Assembly (NCBI GenBank): GCA_918797485.1
Contig: CAKKNE010000002.1
Coordinates: forward strand, 3,038,001-3,102,000
DNA length: 64,000 nt
Source of the DNA: Pelagomonas calceolata
Taxonomy: Eukaryota
Direction of reading: 5' to 3'
Under the pieces are notes generated by a model. It worked only from the letters and a program-made list of their open reading frames with translations. It was not told where the DNA came from and searched no databases. The first letter of the stretch is position 1. Each line of letters begins with the position of its first letter. This document shows, in pieces, positions 1 through 64,000 of the stretch. The translations under genes were made by a program, and so were the position numbers.

Positions 1-103
1 ACGCGATCTCGAACTTGGCGCGGATCGCGCCCCACGCAGCAGTCGCCGCGGCCGGGGCGAGGACGATTACAACAGATCCGGCTCCGCGGCCCACTCCTCT
101 TCT

Positions 104-345
104 TCAAAGCGCTTCGAGCGCGGCGAAGGGCAGCTTGTACAACAGGCACGGCTCTGCGGCCATGAACACGCAGACGCTCCGCGTCCGCCGCACGAACTCG
201 TGCGTCCCAATAATGGTGGACAGTCAGGCGGCCGCTCGCGACTATATACAGCGCATCATCATGCCCCCGTCGGCTCGTCGGCTGCTCCAAGCGGTAGCAA
301 TGCCTCGCCCGATTTCAACCTCCTTGCCTCGGCACATTCACTCAG
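104..345 (-). pseudogene. Degenerate cyclic-nucleotide-binding (cNMP) domain fragment
   Basis: Minus-strand pieces in different frames read ARRLKSGEALLPLG / DDALYIVASGRLTV / TIIGTHEFVRRTRSVCVFMAAEPCLLYKLPFAALEAL*, which is cNMP beta-barrel motif order, broken by frameshifts and an apparent internal deletion. Confidence 0.5.
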
Positions 346-936
346 GCCGGGCTCCGCCAGCAATGCATCTATCTCTGCATCAGCTGCGAAGCCTGATAGG
401 TGGTCATGGCGTCGACGCGCATCGTCACCTGCGGGGGGTTCGCTCGTGCCAGCGGTGTGCGAAACGTCTCGGAGACACGAGTCCCGAGCGCGCGTCCTCA
501 GTTCTCCAAGGTGTGGTTGTGAGTTTCTTCCACATGGCGTTTCCGCTCAGAGTCTCAGGTCTCATTAAGTGATCGTCATCGGACGTGTGCGCGTGAAAAA
601 TGCGTGGTTACTGCTCGGTGCTGAGCTTGGCAATTTGCCTGAATCCCAGCAGCGGTGCCGCGCCGCTGCAGGCAGCCGCTGCTGTCACTTTTAGAGCCTT
701 TGCGATAATAATTCGCTCGCGCACTGCCTGTTTGCACAGCTGTGTGGCTTTTGTCCAGGCCTCTCTCTCTCGCTGCTTACCCAAACTCTGAGGCTGGCGC
801 CGCTAGCGCGCTGTAAGACACTAGCATCTAGCTCTGCAACCAAGCAATGTGCCTTAAAATACCCGTTTCGCACCTCTACCGGCCGCATGATACTTGTACG
901 AGTGGTTTTCACTGCCGAGACATCGATTTTCCAGCA

Positions 937-1857
937 ATGCTTGCAGCACTCATCTCCTGTGTGGCAGCAGCCTCAGCAATAGCACCACCGCAAGTCACGA
1001 GCGCCCGCACAGTAGCGCAGCACTTGTGGACGACGAGGCAACTCTTCGATACAGACATCCATGCCATTGTGCAATGCGGCTCCGGCCCGAGCGAGTACAG
1101 GCTCGCGTACATGCCATGCCGCAATCGGGGGGAGATCATCAGATTAATGCTCGAAGAATCCAAGTGCTCTTACGAGCTCGAGGTCGTCGGTTTTCGTGCG
1201 TGGGCTCGGGATGTCAAAATGACGACGCCGGACGGCAAATTGCCGTGTTTGCGGAACTACGATGGTCGGGGTACTGACCTCTGTCAAGAGCAGGCCATTA
1301 CGCGTTTTCTCGCCGACAAGCTCGGCCTCGCGGGTTCTGACGCCGCGGAGCGCGCCGCCGTCGACGCCATGTACTGCTTCTGGTTCTCGACGCTGCGAAA
1401 TAATGGCGTCAGTCACGACGGCGAGCACTATTCGGTTGCTGCATTGAAAGAGGCCGACGAGGGCCTGAGCGCAACAAGTGTGCCGCCGTACGAAGCCGTG
1501 TTCCGCCTGGACCCGCTCTCCCGCGCCGAGCGCTCGCTCGTCGCGCTGAAACGCTTCGAGGAGGTGCTCGGCGCGAGCAAATCGGGCTACCTCGTGGGGG
1601 AAGGCGTGACGTACCCAGACTTAGGTCTCTTCTACATACTGTACGAGTTGGCCGAGGACGACAACGTACCCGACTTCGCCGCGCGGTTCGCGCTGCCCCA
1701 CTGCGGCGCGTTCCTAGACCGGATGAGCTCGCGTTCGCAGCTCGCCGACTTCCTCACGTCGCCGCGGCGCATGCCCCGGTACGCGCGGGACCCGTCCGGC
1801 AGCAGCACGTACCTGTACGTCGCCGGGCGCGCGTCGCCCGAGATCTTGGAGGCGTAA
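937..1857 (+). CDS. Glutathione S-transferase (sigma-like) with N-terminal signal peptide
   Basis: YRLAYMPCRNRGEIIRLML, TPDGKLPCL, QEQAITRFLA (GST N domain) and YLVGEGVTYPDL (GST C capping motif). Start placed at ATG 937 (MLAALISCVAAASA), in frame with ORF 847..1857. Confidence 0.85.
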   Translation: MLAALISCVAAASAIAPPQVTSARTVAQHLWTTRQLFDTDIHAIVQCGSGPSEYRLAYMPCRNRGEIIRLMLEESKCSYELEVVGFRAWARDVKMTTPDGKLPCLRNYDGRGTDLCQEQAITRFLADKLGLAGSDAAERAAVDAMYCFWFSTLRNNGVSHDGEHYSVAALKEADEGLSATSVPPYEAVFRLDPLSRAERSLVALKRFEEVLGASKSGYLVGEGVTYPDLGLFYILYELAEDDNVPDFAARFALPHCGAFLDRMSSRSQLADFLTSPRRMPRYARDPSGSSTYLYVAGRASPEILEA

Positions 1858-2026
1858 ATTAACACTGAAAAAAACGGGTTTTCCAGAAATAGCGTCGGCG
1901 CATACTGCGTAAGTCAGAACGCCAGGGAGAGCCGGCGGTTGAACACAAACACCAAAAGCTAACGCCGACACATTGATAGGAGGCGCCTGGACATATCTCT
2001 GGAGCTTACAAGTGCAGACTCAGACA

Positions 2027-2464
2027 ATGATGCTGCTTGTCCTCGTCCTCGCGTGCTTCGCGCGGGCGGCGCCGACCTCTCTGCGTTGTTACTCCGAGTC
2101 CGAGCTAGACGGCTATTGCCGACGCCGCCACGACGACGATTGCGAGTTGGGTCACCGTGGTGGTCTTCTTGGGGGCGGGCAAGCGACGACGCCCGGGGAG
2201 ATGAACGACGCCACGATCCGCGAAGCAGTGCAGCTATGGTTCTCGGATCGTACCGCTGCCGAGGCGACGTACGGCCATATCTCTACGTGGGCGACCGGCG
2301 GTGTGACGGACATGGCGTTCTTGTTTTGTGTGCGACCTGATTTCACGGAAGAATTTGCGCTCATGCCGGAAGACACCTATGACTTCGCCGTTCCCTTCGC
2401 CCCCACTCTGTCGTACTTCAGGGAGCTCTGCGTCTTATCATCATCGTCCTTCAACGAGAACATC
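2027..2464 (+). pseudogene. Truncated DUF285/BspA-like surface protein (signal peptide plus N-terminal cap), broken at its first repeat
   Basis: MMLLVLVLACFARA signal peptide, MNDATIREAVQLWFSDRTAAEATYGHISTWATGGVTDMAFLFC, then SFNENI. The expected W(D/N)(T/V)S repeat continuation is missing and the frame runs into low-complexity sequence. Confidence 0.65.
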
Positions 2465-2880
2465 AAGGACGACGCGAGCACGCGCACGCCGAGGCCTACG
2501 CGTTCATCGAGCCCGTCAAGGACAGCCTATTTCCAGAAACGTTCGAGTACGTGCACAAGGGCCTCGACGGCGTCGCAACGACGACGACTCAGGTCCTCTT
2601 CGGTGACCTCATCGCGGCCGTGGAGGACGAGTCTGCTCGTACCAAGGACTTCAAGCCTGGGACCAACGCGCAGCGGCATCGTTTCTACCACATCCATCAG
2701 CACGGCCGGGACAGTTCGAGGCTCACGGACTTGATCCGCTCGAGCTTCAGGCGCGTGAACGTGAGCGGCGTCGACGACAAAGAGCCGGCTGCCTCGGAGC
2801 CGCTCGCCACCGCGCAGCCCGCGGCCCGTCGGCAGTTGACGTGGCGGGCCAGCGCGCCGGGCGACTACGGGACCATCTGA
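2465..2880 (+). pseudogene. 3' fragment of an unrelated gene joined out of frame to the DUF285 fragment
   Basis: The frame of ORF 2551..2880 is open back to about 2465 (REHAHAEAYAFIEPVKDSLFPETFEYVHKGLDG...) with coding-like GC3 and no ATG of its own. Confidence 0.4.
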
Positions 2881-2919
2881 GGGACGCGAGTAATTATGTA
2901 TGTAACACAACATGTAGCT

Positions 2920-5900
2920 TTAGAGTCCCCCCTGCTCGGCCTCGAGCTCGCGCGGCGCCGCGGGCGGCGTCCAGCCCCTTAAATCAGGAGACGCCGGGGT
3001 CCCCGCTCTTGAATATTCGGAGGCAGTGGGCGTGTTCATGGGCGAGTAGTCGACGCCCTCCTTCCGAGATAGGACCGTGGTGTTGGAATGGTGCGACTCG
3101 ATGGACTTCTGCGACAGGCCCGTCCGCGGGCGGTTCGGCGAGGAAGGCGCCCAGGAAATGCCCGTCGTCGGTCTAGTGGGAGACAGGCCCGCGAAGGACA
3201 CGCCCGTCATGGGCCTTGCATGACCTTGGTAGTAGTCGTCGTACTCGAGGCCGTGCTCCTGCGACTGCTGCTGGGCCCGTTGGAGAGCCGTGAGCTGCTC
3301 ATGCTCCCGGACGGCCTGCGGCTTGTCATACGTACCCTCACCCGAGACCGGATTGTAGTAGTAGGACTTCTGATACTCGTCATCATCATATCGCTCCCAC
3401 AGCCCGATCTTCTCGGCTGGATCTCTATGAGGCGCTATCCTCAACAAAATACCAGCAATGTCATCTTGAATAATTTCGGAAGGCCACATGCTCCCCAGGT
3501 CGAAGTCGCCGTCGCCGTAATCCACGCGCTTACCAAACGCATCGTACAGCGCTCTGAATGGGTGTTTGGCTCTCTTGCCACCAAAATGAACGGTTTGATG
3601 ACATTCGGCGCAGAAGAACTCCTGACATACGCTACATTCCAAGGATGCTTCGAAGTACTCGCAATTGCCGCAGAGCGGCCGGGGCATGAGCTCCAATAAA
3701 TCTTGCGGTCTCCGCCACCTAATCTCTCCGGTAATTTGGTTGTAGAAGAAGGGCCTTCTCGAGTCTTCGTCGAACATCTCCTTCCACCTTGCCCGCTTTT
3801 CATCCCTGACTGCAACGGCTCTGATACGTCCACAATGTCCTCTATACAGTGCTTGTATGGTCGACGAGGCCCATCTTGTCACTTCAGCCATGCGCGCGTC
3901 GTACTCGTCCTTCTCCGCCTTCAACTGTCGGAAGATCACCAAGGCCGCCCAAGTTCTTGAATGCGCTTGTATGGTGATCGTCGCGTCGAGTCGAGCTGCG
4001 AGGTACTCCATATAAGCTTGCTTCCGCTTCGCGTATTCATCGCGAGCCGCCCGGCAGCGGTACATTCTTTGTATGCAACAAACAGCGTTCACTTCCTTCC
4101 TATGTCTCCCTTCGGCCGCGGCGACATACACGACGATCTGGGACTTCCGCAGTCTGCAAGCGCATTGACAGAACAACGCAATGCGCATCCTAGCGTCGTA
4201 CTTTCGCCGCATAATTCTATAAACTCTACGCGTACAAAAAGTACGAATCTTCGCCTGGATATGTATAGCAGTAGCCCGCTCCAACGCCTGCCTCCTCTCG
4301 AAATGCTCCCTTAGCAAGTCGGTACGCCACTTCGCCAACAAACATCTACGCCACATCTGGATCTTCTGACACGCCCGGAACCGCCGCATCAGCTTTCTCT
4401 GCCTTTCAGCTTCGAAGAACCGGAAGCGCTGCCTGCCCCTTAACCCACGATAGATGCGCTGGATCTCGATCGAGGCTCCGAGTCGCTTCTCCCTCAGTAT
4501 TTGAGCCTCCTTCAGCCTTAACGTAGCGTAGCGCCGCGCGACCAACGATCGATACGCGGCCTGGACCAGAATGGCCGCTCGACACGCTCTCCGCCACTGG
4601 TCCACCTTTCTTAACCGTCTCGCTTTCCCCCTTGCAAATGAACCGCGAACACCGGATTCAATGACGGTCGCCGCGTGCGTCTCCCTGATAAACTTCGCCC
4701 GGAAGTAGCGGTACCGCGCTCGACCCTTGGACCCGCGCCACCGCTTCTGCAATACCAGAGTAGCCTTCTCGAGGGCCTTCCACGCTCTTAAACCTTTCGT
4801 GTAGCGTCTTCCACAATACCCTCTATATGATGCCTGGGTCTTGACGATGCCTCTTCGATCCCTACCAAACGCCTGGATCTGCAGTCGATGCTCCCACCGC
4901 GGTTTCGGCCAGAACCCGAAGAAGCCTGGATCGCGCTTCATCTCCGAGTGGGGGAAGTAGTCCCGCGACGACTTTAACGCTGCACTGGTACAGGAGCACT
5001 TCGTGAGATTAAGGGTGACAATATCATTGCTACCAGAACCCTCCACCAGCCAGGCCAGACCAATATCGCCCACGCCGCGGCAGTGCGCTAGTAACAAGTG
5101 CCTCAAGCCGGGCGGCTTCCACCGCACCGTCGAGAATTCGTTGACCGCCTCGTCCGTGAGGCCCGCACAGCCCGTCAGATCTAACCTTGTGAGTCGCAAA
5201 CAATTGGTAGCAAGGGCCTTGCAGCCCCGCTGGCCGAAGCGCTCGCAGTCCCTCAAACTCAATTGCTTCAAGCGGGGCGCCCCGCGCGCCATGTTCACCA
5301 CCAGATCATCAGAAACGCAGTCGCCGCAGCACGCGAGCGAGATCTTCTCGAGCGAGTCTTTTGACGCTTTGCACAAATCACCAAACTCCTTGGCATGGAG
5401 TCGCGGGCAGCCCGCGAGGCCGATTTCCTGCAAGGTCGTGAGGCCCTTGGCTAGAGCAGCTAGAGACCGTTTCGAGACCTGGAAGCAGCCGTCCAGCCGC
5501 AACACGCGTAGAGCCCGCGCGTCGCGCGCTAGAGCTAGTATGCCTTCAAAGCCGAAGCCCCGGTCGACGCCGTCCGTCAACAGGTGCATCTGGCCGATGT
5601 CCAAGTGTTGTAGTTGTTCCCCAAGAGCCGCACCTAGAACCCTGATACCCACATCGGTACAACGACGAGCCCCCCGGATATCGACCTTCTGCAGGACGTG
5701 GCAGTGGTCCGCCAAGGCCCTACATCCCGCGTTCGTTATTCTATCGCAATTCCTCAGTAGAATTTTCTCAAGGGTAGCCCCCGCCTGGTGCGCCAACCAG
5801 GACACGCCGACGTCCGTCACTAATTCGCAACCATTCAGATCCAACTCTTTCAGCGTCTTGCCGCAGCCTTCCGCTATACTCAAGATGGCGACATCGGTTA

Positions 5901-6945
5901 ATTTGTTCGGGAACTCCGTCCTTGCTAACTTGAGCACTTCCAATCGTGAGCAGTGGTTCGACACCTCCACGACGCCCTGGTCCCCTATTTGTTTGCAGTG
6001 CGAGACATCTAAGTAAGTCAAAGAAGTACAATCCTTCCCTACCGTCATAAGGTCGTGGTCGCTCAACAGCTGGCAGTGGGACATATCTAGATACTCGATA
6101 GCTTCGCCCGAGCCCTTCGATAGGGCAGCTAGAGCCCAGCCGTTGACTGCTCTACTACACCCTCTTAGGGACACGTGTTTGAGCTGGTTGCATCTTTCCC
6201 CAATTGCAGCTAATCCCGGTCCCGTTAATGAAGAACATCCAGATAAATCCAAGTAGCGGAGGTGGACGCAATGCAAGGCGACTTCCCTGAGACCGACATC
6301 GTGAATATCGATAGCACCCGAAATATCTAAGACTTCCAGCCGCGGCGCACATTTCGCGATCCGCGAAAGACCGATATCTCCTAACTTAGAAGCACCACCC
6401 ATCCTGACCGCCTTCAAGCCTACTTCGGAATGCGATCTTTCCAGAGCACCCGCCCTCGCGTCGGCCTCGACCTTGGCTCGCTGTAAGGCATAGGCTTCCT
6501 GCCTTGCCAACCATCTCGCATCCGTCGTAGCAGCCATAGATGCAGAAACGCCTCGTTTATCATCTGAAGCCTTCTTGGCCTTCTTCCTAGGTAGGTCTGC
6601 CTGCCTTTGTTCTTCAGCTAGTTGCGCCATGGCGTCTTCGACGAACTTCGATTCGCGTTCCGTGACATAGTTCTCTATCGTAGCGCAAGTTTTGTTCGAC
6701 ACCAACAAAGACCAGACCCTCAAATCCAACCGGTCGGGACATAGCAACTCGGGAGGCACGTCGTCAAAGGGAATCTCGTGACGATTGTCCTCGTCAGCCT
6801 TCGCGATCGCATGTAACACGGAAGCGACGTGGGAGTTCTTCGTCCGGTTTGTTGTGGTCGATTTCGACGGCGAACTCGACCGGTAGCTCTGGGGGCTGTC
6901 CGCCGCGGGGACCACCTGGGCGCTGGCGGCGGAGCCCTTGCCCAT
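2920..6945 (-). CDS. Large LRR (cysteine-containing, FBXL/AMN1-type) + multiple IQ motifs + WW + B-box zinc finger + WW protein
   Basis: Many LxxLDLSGC/LxxC-type repeats; IQ motifs (VQAAYRSLVARR, IQRIYRGLRGR, IQALYRGHCGR); WW (WKEMFDEDSRRPFFYNQITGEIRWRRP); B-box (CGNCE...CSVCQEFFCAECHQTVH...H); second WW-like (WERYDDDEYQKSYYYNPVSGE). Start set to MGKGS at 6945. Confidence 0.85.
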   Translation of the reverse strand: MGKGSAASAQVVPAADSPQSYRSSSPSKSTTTNRTKNSHVASVLHAIAKADEDNRHEIPFDDVPPELLCPDRLDLRVWSLLVSNKTCATIENYVTERESKFVEDAMAQLAEEQRQADLPRKKAKKASDDKRGVSASMAATTDARWLARQEAYALQRAKVEADARAGALERSHSEVGLKAVRMGGASKLGDIGLSRIAKCAPRLEVLDISGAIDIHDVGLREVALHCVHLRYLDLSGCSSLTGPGLAAIGERCNQLKHVSLRGCSRAVNGWALAALSKGSGEAIEYLDMSHCQLLSDHDLMTVGKDCTSLTYLDVSHCKQIGDQGVVEVSNHCSRLEVLKLARTEFPNKLTDVAILSIAEGCGKTLKELDLNGCELVTDVGVSWLAHQAGATLEKILLRNCDRITNAGCRALADHCHVLQKVDIRGARRCTDVGIRVLGAALGEQLQHLDIGQMHLLTDGVDRGFGFEGILALARDARALRVLRLDGCFQVSKRSLAALAKGLTTLQEIGLAGCPRLHAKEFGDLCKASKDSLEKISLACCGDCVSDDLVVNMARGAPRLKQLSLRDCERFGQRGCKALATNCLRLTRLDLTGCAGLTDEAVNEFSTVRWKPPGLRHLLLAHCRGVGDIGLAWLVEGSGSNDIVTLNLTKCSCTSAALKSSRDYFPHSEMKRDPGFFGFWPKPRWEHRLQIQAFGRDRRGIVKTQASYRGYCGRRYTKGLRAWKALEKATLVLQKRWRGSKGRARYRYFRAKFIRETHAATVIESGVRGSFARGKARRLRKVDQWRRACRAAILVQAAYRSLVARRYATLRLKEAQILREKRLGASIEIQRIYRGLRGRQRFRFFEAERQRKLMRRFRACQKIQMWRRCLLAKWRTDLLREHFERRQALERATAIHIQAKIRTFCTRRVYRIMRRKYDARMRIALFCQCACRLRKSQIVVYVAAAEGRHRKEVNAVCCIQRMYRCRAARDEYAKRKQAYMEYLAARLDATITIQAHSRTWAALVIFRQLKAEKDEYDARMAEVTRWASSTIQALYRGHCGRIRAVAVRDEKRARWKEMFDEDSRRPFFYNQITGEIRWRRPQDLLELMPRPLCGNCEYFEASLECSVCQEFFCAECHQTVHFGGKRAKHPFRALYDAFGKRVDYGDGDFDLGSMWPSEIIQDDIAGILLRIAPHRDPAEKIGLWERYDDDEYQKSYYYNPVSGEGTYDKPQAVREHEQLTALQRAQQQSQEHGLEYDDYYQGHARPMTGVSFAGLSPTRPTTGISWAPSSPNRPRTGLSQKSIESHHSNTTVLSRKEGVDYSPMNTPTASEYSRAGTPASPDLRGWTPPAAPRELEAEQGGL

Positions 6946-7394
6946 GTCTCTGGTCCTTGTTATTGGTATACCAAGGTAACACTGCGATGAGCGCGTCGAC
7001 CGCTTCTGGAGGCCCGCAGCGCGCCGCGGGGGCTGCGTTGGAAGCGCGCCCCGGGCGGGGCAGCAATGCCGTCGCGCGGCGTTGGCGTGCTGCCCTCTCG
7101 ACGCTTGCTCGGGGTTGATTCTGGGCCGGGGACGTCCTCGCAGGGCTCGGCGAGGGGTCGGACGGTTCCCCTTGCTTTTCCGTTGAGGTCCGGGGCGGGG
7201 TAGGGGGTCGCTGGCTTTTGCAACCGCTTCGTCCCGAGCGGCGCTGAGTGCCGTCGTGCCACCGGGCAGCGAAGGGGAAGCGGCCGCTGCATCGCCACGG
7301 CGTGCTTGCACGCGACAGGCAGCCCGGAGCCGAGCGCGCCCTGAAGCGCCGCGACCGGTGGTCAGCCCAGCCCAGCCCAGCTCGACAGACAACC

Positions 7395-10300
7395 ATGGTC
7401 GCCGGCATCGTGGTCATGGTCGGCGGCGGCCAGCAGCCCGCGGCCCAGCAGAACATGATGTTCGGCGGCGCCCAGCTCAAGCCGTTGAAAGCGTCGTCGT
7501 CCGCGCCGCTCGGGAAGGTGGGCAACCTGCCCGGCGGCATGAGCGCTTCATTAAAGTCGTTGATGGATTCGACACAAGTGCCTCGGAAAAGAGTCCGGCC
7601 GAAGCGACGGCGGAAGATCTTGCCTTTGATCCAGTATAGAGCGCCGCCGCCCCAACCTCCCAGGCCGGCCGGCGGACCGCGACGAGGACCGCGACGGCAA
7701 CGACCAGTTCAGGAGAGCGACGACCAGTCGACGGCGGACCCGTTTGCGTTCAGACAGTCGGAACCGCTCTCGAAACCGAAGCACGCCACGCATTGGTCGG
7801 CCATGTTACGAGGAGAACAAAAGTCCATGGCCGAGCAGGTCACGCGCTTTCCTGAGCGAGACGAACCGGCCATGTGGGCCGCGAAGGACGAGCAGCACGC
7901 GATTGAGTGTCGGCAAAAAGCCTACGCCGAAGCGGCCGAAGCTAGAAGAGCTGATGACGCCGTCAACGCGTACAAGCGCGACTTGGAACTGAGGCGGAGG
8001 CAGCGCGAACAGCAGCAGAAGAAGGAGGCCGAGGAGGAGAAGGCGAAGAAAGAAGCTGACGCTCGCGCGGCGGCCGCAAGAAAACGGGCCCTGCCGAAGA
8101 AAAGGCGGTTAAGACCGGAACTATCACCGCTCAAGGCGGGCCAAGCAAAGACCGTGTCGATCCAGGAGCCTCCTAAACAAGAAAAGAAAGTCGTGGACGT
8201 GAACGCGGAAGACGAGGGGGACCTTTGGGACGCCATTCTTAATGATGACGCGCCGTCCGCACCACCAGTTGTCGTGGAGCAGAAGAAGGCCACGCACTAC
8301 GGCCACATCTCGCCCGAGAAGTCGCAGCAGATGCAGCGGCCGATGCGCGACGTGGTCGCGGAACAAAAAGCGCGCTGGAAGAAGAAGCGGGAGCAGGAGA
8401 AGCGCTTCCTGAAGCAGCAGGTCGCGAAGGCTCGTAGGGACCTCGATAAGCGGGCCCACGTGCGGGTCGACGCGCGGCCATTGCGCGGGAACAGCAATCT
8501 CGTGAAGGCTCATCAAGGTTCATTAATGCCCGGCTTCGACGCTTCGGGGAGTTTCATCGATAAGGAAGGCGCGTTGCCCCTTCGGGAAGATGGTGTCAGG
8601 CCGATGACGGGCAAGAAGATTAGTCGAAGATATGGGGAAGACTGGCTCGCGGAGCACTTCAAGTCCTTGGTGGGTGGTGGTGGGGTCGTCGCTTTCACGC
8701 CCGGCGAGGACCAGGCTGACGAAGAGATGGAGCCCCACGAATCGCCTTCTAGGCCGTTCACGGCCTCGTTGTTGGCTAATAGACCCTCAACGACGGCCTC
8801 ATCAAGACGCGGCGCGGCGAGCCCCGCCTCTGTCGAGGAGGAGGAGGCCTCGCCGCGCGCCCGGGCCCTCGAGGAGAGCGCGCGCAAGAACGCCGAGGCC
8901 GTCGCGGCGCTCCGCGAGGACACGGCGCGCCTCGCGAAGAAGAACGCCGAGGAGGATACGAGAAGAGCGCGCTTCGAGGAGTTCAAGGCGACGGGGAGTC
9001 GGGACGCGCTGCGCGTCGAGACGGCTCCGGAGCCCGACGCGCTGGTGGTATCCCAAGAGCCGGCCGAGGAGGCGGAGTCGAGCGCGAGCGGTGGCGCGCC
9101 GGTGGGCGACAAGACGCGAGCCGCGCTCGAAGCGCGCCTGCGAGAGATCTTCGACCGCGTCGACACGTCTGGCGACGGCGAGATCTCCGTCGTGGAAGCG
9201 GTAAAAGCGCTAAGAAAAGACGACGGCTTCGCCGAGGTGCTCGGATTTGATGAAGCTACAAGAGTGAGGCAGGAGGACGGCACCAAAGACCAACTAATCC
9301 TGGCGCTCGGCGCGCTGGATAGTGATGGAGACAAGAACATAAGCTGGGCGGAATTTAGGAGGGTGGCGCTCGACGATGAAACGCCGGCGACGCCCCAGAA
9401 GCAGATCACAAACTTCGCCGTCGGTACGAGGATCGAGGCGCGCTACGAGGCCGGCGACGAGTGGTACGCCGGTGTGATCGAAGTGGCGCACGAGGACGGG
9501 TCCTACGACGTGTTATACGACGACGGGGACCGCGAGGCGAATGTTTCTGCCGACTTGGTGAAGCGCGAGGGCCCGGACTCGAAGCGGAAGACGCCGCCCG
9601 TCGCGGCGACGCCCGTCGTCGCGGCGCAGACGCCCGCGACGGCGGCCTCGGACGACTACGGCGACTCCTTCGACGACTTCGAGGAGCCGCCTAGCACCGC
9701 GAAGAAGTCGCCGATGCCCGTCGTCGCCGAGGGTGGTGACGACGCGCGCCAGCTCGACTTCGAGCCCGAGTCCGCGCCGGAGCTCGCGCCGGAGCCCGAG
9801 GCCGACGAGCCGGCGCCGGTCGACCCGCTCTCGCCCGGCGCCGCGGCCTTCGAGAAGGAGAAGGAGAAGCTCGCCCAGCAAAAGGCCGAGAAGGCGGCCT
9901 TGTCGCCCTACAAGTCGCCGCCGCCCGAGAAGAAGGCGGAAATGTTAGCGAAGGCCAAGGCCGAACGAGCCGCGAAGCAAGAGGCCGCGCGGATCGAGTA
10001 CGAGGCTCAACAAGAACGGGACCGCATTGAGAGGGAACGGCGGGAAGAGGAGGAGCGCATCGAACGGGAACGGCTCGCCGCCATCAAGGCTGAGGAAGAT
10101 AGAATAGCCGCCGAGCGGGCCGAGGCCGAGCGTCTTGAACGGGAGCGGCTAGCAGCTATACGGGAGGAGGAGTTGCGGATCGAGAAGGAGCGACGGGAGG
10201 CGGAGCGGATAGCGCGGGAGAAGGCCGCCGCCGAGGAGGCCGAGCGGGAACGACGGAAGCGCGAGATGGAGGCGCAGCTGGCCCGGGAGCGCGCGGAGAT

Positions 10301-10688
10301 GGAGGAGCGCAATCGAATACAAGCGGAACAGATGGATAAAGCATTAGCGGCGCTCGCCGCGGCCGCGCCGGCGCCAGCATCGCCGCCTCCTTCTGCCAAA
10401 CTGGAGCCGCCGACGCCCGGCACCGACTACGGCGACGACGAATTCGAGAACAGCGCGGCGACGCCGAAGTACGAGGAGTCCTTCGAGGCCGACGCGCCGG
10501 CGACGCCCGCTGTTGATGCAATTCCGGAGGATAGTGTGGCGGCGCCGGCGCCTTTATTGGCGCCGACGCCCGAGCACAGGCCGCCGCCACCATCAAAGAT
10601 GGAGACGCCCTTCTCGCACGCTTCTACCGAAGGTTATGGGGAGGACGACGACTTTGAAGATGAGGACTTTGCGGACTTTGAGGACTAA
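7395..10688 (+). CDS. Coiled-coil/low-complexity protein with EF-hand pair and Tudor/Agenet-like domain
   Basis: EF loops DTSGDGEISVVE and DSDGDKNISWAE; Tudor-like FAVGTRIEARYEAGDEWYAGVIEVAHEDGSYDVLYDDGDRE; E/R/A-rich helical tail. Start uncertain (7395 or 7455). Confidence 0.75.
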   Translation: MVAGIVVMVGGGQQPAAQQNMMFGGAQLKPLKASSSAPLGKVGNLPGGMSASLKSLMDSTQVPRKRVRPKRRRKILPLIQYRAPPPQPPRPAGGPRRGPRRQRPVQESDDQSTADPFAFRQSEPLSKPKHATHWSAMLRGEQKSMAEQVTRFPERDEPAMWAAKDEQHAIECRQKAYAEAAEARRADDAVNAYKRDLELRRRQREQQQKKEAEEEKAKKEADARAAAARKRALPKKRRLRPELSPLKAGQAKTVSIQEPPKQEKKVVDVNAEDEGDLWDAILNDDAPSAPPVVVEQKKATHYGHISPEKSQQMQRPMRDVVAEQKARWKKKREQEKRFLKQQVAKARRDLDKRAHVRVDARPLRGNSNLVKAHQGSLMPGFDASGSFIDKEGALPLREDGVRPMTGKKISRRYGEDWLAEHFKSLVGGGGVVAFTPGEDQADEEMEPHESPSRPFTASLLANRPSTTASSRRGAASPASVEEEEASPRARALEESARKNAEAVAALREDTARLAKKNAEEDTRRARFEEFKATGSRDALRVETAPEPDALVVSQEPAEEAESSASGGAPVGDKTRAALEARLREIFDRVDTSGDGEISVVEAVKALRKDDGFAEVLGFDEATRVRQEDGTKDQLILALGALDSDGDKNISWAEFRRVALDDETPATPQKQITNFAVGTRIEARYEAGDEWYAGVIEVAHEDGSYDVLYDDGDREANVSADLVKREGPDSKRKTPPVAATPVVAAQTPATAASDDYGDSFDDFEEPPSTAKKSPMPVVAEGGDDARQLDFEPESAPELAPEPEADEPAPVDPLSPGAAAFEKEKEKLAQQKAEKAALSPYKSPPPEKKAEMLAKAKAERAAKQEAARIEYEAQQERDRIERERREEEERIERERLAAIKAEEDRIAAERAEAERLERERLAAIREEELRIEKERREAERIAREKAAAEEAERERRKREMEAQLARERAEMEERNRIQAEQMDKALAALAAAAPAPASPPPSAKLEPPTPGTDYGDDEFENSAATPKYEESFEADAPATPAVDAIPEDSVAAPAPLLAPTPEHRPPPPSKMETPFSHASTEGYGEDDDFEDEDFADFED

Positions 10689-10877
10689 TTTTTTGGGGGG
10701 CTTGTATTTTTCTAGGCTGTTCCGCGCGCTCGTTTTCGTCCGCAAACGAGCGCCGGGGGTCTCGCGTACCCACTGCAGCCTCGTCGGCTTCTCGACCCCG
10801 TGAGATTGATGATACGGGCACCGCGCGGCTCCGAGGTCGCATAGGGGGGTCTTTGGGGTAGTGTAGACTCAAGGGAC

Positions 10878-10884
10878 AAAAAAA
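10878..10884 (-). terminator. RNA polymerase III terminator (T7) of tRNA-Pro
   Basis: Run of 7 T on the minus strand beginning 8 nt after the tRNA 3' end. Confidence 0.75.
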
Positions 10885-10891
10885 TAAGCGT

Positions 10892-11016
10892 GGGCCGAAC
10901 CGGGGATCGAACCCGGGACCTCCTGTATGCTTGCGAGCGCGGCGCGCGGCGCGCGGACCCAAAACAGGAATCATACCTCTATGCTGGAACCCTTTGACGG
11001 GTCTGACCATTCGGCC
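10892..11016 (-). tRNA. trnP-UGG: tRNA-Pro(UGG) with two introns: 23 nt in the D-arm (11004-10982, after nt 12) and 30 nt at 37/38 (10957-10928)
   Basis: Removing both inserts gives GGCCGAATGGTCTAGAGGTATGATTCCTGTTTTGGGTACAGGAGGTCCCGGGTTCGATCCCCGGTTCGGCCC: perfect 7-bp acceptor stem, perfect anticodon stem CCTGT/ACAGG, T-arm GGTTCGATCC, C73, downstream poly-T. Confidence 0.93.
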
Positions 11017-11256
11017 GATGCATCCAACGCTAAAAAGTATCGGTGGCGGGCGCACAACTGCAGCCCAGCACACCTCTTTTTCTTTCTTCTGAGCCTTCAT
11101 GAAGCATACTACGAAACGGCCCGTTTTCGAAATAATAGTTAAAAACGCTGTGTGTTTTTGTCGCGCACGGCTGCCAAGGAGGGCTAACAACAGTGCAACG
11201 CCACGCAAGGGCCCAGCTTCGAGCGTGCCACCGCCAGCAAGCCAGCCTTTGGAGCC

Positions 11257-12145
11257 ATGCACCGCCTCACCGAGAGCATCATAGACAATGCCACCATCAT
11301 CCTGATCATAGCCCACCCCGACGACGAGGCCATGTTCTTCTACCCCACGATATCGCGCGCGAAACGACTGCACATCATCTGCCTTTCCAATGGCGGCTAC
11401 GACGGCCTCGGCGAACAGCGCGAAAAAGAGCTGCAGCGCGCGGCGCGTCGCTTGGGCGCCTCAGCGACGTGCGTCAACAACGCGGCGCTCCAAGACGGGC
11501 CGCACGCCTGGGATCCAAGCGTCGTGGCGGCGAACGTGGGGCCGTGGCTGCACGCCGGCGCGGTCGTCGTGACGTTCGATCGCTACGGCGCGTCCGGCCA
11601 CGCGAACCACGTGGCAGTCTACCACGGCGCGGCCCCGGCGTCCTTCGCGCGGCGCGGCGACGGCGTGACGCGCGACGCACGCAGGCGTCCGGCGGCTCGC
11701 CCAGACGAGACGAGACTGCCGGTTCTACGCGCTCGAGACGGCGCCTCATTATAGACGGTACATCGGCGCGTTTGATGTACTATGCGCCGCCGTGCGCGCG
11801 CGGTTTGATCCGCGCCCGTGCCTTGTTCAGTGTCCTTGAAGCTCCGCGTCGATGGCGTGCTCTGTGTGTGTTTTTCCGCCTCCGCCTCCACGCCATCGAC
11901 GCGGCCGCTCTGTGCGTTTGTCTCTCGACGCCATCGACGCGATGCGGGGTGCCGAGAGAGTACGTGATACCGTTGCGGCGGGAAAGACACGCTACGCATA
12001 TAGGTCCGTGCTCGTCGCGAGCCTCGACGTGCGCGGCTGCTACGCGGCGCTCGCGGCGCACGCGTCGCAGCTGGTCTGGTTCCGGCGGCTCTTCGTCGTC
12101 TTCTCCGCGTACACGTACGCGAACCGGCTCGTCGTGATCGATTAG
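11257..12145 (+). CDS. PIGL: N-acetylglucosaminyl-phosphatidylinositol de-N-acetylase; exons 11257-11626, 11685-11817, 12004-12145
   Basis: AHPDDE, CLSNG, TFDRYGASGHANH and HASQLVWFRRLF motifs. Splicing a GC-AG intron (11627-11684) and a GT-AG intron (11818-12003) restores the middle segment FYALETAPHYRRYIGAFD in one frame. Confidence 0.9.
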
Positions 12146-12198
12146 CGGCGGCGACGGCGTGTTTTTGGGTAATCCTGTTGTGCTAACAAACAGACATC

Positions 12199-13470
12199 TT
12201 ACTCGGATTCGATCCGCCTTATTAATTCGCGCGGAGGCACCGAACCATTAGTAGAGACGGTCAGCGCCCGCAATTTCGGGACCAAAGCCGCGATCTCATC
12301 AACAGAGCGACTCAAAAGCTCTTGTTTTGGCAGGACGTCCACATCACCGGACGCAGAAACGTGGATGAACGCGTTCGAGTCCCAGACCGTCGTCGGCGTC
12401 TTCTTCGCCCGACACCGACACGCGAGGAACTCCAAACACCCGTCGAAGCCCTTGTTGCCCGGCGCCGGCGCTTTTCGAGAACAGCACCGCGTATTCAACA
12501 CCTCCAGGGGCGCGAAGGGCCGCACCGCGTGCATGACCACTTCATTATGGCCGCACGGTTTTCCGTGTCTACCGCCCCAGTCGCCCTCGGCCTCCGGGTT
12601 CGGCCGCCAGCCCGGCGCTAGGGCTTGGTCGGCCTCGATGGCGTCTCTCACTCTCCTCGATATATCATCGGCCACGGCGCCGCTACGGACTTCCCCGGCC
12701 CACGGCGCGCCCAAGTCCTCGCCACTCAACCCATCCATGTACTTCGTCCGCGCTAAGGTCCTCGTTTCGCCTCTTGCATTCGTGAGCATCGCCTCTTCAT
12801 CAACGATCATGCCTAGCAACTGCAGCTTCTTTTTGGACGTCGCGTCGGCACTACCAGCCAGTCTAGCGACGTCGGCCCTCTTCTTATCCTTGAGGGAGGA
12901 GGACGCTTTTCGCGCCAGGGCGCATCGTTTCTTAACATCGTCGAGGTCGCTCCATAATTCAGAAGGCCATGGCAGAGCCTCGAAGCCCGACGGTGGCGCT
13001 AAATTATCAAAACGGGCCTTCGAAGCCTTGGCCCGCTGTAGACACTGCTTGAGCCGATCTCGCGCGTCGTTCGTCACAGCTAAGACACCGCCCTTGCGTA
13101 GCGACGCGGCCTCCTTCGCGGCTTGCGACGAGAGCGCCGCGTGGAGCGCTAACGAAGGCGCGCCCAGGGCCTTGCAGGCCATCCTTAGTTCCTTGGCGCT
13201 CCGCGCGTCGCGGCACGTCGCCACGACCAAAATATCAGGATCCCGGCGCCACGACGCGTAGCAGCGCTCGAGCACATCTAACTCCTTGGGCGCGCGGCCT
13301 TCGCTCGAAGCCCGCGCGTCGAGCGCGCGCTGCTGCTGCAGCCGCGCCGCGGCGGCGGCGACGGCCAGCGAGCCCGTCGCGCGCGGCTTTTGGTGTGTGG
13401 GTTGCTGACCCTTTTTGGCTTTCCCGCGCTTCGGCGGCGCGCCGGTGTGGCGGCGGCGGCCCTGGCCCAT
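12199..13470 (-). CDS. Hypothetical protein with basic N-terminus
   Basis: Long ORF with typical codon pattern; start placed at MGQGRRR (13470). No family recognised. Confidence 0.6.
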   Translation of the reverse strand: MGQGRRRHTGAPPKRGKAKKGQQPTHQKPRATGSLAVAAAAARLQQQRALDARASSEGRAPKELDVLERCYASWRRDPDILVVATCRDARSAKELRMACKALGAPSLALHAALSSQAAKEAASLRKGGVLAVTNDARDRLKQCLQRAKASKARFDNLAPPSGFEALPWPSELWSDLDDVKKRCALARKASSSLKDKKRADVARLAGSADATSKKKLQLLGMIVDEEAMLTNARGETRTLARTKYMDGLSGEDLGAPWAGEVRSGAVADDISRRVRDAIEADQALAPGWRPNPEAEGDWGGRHGKPCGHNEVVMHAVRPFAPLEVLNTRCCSRKAPAPGNKGFDGCLEFLACRCRAKKTPTTVWDSNAFIHVSASGDVDVLPKQELLSRSVDEIAALVPKLRALTVSTNGSVPPRELIRRIESE

Positions 13471-13959
13471 GGTTACTTTGCGCAGCGGCGTTGCCGCGCT
13501 TCGCACCAGCGATACGTACCTCACGAGTTACGCCCGCCACTCCTTGCTGCAAATGCTGGCCAGGCTGCAGGCTGTCGTATTGTTGCTCACGCGCCCTTCA
13601 CTGCGCGAGCGCGCGCAGCCGTTATGCACGGGAGACAGGCGTCGCTTCACGCAGCGTTTCACCACAGATCGCGATAGATGCACAACTAGGCTGCAATTGC
13701 CAATGACATTGGCCAAAATAGCAAGGGAGAGCAAAAACACCAAAATCAATCAAGAGATGAGAGGAGAGCCCTCCCGAGAACCTCCTGACGCCTCACAAGC
13801 CGTTTTCGCAAGCCCTCCTCGCCTGGCCGGCAGCTCTCAGCGCCAAGACGAGTTGGGCTCTCAGGCAGCCAAATATAGCGCCGCGAGGCAGCCTTGCACC
13901 CGCCAAGCGCCACGGGGACACCACTCCAAGCGCAAGGGCAGCCCTCGCAAACAACGACG

Positions 13960-14754
13960 ATGTCGGCGCCCCGGACGGCGCGCACCGTCACGGGCCGCAC
14001 CAACACCGCCCGGAGCGAGGGCTCCGCAACGGGCCGCCGGAAGGCGCTCAACCGCGCCTCGGCGGGCGCGACGCCCCGCGCGCCGTCGCAGCCGGCGGGC
14101 GCGCCGAGCTCGGAGCGGGGCGCCTTCGGGCGCACCCAACTCTCGCGGACGTCGCCTCTTAGAAGTGTATTGCTAGATCCGGAGGTGAATAATTTGCCTC
14201 CAGCTAGGACGCAAACTGAGTACGCAGAATTCGTAAGAACGAGAAACAAAGCTCACAGTTCCTACGACTTGGATGAAGACGGCCAAGTCACAGTTCAGGA
14301 CTACAAGCTCGCGGCGTCCTTAGATGTCGACGGCGACGGTAGATTAGACACGGACCGGCACAAAGAGGGCGGCCTGATCCTCGCGGAGAGATTTTTTGAG
14401 CGCCAGATCGTCCCCGCAAAATTTCACGGCGACTGCTGGACGGCTCGAGAAGGAAGAGAGGGTTTCCAGGAAAACGCGCGGCGCCTCGCGAATTCTCAAC
14501 ATTTCGGCGCGGGCTTGAGGATGCTCGAAATGCGCGAGAAGCGGCTGTTGGGGCGGGCGTCCCTCAACATGACCGCGTGCATGCAGGCCCCAAAGGGCCC
14601 CGACGAGGGCCCGCGGTCGCACCTGCTGGCCCATCGGAAGCGCACGGAGCGATTATTCGGCCAGGCCCAGTTAGATAAGTGGGACGCCAAGCTCGAGAAG
14701 TGGTCGACGAAGCGCGTCTCGCCCATCTCGAACTTGGCGTTCGAGAACGGCTAG
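13960..14754 (+). CDS. EF-hand-containing protein
   Basis: DLDEDGQVTVQD and DVDGDGRLD loops; start MSAPRT at 13960. Confidence 0.65.
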   Translation: MSAPRTARTVTGRTNTARSEGSATGRRKALNRASAGATPRAPSQPAGAPSSERGAFGRTQLSRTSPLRSVLLDPEVNNLPPARTQTEYAEFVRTRNKAHSSYDLDEDGQVTVQDYKLAASLDVDGDGRLDTDRHKEGGLILAERFFERQIVPAKFHGDCWTAREGREGFQENARRLANSQHFGAGLRMLEMREKRLLGRASLNMTACMQAPKGPDEGPRSHLLAHRKRTERLFGQAQLDKWDAKLEKWSTKRVSPISNLAFENG

Positions 14755-15078
14755 GCGACCTAGCACCCCTTATCAGTAAATCAAGCAGTTCTCCCGCCAA
14801 GCCCCCGTGTGTACGGCGGTCCCGACGTCGACATCGGTACTAGCACGAATCAAGCAGGCACCCGTTATGCGAGATAGCGGGGAGGGAGGAGGGCGGGGCA
14901 CCGATCTCGGTAAGATGGGTGCGGACGGGGGTGTGTACAATCATGGGCTGGCCCTGGGAGAGCGATGGCGACTTGGACTGTCCGCGGACACGGGCGTGCC
15001 CCGGGAAGTGGAATGAGCGCTGCCAGTCTGTGACGGCAGGCCGGGCGTATGGACATTGGCGGGAGAGACACGAGTGCC

Positions 15079-16452
15079 TCAGACCCGCTCGGCGGCCTTG
15101 CGCACGTCGGCGGCCGCGAGCTCGATGCCGTAGGCCGAGCCGCCGTGCTTCGAGTCGTCCAGGCCCTCGATCTCGATGTTCTCGGGCACGCGGAACCAGC
15201 CGGCCTTCTTCAGGAGGATGAAGAAGGGCGTCATGAGCGCGCCGACCCAAATCGTAATAGCTATGAGGGCGACGAAGTTGCAGGCCAGCATGTTGCCCTG
15301 GCCCGTGTAGAAGAGGCCCCCGACGTCGGCGTTGCCGTAGGCCTCGCGCATGTGCTCCTTTCTAGCGAACAACGCCGGCGCTAGTAGTCCCCAGCAGCCC
15401 GCGAAGTAGTGCACCGGCGTCGCGTTGACGGCGTCGTCGATTTCTAACTTAACTAAAAGCTTGGCACCGAGCGTGTAGAAGACGGCCCCGATCGGGCCAA
15501 TGACGACAGCAGCCCAGGGCTCGACCACGGGGCACGCCGACGTGATCGACACGAGCCCCGCGAGGATACCGTTGCACATCTCGGCCACGTCATAAGTCTG
15601 GGAGAGTTTGTAGTGGATGAATAGGTTCGCGACGCCGCCCGACGCGGCTGCTAGAGTTGTCGTTACGGCAACTCGAGACGCGACCGTCGACACGCCACCA
15701 ATGTATAAGGTGCTACCAGGATTGAAGCCGTACCAGCCGACCCAGAGGAAGAAGGTGCCCAGCACAACCAACGGCATGGAGTGGCCCTTGATGGGCCCCG
15801 GGTTCTCGCCCGCGAAGCGCCCGATGCGCGGCCCGAGCACCGCCGCCCCGATGCCCGCCGCCGCGCCGCCGACCATGTGCACGACGCCGCAGCCCGCGAA
15901 GTCCACCACACCGACGTTCAGCCACGCCGCCCGGTTGCCCGTCGCCTTCCAGGCGCTCAGCCAGCCCGTGCCGCTCCAGACCCAGTGCACCACCACCGGG
16001 TACACGAAGCCCGTCAGGAAGGCGCTGTACGCCGCATACGCCGTCATGGAGCACCGCTCCGCGACCGCACCGCTCACGATCGTCGCCGCGGTAGCAGCAA
16101 AGGCGAACTGGAAGAACCAGTTGTGGTAGCCGTCGCCGCCCTCGTAGCCCTTCGACAAGAAGAAGTAGTTGTTCCCGATGAACCAGTTCTTGTCGCTCCC
16201 CGACTGCCCGTAGGCGAACGCGTAGCCCGTGGCCCAGAACCATATCGCGCCCACGCAAGCATCCAACAAATTCTTCAGCAGGATGTTCTGGGCGTTCTTC
16301 GCCCGGATCGAGCCCGCACACAACATGGCGAAGCCCGTCTGCATGAGGAAGACGAGCGTGCCGCAGTACAAGATCCAGTGCACGTCGATGTCGGCGCTGC
16401 CGCCGAGCACGGCGGCCTTGATGGCGGCCTCCTCGTCGTCCGTCAGCACCAT
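15079..16452 (-). CDS. AMT1: Ammonium transporter (AMT1 family)
   Basis: FLMQTGFAMLCAG, WFFQFAFAATAATIVSGAVAER, DFAGCGVVHMVGG, LGPRIGRF, WYGFNPGS, NGILAGLVSIT, IDDAVNATPVH, GLDDSKHGG; start MVLTD at 16452. Confidence 0.97.
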   Translation of the reverse strand: MVLTDDEEAAIKAAVLGGSADIDVHWILYCGTLVFLMQTGFAMLCAGSIRAKNAQNILLKNLLDACVGAIWFWATGYAFAYGQSGSDKNWFIGNNYFFLSKGYEGGDGYHNWFFQFAFAATAATIVSGAVAERCSMTAYAAYSAFLTGFVYPVVVHWVWSGTGWLSAWKATGNRAAWLNVGVVDFAGCGVVHMVGGAAAGIGAAVLGPRIGRFAGENPGPIKGHSMPLVVLGTFFLWVGWYGFNPGSTLYIGGVSTVASRVAVTTTLAAASGGVANLFIHYKLSQTYDVAEMCNGILAGLVSITSACPVVEPWAAVVIGPIGAVFYTLGAKLLVKLEIDDAVNATPVHYFAGCWGLLAPALFARKEHMREAYGNADVGGLFYTGQGNMLACNFVALIAITIWVGALMTPFFILLKKAGWFRVPENIEIEGLDDSKHGGSAYGIELAAADVRKAAERV

Positions 16453-17023
16453 GGTGGATGGTCTCGGTTGAGTCGAAACTGTGAGATGGTCCGCGAAGTT
16501 GCACCTCGAGATTGCCGCTCCGCCGCTGCTGTTGCACTTTGCTGGGGGCAGCCCGCGACGCTGCGGGGGGCGCGGCGGTGGGTTTAATGGATGGCGGGGG
16601 TCGAGGAAAGGGGCCGCGCGTGGGGTTTGAGGCAGCTTACGGTGTCGGCGGGTCGCTGTCACTTTGACACTGCGAGTAGCACGGCGTGCTAGCGATTCTG
16701 AGTAAGATCGGCGGCCTTGGATCCCTGCTGCGATCGCTCGTGGGGGCTCGGCCGGGGCGGCCGCCGCCTGGGACCCGTTGCGTTCTGTTTTTTTCATCCT
16801 AGTGTCTTACGGGCTAGCTCGTGGCGGCTGAGTTTGGTCGAGACGACTGCGCTTGCTATAGCTGTTGCAGCTCGGCGGCCTGCATTTTTCTGTGCATTTG
16901 TGTCCAGTACCGTGGACGAGCGCGTACCGTTGTCTAGATAGGCAACAAGAGCAGCAGTGTGCACAAGTGCTGCTGCTGAACTGAACAACAGTAGTGCACA
17001 AGTTTTGCTCAAAAACCAGAGAG

Positions 17024-20000
17024 ATGCGCCGCACTGCACCAATGCTGCTCCGGCACCTGTCCTCCGACAGCGTCGACAGCGTGCGCGTCGGGCGCGCCGT
17101 GACACGACTAAGAAATGGAGGCGACTTTAAGCCCGTCGGCGCGCTCGCGACGCTGCCGCCGCGGCTCGGCGCGACGCTCGAGTGGCTCTGCCAGAAGGAC
17201 GCGCTGGGCCAGGACGCGCTGCTGATCTGCGCGCCGGCGGAGCGGGCGCGGGCGCGCCGGGCCGCCTTCGCCTTCGCCGAGCTCGTGAACGCCGAGGCCT
17301 ACTACGTGGGCGTGTCGCCGGACACGGCCGAGGCGGACCTGCGCCAGCGGCGCGAGCTGACTGGTGGGGGGAGCGCGGCCTGGTCCGACGCCGCGCCCGT
17401 CCGCGCGGCGTTGGCAGGGGGCGTCCTGATTCTCGACGGGCTGGAACGGGCGGAGCGCAACGTGCTGCCCACGCTGAACAACCTGCTCGAGAACCGCGAG
17501 CTGGCGTTAGATGATGGTCGGAGACTCGTGCCGGAGTGGCGCCTCGCGCAACTGCGGGAGGAGGTCGACGTGCCCCTGCTCCCCGTTCCACAAACGTTCC
17601 GGGTGATCGCGCTCGCGTCGCCGGCGCCGCCTTTTACTGGAAGAGCCCTCGACCCGCCCCTGCGCTCGCGGCTCCAGGCCCACGTCGTGCCGAGCTTCGA
17701 CGTCGACGAGCTGCCGCCGCACGAGGACCTCGCCGCGGCTTGTGCCGCGTTGCTCGAGATCGAGCGAAACAACGCCGTCGCCGCGGCCGCGTCGCGGTCT
17801 TCAGATACGACGTTCGCCTTCTCCGGCACGGCGATCAAACGCGTGGCGCGGCATGCCTCGGACGCGCGGGCCGTGCTAGAGCGGTGCTACCCGCCGCTCG
17901 CCGGGCGTTATCTATTGGGCAAGGCCGTCTCAAAGGACGCGGTCGAGGCCGTGGACCGCGTGCTCGGGGCCCCGGCGGCGGACGAGGGCGCGGGCCGCGC
18001 GGACGGCGCCCTCTGGCTCTCCGCGACGCAGAGCCGCGCGCTCGCGGCCGCACAATCAGACCTAAAGAACGGCGAGCACGTGGCGCTCGTGGGCCCGGCC
18101 GGCGGCGGCAAGTCAATCATGGCGGCGCGCGTCGCGCCGGCCGCCGCGCGGCTCCAGACCTGCCACAAGGACCTCACGGCGCGCGATTTATTACAGAGCC
18201 GCGCGACGGATCCCGCGACGGGCGCGTCGACGTGGCGCGACGGGCCTATCATCGAAGCGATGCGCGCCGGGTCCTCCGTCATTCTGGACGGCGCGCACCG
18301 TTTACAACGAGGAGTCCTCGCGGCGGCGCTCTCGCGCGCGCTCCACGACGGTATCGTGGACCTGCCCGACGGCTCGCGGCTCGAGGCGGCCGAAGGCTTC
18401 CGCGTCGTCGCCGTCGCCGAGCCGGGAGCGTGGCTCGGCGACGGCGACGTGGCGGCCTGCTTTTCGTCGCACGCCGTGCCCGAGTGGGCCGATGATGATA
18501 TAGAGGCGGCGCTGGCGCACCTCGTGCCGGGCTGCGACGCACGCGCGCTCGCGGCGGTCGCGCGCCGCTCGCGCGAGGACGGCGACGCCGCGACGCGGCT
18601 GAGCATAAGGTCGCTCCTGCGCGTCGCGCGGCGGCTCGCGGCCGGCGAGGCCGACGTCAAGCCGCTGGTCGAGGAGGCGCTCATGGCGGCGTTCCTGCCG
18701 CGGCGGCTGCGGGACAAGGTGGACGACTGGTTCGCCTCGTCCAGTGACGAAGAAGTCGAGGCGACGGCCGCCTGGACCGTCGCTGGAGAAGATGTAAGCG
18801 TCGTGGCGCGCCGCGACGGCGCCACCGCGGCCACGGTTGCGATGCGCGGGCGCGGCCGCGCGCCGGAGCTCGTGCCCTCGTTACCGAACTACGTGCCGAC
18901 GCGCGCGGCCGAGGCGGCCGTCGCGGCGCTCGTGCAGCTCGAGGCCGCGGGCGAGCGCGCCGTGTTGGTGTTAGGCAACCAGGGCGTCGGCAAGAACGTC
19001 GCCGTGGACCGCTATTTATCCCTTTGCGGTGCTGAACGCGAATATTCGCAACTGCACCGCGACTCGACCGTCTCTTCATTAACGGCCACCCCGACGCTGG
19101 AAGATGGAATTCTGAGACACGAGGACGCTCCGTTAGTAAGAGCGGCGCTCCACGGCCGCGTTTGCGTGTTAGATGAGGCGGACAAGGCGCCGACGGAGGT
19201 GACGGTCCTGCTCAAGGCCTTGGTCGCGGACGGCGTGTTGCCGTTGCCGGACGGTCGCATACTGAGAGTGGGGGACAACGTGCACGCCGATTTTAGGTTG
19301 GTCGTGCTGGCGAACCGGCCGGGCTACCCCTTCCACGGCAACGCGCTGTTCCGCGAGTGCGGCGACGCCTTCGCTGGTCTGGTGGTGGACAATCCCGACG
19401 TCGACAGCGAGGTCGCCTTGCTCGAGGACGTGGCGCCGTCGCGGCCCCACGATGAGCGAAGACGCCTCGCGTGCGCGTTCGCCGAGCTGCGCGCGCGGCA
19501 CGAGACCGGTTCGTTAGCCTACCCCTTCTCGATGCGCGAGTGCGCCGCCGTCGCGCGCCACCTTGAATTGTATGGGTCCGAGGACGAGGGCGTGGGCGAC
19601 GCTTTGGCGAATGTCCTCGCGCACGACGCCTACGCGCCGCAGCGGGCCATGGTCGCGGCGGTCTTCGAGGCTCACGGCTTTGAGGGCGTTGCGGATAAGT
19701 TACAAAGGAAGCTCGACGGGATTGTTCCATCAATGGCGTACGACGTGGAGTATACGTCTATCAAAGGGAGCGGCGGCGCGTCCGTGCCGCGGACGGGATT
19801 AAGTGCCCCAAAATTCGGCAAGGTCGACCCGTCCGGCAATCCGCACGTCGGCGGCAACACGTGGGCTGGAGGAAGTGGCGGCTCGGACACCGCGGGACTC
19901 GGCGGGCGGGGCGGGCCCTATCGTTTGTGGGACGGCAAGCACGTGCCGCACCAAGTTTCCGACGAAGCCAAGGCCGAAGTCAGTGAGGCGGCTAGAGCAG

Positions 20001-20923
20001 AAGGTAGGAGGCAGGCCCAGATCGCCCACAAAAAAAGACTGGAGGAGATCGAGGGCATGACCGAAAACGAGTGGGACACCTATAAAGGTATGCTCGATCG
20101 AATCGCGCCGCACGTCGCGTCACTAAGGGAGCAGCTCGGCGCGGCGAAGGATCGCAAGTCCGAGAGGACGTGGTTGCGACGAAGGTCGGACGGCGAACTG
20201 GATGATGATCGCTTGGTCGACGGCGCGGCCGGGGAACGGTTAGTTTTCAAGCGGCGTGGGAAACCGGATCCCCTGGATAGAAAGCCGACGGAAGAGGACG
20301 AGTTCCGGAAGCGGACACTGTTGTTCCTTGTTGATGTCTCAGGAAGTATGTACCGCTTTCAGATGATGGACGGGAGACTGGCACGGATGCTCGAGGCGAC
20401 GATGCTCGTCATGGAGGCGTTGGAAGGGCTCGAGGGCAAGTACGAGTATGCCATACGAGGTCATAGTGGAGAGAGCGATGGGGTCGAGTTTGTCGAGTTT
20501 GGGCAGCCGCCTTCTAACAGAGGAGAACGACTCAAAGTCCTACAAAGGATGGTCGCGCACTCGCAGTTTTGTGATACTGGAGATAGAACTATAGAGGCGA
20601 CGCGGCGGGCCATTTCGGACGTGTCCGCGCGCGGCTTTGTAGATGACGAGGAGGAAAGGAAGCATCTAGTCGTGGCGCTGTCGGACGCGAATTTTAGTCG
20701 CTACGGTTTGGACCCGCGCTGGTGGGCCGAGGCGCTCTCCGATTCCGACGCGGTCGACGCGCATGCGGTCATGGTCGGGTCGATCGCCGACGAGGCGTCG
20801 CTCGTGGCCGGGGCGCTGCCGCGGGGGCGCGGCCACGTGTGCTTCGACGCGGACGAGCTGCCCGTCGTCTTCAAGCGGATCCTGCAGCACGCGCGGATTA
20901 TTGATGATGGGGAGGAGATGTAG
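17024..20923 (+). CDS. VWA8: von Willebrand factor A domain-containing protein 8 (three AAA+ modules + vWA)
   Basis: KDALGQD, ILDGLERAERNVLPTLNNLLENRE, Walker A GPAGGGKS and GNQGVGKN, HVGGNTWAGGSGGSDTAGLGGRGGPYR, MIDAS DVSGSM. Confidence 0.95.
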   Translation: MRRTAPMLLRHLSSDSVDSVRVGRAVTRLRNGGDFKPVGALATLPPRLGATLEWLCQKDALGQDALLICAPAERARARRAAFAFAELVNAEAYYVGVSPDTAEADLRQRRELTGGGSAAWSDAAPVRAALAGGVLILDGLERAERNVLPTLNNLLENRELALDDGRRLVPEWRLAQLREEVDVPLLPVPQTFRVIALASPAPPFTGRALDPPLRSRLQAHVVPSFDVDELPPHEDLAAACAALLEIERNNAVAAAASRSSDTTFAFSGTAIKRVARHASDARAVLERCYPPLAGRYLLGKAVSKDAVEAVDRVLGAPAADEGAGRADGALWLSATQSRALAAAQSDLKNGEHVALVGPAGGGKSIMAARVAPAAARLQTCHKDLTARDLLQSRATDPATGASTWRDGPIIEAMRAGSSVILDGAHRLQRGVLAAALSRALHDGIVDLPDGSRLEAAEGFRVVAVAEPGAWLGDGDVAACFSSHAVPEWADDDIEAALAHLVPGCDARALAAVARRSREDGDAATRLSIRSLLRVARRLAAGEADVKPLVEEALMAAFLPRRLRDKVDDWFASSSDEEVEATAAWTVAGEDVSVVARRDGATAATVAMRGRGRAPELVPSLPNYVPTRAAEAAVAALVQLEAAGERAVLVLGNQGVGKNVAVDRYLSLCGAEREYSQLHRDSTVSSLTATPTLEDGILRHEDAPLVRAALHGRVCVLDEADKAPTEVTVLLKALVADGVLPLPDGRILRVGDNVHADFRLVVLANRPGYPFHGNALFRECGDAFAGLVVDNPDVDSEVALLEDVAPSRPHDERRRLACAFAELRARHETGSLAYPFSMRECAAVARHLELYGSEDEGVGDALANVLAHDAYAPQRAMVAAVFEAHGFEGVADKLQRKLDGIVPSMAYDVEYTSIKGSGGASVPRTGLSAPKFGKVDPSGNPHVGGNTWAGGSGGSDTAGLGGRGGPYRLWDGKHVPHQVSDEAKAEVSEAARAEGRRQAQIAHKKRLEEIEGMTENEWDTYKGMLDRIAPHVASLREQLGAAKDRKSERTWLRRRSDGELDDDRLVDGAAGERLVFKRRGKPDPLDRKPTEEDEFRKRTLLFLVDVSGSMYRFQMMDGRLARMLEATMLVMEALEGLEGKYEYAIRGHSGESDGVEFVEFGQPPSNRGERLKVLQRMVAHSQFCDTGDRTIEATRRAISDVSARGFVDDEEERKHLVVALSDANFSRYGLDPRWWAEALSDSDAVDAHAVMVGSIADEASLVAGALPRGRGHVCFDADELPVVFKRILQHARIIDDGEEM

Positions 20924-21254
20924 TTATATCGTGTAAGAGTACTGTGTCTATTTCAAGTTCCCTTCCTACCGTGCGTCTCCTGGCAAGGCCGTCGATCACC
21001 TGGCTCAGGCTAGTTACGTCGCATGGTTCCCCTACCCCTCCCGCTCCCCCGGCCCACCCGTGGCTGGCTCAGGCTGCGTCTAGTGGGCCTACCTAGCATT
21101 CGGTTGTGCTCTCGCAAATAATCTGCGTGGCCGCGAGGATCTGGGTTCCAGAGAGACCGGGCTTTTGGCACGCGTACTTAAAAAGACCGCCGCGCGGATC
21201 GATTCATAAACTCGCAGAGTCCTGAGTCATACAAACACAACACCAAAAATCACA

Positions 21255-21731
21255 ATGCCTATTTTAATTTACGGCCTCCTCGTTTGGTTTGGCCAGCAAT
21301 TGATTGGGACGTCCGTTATTAACGGCGCGTCCGCGCCCGCGCTCGCTTCGCGGCCGCTGCTGCGAGGGAACGCCGCGCGCCCGCCCGCGAGCGACGAGCG
21401 GCGTAGAAGAATTTTACAGGCGGCGCCGGCGCCAACCGCGACGCCCGCGCCGACGAGCACTAAATCGACCAACGCGACAGCGCGGCCGACGCCCCGGCCG
21501 ACGCCGCCGCCCTGGGAAATACGCAACCACGACCGCGGCTACCGCACCAAGTCGCGCAGCCCCGCGACGTCCTTCGTGCTCGTGCTCGTCCTACTTATTA
21601 TCATCGTGTGCGCCGTGCGGTTCCTCATGTTCGGCCTCGTCCTGTTCGGCGGCTGTTGTACGTGTTGTTGCGAGCGGGGCGCGCGGAAGGACCTGAACAG
21701 GGGCTCCGTGGTCATCCCCGTCACTCAGTAA
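21255..21731 (+). CDS. Small single-pass membrane protein (signal peptide, Pro/Thr stalk, TM helix, Cys cluster)
   Basis: Hydrophobic N-terminus, PTPRPTPPP stalk, FVLVLVLLIIIVCAV TM segment, GCCTCCC. Confidence 0.6.
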   Translation: MPILIYGLLVWFGQQLIGTSVINGASAPALASRPLLRGNAARPPASDERRRRILQAAPAPTATPAPTSTKSTNATARPTPRPTPPPWEIRNHDRGYRTKSRSPATSFVLVLVLLIIIVCAVRFLMFGLVLFGGCCTCCCERGARKDLNRGSVVIPVTQ

Positions 21732-21784
21732 AATCATTCAGTAGTAGATTCTTAGACGATTGATTGGGGGGAGGAAGGAAGGGA

Positions 21785-23621
21785 CTAGAGCGGGCCGGCC
21801 GTCGTGCCGGGGAGCCGCGGCGTCGCCAGCGCCGACGCCATGCGAGCCTGCTCTTCGAGAGAGGGCGGCGGATCCAAACCGCGGTCCTCGGCGACCTGCG
21901 CGCCGCCCGGGATAGGGAGGTCCCTTCCCCGCTTCTTCGGTAAGGGCCCGAGCTCGGCGTCGAGCTCCTTCAACAACGCCTCGAGCGCGTCCCTCGATTC
22001 CCACTCGATCATGTACTTCATGGAATTCGGGCACTGGCACGAGTAGGCGACGTGGCGCAAGCACACTATATCTTTTTTGGAGCACTCACAACCAACAGCA
22101 CTCAAAAAGCACGTGTGCTGGCAGGCAATGCAAATACGCTTATCATCATACGTCGTCGCCGCTATATTAATAACGTCCGTCTTGTTCGCCGGCGGCGTGC
22201 ATAATTTACTAATGTCGCGCACGCCGCTCGCGTAGGCCGCGTCCCTTAGTTTGAGGTCTTCTACTACCAATCGTCGGAGTTCTTCTCTTAGTATTGTTCT
22301 AGCCTGGCCATCGATCGTATCTCTACCTTCGTTCGCTCGTAATGTAAACATGAGCCGATCATGAGAAATGACCGCCAATCGACCGGACCTCCGATATCTC
22401 TCATTGGCAACTCTAGCGTGCTGGACCCAGTCCGGCGTCGCGAAGTTCACGGCCTCCCCACAATTGAATCCATACGAAAAGCCGCCGTGAAAGGCCTGCG
22501 GAAACGTGACCACAAATTCTCCGGGGTTCTGGCAGATGCGGTGGATCGGCACCTCCAGAGCAGCTAATTTCGCGGGCGAGATCTGGAGGTTGATCCTATG
22601 TAACAAGTCAGGAACTTCTAGTAGTCTTTGCTTGTGGAAGCGGCGGACGACGTCTTCGAAGCGCGCCGCCTCCGAACCGGGGATGCCGTACCACTGCTTC
22701 GGCGCGCCGGTGTGGTGGTAGTTGATGGACTCGAAGTAGTTGTCCTCGTTGTGCCTGCGTGCAACGCTCTCACGTGGCCGCGTCGACGTCTTCATGAAGA
22801 CCACGTCTGTTCTCTAACGAGACGCGTGGACTCTCTGACGGCCGCGTCGACGCCATCGCGGCGACGTGGGCTCATGAAGACGCCATCGACGCGACCGCGT
22901 CACGTTCAAGGTCATTTCTGCGCCGAGCCGCGGACCACGGGAACGTCGCGAAGAGCATGCCCATGTACAGCCACGGCTGCGTCACGCCCGGCAGCGGCGC
23001 GTCGTGGCGTCTCAACAAAAAACCGGGCCAGCGCGCCGTGTTGTTCAGGTTCCAGCCCGACTGTTTTACGTAGGACGGATCCTCGACACTTTGCGGCAGA
23101 TTTTTATCTGAGAGTTGATCGATGTCGACGCCTCGCGGGAAGCCACTCCAAAATTCGTTCACGTCGATGTCGTTGCCATATTCTACATCTAGCTTCTCCC
23201 TTACTTGGTCGACGATGGCCCAGTAGTCCTCCTCGAGGCGTTTCAGTAACGCGTCTCCTTTGAGGTCGGGGTACTTCGCTATTCTTCTAGCATAGAACGC
23301 GTCGGCCATGCGCCGGTACTCTTCCAGGGTGTACTCGCGGCCGTCGCCGAAGGGCTGGCCCTCGCCCAATTCATGGAGCCGCTGCCGCTTCGTCGCAAAT
23401 TTTTTTGTGGAATTCCAGTCCACAGCAGACTCAACCTTCCAGCCGCGCGGCGGGACGATCTTGCAGATGCCGAAGGGCTCGGCTTCTCTCCTGATCGAGG
23501 CCACGTAGCGCAGCGGGTCGCGGAACTGCGCCGCGGTCGGTCTAAACACGGGCGCATCCGGGATGGGCCGGTCGCTCAGCGTGGCGAGCTTCGTCTCGAG
23601 CTTCGAGTTCTCCAGAGCCAT
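21785..23621 (-). CDS. KDM5: JmjN-JmjC-C5HC2 zinc-finger histone lysine demethylase (KDM5/JARID-like); intron 22755-22935
   Basis: JmjN APVFRPTAAQFRDPL..GICKIVPP; JmjC PWLYMGMLFATFPW|HNED...WYGIP...VTFPQAFHGGFSYGFNCGEAVNF; CIACQHTCFLSAVGCEC..CLRH..C.C. A GT-AG intron inside the Trp codon joins two ORFs. An acceptor-like CGCAG at 23652 suggests a further upstream exon. Confidence 0.9.
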
Positions 23622-24706
23622 CTGGTAGAGCTCCTGCTCGCGCGCGGACCACTGCGTTTGGGGGAGGGCGCGTGATTTTTTGGTGGTGATATGGCGCGCG
23701 ATGGCGTGGGTGCGGCGAGCAGGCCTCGCGGCGCGCCCGGGCGAAAACTCGTGAAAGGCGCTCTCTCTGGCGCGCGGCGAGAGGCGTTTTCGTGCAGAAC
23801 GGGTGTTTTTTGGCGGTCACGCGCGCGGAGCGGGCGCGGGGAAGGGCTGCGCAGGCCTCGTGCGGCGCCGCGGGCCGGCCCGGGTCGTTGTCAAGCGAAG
23901 GCGCCGCGTCCGGGCTGCGCGAGGGGTGTTTTCCACGCGGCGGCGCGCGTCCGGCTCATCGGTGTACCTGCGGGATGCGCGGGGGGCGCGGCGTGAGCTT
24001 CGAGCGGCCGAAGGCGCCGCGGGCGCGTCTCGGGGGCCGCGCGCTGGCCCCGGGCCGATTCCCTTCTCGCGGCGACTCGGTGCGGTCGCGCGAGCGAGTG
24101 GCTAGGACTGCCCCCTTGAGGCGTGATCTCTGTCGCGCGGGCGGGGCTGGACACTGGCAAGCGCTTTTCCGTTGGTTGCCGTGTCCTGCGGGGCTTTTTG
24201 GCGGATGTAAGCTCGGCCATTGGTGCGACACGATCGCGCAAGAGCGCTGAGCCGGGGGCGAATTTTGGGTTTATCCCCACTCGCGGGCCGGTCAGTGGTT
24301 GCGCCGGGGTTGCCTAAGGGCGTGAAAGGGATGGCGCTCGCGTTGGCGCAGCCCTTAATTTGCGGACGACCCGAGTCTCTCTTCTCCTGCGACGAGCACT
24401 GAATTTCGAGTAGCAGATCGCTGCAGGGACAGGTCTAGGGGTCCACACAGCCGTCCCCGCCGTCCCGCGACGGCAAACAGGAGAATCGTCCGACACCCGA
24501 AAAACCCGAACTTTGCTCTTGTCCTCCCTTGGCAGCTCCACTCAGACGGAAGTATGCTACTACGAAAGACGGCGCGCGGCCCGCGACTCAGCGAAGCACG
24601 GTGGCCCGAAACCTGGCCTGGGCGCCGCGCCACACTACGATTCTACACTACGAGTCCAGACCCATGCCACCAACAAGATAGGAGCAACCGCAATTATACA
24701 AAGAGG

Positions 24707-25606
24707 CTAGCCCCGCGGCGAGATCATGCCCCCGACCTTCTTCAGCGTCTTGTCGACGACGCCGCCAGGGGCTCGTCGAGCGGCCTTCTTCCCCATGCCC
24801 TGCAATCGAGCTTGCGGGTCCCGCGCGAGCATCGTCCTTCGCGCCGCGACGCAGGAGTTTCTCAAGGTAGAAGTAATTGCGTGATCTCCTCCCAAATACC
24901 GCTCGGCGACTTCCACACCCTTCCTATAGGATTGTAACGACTGGTTGTGCTTCTTGAGGAACTCCTGTTCCACGCCCACGTTGTGGTAGGCGATAGCCAA
25001 TACAGCTACTCTATCTGCTTTGGGGGGCCCCGCGTTATCACTACCGAGTACCGAGGATAACTCCTCCTGCAACAAGATCAAAGCCTGCTGGGCGTGTTCG
25101 AGAGCGGATTGATGTCTTCCTAGTTGCGAGAGAACCGCACACGCGTTCAGATACGTGTCCGCCGGGTTGTCCACGCTTTCCAACCGACCTTCTATTTTGA
25201 GCGCCTTCTGGAGGTACTGGAGCGCAGCATGGAGCTTCCCCTGCCGTCGGTAGTAACACGCTAGATTATTGAACGTGACCGCGCGACCGGCCGGGTCCCG
25301 CTCCGTGAGAATTTCGGCCTTTTTGAGCAGCTCCAGGACCATCGCAAAGTCCTCCTGTTGGAGATACGTCATGGCCAATAAATTGCACATCTCGCCCACG
25401 GTCTTGCAGGCCCGCCAGACCTCGTCGGAGCCGGCGCCGAAGAAGTGCTGCCTTAGTACAAGTCCGCGTTCCATGCACTCGAGGGCCTCCAAGTACTGGC
25501 CGTTCTGCTGGAAGTTCGTGCAGGTCTCGTCTATTCTTTGTAAGGCTAATAACTCGGCGTTGTCCTCCTCGCCGTCGTTCTGGAGGGCGGCCATGGTCTC
25601 CTCCAT
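24707..25606 (-). CDS. Tetratricopeptide repeat protein
   Basis: TPR helices AVTFNNLACYYRRQGKLHAALQYLQKAL, TYLNACAVLSQLGRHQSAL, AIAYHNVGVEQEFL. Confidence 0.85.
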   Translation of the reverse strand: MEETMAALQNDGEEDNAELLALQRIDETCTNFQQNGQYLEALECMERGLVLRQHFFGAGSDEVWRACKTVGEMCNLLAMTYLQQEDFAMVLELLKKAEILTERDPAGRAVTFNNLACYYRRQGKLHAALQYLQKALKIEGRLESVDNPADTYLNACAVLSQLGRHQSALEHAQQALILLQEELSSVLGSDNAGPPKADRVAVLAIAYHNVGVEQEFLKKHNQSLQSYRKGVEVAERYLGGDHAITSTLRNSCVAARRTMLARDPQARLQGMGKKAARRAPGGVVDKTLKKVGGMISPRG

Positions 25607-26172
25607 TTTGCTGGGGCTGCCCTTGGCAGTGGTGTCGTTGTGGGGTGGCCTCGGCGGCGTCCGTGGGGCGTCCGGCCGGCTGACGCGCGTCGTGGGGCTG
25701 CCTCGGTGTGGCGTTCTCCGCGGGCGGCGCGTCGGCGGCGTCTATAGGCCGTCTTTGCCGAGCGCGTTGCAAGGCCAAGGCAGCGCTGGGCCTTCGACTT
25801 CCGGGCCTCTCCAGGCGTGAGGCGCGTGTGTCGAGGGCTCGCGCGAGAGGTGAGAGCAGTCTTGCGGGCCCTGAAAAAAACCCGGCAGCCAGAGCGCGAT
25901 TAATCCTCTTGGCGCTAAATCGCGCCATTCATCGACGCATCCAGCGTTGACCAGCTCAAACGTCTCACTGCACTGCCGTTCCGTACTGCGAACTGCGAAA
26001 ACGCCGGTCCGCCCGTCCAGAGACGGCACAGACTCGCAGAGCCCAAAAGCGCATTTGAAATCACGCGGACGCGAGGCGCAGCAATCAAGTAGCGGTCGCG
26101 GTGTGAAGCGCAACAGCACAAACACAACGCTCACACAAAAAAACAGCAACCACAACGCTCTCACAAAAAAAC

Positions 26173-27708
26173 ATGGACAAATTCGTCCCGAAACGCAAGG
26201 CCGGCGACCCGCCCGCTCCAGCGAAGAAACGGCCGGCGCGGCGCGGCGTGGCCGCGAAGAAGCTGCCGACCGACCCCGTCGCGGTCGCGAAGCAGGCGGT
26301 CGCGCGCACGGACCGCCTGGTACTCGAAGAAGCCATCGTCGCGCTCGTCAGCGACGGCGCGGTGAGCGTCGAGCGCCTGGCCGAGCTGGGCATCGCGCCG
26401 GCGGCCGTGAAAACGCTGAAGGAGAAGGTCACCGCGACGGCGCAGCTGCGGTCGACGGGCACGATGGGGTCGTGGGAGCGGCTCGACCAGGAACTCATCG
26501 TGGCCATCATCGAGCACGCGTCGTCGCTGGAAAAGTTCCAGCTCTCAGAGACGTGCAAGGGCCTCTGCGCGCTGCGCCGCGAGCCGCGGTGCTGGACGTC
26601 GCTCGACGTCGGCAAGCTCGACGGCCTCACGGCGTCGGGCCTGCGGCGCCTGCCGTCGTCGATCCCGACGACGCGCATCGAGTGCCTGCGCCTCGACGAG
26701 GGGCGGGGCAGCAGCTTCGGGGCGGCGGACTGGGTCGCCTTCCTGAAGCAGCTCGAGTGCAAGGACACGCTGAAGCGCCTGAACCTGGCCACGAAGAAGT
26801 TTGGCGCCGGGGCCAAGGCGCTCAAGGCCGTCGAGCCGCTCGTGGGCGGCGTCGAGGCGCTGCGGGTCGTGGGCATCAAGAACCCGCAGGGCGTCATGGA
26901 CATCGTCAAGAAGGCGCCGCGGCTCGTGGACCTCGAGGTCATCAGTTCCGACGACGTGGGCTGGGAGTTCTTCCTGACGCGCCTGGCGCAGGTCGCGGCG
27001 GGCCAGCGCGGCGCCGGCGCCAAGAGCCTCCTCAAGCGCTTCGCGGCCAGCGGCTGGTGCTTCCGGATCGTCACGGCGTTCCCCTTCGTCGCCTCGACGC
27101 TCCGGGGCCTCTTCCCCGAGTTGCAGAGCCTCGAGTTCAAGGGCCTGTCGTGCAACTGCGTGCCGATCCCCGCGCCCGCCGGCGGCGCCGCGTCCCGGCT
27201 CCGCGTCCTCAAGCTCAAGCAGGTCGAGTTCGTGCCGGGCGCGCGGCAGGTGTCGGGCAGCAGCTACTGGGGCCCGCAGACCGAGGCCATGTCGTCCGAG
27301 GCGGTCGCGACCTACGTGTCCAACTGCGAGGCCGCCTTCCCCGCGCTCGAGGTCTGGTGGACGTCCCGCGAGTGCGAGTCGATCTCGACGAAGGAGCGCC
27401 GGGCCGGGGCGCAATTCCAGCCGCCGCCGGTCCTGGACTCGCGGTCGCTCGCGGTGCGCTTCCCGCACCTGCGCGAGTTCACGCTCGTGAACGTCGACGT
27501 CGACAAGCACTCGTTCGTCAACTGGGACGCGCCGAGCCTCGAGAAGGTGCACCTGGACCCCGTCGGCACCGACACCTACCCCGCCTCGACCTTCGCCCAG
27601 CGCTTCCCGTCGGAAGTTTCGCGCAAGCCCATCGTCCAGCCGCTGCTCGACGGGGCCGAGGGCGACGTCGCGGTGGGCTGGTCGAAGATCAACAAATACC
27701 GCGACTAG
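26173..27708 (+). CDS. F-box-like / LRR-like protein
   Basis: WERLDQELIVAIIEHASSLEKFQLSETCKGLCALRREPRCWTSLD resembles an F-box, followed by loose LxxL repeats. Confidence 0.65.
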   Translation: MDKFVPKRKAGDPPAPAKKRPARRGVAAKKLPTDPVAVAKQAVARTDRLVLEEAIVALVSDGAVSVERLAELGIAPAAVKTLKEKVTATAQLRSTGTMGSWERLDQELIVAIIEHASSLEKFQLSETCKGLCALRREPRCWTSLDVGKLDGLTASGLRRLPSSIPTTRIECLRLDEGRGSSFGAADWVAFLKQLECKDTLKRLNLATKKFGAGAKALKAVEPLVGGVEALRVVGIKNPQGVMDIVKKAPRLVDLEVISSDDVGWEFFLTRLAQVAAGQRGAGAKSLLKRFAASGWCFRIVTAFPFVASTLRGLFPELQSLEFKGLSCNCVPIPAPAGGAASRLRVLKLKQVEFVPGARQVSGSSYWGPQTEAMSSEAVATYVSNCEAAFPALEVWWTSRECESISTKERRAGAQFQPPPVLDSRSLAVRFPHLREFTLVNVDVDKHSFVNWDAPSLEKVHLDPVGTDTYPASTFAQRFPSEVSRKPIVQPLLDGAEGDVAVGWSKINKYRD

Positions 27709-27792
27709 TAGGCCGTGGCAAGCGCTTCGACGAGTAGTGTTGTAAGACTCGAACCGAACTTAAAAGGGGAGGGGGGGGGGAGGACGGTCAAT

Positions 27793-29337
27793 TCACGAGT
27801 AGCGGCCGGTCGCGTCGCCGCCCGAAGACCGGAAGGAGCCGCCGCCGCGCGCGTTGCGGATGCCGGCGTTGATGGCCGAGCGCAAATCCAAGCACTCGCG
27901 CGCGCCGCGCGACGCGAACTTGGCGATCACTTTTTCCTTGCCCTCCGCGCCCGTTTCGGAGAGTGTAAAATGGTGCAAGGGCCCGAAGGTCTTGTACTCC
28001 TTGGCCTTGACCTCGTCCGTCACGTGGACGGCGCTCAGCATGACGTGCAGCTTGATGAGCGGCGTCACGGCCTTCATCGCCTGGACGATGTCGCCGCCGC
28101 GGTGGACGCTCGCCGTGCGGTACTGCGCCCAGTCCGACGAGTTGCGAAACACCAAAAGTTCGCGGTGGCCCTTGATGATGACCACGCTCGGCTTCCACAC
28201 TTTCGTTTTTAGGGTGCGTAGGGAACACCGCGCCAAACATTCGATCTGCACGACGCCGTGTGTCGAATGAGCCGGCGCCTCGCTGTGCTTCTGGGAGCGG
28301 TAGGCGTCGGCGCCGCTCGCGCGCGGCGCGCGCGGCGGCGGCACGGCCGCCGTCGCCGAGTCGGCGTGCGGGTCGCCGCCGCGCTGCATCAGGATCTCGC
28401 GCTGCATGGCCTCGGGCAGCTGCGCCCAGACGGCGGGGTCCACGCCGGAGGGCGCGGGCCAGTCGTTGCTCTTCTGCCTTGACGGAGGCGCGGGCGCGGG
28501 CGCCGCGGGGCCGGCGCTCAGGTCGAGGCCGTCGAGGCCCCAGCTCTCCTCCTGCGGCGGCGGCGCCGGCGCTACCGGAGGTGCGGGCGGCGGCGCGGCG
28601 ACGGGCAAGCCGAAGAGGTCGACGGCGCCCGTCGGCTGCGGCGCGGGCGCGGGCGGCGCGAGCGGCGTCGGCTGGAGCAGGCCGGGCACGGCCGGCGCCG
28701 CGGGTGCCGGCGGCGCCACGTTCAGCGCGCCGGGCATCTGGGGCTTCGGCGGGAGCGGCTGCGACGGCGTGTACTGGGGGATCGGCGGCGGGCCGGCCGG
28801 CTTCGGCGGCGACGGCCGCGGCGGCGGCGCGCCCATGGCGCCGGGCATCGCGCCGGGCATGGCGCCGGGCATTGCGCCGGGCATGGCGCCGGGCATGGCT
28901 CCCGGCATGGCTCCCGGCATGGCTCCGGGCATGGCCGGCGGCATCCCGGGCATCATCTGCGGCGGCGCCATGGGCATCTGCATGCCCATCGGCGGCATGC
29001 CCATCTGCCCAGGCATCATGGGCCGGGGCGGCATCATCCCAGGCATCATTCCCGGCATCGCGCCGGGCATCTGCCCCGGCATACCGTAGCCGGGCATGGC
29101 GCCGGGCATGCCGTAGCCGGGCATGCCGCCGGCCGGCGGCGCCGGCCGCGCGAGCGCGTCGAGCGCCGAGATCGACGACCGGCGGCTCGCCGCGTCCGTC
29201 GGCGGCCGGTGCTGGTTCGCTTGCTGATTGATCTGACCGGGCATCTGCATCGGCATCTGGCCGGGCATCTGACCGGGCATCATCGGCATCTGGCCGGGCA
29301 TCTGGCCCGGCATCTGCCCCGGGTAGCCGCCCTGCAT
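27793..29337 (-). CDS. Pro/Gly/Met-rich protein with ubiquitin-binding motif (UBM) and C-terminal PH-like domain
   Basis: MPGQ/MPGA repeats; PSGVDPAVWAQLPEAMQREIL matches UBM pattern; C-terminal beta-rich segment (KTKVWKPSVVII...LLVFR) ending in a helix. Confidence 0.65.
   Translation of the reverse strand: MQGGYPGQMPGQMPGQMPMMPGQMPGQMPMQMPGQINQQANQHRPPTDAASRRSSISALDALARPAPPAGGMPGYGMPGAMPGYGMPGQMPGAMPGMMPGMMPPRPMMPGQMGMPPMGMQMPMAPPQMMPGMPPAMPGAMPGAMPGAMPGAMPGAMPGAMPGAMPGAMGAPPPRPSPPKPAGPPPIPQYTPSQPLPPKPQMPGALNVAPPAPAAPAVPGLLQPTPLAPPAPAPQPTGAVDLFGLPVAAPPPAPPVAPAPPPQEESWGLDGLDLSAGPAAPAPAPPSRQKSNDWPAPSGVDPAVWAQLPEAMQREILMQRGGDPHADSATAAVPPPRAPRASGADAYRSQKHSEAPAHSTHGVVQIECLARCSLRTLKTKVWKPSVVIIKGHRELLVFRNSSDWAQYRTASVHRGGDIVQAMKAVTPLIKLHVMLSAVHVTDEVKAKEYKTFGPLHHFTLSETGAEGKEKVIAKFASRGARECLDLRSAINAGIRNARGGGSFRSSGGDATGRYS
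28834..28932 (-). repeat. 12-nt coding tandem repeat (MPGA)n
   Basis: About 8 consecutive ATGCCCGGCGCC-like units on the minus strand. Confidence 0.8.
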
Positions 29338-29779
29338 GGCTCCGCGAAACTGGGTCTCCTTTTTTTGGTGGAGGGCTGGCTCCCGGCCGAAGGCGTTTCC
29401 TCGCAGCGGTGGTGAGCGCTGTTACGGATTATAACAATGCGGCGTAACGCACAATTATCCTCGTGGTCTCGCGCTCCTCCAGCCAGGCCTTTGGTCGGCT
29501 TCCTCTGGCTTCTAGTGGTCTTACGCCGCTAGCTGCGTTTTTCGGCCGACGAGTTAATCCGTCCAATGCACGGTCCGGAAGGCTACATCAGGGCGACCCG
29601 CGGGTCCAGCAACCAGCACGTGAGGAGCCGAAGACGCCAGGAGACTTGGAATTGGAGAGGGAGCCGCCGCTGCGCCGCGTTTGTGGCCCGGCGCACCATC
29701 TCATTCCGCCGAGGGCTGCCTCCCCCTCAAATTGGAACCAGTGCGTTGCCAGTAAACGGAGACACGCACCCAAACTCCA

Positions 29780-32071
29780 ATGGATGCATTCGCTACGCTG
29801 GGGCCCGCCGAGGACCGGCCGCTCCCGCCGCCGCCGGTTGCGGGCGGGATGACGATGCAGCCGGCGGTGCCCGACCCGATGTCCGGGGCGAGCTTGTTCC
29901 CGCCGGCGACGGCGATGCCGGCGCCGACCGCACCCGAGCCACCGATGCCGGCGATGCCGGCGATGCCGGCCGCACCACAGTCCGGCGCGAGCCTCTTCCC
30001 CGCGGCGCCGCCCATGCCGACGTCGGCGCCGGTGCCGCCCGTGCCGCCGATCCCCGCGGCGGCGGCGGCCGGCACCGGAGGGGCCGCGCCGGCGCTGCTC
30101 AGCCCCACGGGCACGGCCATTTTCGGCGCCGTCGCCGAGCCGACGGCGCCCCAGTCGAACACGCCCGAGTTCAACAACGTCCAGCTCTGGAAGGACGGCT
30201 TTCACCAGGGCATGGCTCCGGACACGGCGCTGCCGCCGGGCGCGCGCGCGATGCCGGGCATGGCCGCGATGCCGCCCGCGACGCCCGCGGCGAATCCGTC
30301 GCCGAAGCTCATGGTCACGCCGACGCCGCTCAAGGTGGCGAACATGCTCGCGGCGCCGCTGGACCTCGCGCAACCGCCGGCGCCCGCGCCCGCGCAGCCC
30401 CAGGCGCCGAACTCGTTCTCGGCCCCCTTGGTGCCCCAAGGGCCGCCGGCGCCGGGAATCGACTCGTTCGCGGCGCCGGCGGCCGCGTTCGCGGCGCCGC
30501 CGCCGCCGCCGCGCGCGCCCGAGGTCGCGCCGGACGCCTTCCCGCCGCGCGCGCCCGTGGCGGCGGTGACGGGCGGCGCGGCCCTCTTCGGCGCGCCGCC
30601 GCCGACGGGCGCGGCGCTCTTCGGCGCGGCGTCGCCGAGCGACGCCGACAGCGACGCGGCGAGCGCCTTCGGCACGCCGGCCAAGCCCGTCGTGCTCGGC
30701 GGCGGCGGGTCGCCGTCGCCGCCGCCGACGTCGCGCAGCGGCTCGTTCTCGCCGCGCGGCGCGGGCAAGCACTTCCGCGAGTTCACGCCGCCGCCGCCGG
30801 CCCCCGAGGAGGCCTTCGGCGCGCCGCCGCCCGTCTCCGTCGGGGGGTCCGCTGCCGCCGCTGCGGCTGCTGCGTTCTCCGCGCCCGCGGCGCCGGCAGA
30901 TCCATTTTCTGCGCCGCCACCTGTCAACCAGGTGCCGAGCGACCCGTTCGGCGCGCCCGCGGCGCCGAGCAATTCATTTTCCGCGCCCGCGGCGCCGGCC
31001 GATCCCTTTTCTGCGCCGCCGTCACCTGTCAACCAGGCGCCAAGCGACCCTTTCGGCGCCCCGGCGGCGCCGGCAGATCCCTTTTCTGCGCCGCCGCCAC
31101 CTGTCAACCAGGCGCCTGCCTGGGGCTTCGAGGCGCGCCTGCGAGAAATCTTTGATAGAGTAGATACGAGTGGCGACGGCGATATCTCCGTCGTGGAAGC
31201 AGTCAAAGCGCTGAGGAAGGACGATGACTTCGCCAAGGTGCTCGGCTTCGACAAAGCTACCAGAGTAAGACAGGAGGACGGTACCAGAGATCAGTTGATC
31301 CTCGCGCTCGGCGCGCTTGATGCCGACGGCGACAAGAAGGTGAGCTGGGCGGAATTTAGGAGGGTCGCCACTTGTTATATTCCGTTCGGCGCGCCGGCAG
31401 CGACCGATCCGTTTTCAGCGCCGTCGGCCCCTGTCGGCCAGCCGAGCGACCCCTTCGGCGCGCCGCAGCCGCCACCGCGCGCACCACAACCGCCACAGGA
31501 CGCCTTCGCGGCGCCAGCGCCGCCGAGCGCCGACCCGTTCCACGCGGCGCCGGCGGCGCCCGATGTGTATCATGGTGGCTGGGGCGGTCAGCAGCCGCCT
31601 CCGTCGAACGTTTTCGCGGCGACGGAGCCGGTTTTTGAGTCGCCCGCACCGAAGGCCGCCGCGCCGCGGAACACGGCGTCGCCCGACTTGTTCGGCGACT
31701 CCGTCGCGCCGTCGACCGTGTCGAGTGGCGAGAAGAAGAAGGCCGCGAAGAACTTTGATTTCGGCCTGCACTCGGAACTTGTGTCGTTAGATCTGAACGC
31801 GAACGGTGCCCCACCAAAAGCCAAGAGCGCCATCAAACAAAAACCTGCCGTCGCCATGAACAAGATGGCGACGACGGAACGGCGGTCGTCGATGCTGAGC
31901 ACGCAGCCCATGGGCGCGCCCCCGGCGATGGGCATGGGCGCGCCCCAGGCGATGGGCATGCCGCAGCCGATGGGCATCCAGGCCCACCCCGCGTTCGCGC
32001 GCTACACAGCCGAACAACAACAGTGGTTGCTGGCTCAAACCCCACAAGTCCAGGCACAGTACCTCCAGTAA
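29780..32071 (+). CDS. Pro/Ala-rich DPF-repeat protein (putative endocytic accessory factor) with inserted EF-hand pair
   Basis: Many DPF/DAF/DLF motifs (ADPFSAPP, SDPFGAP), clathrin-box-like LVSLD near the C-terminus, EF-hand module at 31130-31369. Confidence 0.7.
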   Translation: MDAFATLGPAEDRPLPPPPVAGGMTMQPAVPDPMSGASLFPPATAMPAPTAPEPPMPAMPAMPAAPQSGASLFPAAPPMPTSAPVPPVPPIPAAAAAGTGGAAPALLSPTGTAIFGAVAEPTAPQSNTPEFNNVQLWKDGFHQGMAPDTALPPGARAMPGMAAMPPATPAANPSPKLMVTPTPLKVANMLAAPLDLAQPPAPAPAQPQAPNSFSAPLVPQGPPAPGIDSFAAPAAAFAAPPPPPRAPEVAPDAFPPRAPVAAVTGGAALFGAPPPTGAALFGAASPSDADSDAASAFGTPAKPVVLGGGGSPSPPPTSRSGSFSPRGAGKHFREFTPPPPAPEEAFGAPPPVSVGGSAAAAAAAAFSAPAAPADPFSAPPPVNQVPSDPFGAPAAPSNSFSAPAAPADPFSAPPSPVNQAPSDPFGAPAAPADPFSAPPPPVNQAPAWGFEARLREIFDRVDTSGDGDISVVEAVKALRKDDDFAKVLGFDKATRVRQEDGTRDQLILALGALDADGDKKVSWAEFRRVATCYIPFGAPAATDPFSAPSAPVGQPSDPFGAPQPPPRAPQPPQDAFAAPAPPSADPFHAAPAAPDVYHGGWGGQQPPPSNVFAATEPVFESPAPKAAAPRNTASPDLFGDSVAPSTVSSGEKKKAAKNFDFGLHSELVSLDLNANGAPPKAKSAIKQKPAVAMNKMATTERRSSMLSTQPMGAPPAMGMGAPQAMGMPQPMGIQAHPAFARYTAEQQQWLLAQTPQVQAQYLQ

Positions 32072-32076
32072 ATTAC

Positions 32077-32892
32077 TTATTTCTTATCGCTCGCCTCGAG
32101 GTTTTCTAAAGCTCTTTGTGCTTGCGCGGCCGCCCTGGTACCTCTCGACGCCGCGATGTCTCGGAGTAGTGGAATGGCCCCTAAATCTCTCAACCGCGCC
32201 TTGTTGTCCGTATTCACCGAAAGATTCCTCAAAGCGCGAGCGCATTGCGATCGCAGATCGACAGAGGGTGCTTTAGCACCATCTAGAATAACTTCCAGCC
32301 CACCGACGCGCGCGATCTCTTGTTCATTTTTATCATTGACCGCCAGATTCGCCAACGCCGCCACGGCCTCGACGCGCACGCCAACATGGGGCGACCGCGC
32401 CAGCTCCACCAACGGGATGATGCCCTTTTCTTCTGCGACCCTTTCCTTATTCCGCACGTTGACGCTAATGTTCGCTAGAGCTTTCGCAGCTTGTCTTTGT
32501 ACGTGGATTTCGCCCTGGCACGCGAGTAATGCTATTAACACAGGTATAGCACCATCCTCGGCGAGCTTTATCTGGTTCTGCGCATCCACTGACAGATTAG
32601 CTAAAGCGTGCGCGGCGAGCCGTCGGACCTCCGCATCTCTTGAACGCGTGAGTGGCACCAACAACCTCAGACCGCCCAAGTTCACTATTTGTACTTGCCT
32701 TTCTGCTTTCACGGCGGCATTCGCGAGCTTCTCAGCAACTTCTCTCTGGAGAGTCGGGTCCGCGCTCTCGGCATACGCGATCAATCGTGTTAAATGTAAC
32801 TCGAGCTGCCTTATATATTCACCATCATCTTCATCATCCGACGCGTCCTTCTCCTCGTAGCGGCGGCGGCGGCTGCTGCGGGAGTTGCCCAT
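32077..32892 (-). CDS. Armadillo-repeat protein (Vac8-like) with possible N-myristoylation
   Basis: Repeats AAHALANLSV, AAKALANISV, AVAALANLAV, CARALRNLSV; MGNSRS N-terminus. Confidence 0.85.
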   Translation of the reverse strand: MGNSRSSRRRRYEEKDASDDEDDGEYIRQLELHLTRLIAYAESADPTLQREVAEKLANAAVKAERQVQIVNLGGLRLLVPLTRSRDAEVRRLAAHALANLSVDAQNQIKLAEDGAIPVLIALLACQGEIHVQRQAAKALANISVNVRNKERVAEEKGIIPLVELARSPHVGVRVEAVAALANLAVNDKNEQEIARVGGLEVILDGAKAPSVDLRSQCARALRNLSVNTDNKARLRDLGAIPLLRDIAASRGTRAAAQAQRALENLEASDKK

Positions 32893-33155
32893 TGTTCAAA
32901 TCGCTCAGTGGGTGTTGTTGCCGGCCGGAGGGCTGCGTTTTTTTGCTGCCCCGCGCGTCGGCCTTGCGAATGAGCTGGACTGCCTTCCTACTTGGGCGTC
33001 TGCAGGCTCGATTGGCTTCGAAACGAGCCGCTGATGTGTAAAGCTAGTATGTGAGTGAGCGCTAGCTCGCGGTCGCGCGCAATTTTGTATTTGCGCGGCT
33101 TTCAGCTGGTACTGCTGCTATTTGACATCGCGGTGAGACGGCTTAGGAGTCGTGC

Positions 33156-33443
33156 TTGCCAGCGGCAACCAGAGAGCGCCAGATTTTAAATACGGCGCTG
33201 CGCACATATCCCACGCTGCTGCTCGTGCTGCTCGGCGCCCTCGACAAGGCCGCCGCAAAGCTCGGGCTGCGCAGAGTACCGGAGCAAACGCTCTGCGGCC
33301 TCGCCGTTGCGAGCGGTACCACCGGAGCGCTAACAGGTGCGCTCGCGCTCGTCCTGCTGCAGCACAAGACGCGCAAGCAGAGCTTCCAGCTCAAGTATCT
33401 CATCGCGACCGGGCTGGCCCTCGCTATCGATAACCTATTATGA
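33156..33443 (+). CDS. DUF1294-like small membrane protein; no in-frame ATG found
   Basis: LDKAAAKLGLRRVPEQTL...GA....LQHKTRKQSF follows the DK..A....R(I/V)PE.TL...G...HKT.K..F pattern. In-frame stop at 33144 upstream, so the start is unresolved. Confidence 0.6.
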   Translation: MPAATRERQILNTALRTYPTLLLVLLGALDKAAAKLGLRRVPEQTLCGLAVASGTTGALTGALALVLLQHKTRKQSFQLKYLIATGLALAIDNLL

Positions 33444-34927
33444 CGAGCGTGCCGGACAAGTGCCACATCGGCACGCGGCGCGTCGAAACCCCGGCGGCGG
33501 CCCTCTTCGACGTCGACGGCACGCTCGTGGACAGCATGGGCCGCTTCTTCCCGTCGTGGAACGAGGCCGGCGCCAACTACGGGCTCTCGATGACGGAGGC
33601 GGAGTTCTACGGCTACGCGGGCATGCCTCTGCCGGACATCGTCGAGGACTTGTACCGCCGGTGCAAAGGTACTGAACCGCCGGACGGCTTCGTCGCGGAA
33701 TTCCTCGCTTCCAAAAAAGCGAAGCACGCGGCGCGGGAGGCGATCGACGGCCCGCCGCCGGTGATCGCCTGCGTGGCGGCGATCGCGCGGGCCTGGGCGG
33801 CCCGGGGCGTGCCCGTCGTCTGCGCGACGTCGGGCCTGCGGGACCACGTCGAGCCCCACCTCGCGGCGGCGGGATTGAGTGATCTGTTCCCGTCGGACAA
33901 AATTGTTTGTGCGGCCGATCTACCGAAGGGACGCGGCAAGCCACTGCCGGACATCTTTTTGAGGGCGGCCGCGGTCGCGGGCGTCGACGCTTCTCATTGC
34001 GTCGCTTACGAGGACGCCGAGGCGGGCCTCAAAAGCGCGTGGGCCGCCGGGTGCGCCGTGGTAGACGTGACCGGGCTCCCGGACTATCCGCTGCCGGAGG
34101 GCCTCCGCGCGGCCAAGGCGGCGCAAGTCCAACGGCGCGACTGGCTGCCTCCATCGAGAATATTGGTCACCGGCGGCACGCGCGGCATCGGCAGGGCTGT
34201 GGTAGAGGCGCTCGCGCGGCGCGAGGGCGTCGTCGTGTACCTGGGGTGCCGCGACCTTGCCGCCGGACAAGCGGTGGCGCCGCACGACGGTGTCGTGCCC
34301 GTTCTCTTGGACGTCACGGACCCCGCGTCGATCAAGACGGCCGTCGAGACCGTGCGGGCCGCGGGTGGCCTCGACGCCCTCGTGAACAACGCTGGTGTGA
34401 TGGATGAAAGTGATATGGAGAGGACGCTCGAGGTGAACCTCGACGGCGTCGCCGCGGTGACCACCGCCTTCGCGCCGCTCCTACGCACCGGTGGCCGCGT
34501 GATCAACGTGTCGTCGGGCGCCGGGCTCCGCGCGGCGGCGGCGTTGGCGCCGGCCGATCGCGAAGCTCTCGAGGCTGATTCCGTCGCCGCGATTCGCGCC
34601 ACAGCACAACGGCTCGCCACAACGGCCGACATCCCGGTCTACGGCATCTCCAAGGCCGCGGTCAACGCGTACACTAAATTAGCGGCGCGCACGTACCCGG
34701 CGCTGCGCGTGAACGCGTGCTCGCCGGGCTTCTGTCGCACCGAGATCGCCGGCCCGAACGCGGACTACTCCGAGCGCGAGCCCAAGGCCCCGGCGCTCGG
34801 CGCGGACGTGATCACGAAGCTGCTCTTCGACGACGCGCTCTCCCAGAACACGGGCAAGTTCTTCAAGGAGTGCTCGAAGCCCGGGACGGCTGTTGAAGAT
34901 GCGGTCTCCCGCGAGGAGCCCTGGTAA
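33440..34927 (+). CDS. Fusion: HAD-family phosphatase (beta-PGM/YqaB-like) + short-chain dehydrogenase (carbonyl reductase-like)
   Basis: HAD motifs FDVDGTLVDS, ATSG, KPLPDIF, EDAEAG; SDR motifs VTGGTRGIG, LVNNAG, INVSS, YGISK; one uninterrupted ORF. Confidence 0.88.
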   Translation: MTSVPDKCHIGTRRVETPAAALFDVDGTLVDSMGRFFPSWNEAGANYGLSMTEAEFYGYAGMPLPDIVEDLYRRCKGTEPPDGFVAEFLASKKAKHAAREAIDGPPPVIACVAAIARAWAARGVPVVCATSGLRDHVEPHLAAAGLSDLFPSDKIVCAADLPKGRGKPLPDIFLRAAAVAGVDASHCVAYEDAEAGLKSAWAAGCAVVDVTGLPDYPLPEGLRAAKAAQVQRRDWLPPSRILVTGGTRGIGRAVVEALARREGVVVYLGCRDLAAGQAVAPHDGVVPVLLDVTDPASIKTAVETVRAAGGLDALVNNAGVMDESDMERTLEVNLDGVAAVTTAFAPLLRTGGRVINVSSGAGLRAAAALAPADREALEADSVAAIRATAQRLATTADIPVYGISKAAVNAYTKLAARTYPALRVNACSPGFCRTEIAGPNADYSEREPKAPALGADVITKLLFDDALSQNTGKFFKECSKPGTAVEDAVSREEPW

Positions 34928-34999
34928 GATACTTCTGGGTCCTCGTCCACGTCATCGCCGCTATCCCAGACGACCGTGAGGAACCTTGTAATAATATAC

Positions 35000-35692
35000 T
35001 TATGGGTCCTCGTCCTCGTCCTCGTCCTCCTCGCCGTCGTCGAAGCGCTGGATCCGCCGCAGCAATTTCGTGGCGAGTTTTTCGTCGCCGCTCCTCACCG
35101 CGTCGTCGAGCTGGCGCTTCATGTTCTCGCGCCGCTGTTGTAGTTTTTCTGCCGCTAACTCCTCGGGCGTGAGGAGGTCGTAGCCCTCCTGCTGCTCGCC
35201 CGAGCCCAAAACCCCGGCCAGGAACGGATTGGACGTCGCGTCGAAGTCGCTCCAGCCCTCCTCGCGATTGCCAATGGGCGTTAACCCCCCATTTTCCTCC
35301 GTGGCCTGGTCGAGCCACATTTTTATTATTGAGCCTTGCATCATTCGGAAGTCGTCTTCATCGCCACCGGCACGCGCGGCGGTGAAGTCCTCGTACCGCA
35401 GCCCCTTGCACACGTTGCGGCCATGTTTCCTACATAGCGCCGCGACGGCCAACGCCGCATCATCAAAACCTCCAACATAAACGCACTGCGACTTGTCGTC
35501 GTACAACGCCGCGGCCACGGTCATGGGTCGCGTCTGCGTCCTTGACGTCTCCTTCGCCCAGATCAACGCGTCTTCTTTAAACGTGGCCTCCTCGAGGAAG
35601 AGCCGGCGGATGGTCCGTCGTCGCGTGCGTGTGCTGTGCTGCTTGCAGGTGAACGCGGCTGCTGCGGTGTATAGGAGCGCGAGGCGCTGCAT
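35000..35692 (-). CDS. Plastid-targeted protein with degenerate GIY-YIG (GrxS16-like) domain and UVR-like C-terminal coil
   Basis: Signal peptide ending AAAAF; AALYDDKSQCVYVG...WLDQATEENGGLTPIGN; MKRQLDDAVRSGDEKLATKLLRRI. Confidence 0.6.
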   Translation of the reverse strand: MQRLALLYTAAAAFTCKQHSTRTRRRTIRRLFLEEATFKEDALIWAKETSRTQTRPMTVAAALYDDKSQCVYVGGFDDAALAVAALCRKHGRNVCKGLRYEDFTAARAGGDEDDFRMMQGSIIKMWLDQATEENGGLTPIGNREEGWSDFDATSNPFLAGVLGSGEQQEGYDLLTPEELAAEKLQQRRENMKRQLDDAVRSGDEKLATKLLRRIQRFDDGEEDEDEDEDP

Positions 35693-35966
35693 CGTCGATT
35701 GATGCGGCTGTCTATAGTTTTATCTGCGGCGCCAGGTCCGTGCAATTAGTGGCAGCGCTCTCAATAGGCACGCCTCAAAAAGCCCTCCATCTCCAGCATG
35801 CATCACTGCTATTCCAGCTCCACTGCGCGGCGAACGGGTAACGAAGCTTGCCTCCTTTTGATCGCTGCGGCACGCATACTTCGCGCGCAGACAGAAACCG
35901 CCGACTGGCAGAGCGTCGCGCGTGGCGCCGGAGAGCGTCTGCCCCTCACGCCGCCGGCGCGTCGTG

Positions 35967-37100
35967 ATGGTGCGCCGCGCCCTCCTCCTCCTCACACTAG
36001 CGCGCGCGCGCGTCCTGGAGTTGGACGCGGAGGAGCTCGAGCCGTTGCGACGGACGAGCCAGCTGCCGGCGGCGGGCGCCTCCGACCTCATCGAGGTCTT
36101 CACGTTACGGACGAAGATAGATGTACCATCTTTATTCGAGGAGGCCGTCAGGTTGGAGCACTACGCGTTAGCCTTCCGCAACCAGGGCGTCAGCTGGAAG
36201 GAGGCCTCGGAGGGCGAAGGCGTCGTGGCCGTGCACTATTTACCAATGAACGCCTCAGCTCTACTGGGCTTTCCGGATAGAAACGGTACATTCCCAGACG
36301 CTTCCGCGGACGTTTATGTGGACGCAAAAAAATTCGACCCCGAGTACTGGCGCGACGCGGACTACGTCGGGACGATCGGCGGTGCCGCGTTCGCGGGTTT
36401 GGCGCGGGAGCTCCCGTCCTATGCCACTTTGAATCCATTGTATAAAGCGGTGGATCCCGGCGCGGTGGATGGTGGCGCTTTCGTCTTGTGGTGCTTGGAG
36501 ACGCTGGCGGCGCATGGTGCTACACTGACACCACTAGCTAGGTTGGAGCGGCGCGTGCCTACCTTGTATGTGAAAAATGAGGAGGCTCCAGGTGACGCGC
36601 GCGCCTTCGCTCGTGATTTATCTCGCTGTGTCGCGGACCAACAACCGGAGAGCTACGACCTGTCGTCATTAGCGGCGACGTACGTTGACAACAGCGCGCC
36701 TTTACCTAGATGTCTGCGGAACAAAGCCGTCCCGCTCGCCGGTGGGTCGTGGGTCGCCCTCGAGGCGCCCTACTACGCTTACGTCGAGTCGTACCCGCGC
36801 GCGCCGGCGCCCGGCACGGGCGCGAACACGGAAAAGGGCTTCTCCGTCTCAGACCTGGCGCTTGTGATAGCTCTGATCGGCGTCGTCTTGGTCGGCCTCG
36901 GGCGCATCTTTGTGGTGAAGGGCTGCTGCGTCTGCGAGGAGGCGCGGCCCATGTTCGCGTCGTCGACGCGGCGGCGCGCGTCGCGGTCCGGCGACGAGTA
37001 CGGCGAGCTGATGACGGCCGAGACGGAGCTGCCCGTTCGTCGGTCCGTGTCGCCGCGGCCGGATGACGAGGACGCGAAGGAGGCCTCTGCGGTGGTGTAA
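35967..37100 (+). CDS. CLN5-like luminal domain protein with signal peptide and C-terminal TM helix
   Basis: Ordered motifs IEVFTL, HYALAFR, FP, DPEYW, GTIGGAAF, D...FVLWCLETLAAHGA resemble CLN5 as recalled; TM LALVIALIGVVLVGLG. Confidence 0.55.
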   Translation: MVRRALLLLTLARARVLELDAEELEPLRRTSQLPAAGASDLIEVFTLRTKIDVPSLFEEAVRLEHYALAFRNQGVSWKEASEGEGVVAVHYLPMNASALLGFPDRNGTFPDASADVYVDAKKFDPEYWRDADYVGTIGGAAFAGLARELPSYATLNPLYKAVDPGAVDGGAFVLWCLETLAAHGATLTPLARLERRVPTLYVKNEEAPGDARAFARDLSRCVADQQPESYDLSSLAATYVDNSAPLPRCLRNKAVPLAGGSWVALEAPYYAYVESYPRAPAPGTGANTEKGFSVSDLALVIALIGVVLVGLGRIFVVKGCCVCEEARPMFASSTRRRASRSGDEYGELMTAETELPVRRSVSPRPDDEDAKEASAVV

Positions 37101-37275
37101 GATGTGTTATTTGTGTATCGTAGTGAACCGGGCTGCACCCACGCAGCGGAACACAGCAATTGTTTTGCCGTTTTCATTTCTCGGGCGTACGGGCCTCGCG
37201 AGCCTACCGCGCGGCTTGGGGAGGGGTAGAAAGAAAGCAGAGGCCCCCGCACACACAAAACAGCCAAAAAAAAAC

Positions 37276-37284
37276 AAAAAAAAA
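37276..37284 (-). terminator. RNA polymerase III terminator (T9) of tRNA-Gly
   Basis: Run of 9 T on the minus strand right after the tRNA 3' end, followed by a second T-run. Confidence 0.75.
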
Positions 37285-37285
37285 G

Positions 37286-37356
37286 TACGCCATCCGGGAC
37301 TCGAATCCGGAGAATCTGCTTGGAAGGCAGAAGTGTTACCCTTACACCAATGGCGT
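37286..37356 (-). tRNA. trnG-UCC: tRNA-Gly(UCC), intronless, with atypical A1:U72 and A53-C61
   Basis: ACGCCAT/ATGGCGT acceptor stem, GTGT/ACAC D-stem, TCTGC/GCAGA anticodon stem with loop CT-TCC-AA, TTCGA T-loop, poly-T terminator. Confidence 0.88.
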
Positions 37357-37626
37357 CTTTTTTTCGCGCGCGCACACCGATGGGTGCGCAGCGACGAGAG
37401 CTGGTTAGACTGAAACCGTGGGATAAATAGGAACGCAAAAGAAAACCCGTGGTGTGTACGGTCGTGTGCCGGCGCGCGTTCACGCGAGCTACAAGCATTT
37501 TTTAATCGTGCATTACCTTAACGTCAACGGGAACGTCCGTCTCCTCGCTGCGGATTACAAGTTACGAGGAGGTGTGCGTCCTATAAGTCAAATACTGAAC
37601 AACTGCTCGGCAGTTTCAAGAGCAGC

Positions 37627-38220
37627 ATGCGACGAGCAATAATACTCTTCGCAACAACCGCCGCAGCGCTAGCACCGCCACGAATAACACCGCCGCGCTG
37701 CCTGCGTGAAACAACACGACGACATGCACTGCCGACGGTCTCGACCGAGGCGCAGCTCCAGATGTGCTGGCGTTTGGTAGTAGCCGCCGCGTCTGGAAGC
37801 GCACTAGGTTTTGAAAGAATAGGCCGCGGCCGCGCCACCAAACGGGATTCACCGGTGGGCGTGCGGACGATGGCGCTCGTGAGCATGGGCTCGGCGTGCT
37901 TCACGTGCGCGGGCCTCCTCATAAAGAACGGCGACGCCGCGCGTGTCGCCGCGGCGGCGGCGACGGGCGTCGGATTCCTCGGCGCGGGCGTCATCACGAC
38001 GTCTAACGGTATCGTGAGCGGGCTCACGACGGCCGCGTCGATCTGGATGGCGGCGGCGCTGGGCGTCGCGGCCGGCGCGGGCCTCTCGCTCTTCGTGGCC
38101 ATGGCGACGGGCTCCGCGATGGTCGTCCTGCGCATGCCGCGGCGGGCCGTCGGCCGGCGCGCGGCGCGCGACTTCGAGCGCGACTCGATCCCGCCGAAGG
38201 ACGTCGAGCCGGACCCGTAG
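37627..38220 (+). CDS. MgtC/SapB family membrane protein with bipartite targeting peptide
   Basis: ALGFER, VGVRTMALVSMGS, DAARVAA, TGVGFLGAGVI, GLTTAASIW, LGVAAGAG. Confidence 0.88.
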   Translation: MRRAIILFATTAAALAPPRITPPRCLRETTRRHALPTVSTEAQLQMCWRLVVAAASGSALGFERIGRGRATKRDSPVGVRTMALVSMGSACFTCAGLLIKNGDAARVAAAAATGVGFLGAGVITTSNGIVSGLTTAASIWMAAALGVAAGAGLSLFVAMATGSAMVVLRMPRRAVGRRAARDFERDSIPPKDVEPDP

Positions 38221-38426
38221 CTCGTGGTCCGCGAGGGTTCCTAGGTTAATTATACGTTTAGCACTATTCCAGGTTCGGATTTTGGGGCCAAGACAGAGCA
38301 ACAACGTCGCGTCGATGGCGTAAGGGGGACAGAGCCAATGCGGAGGTGCTAGTGTGTCAATGGAGCTAGATAACTTCCAGCGCTGCTCGACAAGGCTGCT
38401 AACGAAGACATTCGTGTCGGGGCAGC

Positions 38427-39697
38427 ATGGCCGAAGAGGAAGAGCCCTCGACGGGCACACCACTCTGGGGCGCGGGCAGCAGCGCCGACGCAGAGGGCCA
38501 GCAAACAAATGAAGAAGCGCCCGGCGCCGCCATGCGCCGCGTGAAGAAACGCGTCGAGGACGACGCGAGGAGACGCATCACGGGCGAGCCCAAGTTAGTT
38601 GTCCCTTGGGACAATCCCGCGAACTTCCCGCCCGAACCGGAACCGAGGGGCGTCGGCGAGGCGATACCCATGTTGAGAATCAGAAATGACCGGCCCGCGA
38701 ATATAGGAGAGGGCGAGTTCTGGCCCGACGAGTTGTTGGATCCGTTGGAAGGTATTGACTTCGAGTACGGCCCCGAAGATACGGAAGAGAAGGTCGTGAG
38801 AAAAAAACCGATTATTGAATATGTGAGGGACTTTGCGTTGTTTGGGGAATTGCCCAAGCTCATGAAGTGGGTCGAGGAGGGGAATGATGTGAACAGGCCC
38901 ACGGAGCACGGTACGACGCTATTCCATGAGTGTGTTGTGCATCAACAATTGCATTGTGCTTCCTACTTGATACAACAAGGCGCGGATGTGAACCTCGGGA
39001 ATTTACACGATGGCATCACGCCGTTACACGATGCGGCGCGCGAGGGAGATAGAGACGTCGTGGCCTTCGTCCTGCAAAAAGGCGCCCAAGTCGACAGTAG
39101 GTCAGAAAAGGGCACCACTCCACTAATGCGGGCGGCCGTCGGCGGGTCCGTGCCCGCGATTCGATGTTTGATAGCCTTCGGCGCCGACGTCACGCTCAAA
39201 GACAAGGCGGGCGCGACGGCCGAACGATTCGCGGTCAAGTACGGGAATAATGAGGCAAGGGACGTGCTCAAAGAAAGGGCGCGCGTCCTGGAGTTGGTGG
39301 CCTGGCACCGGGCGGCGGTGCGCGAGGCGGCGTTCTGGGTCCAGGAGGCCGCGGCGGCGGACGCGGCGGTTTTGCTCCAGCGTCCTTATTTCGTCGTGCG
39401 CGTCGATGGCGTCGAGGGGATCGATCACAATCCACCGCGCAGGCGCAGCACGCGATGGAGGCCGAGGCCGAGCGCGCGCGCGTCGAAGCGTGCGGGACCG
39501 GTGCGCGAATCAAACGCGTCGAGGGCGGCGGTGCACCCCATACGCCGTCGACGCGAGGTCGCTCGCGCAGGTACCGCCTCGAGCAGAAGGCCAAGGCAGA
39601 GGAGCGCGAGGAAAAGCGCAAGCAGAAGGCCGCGAAGGACCGGCAGCGCAAGCAGGAGGCGGAGGAAAGAAGGCGCAAGCTCAAAGCACTCTCCTAA
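38427..39697 (+). CDS. Ankyrin-repeat protein with coiled-coil tail; introns 39369-39442 and 39490-39570
   Basis: GTTLFH, GITPLHDAA, GTTPLMRAA, GADV motifs. Two GT...CGCGCAG introns join it to the K/E/R-rich tail ending at TAA 39697; the second intron is 81 nt and in frame, so less certain. Confidence 0.8.
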
Positions 39698-39703
39698 CAA
39701 TGT

Positions 39704-40072
39704 CTATGTGTTAGTACTACTCGAGTCCGAGTCCTCCTCCCCCTCGGAAACGGGCAGGGGCGGCGCGCCCGCGACGGCGCCCACGCGGCACTTGCCCAGG
39801 AGCGCGTGGCCGTTGACCCAGCGGTGGGCCTTTTTGAAGGCCTGCGTGCAGTCGCCTCCAAATGAGCCCTCGAGCACTTGCACACCGCCGGGGTGGTAGT
39901 CGAGGTACGGCGTAATATCGTAGACCTGGCCCTCGTAGACGGTCCAGGCATCATTTGAGGTTGCGTGGCGCCGCAGCTCGTCGAGCGACACCGTCCCCGT
40001 CATTTTACAATCGATGCGCTTGCGGTTCCAGTCCATCAGACTAAATCCCGGCCGGACGCCCTTCTTCGTCAT
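39704..40072 (-). CDS. Cytochrome b5-like heme-binding protein (CYB5R4 N-terminal type)
   Basis: PGFSLMDW, ELRRH...DAWTV...VYDITPYLDYHPGG...GGDCTQAFKKAHRWVN; start MTKKG at 40072. Confidence 0.88.
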   Translation of the reverse strand: MTKKGVRPGFSLMDWNRKRIDCKMTGTVSLDELRRHATSNDAWTVYEGQVYDITPYLDYHPGGVQVLEGSFGGDCTQAFKKAHRWVNGHALLGKCRVGAVAGAPPLPVSEGEEDSDSSSTNT

Positions 40073-40577
40073 GGCTTCTTCTTGTTCTCGTTGATGATTT
40101 TCTGGTTGTAGGCGAGCGTATCGTCGACGGCGTCCGGGCCAGACGTGAAGTACTGCCACGCTCCCACAACGGCAGCCGCGGCGGCCCAGCCCAGCAGGTT
40201 ACCCTTAGTCGGGACGAAGAGCTGCTTGAGCATGTGTGCGGCTGCGCGCGCTGTCGAGTTGGTGGTGCTGTGTGGCGCCGCTAGTCACAGCGCGTCGATG
40301 GCGTCTTCGCAGGCGTGCTCGCGCTGCTGCGAGATGCGTTTCGAGGCGTGCGCAGTCGCCACAACGGTCAGCGGTCTCGCGTTCGTCGCGCGAGAGACGG
40401 TAGCAGCTAGTGTACTATAAAGACACTAGCAAGCACTGCACGGAGCCGCGGCGCGGCATGCACGCGCGCTGAGCAACGCTGCGAAGCTGGACGCCTGCAT
40501 ATAGCTCCTACACGCAGCGCGCAGCTGCTCAGCCAAGCGAGCCAGCGCCGCCCGCGGGCGGCCCACAAACAAGCACC

Positions 40578-42278
40578 ATGCCAAGCGCAGCGAAGCGATC
40601 ACGCGAAGCGCAGGACGACAAGCCCGCTCCCAAGCGCCAGCGCGGCGCGGCGACGTCGAAGGCGTCGACAAGACGCGCTTTACGCGCCGCGTTATCTCGC
40701 TATGCGAGAGTAGGTCAGACGGCGTTAGCCGCCGTGCAACGAGCTGAGGTATTATCAAGACGAATAGAAGCGCAGACGCGAGAAGTCGAGGTCGCGCTGG
40801 CGGGCATGATGCCCATGGGCGCCGGCGGGCCCACGGCTTCTGCCCTAGGGCCGGACGTCACGGCGGCCCTCACGAAAGCAAAAAGACGACTCGCCTCGTC
40901 CCAACGGCCGGCGCCGGCCGATTTAGCTTTAAGGCTAGATGAGAAGGGCCAGCACGTCGACGCTTCTGGGAGAGTCGTGGATGATGAACGAAGGGTCGCT
41001 TCTCTGTTAGTCCACGAGCGACAAGAGGACCAAAACAAACCCAAAAAAGTAAACCCCTACACGAAATACGTGCCGGACCATGATGGATGTGATGTCAATG
41101 ACGATAGGGTTGTGACGAAGAAACGCGCGTCGAAGAAGGACCGCGCGTTTGCGTTCGTCCAGGAGGGCCACTATGTTAAGTTAGGTGAGGCTACAAGGGC
41201 CCGAGAGCAGCAGAAGCATTTGATGAATGTGCAGAAGCCCGAGGAGCTCGACGAGCAGCCGGAAGACATCTCTGATTTGGATGACGAGGAGGAGGACCGA
41301 CTCCCGCCGCGGTCGGAGCACTACGCTTCGGTGCCGGGTACCGAGTGGTGGGACGAGGCGTTTTTATCTCCTGAGAGGCAAGCGAAGCGGAACACGTCCG
41401 TTGCCGAAAGGATGAAGGACGACTACTCGAAGTGTCGGCTCGACCACAACCGGTTCCATGGTCTTATTCATCACCCGTCGCAAGTGCGGGCTCTTGGTGG
41501 CGAGAAGAAGCAGCCGGCGAACATGCCCTTCTACTTGACAGCGAGAGATCGGAAACGAGTGAGACGACAACAGCGCGCGGAGCGAGAGCGCGAGAGACAG
41601 GACAAGATCCAACTCGGGTTGATCCCGCCCCCGGAGCCCAAATTTAAACTCTCGAACTTCATGAAGGTGCTTGGGGAGCAAGCTGTCGCCGATCCGTCGA
41701 AATTGGAGAGAAGGGTCATGGAGCAGGTGCGCGGTCGACTCACAAAACACGAGATGCGGAATCAGGCTCGGAAGCTCACGCCCCAGGAGAAGAAGGAGAA
41801 GATGCGGCGGAAGATGGCCGAGGACACGTCTTCTGGGGTTGTGGTCGCTGTGTTCTATGTCGCTAGTCTACAAAGCAGCCAACATCGGTTCAAGATTGAC
41901 GTGAACGCGCAACAGCTAGGCTTGACGGGCGGCGTGTTGATATGTTCGGCACCGGATCTGCCCTGTGCTCTCGTGGTCGTAGAAGGCGGTCCTCGCGCGG
42001 TCAAGAGATTTTCAGCATTGATGAATCGGAGAATAGATTGGGCCGACACTTCAGAACTCCAGGGCGAAAACTACGCGCGGAACTGGGCCAAGGAGGTCTG
42101 GAAGGGGACCACTGTCAGACGGAACTTTGCTGCTTTCAAATTCCAGGAGTGCAAGTCGTCGCTGACGGCTAGACGGGTGCTCGATGCGAAGGGCGTCGCG
42201 CACTACTGGGACATGGTCGCGTCGGCGCACAAGCAGGGGCCGCCTCCTATTGAAGAGGACGAGTCCGACGAGGACTGA
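40578..42278 (+). CDS. PRPF3: U4/U6 snRNP protein Prp3
   Basis: EWWD, IHHP, YLTARDRKRVRRQ, LGLIPPPEPKFKLSNFMKVL, HEMRNQARKLT, HRFKIDVNAQQLGLTG, VVEGG, RRIDW, VWKG, HYWD. Confidence 0.96.
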   Translation: MPSAAKRSREAQDDKPAPKRQRGAATSKASTRRALRAALSRYARVGQTALAAVQRAEVLSRRIEAQTREVEVALAGMMPMGAGGPTASALGPDVTAALTKAKRRLASSQRPAPADLALRLDEKGQHVDASGRVVDDERRVASLLVHERQEDQNKPKKVNPYTKYVPDHDGCDVNDDRVVTKKRASKKDRAFAFVQEGHYVKLGEATRAREQQKHLMNVQKPEELDEQPEDISDLDDEEEDRLPPRSEHYASVPGTEWWDEAFLSPERQAKRNTSVAERMKDDYSKCRLDHNRFHGLIHHPSQVRALGGEKKQPANMPFYLTARDRKRVRRQQRAERERERQDKIQLGLIPPPEPKFKLSNFMKVLGEQAVADPSKLERRVMEQVRGRLTKHEMRNQARKLTPQEKKEKMRRKMAEDTSSGVVVAVFYVASLQSSQHRFKIDVNAQQLGLTGGVLICSAPDLPCALVVVEGGPRAVKRFSALMNRRIDWADTSELQGENYARNWAKEVWKGTTVRRNFAAFKFQECKSSLTARRVLDAKGVAHYWDMVASAHKQGPPPIEEDESDED

Positions 42279-43194
42279 GGCCGCGCGGCGTAAAACTTTT
42301 AACTCCAGGACTTCGACGGGCTCGCTCGCGGCCTCTCGTCGACTACGGCCGGCCCGCGACTTCACACAGCCTCTCCCACGCCGCCGCCGACGACGCGACC
42401 GGTTGATCGATTCACTATGGTTAAGTCAGACGATAAGGGGGGTGGGGGGCGCAGGGGTGCGTCCGGTGTTGATGCCATATACTTGTGCCGAGCGCAGTTC
42501 GCGTGCGCTCCCATCTAAATTTGGCCAGCGGGGGCATAAGTCGTGGTAAGGACGTGGTTGATACCTGGAGGGGGGGGGAGCGGCCTCACGGCCGCCAGTC
42601 GATGGAGCCGCCGCCGCCGCGGCTCTGCGACGAGTCGCCGGTCGCCGAGTCCTCGGAGTTGAAGAGCGGGTAGTTCCGCGGCGTCACGCGCGGCACGCCC
42701 GGCGCCATGCCCGGCGGCGGCGCGGACCCGGGCCACTCGGCGGCGCGCGGCGTCGGCGCGCCGAGCGGCGGTATCGATGATTTCCTCCGATTTCGAGCTA
42801 GATCGCTGTGTAACTTCCGCCTAGTCGCGCGCGCCGCGTGTGATTCAAGTCAACTCTGAATTTTGGATTGGGCTACGGTAAAAAATGCGACGCACCGATA
42901 CGCCCCGCAAGCGACAACTTAATGGCCTCGAATCGGCAAGGTCATTAAAGCCGGCCAAGTCGCCGTACGCGATCGAAAGCTACGAAGCAAGCGCCCGCAC
43001 GGATCTTACGACGCGTCTCGCGCACGCAAAACCACAAAACCCGCATTCCGACAATTTCGATGATTGGCTTCGAGACGCGCCCCGCCGCGCCTGCCATTGA
43101 TTCGAGGCGGCGCTGCCGTTGCGGCAGCCCGATCGTCGCGCGACGCGCGCGCTGAGCCACCAGCAATCGCGCCACCGCTGCCCGCACGCTGCCC

Positions 43195-43830
43195 ATGGCA
43201 TCGGACGACTCCTACCTGCGCAGCCTGAGCTCGCTGAGCTGCGGCCTGCTGGACGGATTGTGCCAGGCCGAGGACGAGGAGGAGTTTTCGGCGGAGGAGC
43301 AGCTGCCCGAGCCGGAAGAGGAGGCACCCGAGAGCGAGGAGGAAGAGGACTTCGCTCCGCGCGTCGTGAAACCCGTCTCGACGCCGACGCCCAAGAAGCG
43401 CGTCGCCGTTTCCAGAGATGCCATCGAGACCTTCAAAGAACATTTGAGGAAGGGGTTAGCTGTGACCAAACATTGCAGCAACGGCAAGACGAAACCGCGC
43501 GTCCTCTTCTGCGACGACGCGTGTTCCAAACTCGGCTGGCAGAAGCCGAACGGCACGCCGGCCAAGAACACTGATCTACTACCCTTGCGGTCCGTCGTCG
43601 AAATTCGAGCTGGGGTGGAAATCGACAAGCAGGGCAGTCGCGAGGACCCCAAGGGCCGGACCCTCATGGGCACGCCGACGCTACGGAAATGCATCGACGG
43701 GACGTCGGCGCGGCGCGTCTTCTCCTTCATCTTCCGGGACCGGACTTTAGATCTGGAGTTCAGCACGGAGGAGGAGTGCCGGCGCAATTTGAGACTGTTC
43801 AAGGTGCTCGTGGCGGAGGCGTCGAAGTAG
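43195..43830 (+). CDS. PH-domain protein (PLC-type PH)
   Basis: LRKGLAVTKH...KPRVL...LGW...VVEIRAG...FSFIFRDRTLDLEFSTEEE. Confidence 0.78.
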   Translation: MASDDSYLRSLSSLSCGLLDGLCQAEDEEEFSAEEQLPEPEEEAPESEEEEDFAPRVVKPVSTPTPKKRVAVSRDAIETFKEHLRKGLAVTKHCSNGKTKPRVLFCDDACSKLGWQKPNGTPAKNTDLLPLRSVVEIRAGVEIDKQGSREDPKGRTLMGTPTLRKCIDGTSARRVFSFIFRDRTLDLEFSTEEECRRNLRLFKVLVAEASK

Positions 43831-43920
43831 TCCTCGTGAGGCGTGGGTAGTAATTCTTGCGTTAGGCCTGGCTCGTCGGCGGCGTCGTCGCGAGCATGAT
43901 CTCTCGCGCGGACTAAAAAT

Positions 43921-43978
43921 GTTAAGTCGATGTTACGGTGCTAGGACTAGTTGAGTCGATGTTACGGTGCTAGGACTA
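43921..43978. repeat. 29-nt tandem duplication (2 copies)
   Basis: GTT(A/G)AGTCGATGTTACGGTGCTAGGACTA twice with one mismatch. Confidence 0.9.
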
Positions 43979-44238
43979 GTGGGCGGAGCCCCTGGGGGGG
44001 AGACACCGCGCGTCGCCGATAGGACTAGTCCAGAGTGGCGCGCGAAACTGCTAGTGTCTTACAAGACGCTAGCCTTCATCTCCGCCGTGAAAAAGGACAA
44101 ACGGCACGTAGACGGCAAAGATCACGGTTCAGAATTGCATGTGCAGCAGTTCTGAGCGTGCGCCACTGCTGCGCGAATCCTGTGGCCGCAGGAAGGCGGC
44201 GCGGAGCAGCACTGAGTAGGCACAGCAGACCCCTGCCG

Positions 44239-45396
44239 ATGGCGGCACATGAGCAACGGCTGACGGTCTATCGACCGGTGCTTTGGCGGGGGATAAAGAG
44301 ACAAGAATGGTTTGGCGATAATACGGTTTGGTTTCCTGGTGCCGACGACCACCATATTTTCGGCTGCTTCTTCAGGACCGAGGGTTTCTACGGGATCGAC
44401 ATCTTGAGGATAGATCCGACGGGACCTGGTTTACATTGGGCTCGGCGCGGCGCCACACCAACCGTATCTTTCCCCTACGACGGGGCGCACGGCGACGGTG
44501 CGTCTTGCATGATTAACATCGAGCGATTCGCACCGAACCGTGCGTACTTTAATCTCGAGCTCGAGGCGCTAGACGGCAGCGAAGAGCGCATCACCGAGAT
44601 CAAGTTCGACGGGAATCGGCTACGGTGCTACGGAGGTTGGGCCGTAGAGGATTCCACCACGGTCGCGCCGACCGTTCGCGAGCGCACGTGGCTCAAGCTC
44701 GACGCGGTCCTCGAGGATGGGCCGCCGCCACGACTACTGCTGCGCGTCGACGGCCAGCTCCTTTACGCGATGCCGACCTGGCACAAAAAAGGCGACGAGG
44801 CCAAGAACTGCCAGTGGGTGAGCGAGCTCCTGCCGACGCGCTGCGACGTCCACGGCGACGACGAAACGGCGCAGGAGGCGTGCAGAAAAACGTGCGACAC
44901 TTGCGAGTCGGAGCTGCCGCCGCCCCGGCGCTCGACCTTCGCGCCGACCGTCACGCCGTCGGAGGAGGAGGAGTGCCGGACCGATATCTGCCTAGAGCGG
45001 CATGTTGTCCCACTGCTCGAAGGGCGTGCCGCCCGCGACGTAGCCCCGGTAGGGCGCGACGGCGTGCTCGCCGGAAACGAGGGGCGTGCAGCCCGCGATG
45101 AAGCCGAGGAACGCGGCCATGGCGACGCGGCCGTGCTTGATCTCCGCGTGCCGGAACCAGCCGATGTTCGCCTCGACGGTGTCGACGCCGTACTGGGCGA
45201 GGATCGTGGAGCCCGCGAGGTCGAGCGGGTCCCAGTAGCCGGGCGGGCCGGGCATCGAGTTCTGGAGCGCCTCGAGGTCCGCCTTGGTTCGCGGGTGCTC
45301 GTGCCGGGGCTCGTCGGGCTTCGCGAACATTTCGTGCCTGGCGCGGCAGGCGAACATTCAATTCGGCCAGCACCTCGCGGCGAACCAGAGAAGTAA
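44239..45396 (+). other. Chimeric ORF: unknown domain + Cys-rich module + antisense read-through of an LHC fragment
   Basis: WHKKGDEAKNCQWVSELLPTRC...ACRKTC module and FAPTVTP stalk; beyond about 44990 the ORF is only the antisense of the LHC fragment. Confidence 0.45.
44992..45335 (-). pseudogene. Truncated light-harvesting complex (LHC/FCP) gene fragment
   Basis: GYWDPLDLA and WFRHAEIKHGRVAMAAFLGF (helix 1), then a stop after EQWDNMPL; helices 2-3 and a targeting peptide are missing. Confidence 0.85.
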
Positions 45397-45474
45397 ATAC
45401 GATGTGCCCCTTTTAGGCACGGGGGGGGATGTGCGTCGTAGCGCCTTGTGCGGCTACGAACGAGGGGCTGCCGC

Positions 45475-47409
45475 CTAGCCCTTCGAGAGGAGGAGGAGCG
45501 TCGCGGCGTCGACGTGGAAGGGGCCGCCCTTCGTCGGGTCGCGGTACGCCAGGAACTCGAGCGGCACGCAGTATTTGTTGCCGCGGCGCATCAGCTCGGC
45601 GTAGATCGGGAAGCCCTCGCGGCTGAGGAAGTTGTGGAGGGTCGCCCAGTGCTGCGACGGCCCGCGCGCGCGGTGCGCCCTGGAGAGCCAGAGCGCCACC
45701 GTGCCCGGCTCAGAAGCGCCGGCGGTGTTCCGGCGGTACGAGGCCACCGCGCCGAAGGCGTCGAGGCGGCGGTCGTCGGGCGAGGTCCGCAACAACCGGT
45801 CCCGGAGGCGGTCGCTCTCCGTGGCGAACGCGCCCCAGGTGCCGACGGTCGCGTCGAGCGCGAAGCGGCACTTGAAGAAGCCGCCGTCGAGAGGCTCGCC
45901 GTCGTCCTGCGTCGCCGGCGTCTCGCGCAGCAGCGAGAGGCCGATGGCGCCCATCGCCTCGACCGGGTCGAAGTCGAGCCCGCGGGCGTGGTCCCGCCCC
46001 GGCGGCCGCGGCGTCGCCGTCAGCGCCCACCGGCCCTGGCGGCCGGCATGGGCCCAGCCCTCGGTGCAGTCCGCGGCCGCCCTAGTCATGGCGATGGCCT
46101 CGCCGACCACCAGGCGCCGCAGCGTCGCGACGGCCTCGCCGGGCTTGCCGCGCCAGGCCCGCGCCGCCGCGACGCAGAGCGCGCTGCCCGCCGAGCCGAA
46201 CGCGTACCGTTTCGGCCACGGCCCGGCCTTGAGGATGACCCACTTGTCCTTGTACTTGACCCACACCTCCTCATCGTCCCGGCGGAACTCGTGGTCCTTG
46301 AGGAAGAGCTCGAGGTTGTCCGCGTCGACCTTGATCTCCCGCAGGCCCCCCTCGTCGAAGATCTCCTCCTCGACTAATTCGTTGTGCGCCTCCTCGGTCT
46401 CGCGCGCGCCGGCCGCCGCCGCCGCCCGGCGCGACAGTATCTGTGTGGGGCGTACAGATGCAAGATGCGCCGTCCTCGCCTGGTCGACGCGCGCCGCCTC
46501 GGCCTCGGCCGTCGCCGCCGCGAAGTTGCGCAACTGCGACTCGTTGAACTCGCCCATGCTTTTGAGCGCGTCCTCCCAGGACTGGGGCGGCGGCAGGTCG
46601 ACGACCTTCCACCCACCGCGCTGGACAACAGCCAAAGCGTCCGCATCCGAGCCCACGTTCGCGTTGTTAAAGCGAAACCCGGCGCCGCTGAGCAACGACA
46701 CGTAGGCCTGTGCTTTGCTGATGGAGGCGCCCTCGTCCACGTCGCGCGCCTCCCACTTGGCGCAGACCGCCGACGTGGCCGTGTTGTTGCAGAGCTGGGA
46801 GACGTAAGGTGCAGTGAGGCCGGGGAACGCCGCTGCTGCATCCTTGCGCGTCTTGAAGGGCCGCCACTTATCGTCGCCCTCGCCGGCGAGTCGTACCTCG
46901 CACGCCTTTAGTCCACCGCTGCCGGGCAGGACGACCTTCTCGCCCGTGCGCGCCTTCTCGGCCAGCTCGACGGCGGCGCGGAACTGGGCGAGCTCGCTGG
47001 AAGCTTCCGCGGTCGCGGCGCACGGCTGGCCCTCGTTCAGGTCCTGCTCCGCGAGCGGCGCGGGCTTGGCCGGCGCCGGCGTCGGCTCCGAGCGCTTGGC
47101 CGGCGGCGGCGGGCTCGGCGAGGGCGAGCGGCGGCGCGTGGGCGCGCGCCGCTTCGGCTTCTCCTGCTCGGGCGCCTCGGCTCGCTCGCGGTGGTCGCGG
47201 ACCTCGTCGAAGAGGAACCCCGACCCGGGGGCATAATCCCAACCCATCTTGACCCGCACGTCTTCTAGCAGGGCCTCGTCCCGACACTTCTTCTGGTCGT
47301 TGCCCGGCAGGTCCGCGTACTTGCCCTGGAGGAGGTCGACCGCGGCCTCGACCATCTTTTTCCGGCCTTCCGCGTCCGTCTCGGACTTCTTCGTGGTCTT
47401 CTTGCCCAT
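45475..47409 (-). CDS. Hypothetical modular protein with a possible NUMOD1-like HTH module
   Basis: Long GC3-rich ORF; start MGKKT at 47409; internal KACEVRL...WRPFKTRKDAAAAFPGLTAPYVSQLCNN; C-terminal globular region not recognised. Confidence 0.55.
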   Translation of the reverse strand: MGKKTTKKSETDAEGRKKMVEAAVDLLQGKYADLPGNDQKKCRDEALLEDVRVKMGWDYAPGSGFLFDEVRDHRERAEAPEQEKPKRRAPTRRRSPSPSPPPPAKRSEPTPAPAKPAPLAEQDLNEGQPCAATAEASSELAQFRAAVELAEKARTGEKVVLPGSGGLKACEVRLAGEGDDKWRPFKTRKDAAAAFPGLTAPYVSQLCNNTATSAVCAKWEARDVDEGASISKAQAYVSLLSGAGFRFNNANVGSDADALAVVQRGGWKVVDLPPPQSWEDALKSMGEFNESQLRNFAAATAEAEAARVDQARTAHLASVRPTQILSRRAAAAAGARETEEAHNELVEEEIFDEGGLREIKVDADNLELFLKDHEFRRDDEEVWVKYKDKWVILKAGPWPKRYAFGSAGSALCVAAARAWRGKPGEAVATLRRLVVGEAIAMTRAAADCTEGWAHAGRQGRWALTATPRPPGRDHARGLDFDPVEAMGAIGLSLLRETPATQDDGEPLDGGFFKCRFALDATVGTWGAFATESDRLRDRLLRTSPDDRRLDAFGAVASYRRNTAGASEPGTVALWLSRAHRARGPSQHWATLHNFLSREGFPIYAELMRRGNKYCVPLEFLAYRDPTKGGPFHVDAATLLLLSKG

Positions 47410-48050
47410 GATGCGGTGGCCGTGGCGCGGCGACGGACGCAGGCAGGGCGGCGACGGCTTTCTGGCCTGTGAGGCAGACGCCGTCCGAGACCGCGCCCCG
47501 TCCGCGGCGCGAGCCCACGTCACCACGCGCGGCGCGCCTCAGAGCCGCGGGCCGCCACCGCCGCCTCGGCGGTCGCGCTGAAGCATCGCTCTCGCTGGCG
47601 CGGCGCCGGCGTCCTGAGGACGGCTGGTGCTTGCTCAGCTGAGTGAGATGCGGCGCCGCGCCGAGAGAGCGCGCGCGGCGCAGCGCGACAGCGCGCGCGC
47701 GCGGTCGTTAGATCGATCAGAAGGAGATCCGGTCGATTTCAACGAGTGGTCTCGTGTGGGCGGCCCCGAGCGATCGGAGATGCTCTCTGTCGAATTAAAA
47801 AATGGCAGTTGATAGTGTGAAAGACACTCTAGGATTACGGCGCTGGATGCTCACGCTTGCGTGGGTTCTGGCGCTGGTTTTTGAGCCAAATTTGGTGCGC
47901 CTGGCGCTACTTACGAGGCACGGGAAGATGTGGACTTGATCCGCGCGATTTTAGGTTCGAAGACTCTCTAGGGTTGGGAAGGCAGCCCTTACCCCAAAAC
48001 CACAAGCTGCCCCGCCGTCAGCGGGGGATAGCGATGGCCGCCCGACGACG

Positions 48051-48318
48051 GACTCCCGCGTCGCCGTGGCGGGCGCGCTGGACGTCGTCGGGCGCCGACT
48101 AGCATGGTGCACTCGATCGCGGCCGCGAGCCGACGGCGCGGACCAGAGCCAGAAGGACCGCTCGCCGCCTCACCCGGGAACGGAGGAAAGACGCGGACGC
48201 CCGTGTCGCCGTGGCGGGCGCGCTGGACGTCGTCGGGCGCCGATTAGCATCATGCACTCGAAGGCCGCCGCGAGCCGACGCACGGAACAGAAGGACCGCC
48301 CGCCGCCAGCCGGGAACG
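48051..48318. repeat. Diverged tandem duplication with period about 145 nt
   Basis: GTCGCCGTGGCGGGCGCGCTGGACGTCGTCGGGCGCCGA..TAGCAT..TGCACTCGA...CAGAAGGACCGC...CCGGGAACG occurs at about 48060 and 48205. Confidence 0.85.
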
Positions 48319-48969
48319 CCATCGGCACGTAGGCCACCCAGGGCGTCGCGAAGGAGCGGAACGCGCCCAACGGTGGGCCCAGCAGTAAATACTGACTACG
48401 CCACGGCGTCGACGACAGAGCCCCGTTCACTGTCCTCGCTCCCGCGGTCAGGCGGCCGTGCAGGGCCTCTTCAGGCTGTAATGCCCAGTTGTCGAACACC
48501 CACGACGCCGCGGCCGACGTCCGCCACACGCTCACCAACGCCTCCGATGCGTCGGCAATGACATGATTCTAGTTGCCCGAGTCGATGGCGATGCTCGACG
48601 GGAGTAGTAAGTCCGGTTTTCTTAATAATATTCTGTCGCCCGGTCCGCCGGCACGGCCTTCTTCTCCATGGGCTCCGCGCCCGGGATGAACGCGCCGCCC
48701 AGCTCGTAGGACTCGCGTGCGTCTTCGACGCCTTCGCCCTAACATCCAAGCCTCTCTACTCTGTTATGATGCTGCTGGGGAACGCTCAATACGAGCATAC
48801 TAGACCCACAGGGCCCCGTCCCGCGTAGACCCGTTTTGCCCGAAAAACGACCAGATTACCCTCCAGCGCGAGGTCCCCCGGCGACGGGGTCGCCTGGAAG
48901 CTAGGCTCGAAACTTCCTTTCTTAATCCTCCGCCGGGCCCTTGTGGCGCGGCGGGACTTCGCCGACTCA

Positions 48970-49800
48970 TCACCGGCAGCAAAGAACCCCACTACGACGT
49001 GGCGTTCTCCGAGGCCTCTCCCGGGACCCGGAAGCGATAACCTGTGCGGGAATCAAAACGGAGTTGCGCACAGGCCCACCGCGGTCTGCGCGTTGCATTT
49101 TGGCACTGGTCCTACCTCCTGGGGCGAGGCCGTCGTCGACCCGGCGCCAGTCCGTGCGCGCGGGCGGCCAGTCGTCGCCGGGCGGCGTGTCCGCCTCCGG
49201 CCATACCTCGCGGCAATACTCGCGCGCGGCACCGGCTTGATTGCGCGCGGCGGCGAGCGGACCACCTGGGGCGAGGAACGCAGAGAGACGGGAGTCATCG
49301 CTATAATAATCATAATTCCCGCGCATGCGGCTGATACACACGCGCGCTTTGAGAGCTAACGCGACAGATCCAGTTTCGTGAGCCGCCAGCACAAGACGCA
49401 AACACAAGTCCCGGGTGAAGTCGGGCAGTCGTAAGAAGCACGCGCTCAACTCTTCGAGGTGCGTGGGGTCCGCGCTGCTGGTGCGAATTTCGGCGCTCAG
49501 CGCCCGATCCATCGCCGCGGGGATGGGAATCTCTGCCGCGCCAAGAGCATATGACATGGCCTCCCGTTGCGCCCGTGTTCCCGCCGCGGCCATGAACCGC
49601 TCGGCGAGTTGCAACTGGACGTAGTACACGTGGTGCCGACAGGCACGGCTCCTGAGCGCTTGCTGCACGTCGACGGCGAAGCCGCGTGACGTCGCGACCA
49701 AATCCCCGTCGAACGCCTCGGCGGCGCTCAGGAAATCCAAGATCAGTGGGGTCACGTCCGTATCAAAGACCCTGGCCAGGCCGGCGTAGGCCATGGTCAT
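48970..49800 (-). CDS. Hypothetical protein with F-box-like N-terminus; 3' part possibly degenerate
   Basis: DTDVTPLILDFLSAAEAFDGDLVATSRGF; C-terminal 60 aa look non-coding-like. Confidence 0.4.
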   Translation of the reverse strand: MTMAYAGLARVFDTDVTPLILDFLSAAEAFDGDLVATSRGFAVDVQQALRSRACRHHVYYVQLQLAERFMAAAGTRAQREAMSYALGAAEIPIPAAMDRALSAEIRTSSADPTHLEELSACFLRLPDFTRDLCLRLVLAAHETGSVALALKARVCISRMRGNYDYYSDDSRLSAFLAPGGPLAAARNQAGAAREYCREVWPEADTPPGDDWPPARTDWRRVDDGLAPGGRTSAKMQRADRGGPVRNSVLIPAQVIASGSRERPRRTPRRSGVLCCR

Positions 49801-50593
49801 TTCGCGCTCTTTTTGTTCTGGCTGTCAACTGACGCCTCGTACTCCGCGTGTAGAGATCACCGGCTGGCGCGAGAAGCACAACTTCTGCTGGAGGTATATA
49901 GAAGCTGTACCACGCGCCTCGAAGCGATCTCTATGGCCCCTAGGCGGAGGCAGGGGCATGCGCGGCCGCGCCGCAGAGCTGGCTCTGCGGCAGATTTCAC
50001 CTCCTTTATTCGGGGAGGTATCCACTGAGGCGCGTACACGAGTGGGTGTGGACCTCTCGAGAGTCTCGGCTGGCCCGGCGTCTTCCGGGAGCTCAAGAGG
50101 GCCCTGCCGACAACGCACGTCTTCCTGCTCGTCGCGATGATGGGGGAGCTCTATTCGCTGACCGAGGCGAAGGACGTGTACGAGCTCGTGATGGGGGCGC
50201 TCCTTAAGGACACGAGCCAGCAATCCGCGGTAAGGGTGGCGGCGGCGATGATCTCCGTGGCGCCCATGGGCGACGTGCTGCGCGCCGTCGCGGCCGCAAA
50301 GGCGAAGGTGGCGCCGTCGGCCTAGACTACCTACCGCGCGGAGCTTCGACTACTGACTGAGATGTGTAAAGAACATGATGTTTATATCCCATGGGAGTCC
50401 ATTTGACTGAAGTGACGGGTTTTGTCACTCGATGTCGATCCTCGAGAAAAAGTGGTCGCAGACGGCAAAGATCAACGCCTACGCAGCTGCTTGAAGCAGT
50501 TTTGAACGGTCCGCCGCCGCTGCGCGACCGGTGGCCACAGAGGAGACGTCAAAGAGCATCTCTGAGGAGCAGCCATACAGAGAGCACTGAGCC

Positions 50594-51651
50594 ATGATAC
50601 TCCTTACCGCACTGCTGCTGGCACGCCTCGAGGCCTACACGCCACAACAGAACCGCAAACACATCACAGCACTGCAAGCAAAAAGGCCCTTCGTCCACGT
50701 GCCCTACGGCCAGGACGCGCCCTCGGACGTGAAGACGCTCGCCTGCGACGGCCGCGTCCCCAAGGCCACGCTCGACCTGAGCCACTGGACGGACAACACC
50801 ACGCCCCAGGATCTGTATGCCGACACGTCGACCGAGATCGCCCTGAACCTCGCTCGAAGTTCAGAGTACGGAGAGTACGACACTGCCACAGTCGTCAACA
50901 ACCACTTCGACGTCGACGGCGTGCTGTCGGCCTGGGCGGCGACGGATCCTGAGAGTGCGTTGCCGCACTTTCAATTATTGTGTGACGCGGCGGCGTGCGG
51001 GGATTTTGGCGAATGGCCTTCCGACGAAGGCGTGAAGCTGTGTTATGCCGTGGCGGAATTGGAGGATCCGTCCGCCGACGACGGAGGCTACGCTTCCGCA
51101 CTGAAAAAGCTCCCCGACGTCGTGCAGAATTTAGCTGAGTACGAGCACTTGTGGGGCCCGGGCTTCGCTAGTGTTTGTGATGATTATGATGACATGGCGG
51201 AGGGATTCGGCGAGGTCTCGGAAGGTGCCGGTGATATCGCGCTGGTCATGGAGCCTCCTGGTAGGAGGGCGCGATCACCGGTATCGATTCGGCGTCCGGG
51301 GGCCTTCGACTCACGACGGTGCGACGCCATCGATGCGGTCCCGCGCAGGCGGTGGACCGCCAGCTTAGGGAAGCGGGCATAACGCCGACGCGGTTATTGC
51401 GGGCGTCGTTCTTCTGCGGCGCCTGGATGTACGAGTACGAGCTCGTGGGCCACGGCTGGGTCAAGCGGTTGAGAGATAGACGCCTCGCGCCTCCTATAAA
51501 TGTGGACGCGGTCGTCTCAGCATTGGGCAAGCCGTGGGCGCCGGGCGGGCGGGCAGGCCTATGCAAGGCCTGCCGGACGGCCGAGGCCGTTCCTCACGAG
51601 CCTCAGGCCATGCTCGAGTTGCTACTGGAGGCAGATCTGGGTGCATCATAA
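50594..51651 (+). CDS. DHH-like protein of a bacterial-type family (DUF6687-like) with targeting peptide; intron 51281-51348
   Basis: CDG...LSHWTDNTTP..LYADTSTEI...NNHFDVDGVLSAW...GDF; a GT...CGCGCAG intron joins it in frame to ORF 51319..51651. Confidence 0.7.
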
Positions 51652-51666
51652 ATCTATTTACACTTC

Positions 51667-53559
51667 CTATGAATTCTCAGAGCTCCGTGTGAGCTCGTCG
51701 TCCTTCGTCGGCGTGTCGTCGCTCGCCGGCCGCTCGCCGTCGACAAAGGGGTACGCGATGACGTCGCTGACCGTCGACGGCGCCTTGGCCTTCGGCACCT
51801 TAACCGCGCCCGGGTTTTTAGCAGAAAAAGCAGCGAGCCACGCTTCCGACAGCGACGCGTCGGCGTCGGGCCTAGGTCGCGCCCGCCACCCGCCCGCGCC
51901 CCTTGAGGCCAAGCCCCGCCGCACGAGGTCCGGTAAAGCAGCTAGCGCCGCGTCCGCCGCGGCGCCGGCCCGCGTCGGGTCTGCGGCATCGACGGCCGTC
52001 GTGGTCAAAATTTCGTTCCGCAGCCGCTCCTCGTCCACAGCGTCGTACTCGCCCCAGCTCAATCTACGTAAAGCGCCGAGACACAATGCCTTCGCTCTCG
52101 CGTCCGTTTCTACCGCATCGCGAGCGGCCGCGTCGCACACGGTCGCGCCCTTGGCCCGCACCCTATCCCTCAAAGCTCGCGTCGTCTCGAGCTCGTACAT
52201 GTTCCTACGGGCTTTCGTGTTGAACAACAAGCGAGACACCCACGCGAACACCGCTACCGAAGCGGCCACGTCTCCCCATACCGTCCCGAGTCTCTGGGCC
52301 GCCACCAGCAATAAAAATGTAGCACCGGTGACGACGTCGAAGCGCACGGCATCTAACGGTCTCACACGCAGTCGTCGCGTCGGCCACAGGGTCCCCAGCG
52401 TTCGCAACGGCACGTCCTCGTACAGCGCCAGGCCCAAGCGCCGAGGCCCCCGCTTCGCCGCTAATGATGGATCGGTAGCATGTAATGCTACCACCCTATC
52501 ATAAGCTAAACACCGTCTAGGGGGCGGTCGTCGCAATGCTCTTGCAGCCCCCCACAACGACGTCGCGTTCGTCAGGGCGCTGTCGACCGCCGCGCCCACG
52601 CCTCTCCTAGGTAATTCGACCCAGCCGTATTTCGGTCTGGTTGACTGCGCCAGGTCCGCCGTCGGACCGGCACACCCGACGCCATCTACAGCAAAGGCAG
52701 CGACATCGCACTCCTCCTCATCTATGGCTCTATTGGCGCCCCATCTTGTTAAGAGCTGTCTCGACGTTTTTGTCACAATACCGAGACACAACCGGAAAGG
52801 TTTCGTGACGACCCTTCGCACTCGAGAAGGCTTCGGCAAGTCCTCGAGGTCATAACTCTCGCCCTTCATCATCTTGGTAGCAATCGCCGCGTTCTTGGCG
52901 ATGTTGCCCACTCTTCTGCCAGATCGTTCGACGCTCTCCGACAATAAATACTCTAGAGCATCCGCGAACCCAAGGGGCTCATCGAAGACGCGGACACCCC
53001 TCCGCCAGCACCTCATTTCTGTTAAAGGTCGATCATCCACATCGACCCGCAAACCCGCATCTCTCGCGAGGGCATCACATAAGCCTCGCTCTCGCGCATC
53101 GACTTCCACATACCCAGCTCGTTCTAGCCACTTCGCCAACGCCCCGGAAAACCGTTTCACGGCGAGCTCCGCTTGCGCATTATCTAAGGCTTTTTCCTCT
53201 CTACTTCCGAACCAGGATCTACCTGGTATTCTTGAAGGCTGCTCCGCTCGCGGGGCTTCCCAGGCCTGCCTTGCGGCGGCGTACAAGTCCTCTAATCTTT
53301 TTTTGTCTTCGGACACTTCCGCTCCTAGGAGTCGTTCTAACGAATCTAACGACTCGCCACCGACCCTCGACGCCGACTGGGGCGCGATCTGGCCTCTTTC
53401 AGCCGCTAGTAACAGTCGTTGTTCGGGCTGCGGCCGCGCCATGCCGGGCCCGGCCAGCGACATGGATCTAGCGGTTGTGGCTAGGATGAGGACGTGGGAG
53501 ACCTCGAGGGCCGACGCCGTCGCTAGCGCCAGCGCCGCGGCGAGGTAGAGCTTCGCCAT
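51667..53559 (-). CDS. TMEM143/DUF3754-like membrane protein with signal peptide
   Basis: WLERAGY, LALYEDVPLRTLGTLWP...RPLD, two TM helices, then Y...LRD and helical tail. Confidence 0.65.
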   Translation of the reverse strand: MAKLYLAAALALATASALEVSHVLILATTARSMSLAGPGMARPQPEQRLLLAAERGQIAPQSASRVGGESLDSLERLLGAEVSEDKKRLEDLYAAARQAWEAPRAEQPSRIPGRSWFGSREEKALDNAQAELAVKRFSGALAKWLERAGYVEVDARERGLCDALARDAGLRVDVDDRPLTEMRCWRRGVRVFDEPLGFADALEYLLSESVERSGRRVGNIAKNAAIATKMMKGESYDLEDLPKPSRVRRVVTKPFRLCLGIVTKTSRQLLTRWGANRAIDEEECDVAAFAVDGVGCAGPTADLAQSTRPKYGWVELPRRGVGAAVDSALTNATSLWGAARALRRPPPRRCLAYDRVVALHATDPSLAAKRGPRRLGLALYEDVPLRTLGTLWPTRRLRVRPLDAVRFDVVTGATFLLLVAAQRLGTVWGDVAASVAVFAWVSRLLFNTKARRNMYELETTRALRDRVRAKGATVCDAAARDAVETDARAKALCLGALRRLSWGEYDAVDEERLRNEILTTTAVDAADPTRAGAAADAALAALPDLVRRGLASRGAGGWRARPRPDADASLSEAWLAAFSAKNPGAVKVPKAKAPSTVSDVIAYPFVDGERPASDDTPTKDDELTRSSENS

Positions 53560-53989
53560 GGCGTTATGCTGTTTTCGCTGTCTGCCAGTCGGTAAGCGCC
53601 GCGCCTTCGTGTGGGGGCCAAGGGCCTCAGTTATGGGTGTACCGCAGCCTCAGATCAGCACTGGCTTACGCCGCGGCCGCGGATATCCGCGATGAATAGG
53701 GCGGCCGCAAAACAGTGAGAGGCTTTGTGCGGGTGGCTCTCCGAAAAGAAAAGCTCCCAAAGACGCAGCCCCGCCTGCCCCAGCAATCATCCACACCTCT
53801 CGCGACGACTCGAGCCACAGGAACAGACAGAGCACTAGCAAATCGAACAGGTCGAGACGTTTCCCGCGCGGCTGCCCAAGAGCTGCCCCAAGCACCGCGC
53901 CAAGCACCGCGCATTGTGAGGTAGTTGCCCCGACGCAGCGCCCGACACCCGACGCAACGCCCGCGCGACGCGCCGCACGAAACGGAACC

Positions 53990-55366
53990 ATGGCATCCCC
54001 GACCAAGAAGCCCGTGCTGCTCGACGTGAACGTGAAGAGGGCCATGCCCGCGTCGCCGCCGAAGATCGCCATGAAGCTTGCTGGACGCGCGCCCTCGCCC
54101 CAGAAGACGGCGCAGCAGCTCTTCGAGAAGCTCGAGGCGGCCGAAGCGCGCCGCGACGTCGAGCTCGAGGAGAAGAAGTTTAAAGCGCAAGCGATGGCCA
54201 CCATGAAGGGCACTGTTAAATCCTCGCCGACGAAGGCCGAAATTGACGAGAAGATGAAGCAGGCCCAGCGCAACCACGACTTGCGTATTACGGAGAAAGT
54301 GGAACAAGCGGCCCAGGAGACCATGAAGCTAGAGCAGGCGCGGGAGCGCCGGGAATTGTTGGAAAAAAGGTCGCGGGAGGTCGCGGCGATCCAGTACTCG
54401 GCGAAGGAGACCGATGCCGAGCGTCGCTTGCTTGGTTTGGAGATCCAAAGAGAGACGAAGCGTTTAGTGACGAACAACAAGCGCGAGAAGGTCTATGAAA
54501 GGTTGGCTGAAGATCGGGAGCGCCGGGCGGCTTTATTAGATGAGAAGCTTGAGAGAGCTGCCGAACTAAAAGGCCAGCATGATGATTTGACAAGACTACG
54601 AGCGGCGGCGACGTCGACGTGCCGGGTCGCGGCCGCGCAGACGCGCCGCGACGTCGACGACGCCGAGCGCCGCCTGCACGCGGCAGCCGAGACGGCGAAC
54701 AAGATGGAGGACGCTCAGAGAAGGAGGGAGATCGAGCAGCTCGATAAAGTGGTCCGGGCGGCGTCATTAGGATCCGCCGCGGTCGTGACGGCCGCGCGCA
54801 GACGGCTGCGCGACACGGACCAGCAGATGGAAACCGGCGCGCGCAATTTAGAAATTAAGCTCACCGGTGCTGAATTAGAGAGAAGGCGCAAGCTCGAGGA
54901 CGTCGCGGCCAAAGCTAGAGCCACGGGCACGGCTCGGGTGGAAGCGGCCGCACAGGAACGAAAGTACCGAGAAGATAGGGCCGAGATGGACGCCGAGTAC
55001 CGCCGCAATCAAGCGAGACTCGCCTCGTCTCGAGCGGAGGACGCGAAGATGCTCGTGGCCGGCAAGGCCTCGATGGCCAATGCCGAGAAAATGAGAAGAC
55101 GCCAGGAGAAAGAAAAAATGGAGTCCGATTTCTGCGAGGAGACGCGCGCGAAGCTCGACGCGAAGTTGCAAGATGCGGAGAAGCGCGTCGAGCAGGAGGG
55201 TCTGAGATTGCGCACCAAATATCAAGGCGTCCGCCGCGAGACGCCGCCGCCGTCGGACGGGCCCGGCAACTACTTCGCGGAGCACGGCGTGCTCATCGGG
55301 GGCTGCGTCGCCGGTGGGTTGGCCGCGGTCTTCGCGCTGTCTCGAGTGCTCGCGCGCTTCTCCTAG
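53990..55366 (+). CDS. Coiled-coil protein with C-terminal tail anchor
   Basis: E/K/R/A-rich helical body; terminal hydrophobic VLIGGCVAGGLAAVFALSRVLARFS. Confidence 0.7.
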   Translation: MASPTKKPVLLDVNVKRAMPASPPKIAMKLAGRAPSPQKTAQQLFEKLEAAEARRDVELEEKKFKAQAMATMKGTVKSSPTKAEIDEKMKQAQRNHDLRITEKVEQAAQETMKLEQARERRELLEKRSREVAAIQYSAKETDAERRLLGLEIQRETKRLVTNNKREKVYERLAEDRERRAALLDEKLERAAELKGQHDDLTRLRAAATSTCRVAAAQTRRDVDDAERRLHAAAETANKMEDAQRRREIEQLDKVVRAASLGSAAVVTAARRRLRDTDQQMETGARNLEIKLTGAELERRRKLEDVAAKARATGTARVEAAAQERKYREDRAEMDAEYRRNQARLASSRAEDAKMLVAGKASMANAEKMRRRQEKEKMESDFCEETRAKLDAKLQDAEKRVEQEGLRLRTKYQGVRRETPPPSDGPGNYFAEHGVLIGGCVAGGLAAVFALSRVLARFS

Positions 55367-55553
55367 AGGAAACGTGCTCTTTTCCGCGCGCCGGCAGCGG
55401 TGCGCGCAATAACATCCCCCGTTCTGACTAACCACCTACATGAACACTATTACTCCGTACTAGTACGCGCCGCGAAGGGCGCCGCGATGGCGTTCGACGA
55501 GATAACAGCCACCGAGACGCCGTCGACGTGGCCGCGCGAACGGGTTGGCGACG

Positions 55554-56888
55554 TCACCCGTCCACCTCGACGTGCGCGAAGAGCCCTCTTGTGGATAAAC
55601 AGATCGGCATGTCCGTGCGGCCCCAGTCGTCTTTCAGCATGCCGACCTCGAAGCCGTCCTGCTTCTGCCAGGTACTCGCGCCGTAGGCCGCTAGGGACGT
55701 ACCTGGCGCCCGGAACCGCCCGTTCGTCCGGCCTCTTTTATAGGCCCACTTTTCCTCCAGTGCCCGTACTCGATCAACTAAGACCGCGTTCAGGGACCAG
55801 TTCGAGTCCCAGGCGCTGAAGCATCGCATCGACGACCCGGCATAGGATGCGCAGTCCGCTACTCGATTGTTCTGGAAATCTCGACAATAAAAAGACCACC
55901 AGTTCCGCCGCCTTTCAAAGGTCGTCCGGCCGTTCCACTGGGGCATATTTCTATTGTCCTGGCACCGTCGAAAGGTCCCGCAGCCCTGGTCCTGGATGGA
56001 TCTTAGTCTAACGACAGCGGCGCCCCTTTTTGCCGCGACGACCGCGGCGGCGAGCTCCGACGCGACTTCGTCGAGCGTCGCGCCGGGCGCGACCGCGAAG
56101 TCCTTCTCCAGAAACAACACGTGGGTACTGGTAGAGACGGCGCAGGCCGCGGCGAAGGCCGCGCCGATCGTGAGGACCTCGCGTTTTACTTGTCTGGGCA
56201 TTTGTGGGCCTATCCTTTTTTGGACGTCGGACGGCAGTAGCACCTCGAAGCCGTGTTTTAAACCCAGCGCGACCTCGGACGGTGCCGGGTCGTTGAGCAT
56301 TAAGATGCGCTCGTCTACGAAACTCAACAGGCCGGAGTCGCGCCACGACAGCATGGAGTTCCGGAGCGTCGCAGGGGTTCGATACGATAGAGCGACGAGC
56401 GCCACCGTCGCGTCGTGCACACTTTCATAGGAAGTGCCGCAGTACGAGTTCGTATGATAGGTATGTTTTGACGGTTGCGCGCGCTTCAGAGCGGCCGCAA
56501 AGCCCCCCGTATAATTCCGTCGCGCCACCAAGCCTTCCGCCTCCAAAGAACTACGGGACGCATCCAGCTCCGCTTGCGTCAACTTCTTCCCCGCGAAGTT
56601 CACTCGATCCAGTTCCGCCGGCGTCGGCCTCCTTTTTAGAGTTGCCCACTCGCCGCTCGGGTTCGTCACGACGTATTCACATCCATTAACACGAGAACAC
56701 ACACTTAAACCCTTCTGGCACCGCTTCTGGGAGGGCGCCTCGCACCGGATCTGGCAGGCGCAGGTGTGCTTGCCTTCCGTTTCCGCACAGGGCACGTCGT
56801 AGAGGCTGAGGCCGCGCTGCTCGACTGCTCGTGCTGTGATGTGCTCTTGCGACGTCGTTCGAGTCGCGAGCAGGAGTAGGGCCCACAT
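55554..56888 (-). CDS. Secretory-pathway GT-A fold glycosyltransferase-like protein
   Basis: Signal MWALLLLA (56888); ALSYRTPATLRNSMLSW..SGL, HVLFLEKDF (DxD-like), VVRLR, NWSLN; Cys-rich N-terminal module. Confidence 0.65.
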   Translation of the reverse strand: MWALLLLATRTTSQEHITARAVEQRGLSLYDVPCAETEGKHTCACQIRCEAPSQKRCQKGLSVCSRVNGCEYVVTNPSGEWATLKRRPTPAELDRVNFAGKKLTQAELDASRSSLEAEGLVARRNYTGGFAAALKRAQPSKHTYHTNSYCGTSYESVHDATVALVALSYRTPATLRNSMLSWRDSGLLSFVDERILMLNDPAPSEVALGLKHGFEVLLPSDVQKRIGPQMPRQVKREVLTIGAAFAAACAVSTSTHVLFLEKDFAVAPGATLDEVASELAAAVVAAKRGAAVVRLRSIQDQGCGTFRRCQDNRNMPQWNGRTTFERRRNWWSFYCRDFQNNRVADCASYAGSSMRCFSAWDSNWSLNAVLVDRVRALEEKWAYKRGRTNGRFRAPGTSLAAYGASTWQKQDGFEVGMLKDDWGRTDMPICLSTRGLFAHVEVDG

Positions 56889-57161
56889 GTTTCGACGCGT
56901 TTGGGCAGCCCTGGCTGCCCTGGACAATTCCCACGGCTGCGGCTGCCCGAAGCCCAAGGTCGAAACTAGTATGTCTCACCGCTAGGTGGGCTCACTTCGT
57001 TTTTACGTGCGCGGGTGATTCAAGCCATAGAATATTAGTTTTGAGGTCACCGATATGAGGCCTTGCGCTGACTCGCGCAAAACTCCTGCGGCCCGTCGCT
57101 CATAGCGACAATTTTCAGTGGCTCTGTAAAACTCTTATTCGCGAGATTCGCGAGACGATAA

Positions 57162-57692
57162 ATGGGCTTCGTCCGTCCCGATTTGGCGCCGAACGGGACC
57201 AAATGGTCAGCCGACGGCGGCCACTCCGGTGGCCAGGCTTATAAGACAGTTGGTTTCTGGGTCGGCATCATGTGCGGGCTCGGTTTCATCGGTCTGGCTG
57301 TATACTGGCTCTACCTGAAACGCCACTACGAGCGCGTCGTCGCAGAGCGCCCGCGCGCCCGAGCGACGGTGGCCCGCGTCGCGCAGAAGCTGGAGGAAGT
57401 GCCCACCGAGGTGCGAACATCCGCGAAGGGCGAGTGTTCGATCTGCCTCTCGCGCCGGGCTGAATTCGGCGCTGCGGCCGCGGCGCGGCCGGTCGTCGTC
57501 CTGCCGTGCAAACACGCCTTCCATGCGAAATGCCTCGAGAACTGGTTCGCGACGAGTCTGGCGCGCCTGTCGGACGCGGACGATCTCACGTGCCCGCTGT
57601 GCCGTCAGGCCGTCCCCGCGGCGCCGCGACGGCGCCTTGACGGCGAGGAGCACAAGGACGCGACGGGCGACGTCGAATTACGTGGCGTGTAG
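57162..57692 (+). CDS. Transmembrane RING-H2 E3 ubiquitin ligase (ATL-like)
   Basis: TM FWVGIMCGLGFIGLAVYWLYL; CSICL...LPCKHAFHAKCLENW...CPLCR. Confidence 0.9.
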   Translation: MGFVRPDLAPNGTKWSADGGHSGGQAYKTVGFWVGIMCGLGFIGLAVYWLYLKRHYERVVAERPRARATVARVAQKLEEVPTEVRTSAKGECSICLSRRAEFGAAAAARPVVVLPCKHAFHAKCLENWFATSLARLSDADDLTCPLCRQAVPAAPRRRLDGEEHKDATGDVELRGV

Positions 57693-57785
57693 TTGTATTG
57701 TCCGAGTCGCGTTCGGACAGCTGTCGAAATGTGCATAGCTCCTTTGCTGTATCTAAGAAATGTCTAGCTGTCTCACAAAAGACTC

Positions 57786-59108
57786 TTACGTCACCTCCCG
57801 CGTCGCCGGGTCCGCGAAGGCCGACTTGGCGGCACTCCGCTTCGCGAGCTCGAACGTCGAGACGGCGTGGTGGAGCTTCTTCTTCGGCCGCGTCCGGCGC
57901 TTCAGCGTCGTCTTCTGGGCCGACGTGAGCGGTGCATCCGCGCGGTGCACCTGAGGCGACCCGAGGAGCTCCCGCACCAAATCCGTCCGCGGCGATGCGC
58001 GCGACGCGATCGCCGGCCGCAGCACGACGTTGGGGTCGAGCTTCGGCTTGACCGGGCTCGCGCGCCGCGCGACCGGCGCGGCGACCGGCGTCGCGGCGGC
58101 ACGGACCGGCGACGCGACCGGCGACGCGACGACCGGGCTCGCCGGCGCGGCGGCCAGGGGTTTCCCGGGCGGCGCGAGCACGCGGAAGCCACTCTTCTGA
58201 GGCGAGGGCGACGCGAGGAAGGGTTTTGGCTTGGAAGGAGGCGACTGCGCGGCGCGGCTCCGCAGCTTGGCCAGCGCCGCCTCTTCCGGATCTTGTTCCT
58301 TCTTCTGCGGTCGTAGCCGCCCATTGAGCGCGCCGCGGCCGCCGTGCGTCAGCGACGACGCCTCGGAGGACTGCGTCGCGCCTTGCCGTAAGGCTCGCAG
58401 CTCCGCCCAGCACGGGTGCGAAGGCGAGTGAATTGATCCTGCGTTCGCCTTGATGGAGTAGGCCGTCAACTCCGTCTCCTGCCGGATGAATTCATCCAAA
58501 GCGGCCTCCTCCGTGTTTTCGACGACGTCTCCATCAGACTCATTTAGTTTGTTATCATCCAACACTTCTAGAGTTGGTAAGGCCATGGCTATTGAATCGC
58601 GGTAGTCTTTTGTCGAGGCGATGGGGCATCCTAACAATGTCAAACAAGACAGCTTGTCGCACGTGCTCAACGCGTCTAATTGAGCTACATCTCCTATTCG
58701 ATTCGATTCCAGATCCAGGACCATCAAGTTCTCCTGAAACGCCAAAGCCGTGCAGTCCTCGACGTCGTTGAACGAGAGGTAGAGCTCCTCCAGCGCGGGC
58801 AGAGCCGCGACGCCATCAAAATCAGACACACCGCATCGCGCCGCGTGCAGCACCCTCAGATTCAGCAAGTCACAACCTAAATCACGGAAGGAACAAAGCT
58901 TCGACTGGCGGAACCGTAGTCTTTCGAGCCTGGGCAGCTGTTCGCCGAGCTCGTGCGTCGCTTCGCGTCCCGTGTCCAGGTTCACCAGCGTGACCTCGTC
59001 CACGTCCTTCAACGCATCCCTAGAAGTGTCCTTGAGCTGGGGACAAAAGGCCCGCACGTCGAAGACGACGCCCGCGTCCACAAACTCCTCTGTTGGTGAG
59101 CCCCTCAT
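57786..59108 (-). CDS. LRRC56: Leucine-rich repeat protein 56 (ciliary dynein assembly/transport factor)
   Basis: LGEQLPRLERL..SKLCSFRDLG..L.NLRVL..RCG..DFDG..ALPALEELYLSFND...LDLESN...LTLLGCP...LPTLEVLD. True start may be upstream. Confidence 0.8.
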   Translation of the reverse strand: MRGSPTEEFVDAGVVFDVRAFCPQLKDTSRDALKDVDEVTLVNLDTGREATHELGEQLPRLERLRFRQSKLCSFRDLGCDLLNLRVLHAARCGVSDFDGVAALPALEELYLSFNDVEDCTALAFQENLMVLDLESNRIGDVAQLDALSTCDKLSCLTLLGCPIASTKDYRDSIAMALPTLEVLDDNKLNESDGDVVENTEEAALDEFIRQETELTAYSIKANAGSIHSPSHPCWAELRALRQGATQSSEASSLTHGGRGALNGRLRPQKKEQDPEEAALAKLRSRAAQSPPSKPKPFLASPSPQKSGFRVLAPPGKPLAAAPASPVVASPVASPVRAAATPVAAPVARRASPVKPKLDPNVVLRPAIASRASPRTDLVRELLGSPQVHRADAPLTSAQKTTLKRRTRPKKKLHHAVSTFELAKRSAAKSAFADPATREVT

Positions 59109-59483
59109 ATTGCTGCCCAAGCACGGCGCGTCGACGCGCCTGCCGTCGTGGGTCCGCGCGGGGGACCACAGCGGTGGTGCTCAGGGCTGCCCCGGTCCCA
59201 ATTGCGGGCTGCCCTCCGCGCACGGCCGGCCTTTGCCAAACCCTCGGCGTTCAGCTGGGTGAAAGGTGCAGACCCCCCTACCCGCCCGCCGGGAGCGCTC
59301 GCGGGGCCCGTACTCCGTAGCGCACCCGGCGAGACGTGCCTCGACGCCTAAAGCCCGGGTCCGACGCCTCCCTGCCACGAGCCACGACACAACGCTGGGG
59401 CTCTCACAACAGCCCGTCGCGCAGCCCCGCAAGTCCACGGGGCAGCCCGAAACCGACGTTGCGCTGCGCGACACGCGACAAGG

Positions 59484-60002
59484 ATGGACTTCGACGCGCC
59501 CTGGCAGCACGCGCTCGGCCCCGGCGGCCACTACTACACTCCTTTTCAGGAGAGCGTCTCGGCGTCCTGCTTCCGCAACACGGCCGTGCCCACGAAGCGC
59601 CACGTCCAGCAACATGTGACGGAGGTGCCCGTGCCCGTGCTGTACCCGTCGTTCTGCGAGGGGAAGCAGCAGTCGTCGACTGAAGTGCGGCCGCGGCCGA
59701 GCGGCGTCCCGCGCGACGGCGCCCTCTGCTGGCCCCACGACGACGGCACGTTCCTGGGGCACCACGGCCGATTCGGAACCACTGAAAGTGGCGCGGGCGC
59801 GGCGCTGGACAAGCTGGTCCCTTTCGCGACGAAGGCGGCCGAGCGCTGGACGGCCCTCGCGGAGGGCGGGAATGCTGCCAGAGCGGCATTACCACCGAGC
59901 GAGCGCGGGGCCAAGGCGCTCCCCTACGACCCCGCGAGCGACTACGACGCCTGGCGGCGGGATCACCTGTCCGATGCGGGGCTCTCGCTGCTGAGCGCGT
60001 GA
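59484..60002 (+). CDS. Hypothetical protein
   Basis: 172-aa ATG ORF with coding-like GC3 between two clear genes; no family recognised. Confidence 0.5.
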   Translation: MDFDAPWQHALGPGGHYYTPFQESVSASCFRNTAVPTKRHVQQHVTEVPVPVLYPSFCEGKQQSSTEVRPRPSGVPRDGALCWPHDDGTFLGHHGRFGTTESGAGAALDKLVPFATKAAERWTALAEGGNAARAALPPSERGAKALPYDPASDYDAWRRDHLSDAGLSLLSA

Positions 60003-60318
60003 CGTGTCCTATCTCGCGCGGCCTTTTCGAAGGGGGTGTTGTTACCTAAGTATGGGCTTGCCGCGATGTTTCCTCCGAATAGATCACTGCGCTAGTGTGT
60101 GTCGACACGCTAGGCTCCTGGTTCGGGCGTGGTGCGTATAACTCGGCGTAGCTGTCGTTACACTTGCCATTGGAATTGCACAATCAGAGCATTACCTGTC
60201 GCGCACCAGCAAGACAATAAATTTTTGAACCAATTGGCTTGACAACAGCTCTCAGAGCCTGTGTCAGCCTGCACCTTTGAGACCAGCTGAGTGACGCCTC
60301 TTGCCCGCTCTACTCGTG

Positions 60319-61119
60319 ATGATGCCTCTCAGCGTAGTTGCCGCCCTGCTGGGCGCGTCCTGCAGCGCATTTGCACCGAAACCGCTGCGCGGCACGCCAC
60401 GCCGCAACGCGAAACGCCAGTCGTTGCAAATGAATGTCATCACCGACCGGCCCGCAAGAGCCGCCCTCGCCGCCGCCTACGTCGGCTTCGCGGGCGCCAT
60501 CGCGACGTTTCCCGGCGAGTTCAACAACCCGGCCGACATCCAGCTCATCCAGGATGCATTGAACGACCCGACGTCCATGAATCCCGTGTTCTTCTTCGTT
60601 TTTAATTCCCTAGGACTGATCCCGGCGGTGAACGCGGCCGTGCTGCTGCCCGGCGCGAAGGACCAGCGGCCCCTCCCCGCGGCGCCGTTCGTCGCCTCCA
60701 GTTTCTTCGCTGGCTACGGTGGCGTCGGGCCGTATATGATTCTGCGCGAGCCGCGCTTCGGACCTATCAAACGATCGGAGCTGGGCTTCTTCCCCCGCGT
60801 CGTGACCGAGTCGAAGCTGTTCGGCGCGGGTTTGGTTGCGGGCGCCGTCGGCCTCTACGGCGGGCTGCTCACGCAGCTCTCGGGCGGTGCACTTTCAGAT
60901 TATATCGATCTGGCGGCGTCGTCGAAGCTCGTGTCCGTGAGCAGCGTCGACTTCCTCATCCTGTCGCTCTTCGCCTTCGAGCCGATCAAGGAGGACATGA
61001 GCCGGAGGGGCTGGTGGGGCTGCTATGGCGAGAACAATGTGGGGCGCCTCGCGGCCTTCTGCTTCCCGGTGCTCGGGCCCGCGGCTTACGTGTTGTTGAG
61101 ACCAGCGCTCAAAGACTAA
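60319..61119 (+). CDS. Plastid-targeted multi-pass membrane protein (DUF2834-like)
   Basis: Signal peptide + SAFAP; FNSLG..P, PF..SSFF.G...GPY..LR, VTESK, VSSVDF, EDMSRRG, PVLGPAAY..LRP. Confidence 0.7.
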   Translation: MMPLSVVAALLGASCSAFAPKPLRGTPRRNAKRQSLQMNVITDRPARAALAAAYVGFAGAIATFPGEFNNPADIQLIQDALNDPTSMNPVFFFVFNSLGLIPAVNAAVLLPGAKDQRPLPAAPFVASSFFAGYGGVGPYMILREPRFGPIKRSELGFFPRVVTESKLFGAGLVAGAVGLYGGLLTQLSGGALSDYIDLAASSKLVSVSSVDFLILSLFAFEPIKEDMSRRGWWGCYGENNVGRLAAFCFPVLGPAAYVLLRPALKD

Positions 61120-61134
61120 GCACAACAATAAAAC

Positions 61135-63057
61135 TTAGAAAACTTCGAGCTCGCGCCCATGGTACCCGAATTGCGCCTTGTGCGTATCGTAGAGGCGCGT
61201 CAGCGCGGTCACGTAGGCGCCATGAAATTTCTCCACGTCGCTGCGCGTTGGGTTTGCGATTTTAGGCAAGTGAACGGGCTCCGCCACCACCGTATGCAGC
61301 GCGACGTCGTCGCGCGGCAGCAGCGGGCACCACCAGCGCGGGCCCCAGAAGACCGGTATGATGAACCCGAAGCGCGACAGCGTAAACTCACATATCGAAC
61401 GGTAGAGCGGCGCCCGCAAGTTCGTGTAGAGGTCGCTCTCGCCAAAGGTGAACGCCGGCAACAAACAAACGCCGTACTGCAGCGCGTACTTCACGAAGCC
61501 CGGCCTCGTATAAATTCTATCTCTACCTTTTTCGTACAAGGCCACTTCATGCATGCCACCTGGCAGTATCCCAAAGTCTATGCCCCGGTTCATCAGGTCG
61601 CACATGCGTCGCTTCGTGGCGGGCGTCGCACATCCAAAACCCAACAAAATCTGGCGTAATAATGGAATACGGAACAGCACTGGCGCCATCACGCCGTCGC
61701 ACGTCGCCCTTCTCTCTGATGGTACACCCTCAACAAGCTCGCGCGGCGCGTACCGCATATCGTCGCACGTCTTGAACCGCACGGCGCCGTTCAACGAAAA
61801 TCCGAACCCAATGGACGTGCCGTGCGGGTGCATGCACCACAGCGTCGACGCCGGGCCGCGCATGGCTTCGAGGCCGTCTCTCGTAACGTGGAGCCAGACC
61901 TCCGGGAACCAGCCCGCTGCTTTCAGGTAGGCCGCGCACAGTTTCGGGGAATGCGCACCGGTCGTGAGCGTGATCGCGACGAACGTGGCTAGCATTGTGG
62001 CGAGCGTCGCGTGGCCGCGCCAGAGGGCGATGAAGGCGGCCACGGGTAGACATGGGCCCAGAACCATGCAGCCCAGGATCGCGACGATGGACAGGGCGCC
62101 TCTTATCTTTCCCGCGTCGGGCTCGAGCCGGTGAGAGATCAGCTGCGAGGCGGGCACGCGGAGGTCCGCTATCAATGCGACGTGGTCCGACGGGTAGTTC
62201 CAGCCCGGCAGCCGCGCCTCCACTATTTCATCGTCCTCCGGCGGCAACAAGACCGCGTCCACGCCAACCTCCGGTGAGCAGAGGACGTAGTCGATGCAGT
62301 GGCGCGCCTCGGACGTCCCACGTTTTTTCCACGTCGTCCAGGCGGGCTCGGCGCCGAGCGCCGTCCTGTAGGCGGACCGCAGCGCGCTGGTCGTGGCGGG
62401 GTAGGCTTGGGCCGCGTAGGCAGCGTCGTGCGGCGCCGCGTTCATGTCCAGACAAATAACGCACGGGAGGCCCATCGTGTCCAGGCGTTCCATGAGCTCG
62501 CACACTTGCTTCTTGCGTTGTGCTTCGCCCTCGGCAGTTTTTCTCGCGACGAGGTGCGTGCACGCCACAATAAAGGAGGAGGAACCCGGCACGCGCACCG
62601 TCGCGAGGAGCGCGACCTGGTTCGACGCCGCGTAGTGCATCGTCTCCACACAGACCACGGACACGGTCGCCTCGCGGCAGAACAGGGCGCAGCCGTCCTC
62701 GAGGCCGCTGCCGGGTGCTGTTTTCAAACAAGGGCTCTTGGGCTTCTTCAGGAAGAACCCGCGGTAGCCCCGCTTCGATAACTGCGGCATGAACCAGTCA
62801 TCGAAGTGGTCGACCTCCTCCAGACAAATCACGTCCGGCTCGGGCCCGTGGCGGAAGAGCTCCTCGATCAGCCGTTCGCGCCGCGCCTCCCACTTTAAAG
62901 AATCCTTCGGCGCGCTATCGAAGCCGCCGAGCTTCGTGTCGCGGCCCGAGAGGCCGTCCGCGAGGACGTTGAATTGCACGACGCGCAGGTCCACTCCTTC
63001 TTTTTTTTTCGAGCTCTCGGCCCACCGCCTGCGGTACAGAGGTGCGCTGTTGGCCAT
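61135..63057 (-). CDS. Fusion: nocturnin-like EEP phosphatase + diacylglycerol acyltransferase type 2 (DGAT2/MGAT)
   Basis: Nocturnin motifs QFNVLADGL, DVICLEEVDHF, KPKSPCL..DGCALF, THL, DMNA, TTWKKR, IDY, YPSDH; DGAT2 motifs TM hairpin, HPHG, LFRIP..R, LPGG..E, RPGFVKYALQYG..L.P.FTFGE, P..P...H..Y...L..LYD.HK. One stop-free ORF. Confidence 0.9.
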   Translation of the reverse strand: MANSAPLYRRRWAESSKKKEGVDLRVVQFNVLADGLSGRDTKLGGFDSAPKDSLKWEARRERLIEELFRHGPEPDVICLEEVDHFDDWFMPQLSKRGYRGFFLKKPKSPCLKTAPGSGLEDGCALFCREATVSVVCVETMHYAASNQVALLATVRVPGSSSFIVACTHLVARKTAEGEAQRKKQVCELMERLDTMGLPCVICLDMNAAPHDAAYAAQAYPATTSALRSAYRTALGAEPAWTTWKKRGTSEARHCIDYVLCSPEVGVDAVLLPPEDDEIVEARLPGWNYPSDHVALIADLRVPASQLISHRLEPDAGKIRGALSIVAILGCMVLGPCLPVAAFIALWRGHATLATMLATFVAITLTTGAHSPKLCAAYLKAAGWFPEVWLHVTRDGLEAMRGPASTLWCMHPHGTSIGFGFSLNGAVRFKTCDDMRYAPRELVEGVPSERRATCDGVMAPVLFRIPLLRQILLGFGCATPATKRRMCDLMNRGIDFGILPGGMHEVALYEKGRDRIYTRPGFVKYALQYGVCLLPAFTFGESDLYTNLRAPLYRSICEFTLSRFGFIIPVFWGPRWWCPLLPRDDVALHTVVAEPVHLPKIANPTRSDVEKFHGAYVTALTRLYDTHKAQFGYHGRELEVF

Positions 63058-63456
63058 GCCTGCTTTGCTTATACTCCCAAATTGACTGCTCAGGTGTGCA
63101 GTGGCACTGCCAGTGTCGATTCGTACGCAGCTGTGCGACCTTTTGCCCTTTTAGGTTTCAGGGCTGCAAAACGCTTCCTTTGCCCGCTTATTTTGGCCTT
63201 GTAGCGGTAGTAACGCACAAAAATGCCAAAGCATGCCAAGGAGCTAGCGACATGTAACACACTAGCAAGCACGGGACGGCCTCCGCCGAGGCGGCTTACG
63301 CCAGGCGTGGTGCAGCAGGGCTCCTGGGAGCGAGGCGTGGCGCATCTCAACTATTGGGAGCGATCCGTCGTGCCGCCTCGCAGCCGCCGGACACGTCTGC
63401 AAGCTATAGGCTGTGAACAGCCAGTTTAGCAGCCAACAACAATAGCAGCCAAAACG

Positions 63457-64000
63457 ATGCAGCGGGGTTTCACGTCGAGCAGCCCGCGCGACAGCCAGGA
63501 GCGGCCGCGCAGCGTCGAACCGGCCGTACCCTTGAAGAGCGTGGTGCACAACCCCGGCACGTCTTCCTTGTTCCCGAGCTTCGCGAGCCTTTTTGACGAC
63601 GGCCCGGCTATTACACCTAGACATGCGCACGAGCTCAGCTTGCAAAGAGCCGTGACGAGTCAAGACGTGGCTCCCTTACTCAATTCAAGAATGAGAGAGC
63701 TCTACGCGCGCTTCAGCAACAATCAACCAGACGAGAACGTCGAGGACGAATCCACGCAACGGGAGCGTGCCGTGGCCGCGCGCAAAGCACTCCAGGACGT
63801 GCCGCGGAGCTTCTTTGCGGATGACGCGAGCTTTGAGCTCCAGAACGCGTCCAGTGCCTTCGCATCTAACTCATCTCTGGACGACGCCGAGCGAACAAAA
63901 CAACTGGACGAGGCCCAGGCCCACTTGGATGCGGTGGAAGGCGCTCTGGTAGCGCAGCTCCGCGATAGTTCCGACGACTTCTTTGACGCGCTCGGGGATT
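63457..64000 (+). CDS. VPS54: GARP complex subunit Vps54, N-terminal part (runs off the window)
   Basis: Open frame from ATG 63457: LKSVVHNP...LQDVPRSFFADDASFEL...HLDAVEGALVAQLRDSSDDFFDALGD. Confidence 0.75.
   Translation, partial: MQRGFTSSSPRDSQERPRSVEPAVPLKSVVHNPGTSSLFPSFASLFDDGPAITPRHAHELSLQRAVTSQDVAPLLNSRMRELYARFSNNQPDENVEDESTQRERAVAARKALQDVPRSFFADDASFELQNASSAFASNSSLDDAERTKQLDEAQAHLDAVEGALVAQLRDSSDDFFDALGD

Follow-up and report, generated by a model that had tools for sequence, protein, structure and literature searches.

The window, by which we mean the whole 64-kb stretch of DNA that was analysed, carries on its minus strand a tRNA-Pro(UGG) gene of 125 nt in total (11016-10892), interrupted by one insert between nt 12 and 13 and a second at 37/38. 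Exon 1 (11016-11005, 12 nt) supplies nt 1-12, i.e., the 5' acceptor strand, U8, G9 and the start of the D-stem; exon 2 (10981-10958, 24 nt) covers nt 13-37, from the D-loop through the anticodon UGG to G37; and exon 3 (10927-10892, 36 nt) provides nt 38-73 with the B-box and T-arm, the 3' acceptor strand and C73. The exons are separated by an ectopic D-arm intron of 23 nt (11004-10982), which lies in the D-stem and has a relaxed bulge-helix-bulge (BHB) junction of the HBh' type, and by a canonical 37/38 intron of 30 nt (10957-10928). The gene is preceded by a conserved 5' leader (11033-11017) and followed by a 3' trailer (10891-10878), in which 10884-10878 form a run of seven Ts (T7); a helix is predicted between leader bases -15 to -11 (11031-11027) and the complementary trailer bases 10891-10887. 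T runs act as terminators of Pol III, and the T7 run is likely to have this role here. The initial annotation had put the gene and its two inserts at the same positions, and all of these elements are on the minus strand. It had also proposed that a complete tRNA-Pro with perfect acceptor and anticodon stems appears once the 30-nt insert at 37/38 and the 23-nt insert at 12/13 are taken out; joining of the exons in silico indeed produced a 72-nt cloverleaf, called as tRNA-Pro(tgg) by ARAGORN, with 7/7 acceptor, 5/5 anticodon-stem and 5/5 T-stem pairs. Its body is of the eukaryotic tRNA-Pro type when compared with intact genes, and CCA is not encoded. A permuted or split tRNA gene was rejected, the exons being collinear within 125 nt. 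The D-arm intron begins with AG and ends with CA, the 37/38 intron runs from TC to CA, and a spliceosomal or group I/II intron was likewise rejected given the lengths of 23 and 30 nt, the lack of GT-AG ends and the lack of an Rfam intron match.

The genes around this locus are of eukaryotic nuclear character, with Prp3, JmjC and LRR/WW proteins among the 21 ORFs scanned. The Prp3 protein showed 63% identity to an Aureococcus anophagefferens cluster, 52% to Chrysophaeum and 47% to Aureoumbra, identities which point to a pelagophyte distinct from Aureococcus. The stramenopile origin suggested in the initial annotation was borne out by the pelagophyte homologues of the neighbouring proteins, which together with the neighbouring genes themselves and the T7 run indicate a eukaryotic nuclear location. 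The stretch is present in marine metagenomes of several studies. Two plus-strand ORFs, at 7395-10688 and 29780-32071, have near-identical EF-hand Pfam profiles and are possibly the result of a local duplication. The divergent plus-strand neighbour of the tRNA gene (11257-11754) is expressed from about 11160 and contains an AHPDDE motif, typical of PIG-L-type deacetylases.

When ARAGORN and Rfam were run on the window the sole tRNA reported was a tRNA-Gly at 37285-37356 and the tRNA-Pro gene was missed, so that the warning that standard scanners could overlook such a gene proved correct for these two programs. A relaxed ARAGORN run returned 14 weak calls, and Rfam at E values up to 10 over 10600-11300 gave one chance match and no match to an intron family. 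A blind excise-and-scan of the window, with 26,748 candidates, produced 15 tRNA matches and recovered the D-arm intron, while its shuffled-window control gave none in 23,192 candidates. Among the other 14 matches ten overlap the 3' end of the tRNA-Gly and two were poor on inspection; the scan also returned an alternative register of the D-arm insert and a 14-nt case at 10946 inside the tRNA-Pro gene. No further credible hidden tRNA was found in the window by this procedure and inspection. The tRNA-Gly(UCC) itself (37285-37356, minus strand) is intronless, starts with the pair A1-U72, is followed by long T runs and has an A53.C61 mismatch in place of the expected G53-C61; it is possibly an odd but functional gene, or a decaying one.

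Intact tRNA-Pro genes of the eukaryote type were collected by scanning two collections, one viral and one of prokaryote genomes, for the exon-2 motif (119 of about 130 viral matches were listed). In 172 of the 196 listed matches the motif runs directly on from the four end bases of exon 1; of the rest, the five inspected were variants or chance matches and 19 were without a T-arm. No insert at 12/13 was found among the 172 listed matches of intact type, nor among the five others that were inspected. The joined D-arm is exactly present in 95 of the 98 distinct intact genes listed and C73 in 97 of them, and the spliced tRNA-Pro, in which there is no letter absent from the intact set, outscores 20 of these 98 genes. 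Among all two-cut models giving 72 nt the 12/13 cut with 23 nt was the best register by 8.6 bits, and the best one-insert model had a profile score of -49 versus +97 for the two-cut spliced form; an intron outside 37/38 is present, with 12/13 as its best register. For the second cut the profile by itself leaves a range of 7 nt, and it is the anticodon-stem pairing and the bulge which set it at 37/38.

It should be noted that two other registers can be written for this gene, either a 21-nt intron at 13/14, which gives a 74-nt product, or a cut in the anticodon loop which leaves UGC and so a tRNA-Ala. The first was among the matches of the blind scan and also has three of its four central pairs formed, and the second is what ARAGORN reports for the half-spliced gene, from which the D-arm intron has been removed, both in the window and in all three metagenome loci carrying the gene (Ala(tgc) in each case). 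However, with an HMM built from 40 genes and applied to 83 forms, the 13/14 form scored 53.6 and the alanine register 54.3 against 60.9 for the 12/13 form, the margin of the 12/13, 23-nt cut among the 83 forms being 3 bits. At position 15, which is G in 40 of 40 intact genes, the 13/14 product would moreover carry U, and the body has C3-G70 and not G3.U70, the alanine identity pair, in addition to the C73 shared with nearly all of the listed tRNA-Pro genes. Both registers were rejected on their lower HMM scores, U15 and C3-G70, and we regard them as very unlikely. As to the collections themselves, 116 of the 119 listed matches on the viral contigs (L124-L242) were intact eukaryote-type tRNA-Pro genes, many of them on giant-virus bins, and no 12/13 insert was seen among the listed tRNA-Pro matches of these contigs. 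In the prokaryote genome collection (L243-L310) 56 of 77 matches were eukaryote-type tRNA-Pro genes within bacterial or archaeal assemblies, which likely represent eukaryotic or giant-virus contamination; one locus of this collection (L287) has a 20-nt intron in the anticodon loop.

For the D-arm insert the initial annotation had described an inner hairpin, a central helix with three of four pairs and 3-nt bulges, and all of these were found. In the predicted fold the intron's 3' end is paired to U8, G9 and G10 (probability 0.58-0.74), giving three of the four central pairs with A7 opposite a conserved G (an A.G mismatch); the 3-nt 5' bulge is made up of nt 11, nt 12 and the first intron base and is unpaired with a probability of 0.85-1.0; and the inner hairpin has 5 bp with pair probabilities of 0.91-0.98. 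Taken together, eight of nine helix pairs have probabilities of 0.58-0.98. The outer helix has 0 bp and, because it is absent, the motif is relaxed (HBh'-type) and not strict, falling outside the archaeal hBHBh' definition in its outer helix and in its 3/4 central helix; the relaxed form is predicted for the window and for two relatives, L001 and L003, with 3/4 central and 5-6 inner pairs. A small competing hairpin takes up the 3' bulge in the lowest-energy fold, the unpaired probability of this bulge being only 0.14-0.25, and opening both bulges costs about 1.5 kcal/mol in the window, L001 and L003. When the inserts were shuffled, with the observed values of each insert as thresholds, 45 of 200,000 shuffles reached this geometry for the window and 23 and 2 of 200,000 for the two relatives; the geometry of the D-arm junction is beyond chance. 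The second insert has the features of a canonical eukaryotic 37/38 intron, with a 4-bp central helix that includes the anticodon-intron pair U32.G(-3), a GC-rich inner hairpin, an outer helix of 7 bp and a 3-nt 3' bulge. The U32.G(-3) pair is found in the window, L001 and L003, the central helix in L003 having three of four pairs.

A scan of metagenomes for tRNA-Pro genes with an insert of 11-41 nt at 12/13 identified three loci, all of which are syntenic orthologues of the gene in the window, with identities to the window of 97% (L002), 85-94% (L001) and 83-85% (L003); there were no distant relatives among the matches. A comparison of orthologous loci had been recommended in the initial annotation, and all three retain the 12/13 insert and all 72 exon bases (12/12, 24/24 and 36/36). 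Identity in the downstream non-coding sequence is 142/189 in L001 and 144/189 in L003 (75-76%) and in the upstream sequence 148/223 and 109/223 (49-66%), the latter with L003 poorly aligned. Across the three relatives the D-arm intron is 23, 23 and 26 nt long, its last 11 nt are invariant, and it is identical at 20 of 23 positions in L001 and in L003; the changes consist of one G.U to A-U replacement within a pair, the rest being loop substitutions or a gain of 3 nt in the loop. The anticodon intron is 30 nt long in the window, 34 nt in L001 and 31 nt in L003, with its hairpin kept. RNAalifold detected no compensatory double change, three sequences having little power in this respect. The T7 terminator, the BHB arms and the leader are likewise maintained. 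Such a pattern would be expected if the gene works and its inserts can be removed, and the alignments support purifying selection on the tRNA-Pro(UGG) gene, with the qualification that part of the conservation of the insert could be hitch-hiking since it adjoins highly conserved exons. A block of about 26 nt of non-coding sequence past the terminator (about 10820-10845) is nearly invariant in the three relatives and has no Rfam match; it is perhaps part of the 3' UTR of the plus-strand gene that ends at 10688. Outside of these orthologues, a loose 12/13 tRNA-Pro pattern matched at least 120 loci of the viral collection (around 200 in all), and none of the 120 listed gave a tRNA upon excision, against three of three metagenome loci treated in the same way; when the 12/13 BHB pattern was generalized to other tRNAs, three viral matches and no tRNA resulted.

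Insertions in the D- or T-arm of eukaryotic tRNA genes are usually read as a sign of a pseudogene (PMC4090602), and the gene in the window could by the same logic have been inactivated by the insertion, with a working tRNA-Pro(UGG) encoded elsewhere. An intact copy may exist outside of the window, and the spliced product was not seen in the polyA reads. Against this, 72 of 72 exon bases are retained in two orthologues whose downstream flanks are 75-76% identical, an outcome with a probability of about 1e-9 if sites are simply taken as independent; leader, terminator and the arms of the BHB have likewise been preserved, and the spliced form has no letter which is absent from the intact set. We thus consider inactivation highly unlikely.

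RNA evidence was drawn from four polyA runs of a single sample, 6-12% of each of which was read, a library type unsuited to mature tRNA. Two read pairs, from a single run and possibly from one molecule, lie over the tRNA-Pro gene, and both are unspliced; no spliced joints occurred in the reads covered, with only these two pairs over the gene. They are in the tRNA sense, judged by the opposite orientation of the reads on the plus-strand neighbour, and according to bin depths span about 10890-11085, i.e., about 67 nt upstream of the gene and beyond the inferred start of transcription. The neighbouring promoter could have given rise to such an unspliced polyA fragment by divergent transcription, and the polyA reads neither show nor exclude splicing. 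Word shares of 0.22-0.26 in RNA metagenome runs carry no evidential weight. That the locus is an assembly artefact or a chance match is effectively excluded because three independent contigs carry the gene with synteny on both sides, to which may be added the empty shuffled control (0/23,192) and the RNA reads, which cross both inserts at full depth.

The same reads bear on the idea that the D-arm insert stays in the RNA and that only the 37/38 intron is spliced, leaving a molecule in which the 23-nt hairpin replaces the D-stem and which is functional or serves some purpose other than translation. All reads seen were unspliced, and for the unspliced RNA a stable fold is predicted in which the insert stacks on the acceptor stem and a small replacement hairpin forms. 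Retention does not account for the exon bases that form the mature D-stem and tertiary pairs, which are invariant and match intact tRNA-Pro genes, nor for the bulges, which coincide exactly with the cuts that restore the consensus; in addition the insert varies in length between 23 and 26 nt, and the 172 listed matches of intact type have nothing similar. It appears to us quite improbable.

The D-arm insert splits the mature A-box, from which the initial annotation had deduced the use of an upstream promoter. This deduction is not supported: A-box-like 11-mers with 7/8 positions of the consensus persist in the unspliced gene at the junction of the intron with exon 2 and at -1, and the T5 run found at -20 to -16, ahead of the leader in the window and in L001 (T3 in L003), speaks for transcription starting near the gene. 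By the same consensus the native A-box site in unspliced DNA has 5/8 matches in the window and 6/8 in L001 and L003. A requirement for an upstream promoter was rejected; upstream promoter use may occur, by analogy with what has been proposed for C. merolae, and does not follow from the sequence. The 17-nt leader is identical at 17/17, 16/17 and 15/17 positions in the three relatives, and we infer that transcription starts near -15. The leader-trailer helix is present in the single-sequence MFE folds of the window, L001 and L003 and absent from the alignment fold; in L001 the trailer is shifted, yet pairing of leader bases -15 to -11 is still predicted. A conserved TATTAT (11132-11137, minus strand) is located about 120 nt upstream of the tRNA, near the 5' end of the divergent gene and about 25 nt from the first reads of that plus-strand gene.

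Taking these observations together, we estimate at roughly 85% the probability that this is a conserved functional nuclear tRNA-Pro(UGG) gene, both inserts of which are removed by a TSEN that reads local BHB shape. The description of the gene as a two-intron tRNA-Pro(UGG) with BHB-like junctions is supported. The broader assertion in the initial annotation of position-independent, structure-guided splicing is retained in its second half, in that splicing at the non-canonical 12/13 site is, judging from the predicted fold, likely to be guided by shape; the term position-independent is too broad for one gene. A Pol III precursor would extend from about -15 to the T7 run with its ends paired. The 3' end of the D-arm intron would form a helix with U8, G9 and G10 that stacks on the acceptor stem, so that the 3-nt bulge formed by nt 11, nt 12 and intron base 1 would sit above the 5-bp hairpin, the 3' bulge being opened at a predicted expense of about 1.5 kcal/mol. 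In each bulge TSEN would then cleave behind the second base, and nt 12 would be joined to nt 13 by a ligase. If the order described for tRNA-Phe and tRNA-Ile in C. merolae (PMC3728597) is carried over, the D-arm intron would leave first, restoring the D-stem and the L-shape, to be followed by the 37/38 intron, and finally the ends would be trimmed and CCA added. Among the 19 proteins returned by an archaeal EndA query no pelagophyte TSEN was identifiable, the sole named match being archaeal.

Some features of the inserts may relate to the origin of the D-arm intron. Both introns had been said to end in AGCA; this is true of the window, and since TGCA closes the anticodon intron of L003, only GCA is common to the intron ends. 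The exon starts which follow the two introns match at five of six bases, and of the 67 six-mers in the mature tRNA the one at nt 13 is the only non-canonical site that matches the canonical 3'-exon start at 5/6. The shared GCA ends and look-alike exon starts hint that the intron inserted into a target resembling the canonical one, or that the 3' active site prefers certain sequences, this being a post hoc observation made on a single gene. Insertion into look-alike targets has been proposed for the Thermoproteales (cited in PMC4090602). It is conceivable, and to our minds somewhat doubtful, that pelagophytes and perhaps other SAR lineages have an archaeal-style, structure-reading TSEN and have gained tRNA introns by movement of the canonical 3' end to look-alike sites. 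If this were true, hidden interrupted tRNA genes would be missing from the annotations of a major group of ocean phytoplankton outside the red-algal nuclear lineage.

The closest parallels are found in the red alga Cyanidioschyzon merolae. In this species nuclear tRNA-Ile(UAU) has introns at 12/13, 37/38 and 53/54 (PMC9602550) and tRNA-Phe(GAA) has introns in the D-stem and at 37/38, and RT-PCR has shown for both that the D-arm intron leaves before the 37/38 intron; an upstream TATA-like promoter and TFIIIC-independent transcription of tRNA genes have also been proposed for this alga (PMC3728597). The pelagophyte gene resembles these in being nuclear, in combining a D-stem intron with a canonical one, in its BHB-type junctions and in being missed by default scans, and it shares the 12/13 position with tRNA-Ile(UAU) (PMC9602550), so that neither this position nor the two-intron layout is new. 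It differs in being a tRNA-Pro gene of a stramenopile, as opposed to Ile and Phe genes of a red alga, and in its relaxed junction with one mismatch and no outer helix, whereas the D-stem introns of C. merolae are strict hBHBh'. Introns occur in 63% of the C. merolae genes, whereas the one other tRNA gene in the pelagophyte window is intronless, and splicing was demonstrated by RT-PCR in C. merolae while here it is predicted from sequence. Chondrus crispus, also a red alga, has RT-PCR-confirmed tRNA introns in the D-loop (20/21) and T-loop (58/59) (PlantRNA 2.0, bioRxiv 10.1101/2021.12.21.473619), in two-intron genes with a canonical and an ectopic intron as in our case, which tRNAscan-SE called pseudogenes; its ectopic introns are in loops and the pelagophyte one is in the D-stem. 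The main text of the same preprint reports no atypical introns for its two heterokonts. The nucleomorph of Guillardia theta likewise has multiple introns, including ectopic ones, in eukaryotic tRNA genes (Kawach 2005, cited in PMC4090602, PMC3728597 and PMC13578239), though it is a relic red-algal nucleus in which many introns are without BHB, and here the gene is in a host nucleus.

Among archaea, Pyrobaculum islandicum interrupts the same isoacceptor, tRNA-Pro(UGG), at 25/26, 37/38 and 56/57, and similar crenarchaeal introns at several positions have been ascribed to intron transposition (PMC4090602). Relaxed HBh' or hBH junctions cut by structure are a further likeness to these multi-intron tRNAs, which differ in having an archaeal body and enzyme and other intron positions, the pelagophyte body being of eukaryotic tRNA-Pro type. 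A 2026 review assigns non-canonical eukaryotic tRNA introns to red algae and the Guillardia nucleomorph and permuted tRNA genes to prasinophytes and the Bigelowiella nucleomorph (PMC13578239). In the literature searched, where subscription papers were incompletely covered, no non-canonical tRNA introns were reported for a stramenopile nucleus and no pelagophyte genome paper with a description of tRNA introns turned up; a ciliate preprint described ordinary tRNA-Tyr introns only. A 2023 review proposes that eukaryotes other than animals and fungi have a simpler (alpha-beta)2 TSEN which may splice non-canonical positions, calls this idea open and points out that eukaryotic tRNAscan settings are blind to genes with non-canonical introns (PMC10485636). 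What is new here is apparently the occurrence in a stramenopile nucleus, the mechanism itself not being new. The gene is a warning that the tRNA sets of ocean picoeukaryotes may be under-annotated and, as a conserved nuclear case from a stramenopile, it offers a natural substrate on which to test the (alpha-beta)2-TSEN idea in a separate supergroup.
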